A DNA stretch of 21,551 bases, taken from IMG/VR virus record IMGVR_UViG_3300035682_000015. One strand, 5' to 3'. The notes under the pieces were generated by a model. The model made no database searches. It had not been told where the DNA came from and saw nothing but the letters and a program-made list of their open reading frames with translations. The stretch is from a virus (Duplodnaviria > Heunggongvirae > Uroviricota > Caudoviricetes). The position numbers were made by a program, and so were the translations under genes. Shown here in pieces: positions 1 to 21,551 of this stretch. Every line of letters begins with the position of its first letter. Within the stretch, counting starts at the first letter, position 1.

Positions 1-66
1 GGATATTTTTCAAACTTTAATCTAAGTTTTCCGATGTAAGGTGTTGTGTTTTTTATCATAATTTTA

Positions 67-74
67 TATATTTG
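67..74 (+). promoter_or_regulatory. Bacteroidetes-type sigma70 -7 element (TAnnTTTG)
   Basis: TATATTTG at 67-74, TTG at 44-46 (20-nt spacer), in-frame ATG at 79 four nt downstream. Confidence 0.6.
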
Positions 75-108
75 CCTAATGATACGAAAATTTAAAGTAT
101 TTATCAAT

Positions 109-567
109 ATGAAATTAATTATTACAGAATCTCAGTATAAAAAAATAATAAAAGAGGATACCCAAATAGAATATAATAGTGAATTCTTAGATGGTGTTAC
201 GGTTGTTGTTGTATTTGAAGATGACCCATTATATGAACAAGTTAAAGAATACTTTGAGGAATATGGTTTTGGGTTTATGGTTCCCGGTAGTGATTTAATT
301 ATTATTGATGGGCAAATATTGGAAGGACAACCAGACGCTAAAAGTATATTAAAATTTATTGAAGCTCACGAGGTTACTCACGTATTATTATCTCACGATG
401 GTCCAAGAGATGCGAAAGATGAGTTGGAAGCTGATTTAGGTGCTTACCTATTATTACAACATAAAGGATATTACGAATCTGTTCGTACATTATTAGACCA
501 TTTCCAAGAAAGACACGGAGTTGAGTTTGATGAGAGTATGTTGGACGATATAAAAGAAAGAATGTAA
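109..567 (+). CDS. HExxH zincin metallopeptidase-like protein (ImmA/IrrE-like motif) with MKLIITESQ leader
   Basis: AHEVTH followed by ELEAD. Start moved to ATG 109 (TATTTAT at 98-104); alternative start at 79. The ORF-track start at 46 is unlikely. Confidence 0.6.
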   Translation: MKLIITESQYKKIIKEDTQIEYNSEFLDGVTVVVVFEDDPLYEQVKEYFEEYGFGFMVPGSDLIIIDGQILEGQPDAKSILKFIEAHEVTHVLLSHDGPRDAKDELEADLGAYLLLQHKGYYESVRTLLDHFQERHGVEFDESMLDDIKERM

Positions 568-568
568 T

Positions 569-1150
569 ATGAAATTAATAATAACAGAAAAACAATATAG
601 ATTATTAGAGGATATCCAATCAATTCCTTTATCTAACCCAACATCATCAGTTTGTAAATCATTTTATAATAGATTTAAAAAAGAATTTCCAAATACTCCG
701 GAATATATCTTAAAGGAATTTGTTACAAATGTTATATGTGGTAATGAAGAGAGTTATAAAACTGTGATGGGACAATATCATGGAGACCCAATACCTTTTT
801 TAGGTAAAAAGATTTATGAGTATCTAAAAGGTCCTTGGAAATTACGGATAATTAATGTTAATCCTGAAGATTTTGTTGAAAATAATATAAACGCATTCAT
901 TGAAAGAGAATTTGGTGAAGTGGATGCTTATTTTGTTAAGGACGATAAAGAAAGAATGGAAACACAAAAAGAACTAGCCATCTCAACAGGTAAAAACGAA
1001 CCGATAATTGTACTTAAAGATAATCAAGGTAAGTATGAAATAGTTGAAGGATGGCATAGAACAATGTCCATATTAAAACTTGGTGATAATGGTGAGGATT
1101 TTAAAAATTGGAACAAAGTGAAGTTAAGAGCATTTGTTTCAGAAAAATAA
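569..1150 (+). CDS. ParB/sulfiredoxin-like domain protein with MKLIITEKQ leader
   Basis: C-terminal EPIIVLKDNQGKYEIVEGWHRTMSI resembles the ParB/Srx PIxV...G(H/W)HR core. Confidence 0.6.
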   Translation: MKLIITEKQYRLLEDIQSIPLSNPTSSVCKSFYNRFKKEFPNTPEYILKEFVTNVICGNEESYKTVMGQYHGDPIPFLGKKIYEYLKGPWKLRIINVNPEDFVENNINAFIEREFGEVDAYFVKDDKERMETQKELAISTGKNEPIIVLKDNQGKYEIVEGWHRTMSILKLGDNGEDFKNWNKVKLRAFVSEK

Positions 1151-1498
1151 TCTCTCAATATTTTTTTTACCTTCAATATTAGCAGAATGAACTTTAATTT
1201 TAGGTAACTCAAGAGAATTCATTCTACAATACCCTATTAACCATAATCCCGCATCATATCCGGTTCTATCTTTTATGGTATCATAATTAATATTTGTTTG
1301 GTTCTCCGGTAAATAATGATTTTGAGATAAATCATGGTCAAACGATATTACTTCAGGTAATCCGTGTTTTAAAATAGTATCAATAAATTCTAAATAGTCC
1401 TTAACTATTACCCATTCATTATTATTTTCATAAATTGGGTCAATAGTGTTTCTAAATACATCGTAAGGTTTTCGGTTATCGTCTAAAAATAATTTCAT
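1139..1498 (-). CDS. Cyclic-phosphate-processing receiver-like (cREC) domain protein
   Basis: MKLFLDDNRKP...WVIVKDY.EF...ISFDHDL...RTGYD...VHSAN..GK matches the family pattern LFLDDxR / SFDHDL / TGYD / HSAN. Start set at the ATG four nt below a TAtcTTTG promoter. Confidence 0.75.
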   Translation of the reverse strand: MKLFLDDNRKPYDVFRNTIDPIYENNNEWVIVKDYLEFIDTILKHGLPEVISFDHDLSQNHYLPENQTNINYDTIKDRTGYDAGLWLIGYCRMNSLELPKIKVHSANIEGKKNIERLFF

Positions 1499-1502
1499 AC
1501 TG

Positions 1503-1532
1503 CAAAGATAATACATTTTTTGAATTTACCAA
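1503..1532 (-). promoter_or_regulatory. Bacteroidetes-type promoter (TTG-N19-TAtcTTTG)
   Basis: Minus strand TATCTTTG (1510-1503) and TTG (1532-1530); ATG four nt downstream. Confidence 0.7.
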
Positions 1533-1594
1533 TTTTATTATAAAAAACTTTATATAAAGTAGGATTTTACCGATTTTACAGATATTTATATAAT

Positions 1595-1747
1595 ATGAAA
1601 GAACTAAAAAAACCTGAAGAAAAAAAAGTTAAAATATCAATAACTTTAAGTCCTGATTTAGATAAACGAATGGAGGACGAATTAACCAATAAATCAAGAT
1701 TGATTGAAAAATTATTAAGAGAATATTATGGAAACAAAGATTTGTAG
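1595..1747 (+). CDS. Small ribbon-helix-helix (CopG/Arc-like) DNA-binding protein, 50 aa
   Basis: Not in the ORF track. Translated by hand: MKELKKPEEKKVKISITLSPDLDKRMEDELTNKSRLIEKLLREYYGNKDL. Alternating beta strand (KISITL) then helix and NKSxLI..LL. TATTTAT lies five nt upstream. Confidence 0.7.
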   Translation: MKELKKPEEKKVKISITLSPDLDKRMEDELTNKSRLIEKLLREYYGNKDL

Positions 1748-2324
1748 TAAATGTAAGGTTGAAAAGGATTTTTGTGTGTTTATAAATTCTAAAAGAACTA
1801 AAGATGGTAAGACGAGTATTTGTAAAAAATGTAATTCTGAAAGAGGAAAAATTTACAACTTAAATAACCCTCAAAAACACAAAGAAAGAAGTAAAAGATG
1901 GTCTGAAAATAATCCGGACAAAGTAAAGGATAAAAGTAAAAGATGGGCAGAAAATAATCCGGAAAAAATAAAGAAAAAAAGAAGGGTTTATGAAAGTAAA
2001 AGAAAACAAAATGACCCTGTATTCAAAATAAAATCAAATTATTCATCATTATTATCTCGCTCATTCAAAATTAAAGGAGTTAAAAAACCAGGAAAAACAA
2101 TAGAATTATTAGGGTGTTCTATTGATTTTTTTATAATTCATTTAACTAAACAATTTACGGACGGAATGAGTTTGGATAATTACGGAAAATGGCATATTGA
2201 CCATATAGTACCTTTATCATCGGCAGGTAATGATTTACATAAATTAAAAAAATTATGTCATTACACTAATCTACAACCTCTTTGGGCAATTGATAATATA
2301 ATGAAACGAGATAAAATCTTATAG
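1728..2324 (+). CDS. HNH (homing-type) endonuclease with N-terminal zinc ribbon
   Basis: CSKC...CKKC zinc ligands; WHIDHIVPLS...HYTNLQPLWAIDNIMK HNH core; three 15-aa repeats (e.g. SKRWSENNPDKVKDK / SKRWAENNPEKIKKK). Confidence 0.85.
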   Translation: METKICSKCKVEKDFCVFINSKRTKDGKTSICKKCNSERGKIYNLNNPQKHKERSKRWSENNPDKVKDKSKRWAENNPEKIKKKRRVYESKRKQNDPVFKIKSNYSSLLSRSFKIKGVKKPGKTIELLGCSIDFFIIHLTKQFTDGMSLDNYGKWHIDHIVPLSSAGNDLHKLKKLCHYTNLQPLWAIDNIMKRDKIL

Positions 2325-2326
2325 TA

Positions 2327-2339
2327 TGACAATTTGTCA
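2327..2339. promoter_or_regulatory. Palindromic operator-like site TGACA-N3-TGTCA upstream of dnaK
   Basis: TGACA ATT TGTCA inverted repeat; extra TGTCAG half site at 2356-2361. Confidence 0.5.
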
Positions 2340-2403
2340 GTAAAGTATGTTATTGTGTCAGGTTAATTACTTTGGCACGATTTTGATAAAAAAATGTTTG
2401 TGC

Positions 2404-2432
2404 TTGACACATTCAAAATAAACATATATACT
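2404..2432 (+). promoter_or_regulatory. Canonical sigma70-like promoter TTGACA-N17-TATACT
   Basis: TTGACA 2404-2409, TATACT 2427-2432, 17-nt spacer, 21 nt before the dnaK ATG. Confidence 0.55.
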
Positions 2433-2453
2433 TAAACAAAACTTATTAAAACT

Positions 2454-4322
2454 ATGGGAAAAATTTTAGGCGTGGATTTAGGAACCACAAATTCTTGTTG
2501 TTCAATTATGGAGGGTGGAGACCCAATAATTATTGCCAATTCTGAAGGTAAAAGAACAACACCATCAATCATTGCTTTTTTAGAAGGCGGTGAAAGAAAA
2601 GTTGGTGACCCAGCAAAAAGACAAGCGGTTACCAATCCAACAAAAACTATCCACTCAATTAAACGATTTATGGGACTTACCTATGATGAGAGTAAAAAAG
2701 AACTTAAAAATGTTCCTTACTCAGTAATTAATGAAGGGTCTCAACCAAGAGTTCAAATTGATGATAGACAATACTCACCACAAGAATTATCCGCAATTAT
2801 CTTACAAAAGATGAAACAAACTGCGGAAGATTATGTTGGTGAAACAATTACAGATGCGGTTATCACCGTACCAGCTTATTTTAACGATGCCCAACGTCAG
2901 GCAACTATTGAAGCGGGACAAATCGCCGGATTAAATGTGTTAAGGATAATTTCGGAACCAACCGCGGCTGCTCTTGCGTATGGACTTGATAAAAAGGGGG
3001 ATAGTAAAATTGTTGTGTTTGACTGCGGAGGTGGAACTCACGACGTGTCTATTCTTGACTTAGGTGGTGGAGTATTTGAGGTATTATCTACCGATGGAGA
3101 CACTCACTTAGGAGGGGACGACTTTGACAGAGTCATTATTGATTACTTGATTGAAGAATTTAAGAATGATAATGTCGGTATAGACATCTCAAAAGACGCT
3201 ATGGCATTACAAAGGTTAAGAGAAGGTGCTGAGAAAGCGAAGGTTGAATTATCTTCATCTCCTCAGACAGAAATCAACTTACCTTATTTAAGTGCCGACG
3301 CTACCGGACCAAAACACTTGGTTAAAACTTTATCGAGAGCTAAGTTTGAACAACTTGCTTCTGATTTAATTAAAAGAACAATTGACCCTTGTAAAACGGC
3401 ATTGAAAAATGCGAAACTTAAGGTTTCCGACATTGATGAGGTTATCCTTGTTGGTGGAACAACAAGAATCCCGGCAATACAAGAGGCGGTTAAGAAGTTC
3501 TTTGGTAAAGAACCATCAAAAGGTGTTAATCCGGATGAAGTAGTTGCGTTAGGAGCAGCTATTCAAGGAGGTGTATTGGCTGGTGATGTGAAAGATGTAT
3601 TGTTATTAGACGTAACACCACTTTCATTAGGTATTGAAACAATGGGTGGTATTTTAACACGACTTATTGAGGCAAATACTACAATCCCAACCAAAAAGTC
3701 ACAAGTTTTCTCAACGGCCATTGATAATCAACCTTCTGTAGAGATTCACGTTTTACAAGGGGAGAGACCGATGGCTAAAGACAACAGAACGATGGGTAGA
3801 TTCCATTTAGATGGATTACCACCGTCTATGAGAGGAACTCCGAAAATACAAGTAACTTTTGATATTGATGCAAATGGTATCATCAATGTTTCTGCGGTTG
3901 ATGAAGCAACAAACAAAACACAATCAATTAGAATTGAGGGTTCAACGGGATTATCTCAAGAAGACATTGAAAGAATGAAAACTGAAGCTGAAGAAAACGC
4001 TGAAGCAGACAAAAAGGTTAAAGAGGATGTGGATACGTTAAACTCTGCAGACAACCTGATATTCCAAACAGGTAAATCTTTAACGGATTTAGAGGATAAG
4101 ATTTCTGAAGAACAAAAAACAGAAATAACAACTCTTCTTGATACCTTGAAAGAATCGCATTCTAATAAAGATGTGGAAAATGTTAAAACGATTATGGAAG
4201 AACTTACTCAAAAGTTCCAAACCATTACTCAGGAATTATACAATAGTGTAAATGAGAGTGAGACACCGGAATCAGATATTAACGCTTCGGACGTAGAGTT
4301 TGAAGAGGTTAAACCTGATTAA
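2454..4322 (+). CDS. dnaK: Molecular chaperone DnaK (Hsp70)
   Basis: [73 protein letters not shown]; acidic C-terminus DVEFEEVK. Confidence 0.98.
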
Positions 4323-4344
4323 CATTTTACAATAATGTTTTTTT

Positions 4345-4375
4345 AATCCCAATAATTTTTTTATTGGGATTTTTT
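4345..4375 (+). terminator. Intrinsic terminator after dnaK
   Basis: AATCCCAATAA / TTATTGGGATT stem followed by a T run. Confidence 0.8.
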
Positions 4376-4378
4376 GTT

Positions 4379-4386
4379 TATCTTTG
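4379..4386 (+). promoter_or_regulatory. Bacteroidetes-type -7 element (TAtcTTTG) heading the small-ORF operon
   Basis: TATCTTTG immediately after the dnaK terminator; no well-spaced -33 element seen. Confidence 0.55.
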
Positions 4387-4404
4387 TCCCATAAATTAAA
4401 TATT

Positions 4405-4626
4405 ATGAATGTAGTAGAATTTTTAGATTGGATTGTTGCGATGAATTTCCAACATTATAAAACAGAATCATTTCCTGATTATACACCGGATGGTTCATCT
4501 CATTTTTACATACTTGGAAGTCCGGAAAGATTTACAAGTCAGGAATTAAAGAATATTTACACAGGTGAAATGAACGATGAATTACGTGACAGATGGAATT
4601 GGGCGTTAACTGATAAAAATAAGTAA
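4405..4626 (+). CDS. Hypothetical phage protein
   Basis: First ATG after the promoter; tiles with downstream ORFs. Confidence 0.6.
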   Translation: MNVVEFLDWIVAMNFQHYKTESFPDYTPDGSSHFYILGSPERFTSQELKNIYTGEMNDELRDRWNWALTDKNK

Positions 4627-4629
4627 GAG

Positions 4630-5220
4630 ATGAAAGGTAAATTAGAAAAAATAGGCGATAAGTGGTTCATAAGGTATACGAGGTATGAAGGTGGTGGGTC
4701 TTTTAGATTACCATTACATCCAAATTTTGTGGAAATGACGGATTTTGTTTATATTAAGAATGAGAGATTTTACGATGGTGATGAAATTGACTTTATTGAT
4801 GTGTTAGTCAATCCTATGGGAAGAGATGTTGACCCAAATAATTTAGGTCAAAATCATTCTCTTTGTAAATGGTATGCCAGACCCTATTTAGATGAAAAAG
4901 ATGAACAAAAACAACATCTAATTGATATGATGAAGGGTGATGAAGAATTGGGGTTATATAAACAAATCGACCAAAATAACCTTGTCACGAAAGGTAGCAC
5001 TGCTTTAGTTAAAGAAATTAAACTTGAGGATATCTTTAACGATGAGAAAAGAGAAGGGGCTAAAAGAGTAATTCATCAACATAAAGTTTTGAAAGGTTTG
5101 TATTTAATCAACCCAGCTCATTTAATAATGACAAGTGATGGTTATGGTGAATTTCCGGATGGTTTTAAATTAACAGAAAAAGGTATTCAATACATTATTG
5201 AACAATTAAATAAAGAATAA
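4630..5220 (+). CDS. Hypothetical phage protein
   Basis: 196-aa ORF tightly packed in the operon; no motif recognised. Confidence 0.65.
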   Translation: MKGKLEKIGDKWFIRYTRYEGGGSFRLPLHPNFVEMTDFVYIKNERFYDGDEIDFIDVLVNPMGRDVDPNNLGQNHSLCKWYARPYLDEKDEQKQHLIDMMKGDEELGLYKQIDQNNLVTKGSTALVKEIKLEDIFNDEKREGAKRVIHQHKVLKGLYLINPAHLIMTSDGYGEFPDGFKLTEKGIQYIIEQLNKE

Positions 5221-5232
5221 AAAATATTTCAT

Positions 5233-5493
5233 ATGGAAGAAATTAACAACTATTGGTTTTGTGAGATTGGTCCACTACACGAGGGAGAAAGTATTGGTGA
5301 TTGGCCGTTAAGGTCTATAGTAAAAGATAAATTTGAAGAATTAACAGGCAGAGATGCCCTAACCTGTTCTTCCGGGTGGGGATTACCATATGAAATTAAG
5401 GAGATAAATTCTTTAATTAGAATTTTACATATTACAGACCCTTCAGGGGAGAAGTTAAGAAAAATAAAAGACATATTGTATGAAAGAAAATAA
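5233..5493 (+). CDS. Hypothetical phage protein
   Basis: ORF tiling. Confidence 0.6.
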   Translation: MEEINNYWFCEIGPLHEGESIGDWPLRSIVKDKFEELTGRDALTCSSGWGLPYEIKEINSLIRILHITDPSGEKLRKIKDILYERK

Positions 5494-5503
5494 AAAATAA
5501 AAA

Positions 5504-5920
5504 ATGGGTGATTATAACAAACCAAGAGTGTATAATTCAGAAATCTTAAAAGATATGATATCAAAAATTACACCGGAAGAGTTAAAGTTGGTTGAAAATG
5601 AAATGTTGGGTATGGTTGAAGAGCCCTATACCAATAAAGAAATTAGAACTTGGTGGTTAAATCAAACTGAGGAAAAAAGACGAGATATGGTTCGTGAATA
5701 TTTCAAAGGTGGAAATAGTGAAAACATCAACACATTATACGGTATAATGCCGGAAGAAATGGAGGAAATGTATAACATTAATGTTGATGTTGTTATAATG
5801 GATTGGGAAGAAATTTTATTTGATTTTATAGATTTTTACCCGTGTCAATTACCCAACGAATTATTTGAATGGTTGGAGGAAAATTACGAAATACCAAAGA
5901 AAAAAAATGGAAAAGATTAA
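5504..5920 (+). CDS. Hypothetical phage protein
   Basis: ORF tiling; overlaps the next start. Confidence 0.6.
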   Translation: MGDYNKPRVYNSEILKDMISKITPEELKLVENEMLGMVEEPYTNKEIRTWWLNQTEEKRRDMVREYFKGGNSENINTLYGIMPEEMEEMYNINVDVVIMDWEEILFDFIDFYPCQLPNELFEWLEENYEIPKKKNGKD

Positions 5921-6407
5921 AATAATATTCCTTGATATTGATGGGGTACTTAATGTGTGTTATCCTGAACATGACGAATTCGGACGTATATTCCATCCAA
6001 ATTTTGTTGATAACCTTAAACGAGTTATCGATGAAACAGATGCCAAGATTGTAATATCTTCCACTTGGAGATATGCGGGGTTAGAAAGAATGAAAGATTT
6101 ATGGGAAAAGAGAAACTTACCTGGTGAGGTGATTGATATTACACCGGATTGTAATGACTTATTCAACGAGGGTTTATTTGAGTGGTTGGACCAAATTGAA
6201 AGAGGTCACGAAGTGGAATATTGGTTGGATGAACACCCTGAAGTGGAACAATATGTTATCTTTGATGATGACAATGATTTCTTACAACACCAACGAGGGA
6301 ATTTTGTTAGAACGGGAAATAACATCAATCATCCGGACTCATTAGATATCGGATATGGATTAACAAATGAATGTGCAAATAAAGCAATAAGAATATTAAA
6401 ATCGTAA
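5907..6407 (+). CDS. HAD-superfamily phosphatase, Swiss Army Knife RNA-repair type (HAD_SAK_2-like)
   Basis: IIFLDIDGVLN, KIVISSTWR, IDITP, RGHEVEYWL, YVIFDDD. Start moved to ATG 5907. Confidence 0.85.
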   Translation: MEKIKIIFLDIDGVLNVCYPEHDEFGRIFHPNFVDNLKRVIDETDAKIVISSTWRYAGLERMKDLWEKRNLPGEVIDITPDCNDLFNEGLFEWLDQIERGHEVEYWLDEHPEVEQYVIFDDDNDFLQHQRGNFVRTGNNINHPDSLDIGYGLTNECANKAIRILKS

Positions 6408-6410
6408 TAG

Positions 6411-6593
6411 ATGAAAACAGTATTAAGAATAGTAAGTAGAGAAGGTAGTGAATATATTGATATTCCAAACCCATATAATATGACACCGAGAAAAGACGAC
6501 CATTTTGTATGGAAAGAAGAAAGTTATATGGTTTCTTGGGTTGAGTTTGATTTTGACACAAATACTCTCTATATTGTATCTGTAACAAGTTAA
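6411..6593 (+). CDS. Hypothetical protein
   Basis: 60-aa ORF tiling with 3-nt gaps on both sides. Confidence 0.55.
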   Translation: MKTVLRIVSREGSEYIDIPNPYNMTPRKDDHFVWKEESYMVSWVEFDFDTNTLYIVSVTS

Positions 6594-6596
6594 GAG

Positions 6597-6854
6597 ATGG
6601 AAACATACACAAAAGGAAACGTAATAGTTGAGGAGATTAAAGTTGGTGATATTCATTATGAATATGAGTTGGGGGTAGGGATTAAATGTGAGGTAACAAC
6701 ATTACCAACATTAAATGAAACCGGTCAATACATTTGGGAAAGTAAGAATTTGAAGACGGATAATGTTATCCAATATTTGGTTGACCCAAAATATGCTCAT
6801 TACTCGGCAAATCTATATGATTATGAAGCATATAAAGTTAATCACTATATATAA
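6597..6854 (+). CDS. Hypothetical protein
   Basis: ORF tiling. Confidence 0.6.
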   Translation: METYTKGNVIVEEIKVGDIHYEYELGVGIKCEVTTLPTLNETGQYIWESKNLKTDNVIQYLVDPKYAHYSANLYDYEAYKVNHYI

Positions 6855-6906
6855 ATGTCCGTTATTCCGAACAAAATAAAACAATACGTATTAAATAACA
6901 AACATT

Positions 6907-7065
6907 ATGCAAAACACATTTACAATAGACGAGATTAGAAAGTATATCCTATCACAGGATAGTTTGGGAGATGTCCTTTACAATTTAAGTGCTTCAAAAA
7001 TACTTGAGGCAAATGAATCGGAAGAGGAAGAAGATGATGAGGACGATTTTGATTTTACAATATAA
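6907..7065 (+). CDS. Small protein with acidic tail, 52 aa
   Basis: Not in the ORF track. MQNTFTIDEIRKYILSQDSLGDVLYNLSASKILEANESEEEEDDEDDFDFTI; stop overlaps the next ATG (TAATG). Confidence 0.6.
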   Translation: MQNTFTIDEIRKYILSQDSLGDVLYNLSASKILEANESEEEEDDEDDFDFTI

Positions 7066-7355
7066 TGGTAAATTTTGAAAATATACAAGAAGGGTGGGTT
7101 AAATTCTCACGAATACCTTGTGTGGAAGGATGTGTTGATGTTTGGTATGGTGATTGTGCTTATAATCCAAATAGTGAAATTGAACCTCGTTGGAGCCTAA
7201 ACTCATTCACAACATTTATTAGATTAAATGGTGAAGGAGAATGGTTTCCAAACGGATACAGAAGAGGGATTAAAGGGTTTGTTGGTGAAATGGCTGAAGT
7301 ATACACATCACAAGAAATTTGGGACGAAATAAGTAAATTTAATGATGAAAAATAA
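7065..7355 (+). CDS. Hypothetical protein
   Basis: ORF tiling. Confidence 0.6.
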   Translation: MVNFENIQEGWVKFSRIPCVEGCVDVWYGDCAYNPNSEIEPRWSLNSFTTFIRLNGEGEWFPNGYRRGIKGFVGEMAEVYTSQEIWDEISKFNDEK

Positions 7356-7680
7356 AGAAACACTTGAAGAGGTATTTGATAAAATAGATGATAAATTATG
7401 TAGATACTCAACAGAAGAATCAGAATATTGGAATCACTATAAAATTGGTGTTTTAGATGGTTTAAAGTGGCAACAAGAGAACTCTAATGTTGATGTTTTA
7501 GAATTTGAAATATCTACTCTAAAATCACTTATACAAGATATGGACTCAACCATTAAAAGTAAGTATAGTGAGGAAGAGGTTGTATCATTTATACATAAAT
7601 TCATAAAAGAACATCAACCTCAATTACCTTATTTAATAGGAGGAATAAATATGTGGTTTCAACAATATAAGAAGAAGTAA
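7342..7680 (+). CDS. Hypothetical protein
   Basis: ORF tiling. Confidence 0.6.
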   Translation: MMKNKETLEEVFDKIDDKLCRYSTEESEYWNHYKIGVLDGLKWQQENSNVDVLEFEISTLKSLIQDMDSTIKSKYSEEEVVSFIHKFIKEHQPQLPYLIGGINMWFQQYKKK

Positions 7681-7683
7681 ATT

Positions 7684-8082
7684 ATGAAAGGGATTATAAA
7701 AGTTAGAAGTTTTGATTCATTAAAAAAATTGAATTACAAACGAGCAAAAGGGAAGAGTATAAATATTAAATCGTTGAATACCTCAACTAGTCGGACAATC
7801 GTAACCTTAGAAAAATTGGGTCTTTTAACACCAGAGTTATTGTGGGAATTAATTGAAAGAAGAAAATATCTCTATATTGAGGAAAGAAAATTGGAATGGA
7901 TTATGAGGTCAAGAGAAAAAAACTTACCTTTGTTCTCGGAAGACGTAAATGATTATGTTAATATGCTGGCAAACACACATATAGCAATTTTAAGGGTTCC
8001 GTATGAAATACAAGATAAGTATAAAAATTACGTTTGGAAAAAAGATATAGATGGAAACAAAGAAAGTAATATTCCTGGATAA
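7684..8082 (+). CDS. Hypothetical basic protein
   Basis: ORF tiling. Confidence 0.55.
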   Translation: MKGIIKVRSFDSLKKLNYKRAKGKSINIKSLNTSTSRTIVTLEKLGLLTPELLWELIERRKYLYIEERKLEWIMRSREKNLPLFSEDVNDYVNMLANTHIAILRVPYEIQDKYKNYVWKKDIDGNKESNIPG

Positions 8083-8638
8083 TGACGGGGTTATCTGTCT
8101 CTCAAATAATTGGGGTGGACGAGCAAAAAAATGGGATAAGTTTAAAAAACTTAATCCTGAGGTGACCACCGATATGGATGCCCCGGCTGATGTTAGATTT
8201 GATGATTTTGATAAAAAGGCAATCAAGGTATTGAATCAGGTATTGGAAGAAACCGGAGCAGAATTAGTTGTGTCTTCAGATTGGAGATTATACGCCAATT
8301 TAGAAGAACTATGTGATTATTACCTTTCACAAGGAATCATCAAAAAACCAATCGATGTTACCAAACGATACATCGGTTGTGATAAACCTGACGATTTTGA
8401 GTGGGTTAAAAGAACAATGATTGAACAACAAAGATGTATCGAAGTTAGACAATATCTAACAGACCATCCCGAAGTTACGCGTTGGGCTTGTATCGATGAT
8501 TTACAATTAGGTGAAACAGATACTCAAGATAGAGAACAAAAGTGGGGATTATCCAATTTCGTTCATACACCGAGAGAAAGTGAAGGAATCAAACAATCAG
8601 GGGTTAAAGAAAAATTATTACAATTCCTGAATGACTGA
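8051..8638 (+). CDS. Second HAD_SAK_2-like RNA-repair-type phosphatase
   Basis: VIFLDNDGVI, ELVVSSDWR, IDVT, WACIDDL; same architecture as 5907-6407. Confidence 0.8.
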   Translation: METKKVIFLDNDGVICLSNNWGGRAKKWDKFKKLNPEVTTDMDAPADVRFDDFDKKAIKVLNQVLEETGAELVVSSDWRLYANLEELCDYYLSQGIIKKPIDVTKRYIGCDKPDDFEWVKRTMIEQQRCIEVRQYLTDHPEVTRWACIDDLQLGETDTQDREQKWGLSNFVHTPRESEGIKQSGVKEKLLQFLND

Positions 8639-8649
8639 TATTTATCAGT

Positions 8650-9159
8650 ATGATTCAATACTTCACAGAAATTCTTAAAACATTTTCAACAGCCCAACGT
8701 ATTTGGGCTTTGATTATTTTATGTGTATCCGTCTTTTTTATAACATTCGGTTCAGACATAATCGACGCGTTAAAACCGGACCCCACACAACAAATTTTGG
8801 TTATTGAGAGACAAAAAAAAATGATTACATCTCTTAACACCCAATTGGATAGTTTGTCCTTTAGAGTTGATGATTTGACTCAGGAAGTGATTAACGGACA
8901 ATCAGAATGTTCCCATAAAAGGATTCAAAGAGAGAAAGAAATAATTTCTCAAATTGATGAGTTAGAAAATATGTTGAGAGGTAGTGTTAGACCTCATCAA
9001 ATGATTAGAAATCATGGTACGGGTTCTTCAAATTCTAATGTAACGTTAGATACTGTTAGAATTGTACGTGATGAACCAAGATATGTTGAGGATGATAATT
9101 CCGAAAAAATAATTAAAGGTCTGTGCGACCTTAAAAATAAGATTAGAAATAAGAAATAA
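8650..9159 (+). CDS. Membrane-anchored coiled-coil protein
   Basis: One hydrophobic segment (IWALIILCVSVFFITFG) followed by a heptad-like region; TATTTAT four nt upstream. Confidence 0.6.
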   Translation: MIQYFTEILKTFSTAQRIWALIILCVSVFFITFGSDIIDALKPDPTQQILVIERQKKMITSLNTQLDSLSFRVDDLTQEVINGQSECSHKRIQREKEIISQIDELENMLRGSVRPHQMIRNHGTGSSNSNVTLDTVRIVRDEPRYVEDDNSEKIIKGLCDLKNKIRNKK

Positions 9160-9185
9160 AAAACCCCCTCGTTAAAGGGGGTTTT
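9160..9185. terminator. Bidirectional intrinsic terminator between convergent genes
   Basis: AAAACCCCCT / AGGGGGTTTT stem. Confidence 0.7.
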
Positions 9186-9462
9186 CATTTGATTCTTCTT
9201 TTTTCTCTTTTTGAATTTGACTAACAATGTATCCAGCAATTGCGAATTCCAAAGATGCCCACATAATAACATCAGACATTCCCAATGTTTCGTACTTTTT
9301 AATTAAAAAGAAAACCATACCAATTTGTCCAACACTAAAAGCAATTCCTGACTCTATTCTTTTTTTGGAGAAAAAAGAGTCTGAATTACCATATTGTTTT
9401 CCAATCTCGGTGATGAACCATTTGATGTTGGTCCATCCGAAAAAATACTTTTTATTTTTCAT
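9172..9462 (-). CDS. Small two-TM membrane protein (holin-like topology)
   Basis: Two hydrophobic segments (IAFSVGQIGMVFFLI; VIMWASLEFAIAGYIV) and a charged C-terminus; function is inference. Confidence 0.5.
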   Translation of the reverse strand: MKNKKYFFGWTNIKWFITEIGKQYGNSDSFFSKKRIESGIAFSVGQIGMVFFLIKKYETLGMSDVIMWASLEFAIAGYIVSQIQKEKKEESNENPL

Positions 9463-9493
9463 AATAATGTTTATTATAAGTATTTACTTTCAT

Positions 9494-9535
9494 AAAATAA
9501 AAAAGGGGATAGTAGCGAAACTTCCCCTTTATTTT
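9494..9535 (-). terminator. Intrinsic terminator after the 9581-10084 gene
   Basis: Minus strand AAGGGGA...TCCCCTT followed by a T-rich tract. Confidence 0.7.
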
Positions 9536-9580
9536 GTTACCATCACTGATAACGGTCCTAAACGTCCCCAATGGTGGGGT

Positions 9581-10084
9581 TTATTTTTCCTTAACTAAGA
9601 TTAAACATCTTTTAAGGTATTCTTTCGCTCTTGATGAGGGGTCTTTGTGTGCCAATACTTTTTCAATATCTTTAACAAGTTCTTCCCCGTGTTCGTTTTC
9701 TTTGTATAATTCGATTACTTTATCCATTGCTTTGTGACATTCATTATTTGTTTCATCAAAATAATTTTTGTTTCTAAAAGTATTGATATGGTTCATTAAG
9801 TTATATGCCAAATGTTCTCCTTTATCTTCAATACCATTATGTAATCTTAATGTTCTCAATACGTCCAAAGTATCAACCATTCCGTTAATACCACCATCAC
9901 GTTTTAGAACGCTTGATGTGTAGTTATTAAATTTATCGGATGGACCAATCATTGTGTCTAAAGGAATTATATTACCGGCAACACATCTTGGTTTTTGGTC
10001 TTGTTCTTTTTCCGAATCTTGTTCAACCAAATGTTTTCTAATTGATTGTTTAAGTTCTCTTTCGTTAATCACTATATTTTTCAT
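9581..10084 (-). CDS. Hypothetical protein with (I/L)xE leader
   Basis: MKNIVINERELKQSIRKHLVEQ N-terminus; TATTTAT on the minus strand at 10111-10105. Confidence 0.7.
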   Translation of the reverse strand: MKNIVINERELKQSIRKHLVEQDSEKEQDQKPRCVAGNIIPLDTMIGPSDKFNNYTSSVLKRDGGINGMVDTLDVLRTLRLHNGIEDKGEHLAYNLMNHINTFRNKNYFDETNNECHKAMDKVIELYKENEHGEELVKDIEKVLAHKDPSSRAKEYLKRCLILVKEK

Positions 10085-10154
10085 AAATGAAATGTTTTTA
10101 TATTATAAATATATTAATAAATGGAATTATTTGAATATAAAAGTATTTATAATT

Positions 10155-11180
10155 ATGATAAGTGAAAAGATAATAGATTTAATAAATAAAGTGGTAACTA
10201 AAAAGACCTTTAATTACTATGGTGTGATTATTGGTTCATCGGGACCTAATATTGATGTTGATTATAAGTTTCAAATTACTGGTCAAAGAAAAATGATGAG
10301 TGTTGGGGAATATTACGATTATTTAAAGGTTAAAGTTACAATTATAGGATTTAACGATAAGTTTAGTCCATTAATATTTGGTTTTGATGAAGAACATAAA
10401 CACTTAGATTTTGAAAGGATGTATAAGAGTCAACTTTATCCTTTTTATGATAAATTAAACCGTGAAATTCAAGATTATTTAAAATATTTTAATAATACTG
10501 GTGAAATTTTACGAACAACAATCGATGATTTAAATTTTGACGTAAAAAAAATTGACAATATTAAAGAAAATTTACATATATTTGCTACTAATATAAAACA
10601 ACCAATATTAGAGACGCAAATGAGTAGAATGAGTAAAGAGGCTATTAGAACGACTGTAACTAATATTGTCCGTAAGTTAAAGGAAGGTAAATCAGGGTCT
10701 TTTTATTTCCCTGGTGAAAATGGTGAAGAATATCATTTTACAAATTTACCTTTTAAATACTCGGTCGAATTAACCCTTCAAATTGATGATGAGTTGGATG
10801 GATATCAAATAAATGGGGAATATTCATCATCCGATGATGTAATTGAGATAATTGTTATTTATAATCCAAAAACATTAAAAAGAAATTTTTACAATATAAT
10901 CGGAGAATTAAACGATATTGTTGCTCACGAATTGGAACACGGATTTCAATATAATCGTGATGGTCGTATTCATCAAGAATCACCAAACGAATCATTTGAG
11001 TATTATACTCAACCACACGAAATAACAGCACAAAGAGTAGGTTTTAGACGTGTTGCTAAATTAAGAAAACTACCGTATAATGATGTGGTTAGAGATTGGT
11101 TTGAGGACCATAAAGACATTCACGGATTAACTGACGATGAAATGGAAAAAGTGATTAAAATTATTATTGATGGTAAATAA
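10155..11180 (+). CDS. Protein with C-terminal HExxH zincin-like domain
   Basis: VAHELEHGFQ...YYTQPHEITA. Start moved to ATG 10155 (TATTTAT at 10144-10150); the 9954 start overlaps an antisense gene. Confidence 0.65.
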   Translation: MISEKIIDLINKVVTKKTFNYYGVIIGSSGPNIDVDYKFQITGQRKMMSVGEYYDYLKVKVTIIGFNDKFSPLIFGFDEEHKHLDFERMYKSQLYPFYDKLNREIQDYLKYFNNTGEILRTTIDDLNFDVKKIDNIKENLHIFATNIKQPILETQMSRMSKEAIRTTVTNIVRKLKEGKSGSFYFPGENGEEYHFTNLPFKYSVELTLQIDDELDGYQINGEYSSSDDVIEIIVIYNPKTLKRNFYNIIGELNDIVAHELEHGFQYNRDGRIHQESPNESFEYYTQPHEITAQRVGFRRVAKLRKLPYNDVVRDWFEDHKDIHGLTDDEMEKVIKIIIDGK

Positions 11181-11952
11181 TATTCGAATAAAAAGTATTA
11201 TATCATATATGACTAAATTAACTCACACAGTTGATGAATTTAGATTTAAATTTATTAATGTTGAGGTTAATCATGTGACTAGAGGTATGATATCCGGTAC
11301 TGAAATCCAATATGATTTAGATATCACCCCAAAACAACCGGATATTCCATATATGTGGGAGTATTTCACTTGTAAATCAAAAGATATTATACACGATGGT
11401 TGTAGGATGGTGAGTATTAATTTTAGTAATCTTTTTACTAATGTTAATAACATTTATTATGAAGGTAAAAAAATAAATAAATCTAGTGGAAATATTCCTC
11501 AGTCATTTATTAATAAAATATCAGAACAAATACAACAAATTGGACCAAAAGAAATAAAAGGTCATTTTTGGTGTGGTGGTGAAAAAAAACAACTAATCTT
11601 AAATATTACTTATAAAATTTCAGATGTTTATATAGACGATGGAATAACAACAGATGTTTCAGTTTATTGTCATCAAGCATTAGTTAATGGTGAACCTTTA
11701 GAAAACATACCTCAAGACCTTGCAGAAACTATTGTTGGATATATGACTGAAAGTGATGACCTTAGAATACCTTTAGATAGTATTGTTTGGGATGAAGTTA
11801 CTAAGTATATGAATTTAGAAGATTGTGAACTATGGACACATACTTACACTCATATTAGAAGTATTGGAGATATTGAAGTTGATGATTACAATTATGTTAA
11901 TCATTCAACATTCTCAAGTAAATTATGTGATTTTATTTCGGGGGATTATTAA
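11167..11952 (+). CDS. Hypothetical protein
   Basis: 261-aa ORF overlapping the previous stop. Confidence 0.65.
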   Translation: MMVNNIRIKSIISYMTKLTHTVDEFRFKFINVEVNHVTRGMISGTEIQYDLDITPKQPDIPYMWEYFTCKSKDIIHDGCRMVSINFSNLFTNVNNIYYEGKKINKSSGNIPQSFINKISEQIQQIGPKEIKGHFWCGGEKKQLILNITYKISDVYIDDGITTDVSVYCHQALVNGEPLENIPQDLAETIVGYMTESDDLRIPLDSIVWDEVTKYMNLEDCELWTHTYTHIRSIGDIEVDDYNYVNHSTFSSKLCDFISGDY

Positions 11953-12575
11953 CCTCTAAATCTTTTAATTAATTTAACCATAATTTCTTTTAATGCTGAA
12001 CTTGAAATAGTTATCACACCATAGGATAATAATATTGTTATAATTTTATTAATATCCATAATTGATAATTTACCTTCAGAAATTTGATGAATATACGGTA
12101 ATAATGGAATTAAAAACGCAAATCCTAACACATTACTCACCTTAAATAAGGTAATGTTTAAACTCTCCATAAAATCAAAAAATACCTCATTTAATTCTTT
12201 AGTTTTAGATAATGCTACATCAAATTCTGAATCTAATCCTTTTTCTTTAACAATATCTTTAATTTTTTTGATTAACTTTGGACTATTATAATAGAATGTT
12301 GCGATTGCTCCGGTAAGTAATAAGCTAATCTCACCATCATTCATAGACGGATATTTTCCTTCAAGGAAATCACCAACCGGTCCCATTAGACCACCAATTG
12401 ATGCACCAAATGTTATTAATGCGGCTTTATCCCCACCAGTAATTTCTTTAATCTGAGTCGATATTAACTTACCAATATCACTATTTTTTCTTAAAATATT
12501 ACCAAATTCACGACCAATTGATTCGTTAAGTATCATTCTTTCTTGGGATTCGGTGATTAATATGTTCATTTTCAT
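11949..12575 (-). CDS. Multi-TM hypothetical protein with MNILITESQ leader
   Basis: MKMNILITESQERMILNES; hydrophobic segments ALITFGASIGGLMG, VLGFAFLIPLLP, IITILLSYGVITI; TATTTAT four nt upstream. Confidence 0.7.
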   Translation of the reverse strand: MKMNILITESQERMILNESIGREFGNILRKNSDIGKLISTQIKEITGGDKAALITFGASIGGLMGPVGDFLEGKYPSMNDGEISLLLTGAIATFYYNSPKLIKKIKDIVKEKGLDSEFDVALSKTKELNEVFFDFMESLNITLFKVSNVLGFAFLIPLLPYIHQISEGKLSIMDINKIITILLSYGVITISSSALKEIMVKLIKRFRG

Positions 12576-12627
12576 AACAATAAATACTTTAATTATATTT
12601 ATTGTTATATAATCTTAAAAAAAAAAT

Positions 12628-13200
12628 ATGAATCCAAAATTAAAAGTGGGTGATAGAGTATCACTATTATATATGTCGGAGGAGGTATCTATAAGTCCTG
12701 GTGAATGTGGTGTAGTTAAAAGTGTTGATAACGTATTTGGTGTAACACAATATGGTGTTAATTGGGATAATGGTAGTCGTTTGGCATTATTATCCGATAC
12801 TGACGCTTGGAGACATGAGAAAAAACAAATAAAAGAAGATGAGTTAAAAAAAATGGAATACCTTAATAAAAATGTGGATTTGTTTCGTTTATTTAAGATT
12901 GGGTTTTTTCGTAGATACTTATTACTGATTAGAAAGTCCAGTATTGTGAATATGTTTGAAGCATCCCCTTATTTATGGATGGGTCGAGATAGAATTAAAC
13001 ACGAATTCAAATATAAACATATCCCAAATGAAGAAGCCTTTGAAGAAATGTTAAATATGGCTAACGAAGCTCAAGCTGAAATGATTAATGGTGTTATTAA
13101 ATATTTGGAAAACGAAGGAATTGAGGAAAACATGGAAAACATCAACAAATACTTAAGAAAATTCGCACCTAAAATCGTAGAGTCCTACATTAGATTATGA
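12628..13200 (+). CDS. Protein with N-terminal SH3-like (DUF4314-like) domain
   Basis: LKVGDRV.L..M...GECGVVKSVD...GVNWDNGSRLALL..D resembles the DUF4314 pattern. Confidence 0.55.
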   Translation: MNPKLKVGDRVSLLYMSEEVSISPGECGVVKSVDNVFGVTQYGVNWDNGSRLALLSDTDAWRHEKKQIKEDELKKMEYLNKNVDLFRLFKIGFFRRYLLLIRKSSIVNMFEASPYLWMGRDRIKHEFKYKHIPNEEAFEEMLNMANEAQAEMINGVIKYLENEGIEENMENINKYLRKFAPKIVESYIRL

Positions 13201-13241
13201 TTATTCGATAAACAATTATATTTATAAATAAAACAAACAAT

Positions 13242-13874
13242 ATGAACGCATATTTTTTTAAAATGACAAATGAGGAAAAAACTAATATCCTCGACCAACA
13301 TAAATCAATTTATGACGGATATGTTACAAGTTATGCTCAACCAGCAAAAGAACAACCATTATACACTCAAGATTTTGCAAATGATAAGCAAGGATTAACT
13401 GTAAATAATAAAGGTGAGGTTACAGCATATAAAAACATGGGTATTAACGAAATGAGATTTGATAACAAATCTACAGGGTTATTCTCCGACGAAGAAAACG
13501 CATTTAAAGAACCGATGGAAGGTTATGTATCCCCAGGAGGACAATATGAACCTGAAGAATCTTTTGAATCTGAAGATGAAGGTCACTACGTATCCATGGG
13601 AGAACAATTAGATATGATTGGTGATGGACCAACTGATTTAGACCACGGAGTATTCGGACATGAAGAGGAAGAAGAAGATGGTTGGGAAGGTGACCCTTAC
13701 GAATACATTAAAAATGGGGGATTTATGGACGATGATGATGATGAATTAGTATTCAACGTTGGAGATAAAATTTTTGACGATGAGGACGAAATTGATGATG
13801 AGGAAGTTGAAGGATTATTTGAAGATTTAAAAGAATCGTTAGATATGTTTAAAAGATTTACAAAATACAATTAA
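13242..13874 (+). CDS. Acidic hypothetical protein
   Basis: D/E-rich C-terminal half; TATTTAT at 13219-13225. Confidence 0.7.
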   Translation: MNAYFFKMTNEEKTNILDQHKSIYDGYVTSYAQPAKEQPLYTQDFANDKQGLTVNNKGEVTAYKNMGINEMRFDNKSTGLFSDEENAFKEPMEGYVSPGGQYEPEESFESEDEGHYVSMGEQLDMIGDGPTDLDHGVFGHEEEEEDGWEGDPYEYIKNGGFMDDDDDELVFNVGDKIFDDEDEIDDEEVEGLFEDLKESLDMFKRFTKYN

Positions 13875-13875
13875 A

Positions 13876-14157
13876 ATGAAAAAAATAGTTAGGTTAAAAG
13901 AAAGTGATTTAATAAATATTGTAAAACGTATTATTAAAGAACAAGAAATGGAAGAAGAAAGATTAGATTTTGGTGGTATGTCAGATGATGAATTACACGA
14001 TTTACATCCCCACGTTAAAGGACACCCAAAACATTTTAAAAATTTCAACCCAACATCAGAATATTTAGGATGGAGAGGTGAAGTAGATAAAAGAGGTATC
14101 TATAAACGACGTGGAAAATTTCACGATGCTTTTACAGATAAGAAAAAAGAAGATTAA
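13876..14157 (+). CDS. Small protein with (I/L)xE leader
   Basis: MKKIVRLKESDLINIVKRIIKEQE. Confidence 0.65.
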   Translation: MKKIVRLKESDLINIVKRIIKEQEMEEERLDFGGMSDDELHDLHPHVKGHPKHFKNFNPTSEYLGWRGEVDKRGIYKRRGKFHDAFTDKKKED

Positions 14158-14160
14158 AAA

Positions 14161-14466
14161 ATGGAAATAAAAGAGTTAGAGTCGTTTTATATAAATGAGA
14201 CATCCCAAACTTTAGATGTTACTTTTAGAATTCATTCAGATAATGATGACGAAATTAGAACCGACCAAATTGATTTATCTGAAACAAAAACATTTGGGTA
14301 CGAATTAACCAATCAATCATCATCAGATTTTTTTGACGATGAAGAATTTGAGGATATTTTTGATGATAATGATGATGTAGAATTAGATGAAGAAGAAATA
14401 ATCTCATTTTTAAATGAATATTATTTAATCTATCCGGATAAATTACCGATAACACAATTATATTAA
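14161..14466 (+). CDS. Highly acidic small protein
   Basis: DFFDDEEFEDIFDDNDDVELDEEE. Confidence 0.65.
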   Translation: MEIKELESFYINETSQTLDVTFRIHSDNDDEIRTDQIDLSETKTFGYELTNQSSSDFFDDEEFEDIFDDNDDVELDEEEIISFLNEYYLIYPDKLPITQLY

Positions 14467-14467
14467 A

Positions 14468-14500
14468 AAAACCCCTCTTTACCGGAGGGGTTTTACTTTT
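14468..14500 (+). terminator. Intrinsic terminator
   Basis: AAAACCCCTC / GAGGGGTTTT stem with T-rich tail. Confidence 0.75.
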
Positions 14501-14519
14501 TAAAAGATATTTATAAATT

Positions 14520-14759
14520 ATGAGAACAGATGTTGATTATTTAATTTCCCTAATGAAGAAATATACACCGAAAAATGAAGGTGAGTTGGACGAACAAGAC
14601 GCAGCTCCAGCTTCCGGTGGTGGTGCGGGAGCCAATCTAAATACTAGAGGTAGAAAATGGGAAACCGGATTAACAAGAGGTCCTGCAAATATGTTGGGAT
14701 TAAAAGGTGAAAAGTGGGGAACCGGGTTAGCTAGGGGTCATGCAAATCCTGTTGAATAA
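14520..14759 (+). CDS. Small protein with a tandem 19-aa repeat
   Basis: KWETGLTRGPAN / KWGTGLARGHAN; TATTTAT five nt upstream. Confidence 0.65.
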   Translation: MRTDVDYLISLMKKYTPKNEGELDEQDAAPASGGGAGANLNTRGRKWETGLTRGPANMLGLKGEKWGTGLARGHANPVE

Positions 14760-14788
14760 AATAATTAATTTACGTATATTTATAGATT

Positions 14789-16234
14789 ATGGAAATATTA
14801 ATAAGTAAAGATAGAAGTTTGTTATATTTTGATGGTAAAATATCTAATTTAGATACCAAAACGTCTATGAATATATTTTCACTTTCAATAAATGAAACTA
14901 TTGATATTTTTAAACGTCAATCAAGTGAATTATTAAAGGAAAATAAAGACAACTTACTACATATAAATTCAATTATTAGGTCAATAGGTCATTTAATAAA
15001 TGATGATTTAAATGTTGTGGATAATCAATTCTTTTTATTTGAACTTGAAAATAAATTAAAAATTGATTTATTAGTTGAGAGTATTAATGATTCAATATTA
15101 CTTACCGAACAAGCTTGGGATTGGGTTAAAGATAAAGCCGGTAAGGCTTGGGATGCAACTAAATCAGGTGTTAAATGGGTTGGTGATAAACTATCAGATG
15201 TTGGCAAATATTTATGGGATAAAGGATTACCTTCGTTTTTTGATAAATTAAGAGACTTTTGTTATAGTCCTATAGGTATAGGGTTAGATGTTGCATTAAC
15301 TGTTGCGATTCCTGCTGCAGGTAAGGTGGTAATGAGTGTTGTATTTGGAGCATTATTATTATGGGAAATTAAAGAATTAATAGAAAAAGGACCCGGTTGG
15401 GAAACCATTTTAAATGTTATTTTCGCAGCAATAGGTGTTTTAGTACCGGCATTAAGTAAGTCAGGAAAGGCCGCTGTTGGTGGTGCAAAATCTTTGGGAG
15501 CAATTCCTGTTGCATCAAGAGGGATTATAGTTAAGATGATTGAGATGGGTAAAAGTATGGTTGGTAAGATTGTTCGTGGTGCCGGTAAAGGAGCTGAATG
15601 GTTGGCAGGATTATTTGGTCCGGGAGCCAAATCTTGGATGTCGGGAATATTAAAATCACTTGAATCTACACTAACTAAAGTTTTTAATTCGGTTAGTGGT
15701 AAATTAGTTGGTGGTGGTGAAAAACTAACTAAAAGTAGGTTATCTACCGGTATTAGTAAGGGTATTAAAACAGGTGTAATTTGGGCAACAGTTAATTTTA
15801 CTTTAGAGGAATTTTTAAAAACAGAAACAGGTCAAAAAATTATCAATAGAGTTCGTAAATTATTTGGTTATTCAGATGAAGAACTTAAAAATGGAGATAT
15901 TTTAACTAACGGTATTAAAAAATCTATTATTTCAGATAACCCATCTATGAAATTAACAGATTCAAGTAAAATTGAAATTAAGTATGATAAAAATAAAAAC
16001 GCGACAATAATTATTGACGGGGTAAAATATAAATTTAAAGATAACGCTGAAGAAAAACTTTTATTAACACCTATTACTAATTCTTCAAATAACATAATAA
16101 ATGATTATGATTCATTGTGGGATTATATGGAAAAAGATGGTAAATATTACACAAAGAAAAAAAATAGTGATACTTGGTTATTAACAAAAGGTAATGTTGA
16201 GTCGTCAATAAAAAATAAAGTTTTTAAAAAATAA
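14789..16234 (+). CDS. Helical membrane-active protein, candidate virion/ejection protein
   Basis: Trp-periodic amphipathic stretch AWDWVKDKAGKAWDATKSGVKWVGDKLSDVGKYLWDKG, then hydrophobic hairpins and a long G/A/K-rich region. Confidence 0.55.
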   Translation: MEILISKDRSLLYFDGKISNLDTKTSMNIFSLSINETIDIFKRQSSELLKENKDNLLHINSIIRSIGHLINDDLNVVDNQFFLFELENKLKIDLLVESINDSILLTEQAWDWVKDKAGKAWDATKSGVKWVGDKLSDVGKYLWDKGLPSFFDKLRDFCYSPIGIGLDVALTVAIPAAGKVVMSVVFGALLLWEIKELIEKGPGWETILNVIFAAIGVLVPALSKSGKAAVGGAKSLGAIPVASRGIIVKMIEMGKSMVGKIVRGAGKGAEWLAGLFGPGAKSWMSGILKSLESTLTKVFNSVSGKLVGGGEKLTKSRLSTGISKGIKTGVIWATVNFTLEEFLKTETGQKIINRVRKLFGYSDEELKNGDILTNGIKKSIISDNPSMKLTDSSKIEIKYDKNKNATIIIDGVKYKFKDNAEEKLLLTPITNSSNNIINDYDSLWDYMEKDGKYYTKKKNSDTWLLTKGNVESSIKNKVFKK

Positions 16235-16240
16235 AAAAAT

Positions 16241-17020
16241 ATGGAAAAAAATGTAATATTGGAATCTATTAGGATTAAAGAAATTATGGGTATATCATCA
16301 TCCAATAATTTATTATCAGAACAATGGACTGAAGTAATAAAAAATATGGTTAGAAGTTTGGGTATTGGTGTTAGAGAAGAATCTTTGTTAAAATCATTTT
16401 TAAAAGGTAATTTAAAAAACACAAAACAAGAACAAGAGTTTTTAACTTTCATTAAAAGTACTGAGGGTAAAAATTTTATATCTCAATTTGAAAGTAGGGT
16501 AGCTACTATGGTAGGGGATGAAAAGAAAATTTATAAAAGAGTATTAAACGATTTGAAAAGTCCTAAAAGTAAAGTAACCCCGCCTAAGACACCTAAAATA
16601 AATAATCTTAGATTTGAAACTGAATGGGCTAAAGTTAAATCAGATAGTGGAATTAATAAACTATTTTCAAAATACCCAGAAGCTAAGGATAAAATTAAAC
16701 CTTGGTTAGAATCAAACGTACAATTAGGTAAATCTTTTGATGATATTGGTGCTGACGTAATTAAATCACATATTAGGTCGGTAGTTAAAAAACCAGCAAT
16801 GTTAGATACTATTTTAAAATATTCAGATAAATTAATGAGTACTAGTGGTGGTAAATTATTATTGTTAACCGCTGTTGGGGGTGTTCTTGTTGGTGCGTGG
16901 AACGTTTCCGATTTATGGGAATATTTAAAAAGTAGGTTTAAAGATAATGAAACACCTACACCGGATAATAATAATAGTCCTGTAGAGGACCCTGATAATG
17001 GAGGGGAGGCAAATTGGTAA
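16241..17020 (+). CDS. Hypothetical protein with (I/L)xE leader and C-terminal TM helix
   Basis: MEKNVILESIRIKEIMGISSSNNLLSEQ; LLLLTAVGGVLVGAW. Confidence 0.65.
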   Translation: MEKNVILESIRIKEIMGISSSNNLLSEQWTEVIKNMVRSLGIGVREESLLKSFLKGNLKNTKQEQEFLTFIKSTEGKNFISQFESRVATMVGDEKKIYKRVLNDLKSPKSKVTPPKTPKINNLRFETEWAKVKSDSGINKLFSKYPEAKDKIKPWLESNVQLGKSFDDIGADVIKSHIRSVVKKPAMLDTILKYSDKLMSTSGGKLLLLTAVGGVLVGAWNVSDLWEYLKSRFKDNETPTPDNNNSPVEDPDNGGEANW

Positions 17021-19596
17021 TGAACGAGATAGAATTAAAAAAATTACACGACAAGATACAGAGTGTTAAAGATTTCGGGGATTTTAACAAATTTAAAAAT
17101 AAAATGGGTGACGTTAATTCTCGTAAACGTTTTTACGATAAGTATTTTTTATTTTTAAAAAGTAAAGGTGTTAATTTAGGTTCTTATGATGAATATGAAC
17201 GTAGATTATCTTCAAACGTAGAAACTGATGGTGGTGGTGGTCATACAGGTGGTGGAAGTGTATCACAAGGATGGTTATCTGACCCAACAGGAAATAAAAC
17301 TTGGGAATATCAACTTAGAGATTGTAAATGGGTTGCTAGAAAAATTGGTGAAACTAAAGAATATAATATTAGTGATAATCCAAAATATATCAGTTCAGTC
17401 CAAAAATTAAATGACGCTAACCCTAATTTAATAAAAGATTGTAACAAAACTAAACCTGAAGAAGTAAAACCTGTGATTAATCAGATTAATTTACCTGATT
17501 GGGCGACTTGTATAAAAGTTGTTCCAAATCTTAAATTAAGTCAAGACAGTAAAGGCACTTCAATTATTCAAATGGTTTTTGGTGATAGTGGTGATTATGG
17601 TTATTTTTGGGAAGGTGGTACGTTTTTATATGTTTTTAAAGATGAAAACAAAGGTAAAATATACGGTAAATGGTCTTGTAAAGATAATTCATTAGTAGTT
17701 ACTACAGATGATGGACAAGTATGGATGTCAGGTTCAGGGTGGGTAGTATCTCCGGATAAAGTAGGAACTCCTGATACAAACACTGGAACTAACTGGATGA
17801 CACCAGATGAGTTATCCGGTGATGAAACATCTCAACCCGTTAAAACAGAATCAACTATGGATAATTTAGAAAATATAATAAATGAGGTTAATGACCTTAT
17901 TATAGAACAAACACAACAAGTGGTTCAAGCACCTGCGGATGAGTTAAAGGCTTTAGAGAATAACCCAATATTAAAAAGTAAGGGTACTTTAGAAACACTA
18001 TGTAGAACAGCAAATCAAACATCAAAACCGATTAAAGTTAATAACGGTAAAACATATTTTGCCGGTAAAGCGGTTACTCGAAAAGATAATACTGTTGTTT
18101 ATATAACATACGATGGTATGGTGATAAAAAGAGTTAGTGATAATAGTTGTGTTTTTGAATATGTTAAAGGTGACGATAAGAATAACATACACATTAAAGG
18201 TATTCCATTCTCCGATTTATCCATGCCATATTTAGATGTTTTAAGTAGATTTGGTATTAACCCACTTAATTACGATTCTGACCCTTTATATTTGATAAAA
18301 AAGATGACAATTAAATTGCAAAATTTAATTACAAATCAAGGAGCAAGGTCTGCAGTATTTAAAAATTGGAATGATGTTTTAACATATTGGGACCCAAAAG
18401 GTGTTCGTTTAACGGGTACTGAAGATAATTTTGCTAACCCAATGCCCGATGAGTTAAATCAATATACTCCAGCAACGGCAGATTCTTTAGGATTAACATA
18501 TTTGGATAAACAAATTAAAATTTATCTAAAACGAGGTGGAAGACATACGAATGATTTTACTGACACAACATACGATTTTAATAAATGTAGACAAGATTTA
18601 GTCACGTATCTTAAAGCAGCTTTTGATTTTGAAAAAGAAGGAACTATTGATGATACCGTTAATTCAAACTCAGTTAGAAAATCATTACAAGGGTGTTATA
18701 CAAGTGGTGCGTTCCAAAAAATGACACCAATTAAAGATACTGATTTAAATCTTCAATTAAACGATAAAAATAATCCATTTAAAGGTCTTCGTGGATTTGG
18801 TAATGATTTAGACATTAATGATGTTAAAAAATTATTATCAGGTAACCACTTTAAATTACCAAAAGTTGGACCATCCGGTAATAATCCATATTTACCATTT
18901 AATTTAGACACAAGAAATATGAACGAATCAAAATTAAATACTTTAATTAAAGAAAATTTACAAAAATTATCTGAACAAAAAAATAGTAATTTATTGGCTG
19001 AAACTAGAATTATTCAAACAAGAACTAAAATTTTAACCGAAAACAGAATTCTTAAATTTAAACAACCAAGAGAAAAATTCTTTAATGAAATTATTTCTGA
19101 AGCAATTTATTTAGAATCACAAGGTTTTGATAAACAACTTATCAAAGAAGAGTTTTGGGACACGTTAAAAGGTATGTTCGGACAACACGGTTCTGAAGCA
19201 ATATTTGGAACATTCAAAGAATATATGGGTAAATGGTTATTACAAAAATTAACACCAGTTAATCCTAATGGTTGGATTGGTAGTATTGTTGTGGCAGCTA
19301 TCGGTAATTTACATATTGATGATTTATCAAAATTAACTGATTGTAACTTTTTAGTTAAAAAATTGTCATCATCAATCGGTGAAGGAATTGCTCGTAAAAT
19401 CCAACACGATAAAGGTTATGATGGTGGTATTTCAGATATTGTTAGAAATGGTTTATTTAGTGCCATAGATAATAATGAAATGGTTAAATCACTCGAAAAT
19501 GGGTTGGCAAAATTAATTTGTCCTGCACTTAGTGGTGTTAAAACGAAATTAGAAGACAAAGCACAACAAATGAAAACAATGGCCGTACAAGCCTAA
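17014..19596 (+). CDS. Large (860 aa) multidomain hypothetical protein, candidate virion protein
   Basis: Uninterrupted ORF; P/T/G-rich linkers; cluster of internal (I/L)xE motifs before a helical C-terminal domain. Confidence 0.7.
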   Translation: MVMNEIELKKLHDKIQSVKDFGDFNKFKNKMGDVNSRKRFYDKYFLFLKSKGVNLGSYDEYERRLSSNVETDGGGGHTGGGSVSQGWLSDPTGNKTWEYQLRDCKWVARKIGETKEYNISDNPKYISSVQKLNDANPNLIKDCNKTKPEEVKPVINQINLPDWATCIKVVPNLKLSQDSKGTSIIQMVFGDSGDYGYFWEGGTFLYVFKDENKGKIYGKWSCKDNSLVVTTDDGQVWMSGSGWVVSPDKVGTPDTNTGTNWMTPDELSGDETSQPVKTESTMDNLENIINEVNDLIIEQTQQVVQAPADELKALENNPILKSKGTLETLCRTANQTSKPIKVNNGKTYFAGKAVTRKDNTVVYITYDGMVIKRVSDNSCVFEYVKGDDKNNIHIKGIPFSDLSMPYLDVLSRFGINPLNYDSDPLYLIKKMTIKLQNLITNQGARSAVFKNWNDVLTYWDPKGVRLTGTEDNFANPMPDELNQYTPATADSLGLTYLDKQIKIYLKRGGRHTNDFTDTTYDFNKCRQDLVTYLKAAFDFEKEGTIDDTVNSNSVRKSLQGCYTSGAFQKMTPIKDTDLNLQLNDKNNPFKGLRGFGNDLDINDVKKLLSGNHFKLPKVGPSGNNPYLPFNLDTRNMNESKLNTLIKENLQKLSEQKNSNLLAETRIIQTRTKILTENRILKFKQPREKFFNEIISEAIYLESQGFDKQLIKEEFWDTLKGMFGQHGSEAIFGTFKEYMGKWLLQKLTPVNPNGWIGSIVVAAIGNLHIDDLSKLTDCNFLVKKLSSSIGEGIARKIQHDKGYDGGISDIVRNGLFSAIDNNEMVKSLENGLAKLICPALSGVKTKLEDKAQQMKTMAVQA

Positions 19597-19662
19597 CTGT
19601 ACCTCCGGTGTAGAAACCGGATGGGATTAACCATCTAAAAGAAAGGGGAAAATTCAGAATCT

Positions 19663-19697
19663 AGCAAGAGGGTGTCGTGAGACACCTTTTTGTTGCT
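19663..19697 (+). terminator. Intrinsic terminator with GNRA loop
   Basis: GGTGTC-GTGA-GACACC followed by TTTTT; stem extendable by AGCAA/TTGCT. Confidence 0.8.
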
Positions 19698-19717
19698 CAA
19701 AACTTTTTTAAAATAAA

Positions 19718-19749
19718 TTTGTTTAATTAAAAAACTTATATTACTTTTG
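19718..19749 (+). promoter_or_regulatory. Bacteroidetes-type promoter TTTG-N20-TActTTTG
   Basis: TTTG 19718-19721, TACTTTTG 19742-19749, ATG four nt downstream. Confidence 0.75.
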
Positions 19750-19753
19750 TCCT

Positions 19754-20014
19754 ATGAAAACATTTGATGATTTAATATTTAAACCACACGAGATGGGTAA
19801 TGGAGCTGTTCAAGCAAGAATGGACTTAGGAAACGATATTGAAGTTTCAGTTGTTGGTGGAAAACATTTATACGGAAATGGGGTTACTTCATTTGAAGTT
19901 GCAGCATTCTACCAAACATTAGGTAAGTTTGTCCCATTAGATGGTAATGATGTTTCCGGTTGGAATTCAAAAGAAGAAGTAACAAAAATTATTAACTATT
20001 TAGAAAATTTATAA
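19754..20014 (+). CDS. Hypothetical phage protein
   Basis: ORF directly under the promoter. Confidence 0.7.
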   Translation: MKTFDDLIFKPHEMGNGAVQARMDLGNDIEVSVVGGKHLYGNGVTSFEVAAFYQTLGKFVPLDGNDVSGWNSKEEVTKIINYLENL

Positions 20015-20016
20015 TT

Positions 20017-20283
20017 ATGCCAGATTTTAGTGCGTCAGTAGACATAGAACCTTGGGAGTATATTGCGGAATGTACTCGTAGTGAAATTGAAGATTTAATT
20101 GAATCACTTGTTGAAGATGGTCATTTAGATTCATTCAACGGGAAAGTTAAACCAAAAAAAGAAGGTGCGACCGTGATGGAGTTAGAGTGGGATGAATTAA
20201 TGACAAAGATTAGAAATTCTAAACATTTACTATCCAACGATGATGAAAGTAGAATAATTGAGATAGCTAATAAATTGGTATAA
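20017..20283 (+). CDS. Hypothetical phage protein
   Basis: ORF tiling. Confidence 0.65.
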   Translation: MPDFSASVDIEPWEYIAECTRSEIEDLIESLVEDGHLDSFNGKVKPKKEGATVMELEWDELMTKIRNSKHLLSNDDESRIIEIANKLV

Positions 20284-20304
20284 TAAAAAAAAATAAAAAA
20301 AATA

Positions 20305-20335
20305 TTTGACTTTTGAAGAACTTTTCGTAAGTTTG
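20305..20335 (+). promoter_or_regulatory. Bacteroidetes-type promoter TTTG-N19-TAagTTTG
   Basis: TTTG 20305-20308, TAAGTTTG 20328-20335. Confidence 0.7.
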
Positions 20336-20384
20336 ATATAATTATAAGAAACACAGGTAGAGATACCACAAAAAAAAAAGAAAA

Positions 20385-20495
20385 ATGAAAAACACTAATA
20401 AACATATGAACGTCGTGATTTGGAAACAACAATTTAGTAATTGTTCGTATCCGCGTATCTCGCATACAAGTTCAGGTGATAATGATTTAGTGTAA
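20385..20495 (+). CDS. Putative leader peptide (36 aa) of an attenuator
   Basis: Not in the ORF track. MKNTNKHMNVVIWKQQFSNCSYPRISHTSSGDNDLV; A-rich initiation region; lies between a promoter and a terminator. Confidence 0.55.
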   Translation: MKNTNKHMNVVIWKQQFSNCSYPRISHTSSGDNDLV

Positions 20496-20526
20496 TGTAA
20501 TGTAAAAAACATACAACAAATATATC

Positions 20527-20563
20527 AAAATCCTGAACTCAAAAAGTTCAGGATTTTTTTTTT
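20527..20563 (+). terminator. Strong intrinsic terminator (putative attenuator)
   Basis: AAAATCCTGAACT-CAAAA-AGTTCAGGATTTT followed by a T run. Confidence 0.85.
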
Positions 20564-20582
20564 GAAATTTTTTATAAAAAAG

Positions 20583-20613
20583 TTTGTCAGTCACAAAAAA
20601 AGGATTACCTTTG
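20583..20613 (+). promoter_or_regulatory. Bacteroidetes-type promoter for the tRNA array, TTTG-N19-TAccTTTG
   Basis: TTTG 20583-20586, TACCTTTG 20606-20613. Confidence 0.7.
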
Positions 20614-20662
20614 TCCCATCAAACAAAAGGAACGTTATTTGAAATATTGGTAAGAAAAAAAT

Positions 20663-20746
20663 GGAAGGCGGCCGAATGGACGAGGAGCTTGTCTTGAAAA
20701 CAAGTAGCAGGTAACACTGTTGTGGGTTCGATTCCCATGTCTTCCT
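20663..20746 (+). tRNA. tRNA-Ser (anticodon UGA)
   Basis: Acceptor GGAAGGC/GTCTTCC; anticodon arm CTTGT-CTTGAAA-ACAAG; long variable arm; T arm GTGGG-TTCGATT-CCCAT; CCA not encoded. Confidence 0.92.
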
Positions 20747-20847
20747 CGGGTTAGTTAAATAGTTTAATCCACACCCAAAAAAGAATGTTCGGCGGGAGGC
20801 CGAGGCGAACGTAATTGTGGTAATCGTTCTTTAACTAAAAAATATTT

Positions 20848-20919
20848 TGTCCCTTCGTATAACGGTTAGTACACGTAGTTTTGGTCTACGCGGAAGTGGT
20901 TCGATTCCATTAGGGATAA
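20848..20919 (+). tRNA. tRNA-Gln (anticodon UUG)
   Basis: Acceptor TGTCCCT/AGGGATA; anticodon arm CGTAG-TTTTGGT-CTACG; T arm AGTGG-TTCGATT-CCATT; followed by CAA, not CCA. Confidence 0.9.
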
Positions 20920-20922
20920 CAA

Positions 20923-20967
20923 GGGTTCGGTGGAAACCCAAGAATAGATGATGAATCTATGTCCACC
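20923..20967 (+). ncRNA. Putative H-type pseudoknot RNA element in the tRNA-Gln trailer
   Basis: S1 GGGTT/AACCC, S2 GGTGGA/TCCACC, S3 ATAGAT/ATCTAT; all Watson-Crick. Confidence 0.45.
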
Positions 20968-20973
20968 AAAAAC

Positions 20974-21041
20974 ATCGAGTGGTCCGGGACCAAAGACGGC
21001 TCATATCTGACTTTAGAATGGCTCAACACCATTACTCGGTA
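20974..21041 (+). tRNA. Atypical or degenerate tRNA-like element, anticodon CAU (Met/Ile2)
   Basis: Acceptor ATCGAGT/ACTCGGT; loop CTCATAT; T-like arm AATGG-CTCAACA-CCATT; shortened D arm; one A.A mismatch in the anticodon stem. Confidence 0.5.
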
Positions 21042-21094
21042 CGGGATGAACTAAATTTGTATGTTTATAGGTTGGAAGAACAAAACATATATTC

Positions 21095-21165
21095 ACCTCG
21101 TTGGCGTAATGGTAGCGTATTTGTCTTACATACAAATGGCGGTGGTTCGATTCCATCACGAGGTA
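21095..21165 (+). tRNA. tRNA-Val (anticodon UAC)
   Basis: Acceptor ACCTCGT/ACGAGGT; anticodon arm TTTGT-CTTACAT-ACAAA; T arm GGTGG-TTCGATT-CCATC; followed by CAA. Confidence 0.92.
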
Positions 21166-21188
21166 CAAAAAAAATATTAAAAAAAAAA

Positions 21189-21219
21189 TTGGTAGTTTAA
21201 AAATTAATACGTAATTTTG
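21189..21219 (+). promoter_or_regulatory. Bacteroidetes-type promoter TTG-N20-TAatTTTG
   Basis: TTG 21189-21191, TAATTTTG 21212-21219, ATG four nt downstream. Confidence 0.7.
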
Positions 21220-21223
21220 TCCT

Positions 21224-21551
21224 ATGAAAAGATTTAAAGTAAGATTCAATTTAGGTAGAGGTGAAAATTACCTTAAATGGAAAGTAGAACTTCCGGGAGA
21301 ACAGATGAAATATCTTGACCCAAATGAAGTTCAATTAGTTCTTAGAAATTGTGAATTAAAAAACAATCAAAAATCTGCTCAGGAAATATTTCAAGGGGAC
21401 TATAAAAAAGTTTGTTCTTGGGTATTATGTGAGTCGGTTGAGATTAAAACAAATGATTTTTCAACTCATAGTGAAAATCAAATTAGATATAATCCAAGAG
21501 TTCAACCAAATTGGTTAATGAACGATAAAAATGTGGATGGTGAAAAATTTG
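21224..21551 (+). CDS. Hypothetical phage protein, truncated by the window end
   Basis: Not in the ORF track. MKRFKVRFNLGRGENYLKWKV...CSWVLCE...IRYNPRVQPNW, open to the end of the window. Confidence 0.7.
   Translation, partial: MKRFKVRFNLGRGENYLKWKVELPGEQMKYLDPNEVQLVLRNCELKNNQKSAQEIFQGDYKKVCSWVLCESVEIKTNDFSTHSENQIRYNPRVQPNWLMNDKNVDGEKF

Follow-up and report, generated by a model that had tools for sequence, protein, structure and literature searches.

Leader-peptide attenuators control amino-acid operons such as trp, his, thr, leu and ilv in Proteobacteria. The pheM-pheST system of E. coli is a leader-peptide attenuator of a translation component, in which a run of Phe codons upstream of a synthetase operon senses the supply of charged tRNA. 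T-box riboswitches report the status of a tRNA by the choice between a terminator and a weaker anti-terminator; they are untranslated, bind the tRNA directly via the specifier loop and the T-box bulge, and we know of none in Bacteroidota. The leaders TnaC, SpeFL and Erm/Cat are short sequence-conserved peptides whose translation state sets downstream expression, with stalling caused by small molecules; they mostly act via Rho or the exposure of a ribosome-binding site. Phage tRNA genes, for their part, are commonly seen as adding a constant share to the tRNA pool of the host or as spares against tRNA-cleaving defences. The T4 tRNA region is a phage tRNA cluster with its own promoters, and we know of no switch made of a leader ORF and a terminator for clusters of this type. 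To our knowledge, it is largely unknown how the expression of phage tRNA genes is set, and few attenuators have been documented in Bacteroidota. A full-text literature search of limited extent retrieved no described attenuator in front of phage tRNA genes, which does not prove that none has been reported.

Here, we describe a module of this kind in the window, i.e. the whole stretch of 21,551 nt that was analyzed, which represents the minus strand of a 53.9-kb IMG/VR record. The record belongs to a jumbo phage, because its CheckV completeness is 18% and its relatives have sizes of 150-320 kb; it is a phage of freshwater hosts of the Bacteroidota type. An earlier note on this DNA had proposed that translation of a short ORF decides on transcription into the tRNA array behind it. 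The features on which it was built, namely the promoters P1 and P2, the ORF, the terminator, the octamer repeat and the genes for tRNA-Ser, tRNA-Gln and tRNA-Val, were all found again in the sequence (Table 1). A tRNA with the anticodon CAU, which it also listed, was called in the window neither by ARAGORN nor by Rfam. We favour, with a probability of about one half, the reading that this module, situated in front of the tRNA array of a jumbo phage, attenuates transcription in a ribosome-dependent manner. The two comparative tests that the earlier note had named support this reading, and the interpretation given in that note is supported in part; as to the mechanism, we infer in which direction the switch works, what the ribosome does and which signal is sensed.

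Like the trp/his-type attenuators, the module combines a promoter, a short translated leader ORF, an intrinsic terminator (regions 3 and 4) and an alternative helix, whose strand in the ORF (region 2) can take the 5' arm of the terminator. Slow codons are situated just 5' of region 2, and stalling upstream of this strand is predicted to result in read-through. Unlike these systems, the module targets tRNAs and not biosynthetic enzymes, it has no tandem runs of one regulatory codon (Gln-Gln is the only tandem in the leader), and its stop codon is found 17-29 nt past region 2 instead of before it. Moreover, its 1:2 helix is unsupported by covariation, its peptide core is conserved in sequence, most copies possess a second promoter after the terminator, and it is phage-borne in a Bacteroidota-type promoter context. 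With pheM-pheST it shares the control of a component of the translation apparatus by a leader peptide, but it targets tRNA genes directly, and its leader is not dominated by any one amino acid. The choice between terminator and weaker anti-terminator resembles the T-box, whereas the leader is translated. The conserved short peptide recalls TnaC, SpeFL and Erm/Cat, whereas there is no sign of an arrest motif or ligand in the module. T4-type tRNA clusters resemble it in their dedicated promoters and interspersed small ORFs. Finally, compared with lambda N/nut, a GNRA hairpin is present upstream of the ORF, but it is missing in two homologues and the leader peptide lacks an arginine-rich motif.

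Table 1. Features of the module and the start of the tRNA array, in positions of the window.
Feature	Position	Strand	Remarks
Upstream gene, 88 aa	stop codon at 20283		
Promoter P1	20305-20335	+	-33 TTTG (20305-20308), 19-nt spacer, -7 TAAGTTTG (20328-20335)
5'-UTR hairpin	20356-20367	+	GGTA-GAGA-TACC; 4-bp stem GGTA/TACC, GNRA tetraloop
Translation initiation region	20368-20384	+	A-rich, unstructured (from the sequence)
Leader ORF	20385-20495	+	36 codons plus stop
Region 1 (TGAAC), possible	20407-20411	+	could pair with 20470-20474 in nascent-RNA and consensus folds
Intra-ORF hairpin	20422-20452	+	GGA/TCC plus 8-bp upper stem, loop TAGT; consensus fold
Rare-codon run, codons 21-26	20445-20462	+	TCG TAT CCG CGT ATC TCG; directly 5' of region 2
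Region 2, anti-terminator strand	20469-20476	+	AGTTCAG(G), codons 29-31; pairs with 20532-20539
Anti-terminator loop	20477-20526	+	ORF tail, stop and AT-rich spacer; variable
Region 3, terminator 5' arm	20527-20539	+	13-nt arm
Region 4, terminator 3' arm	20545-20557	+	overlaps 10-T tract (20554-20563)
Promoter P2 of the tRNA array	20583-20613	+	TTTG (20583-20586), 19 nt, TACCTTTG (20606-20613)
Pre-tRNA leader motif	20638-20657	+	TTTGAAATATTGGTAAGAA; conserved, also in copies without P2
tRNA-Ser(UGA)	20663-20747	+	first gene of the array
tRNA-Gln(UUG)	20848-20920	+	
tRNA-Val(UAC)	21095-21166	+	

Relatives were collected with a neighbouring protein as query (six related loci), with an exact 20-mer of the leader ORF (24 viral contigs) and with a codon-level degenerate pattern, which retrieved 26 viral contigs, of which three had not been obtained before, as well as 68 from metagenomes. 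Altogether, the module was found in 27 viral and 68 metagenome contigs, i.e. approximately 95 related contigs, most of them from freshwater and a few from wastewater or other samples. The comparison set included 88 complete leader ORFs, 68 distinct full elements and 50 distinct ORF sequences. All copies belong to one narrow clade of approximately 300-kb phages, in which the leader peptides are at least 82% identical. A peptide homology search with a 40-aa homologue returned close relatives within this range of identity only, none of them functionally named; hence, this search provided no distant homologues for further covariation tests, and the independent tests of this kind are few. The comparison of positions 19700-21551 with the INPHARED phages by blastn gave no match. 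Within the clade, the aligned copies show that the module is much better conserved than its flanks. For example, one relative (L007) shares only 53% identity in the neighbouring protein, but codons 1-29 of its ORF differ at one base only.

The promoter P1 fits the Bacteroidota -33/-7 consensus. Among the homologues its -7 box stays TAnnTTTG, with AG, AC, CC or TA at the two variable positions, and motifs of the P1 type occur 16 times on the coding strand of the 53.9-kb record but only once on the opposite strand. An E. coli-type extended -10 element (TGATATAAT) at P1 was rejected, because unlike TAnnTTTG it is not conserved in the homologues. The stem of the hairpin in the 5' UTR is invariant in 20 of 21 copies and its loop reads GAGA, GAAA or GTGA; this hairpin is dispensable, because it is absent from two elements (L085 and L102).

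The earlier note had made conservation of the leader ORF a check on its proposal, and the ORF proved to be intact in all 88 copies, with lengths of 35, 36, 40 or 41 codons. All indels within it are multiples of three, whereas those in the 5' UTR and in the spacer behind the stop codon can have any length; the translation initiation region differs among homologues by non-multiples of three. The peptide core (residues about 7-28) is nearly invariant. Beyond codon 30, at least a dozen mosaic types of tail occur, which all keep an acidic/hydrophobic pattern, and between the tails of L019 and L010 five codons differ, four of them synonymously. The intact frame, the in-frame indels and the synonymous changes in the tail make it evident from comparison that the leader ORF is translated. 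An ORF on the minus strand (20342-20512) was rejected, since UTR indels break it.

The codon usage of the whole leader is unremarkable (24th percentile of 36-codon windows) and was rejected as a signal; what is conspicuous is confined to the short stretch of rare codons. In 39 long ORFs of the record, TCG makes up 6% of the codons for its amino acid, CGT 12%, ATC 15% and CCG 17%. Codons 21-24 of the run are invariant in the homologues, codons 25 and 26 vary. This block is correctly placed for stalling and could act in this way, but a constraint on RNA structure could explain it equally well. Codons 17-24 form the 3' half of the hairpin 20422-20452, which was recovered by RNAalifold and represents a candidate for a pause or synchronising hairpin. 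Of two hairpins that had been noted in the ORF before, the one at 20428-20445 is real and part of this larger conserved structure, whereas the other (20447-20467) retains only three base pairs (GCG/CGC) in the consensus fold.

The terminator has a 13-bp stem with a predicted energy of -15.3 kcal/mol and 10 T/U residues. It is conserved; its lower stem shows a compensatory change from T-A to C-G in L102, and four lineages carry an A-to-G wobble. The octamer AGTTCAGG is found both inside the ORF (20469-20476) and in the 3' arm of the terminator (20545-20552). When the 185 nt upstream were shuffled by mononucleotides, an 8-mer of the GC-containing core recurred in 0.13% and a 7-mer of this core in 0.9% of cases, while any 7-mer of the 13-nt arm did so in 4.3%. 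The repeat had been taken as an octamer that can pair with the 5' arm; seven of these pairs (20469-20475 with 20533-20539) were found in 67 of the 68 distinct copies and collapsed in slid controls, whereas the eighth is restricted to nine copies, the type of the window itself. Most copies have a distance of 51-65 nt between TTCAG in the ORF and CCTG in the terminator (L102 has 44 nt and L056 has 40), although the tails are mosaic and the position of the stop codon moves by 12 nt.

Covariation of the repeat with the terminator stem, the second check named in the earlier note, was indeed observed, and it involves the 5' arm and not the 3' arm. In 11 distinct copies, AGT at codon 29 of the ORF is replaced by GAT and ACT(C) in the 5' arm by ATC(T), with the 3' arm unchanged. 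Thereby two adjacent pairs are switched on both sides, from A-U to G-C and from G-C to A-U, so that Watson-Crick pairing is restored and even reaches 8 bp. The top two pairs of the terminator become a G-U pair and a mismatch in the same copies, and its predicted energy decreases in strength from -15.3 to -12.1 kcal/mol. The compensation in the ORF instead of the 3' arm matches the prediction of selection on the 2:3 helix; in the aligned sequences the anti-terminator stays intact and the terminator gives up its two uppermost pairs. The predicted energy of the 2:3 duplex is -9.4 kcal/mol in the common form, -10.8 in the variant and -6.5 in L089, the only mismatched element among the 68. L089 is a recombinant, because it carries the 5' UTR of one lineage and a 3' part identical to L091.

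Among the 11 variant elements, four types of tail and several N-termini are represented. When all 68 elements are compared, the site in the ORF is associated with the arm sites 68 nt away with an r2 of 0.90, compared with 0.61-0.69 for variable sites at a distance of only 10-12 nt, and the region between the ORF and arm sites is a mosaic that is visibly recombining. The copies are close relatives, and the 2:3 covariation may stem from one mutational event that was spread by descent and recombination. A further helix was dropped as an established part of the module: before region 3 emerges, region 2 pairs weakly with region 1 in the predicted nascent fold, but this 1:2 helix (20407-20411 with 20470-20474) has a C-A mismatch in nine of the 11 variant copies.

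The 225-nt transcript is predicted to fold better than its shuffles (z = -4.8). In the minimum free energy structure of the nascent RNA up to region 3, the 2:3 helix is present with a probability of at least 0.95. When a ribosome was modelled as a masked footprint of 28 nt, the helix survived with the A site at codons 6-22 and was lost at about codons 26-35. The expectation that a stall before approximately codon 28 sets the anti-terminator free is thus in agreement with the folding model, in which the limit falls at about codon 25. In the finished transcript, the 13-bp terminator outcompetes the 7-bp 2:3 helix according to these predictions; hence, the helix would be relevant during transcription only.

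Taken as an attenuator, the module would operate as follows. RNA synthesis would start at P1, and the first 150 nt would encode the short peptide. Once the 5' arm leaves the polymerase, the 7-8 nt of region 2 could pair with region 3 and keep it from region 4. In the case that no ribosome is situated on region 2, this anti-terminator would permit the polymerase to enter the tRNA genes; region 2 would be free if translation has not started, lags behind, or is held at codons 1 to approximately 24, including the rare TCG/CCG/CGT/ATC run. A ribosome that keeps pace and is on or just past region 2 would permit the 13-bp terminator to form, and the transcript would end at the U tract. It speaks against this scheme that a short anti-terminator, with 7-8 bp and -9 to -12 kcal/mol, has to compete with a terminator of -15 kcal/mol. 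Furthermore, the distance from region 2 to the stop codon amounts to 29 nt in the common 40-codon form. A trp-type geometry fits poorly, because a ribosome waiting at this stop codon would not cover region 2, being at least 11 nt past it. Masking in the 40-codon forms would need a translating or a second ribosome, or steric exclusion in the loop of 55-65 nt.

A tRNA array follows the module in all 66 distinct downstream contexts, and the module was never found apart from it. According to ARAGORN, the first tRNA usually begins 40-135 nt beyond the module; in two cases the distance is approximately 400-550 nt, in one of them (L052) with an HNH-type ORF inserted. The record contains twelve more tRNAs downstream of those in Table 1, with several further promoters of the same type. 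The array was previously thought to have its own promoter, to which read-through would merely add. This holds for the 63 contexts with a P2 -7 box, where P2 would provide the baseline, but P2 was lost by a clean deletion of approximately 45 bp in the other three (L013/L063, L022 and L048). In L013 and L022, tRNAs for Pro, Ile, Lys, Cys, Trp and Asn with 5-nt spacers begin 40 nt past the terminator, followed by those for Tyr, Gln, Met and Val, and no full promoter of the form TTTG..TAnnTTTG was found for approximately 1.25 kb downstream of the terminator. These ten tightly packed tRNAs are intact in diverged genomes. They must be expressed, and the sole recognisable promoter is the one upstream of the leader, which points to read-through. 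This suggests that in the sub-clade lacking P2 read-through is physiologically necessary, being the only visible route to about ten tRNAs.

Regarding the signal, the decoding speed, reflecting the supply of the array's own tRNAs, appears to us the most likely candidate. It is doubtful, but conceivable, that the module goes further and acts as a homeostat of the phage tRNA supply. Scarce or destroyed tRNAs would make the ribosome lag and switch the array on, whereas plentiful tRNAs would lead to masking of region 2 and a stop of transcription, so that the device could also sense defence. In such a homeostat the leader codons that are slow in the host would be read by tRNAs of the array, i.e. 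TCG/TCA by Ser-UGA, CCG by Pro-UGG, CGT by Arg-ACG and ATC by Ile-GAU. The match of leader codons or amino acids with each downstream tRNA, on which the earlier note had relied, was rejected as evidence; it is uninformative, because the array covers most amino acids. A role as general translation-stress sensor that responds to anticodon nucleases or tRNA depletion is speculation.

The main rival to the attenuator, which we regard as unlikely but take seriously, is an independent gene for a small protein of 36-41 aa. P1, the ORF and the terminator would then form a self-contained, probably early unit, the terminator would insulate the P2-driven array, and the complementarity between ORF and arm would serve the folding or stability of the finished mRNA or represent a hitch-hiking accident. 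The near-invariant peptide core could indeed mean a plain functional micro-protein, the patterned tail is in line with it, and public gene callers annotate the ORF as hypothetical protein, whereas the peptide gave no family or fold match in PHROGs, Pfam and the ESM Atlas. The terminator is strong, the ribosome geometry suits a classical attenuator badly, and the presence of a consensus promoter 20-50 nt behind the terminator in 63 of 66 contexts is the ordinary layout of two independent units. However, a small-protein gene leaves unexplained why the altered 5' arm was matched by a compensating change in the ORF instead of the 3' arm. A function in the finished mRNA is difficult to reconcile with a helix that would matter only while transcription proceeds. 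Moreover, about ten intact tRNAs were retained behind the terminator where P2 is lost, and the gene was never found away from the array.

A factor-dependent attenuator is improbable. In this scheme, the hairpin 20422-20452 or the GNRA hairpin would be recognised by an RNA-binding protein of the phage or the host, or else by an RNA, for example a tRNA. Binding would tip the choice between the 2:3 and the 3:4 helix, as in T-box, PyrR/TRAP or N/nut systems, and the ORF would be translated without being the sensor. The 2:3 covariation is equally compatible with such a switch. Codons 17-24 show zero synonymous variation in the 50 distinct ORFs, although the search pattern permitted it and other codons do vary synonymously; in the 5' half of the hairpin the sole changes are CAA to CAG, which give G-U pairs. 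This points to a constraint at the nucleotide level beyond coding. The loop of the hairpin in the 5' UTR remains of the GNRA type in spite of base changes, but that hairpin is absent from L085 and L102. In addition, regions 1 and 2 are situated within the translated frame, hence ribosomes must affect both, and no candidate factor was identified. The Rfam search of positions 19600-21551 at E <= 1 gave the tRNAs and sub-threshold matches of Thr_leader, NrrF and Plastid-ycf2 on the terminator or a tRNA, and no match of the T-box covariance model. Thr_leader (RF00506) reached 25.6 bits compared with a gathering threshold of 55 (E = 0.046) on 20486-20562, which is essentially the terminator.

That there is no regulatory link at all, i.e. 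a chance repeat in AT-rich DNA with covariation due to tight physical linkage only, is very improbable, since despite the close relatedness, the possible single event and the 4.3% for any 7-mer, the core repeats are rare in shuffles, each of the two adjacent substitutions leads back to an exact Watson-Crick pair, the association is stronger with the distant partner than with nearer sites in a recombining region, and only one copy is mismatched.

If the attenuator reading is true, the phage measures translation capacity and tunes the output of an array of 15 or more tRNA genes. Classical attenuation would then gain RNA genes of the translation machinery as targets and be extended to phages and to the context of promoters and translation in Bacteroidota. 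The homeostat, if true, would be the first attenuator with tRNA genes that are governed by the decoding speed of their own products, and it would provide a built-in sensor of tRNA-targeting host defence. The element is small (approximately 260 bp) and exists in natural matched, compensated, mismatched and P2-less variants; hence, it can be directly tested with reporters.

Short contigs from RNA libraries of three studies cover the ORF of relatives and end past the stop codon but before the terminator; since the ends of transcripts are not visible in contigs, the tail is strain-variable and DNA carry-over is possible, no conclusion was drawn from them. The upstream context of the module can differ, for example by two extra ORFs in L007. 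Finally, a near-copy of the pre-tRNA leader motif precedes a tRNA-Glu gene elsewhere in the record.

The tRNA array downstream of the leader ORF and its terminator is readily remodelled, as is shown by the related contig L048, a phage without the array promoter P2, in which a small ORF of ~270 nt has been inserted between tRNA-Pro and tRNA-Ile, i.e. after the first tRNA. Boxes resembling the -7 element of Bacteroidota-type promoters (TAnnTTTG) lie 3' of this inserted ORF. One other relative, L052, carries an inserted ORF showing CxxC and HNH-like motifs ~430-900 nt past the terminator, between the array leader and tRNA-Ser; this ORF looks like a homing-endonuclease insertion. In one relative, L039, ~250 nt of GC-rich and apparently highly structured sequence, contrasting with the AT-rich surroundings, occur within the array 3' of tRNA-Gln (~330-600 nt past the terminator).

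The two spacers of the array in the window were also considered (see table). The spacer between tRNA-Ser and tRNA-Gln carries a small hairpin (GGGTTAG...CCACACCC) as well as a GC-rich stem. Many relatives have this spacer and others lack it; in the latter only 5 nt separate the two tRNAs (e.g. L005 and L014). The spacer looks like an optional RNA element inserted within the array. Neither ARAGORN nor Rfam reported a tRNA in the spacer between tRNA-Gln and tRNA-Val. Conservation of its sequence extends to the relatives L056 and L076, and in several relatives a tRNA-Met(CAU) or tRNA-Cys is called in this interval. The spacer may represent a tRNA-like RNA that is degenerate or deviant.

Features of the tRNA region (window numbering)
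Feature	Position	Remarks
Pre-tRNA leader motif TTGAAATATTGGTAA	20638-20657	conserved sequence
Pre-tRNA leader motif, second site	~30275-30294	upstream of tRNA-Glu; past the window end
tRNA-Ser/tRNA-Gln spacer	20748-20847	~100 nt, conserved
tRNA-Gln/tRNA-Val spacer	20921-21094	174 nt
-7 box TAATTTTG	21213-21220 (region 21190-21226)	5' of ORF starting at 21224

The motif TTGAAATATTGGTAA occurs ~5-10 nt 5' of the first tRNA in two separate promoter-led tRNA groups and is kept even in copies from which P2 has been deleted. The motif departs from the promoter consensus and may represent a processing signal or a binding site.

Finally, the ATG of the ORF behind the -7 box TAATTTTG follows this box after only 3 nt, and the TTTGTCCTATG arrangement, with the -7 box close to the ATG, was seen again at two further genes in the record. 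This short distance and its recurrence suggest that the tRNA region contains leaderless or near-leaderless mRNAs.
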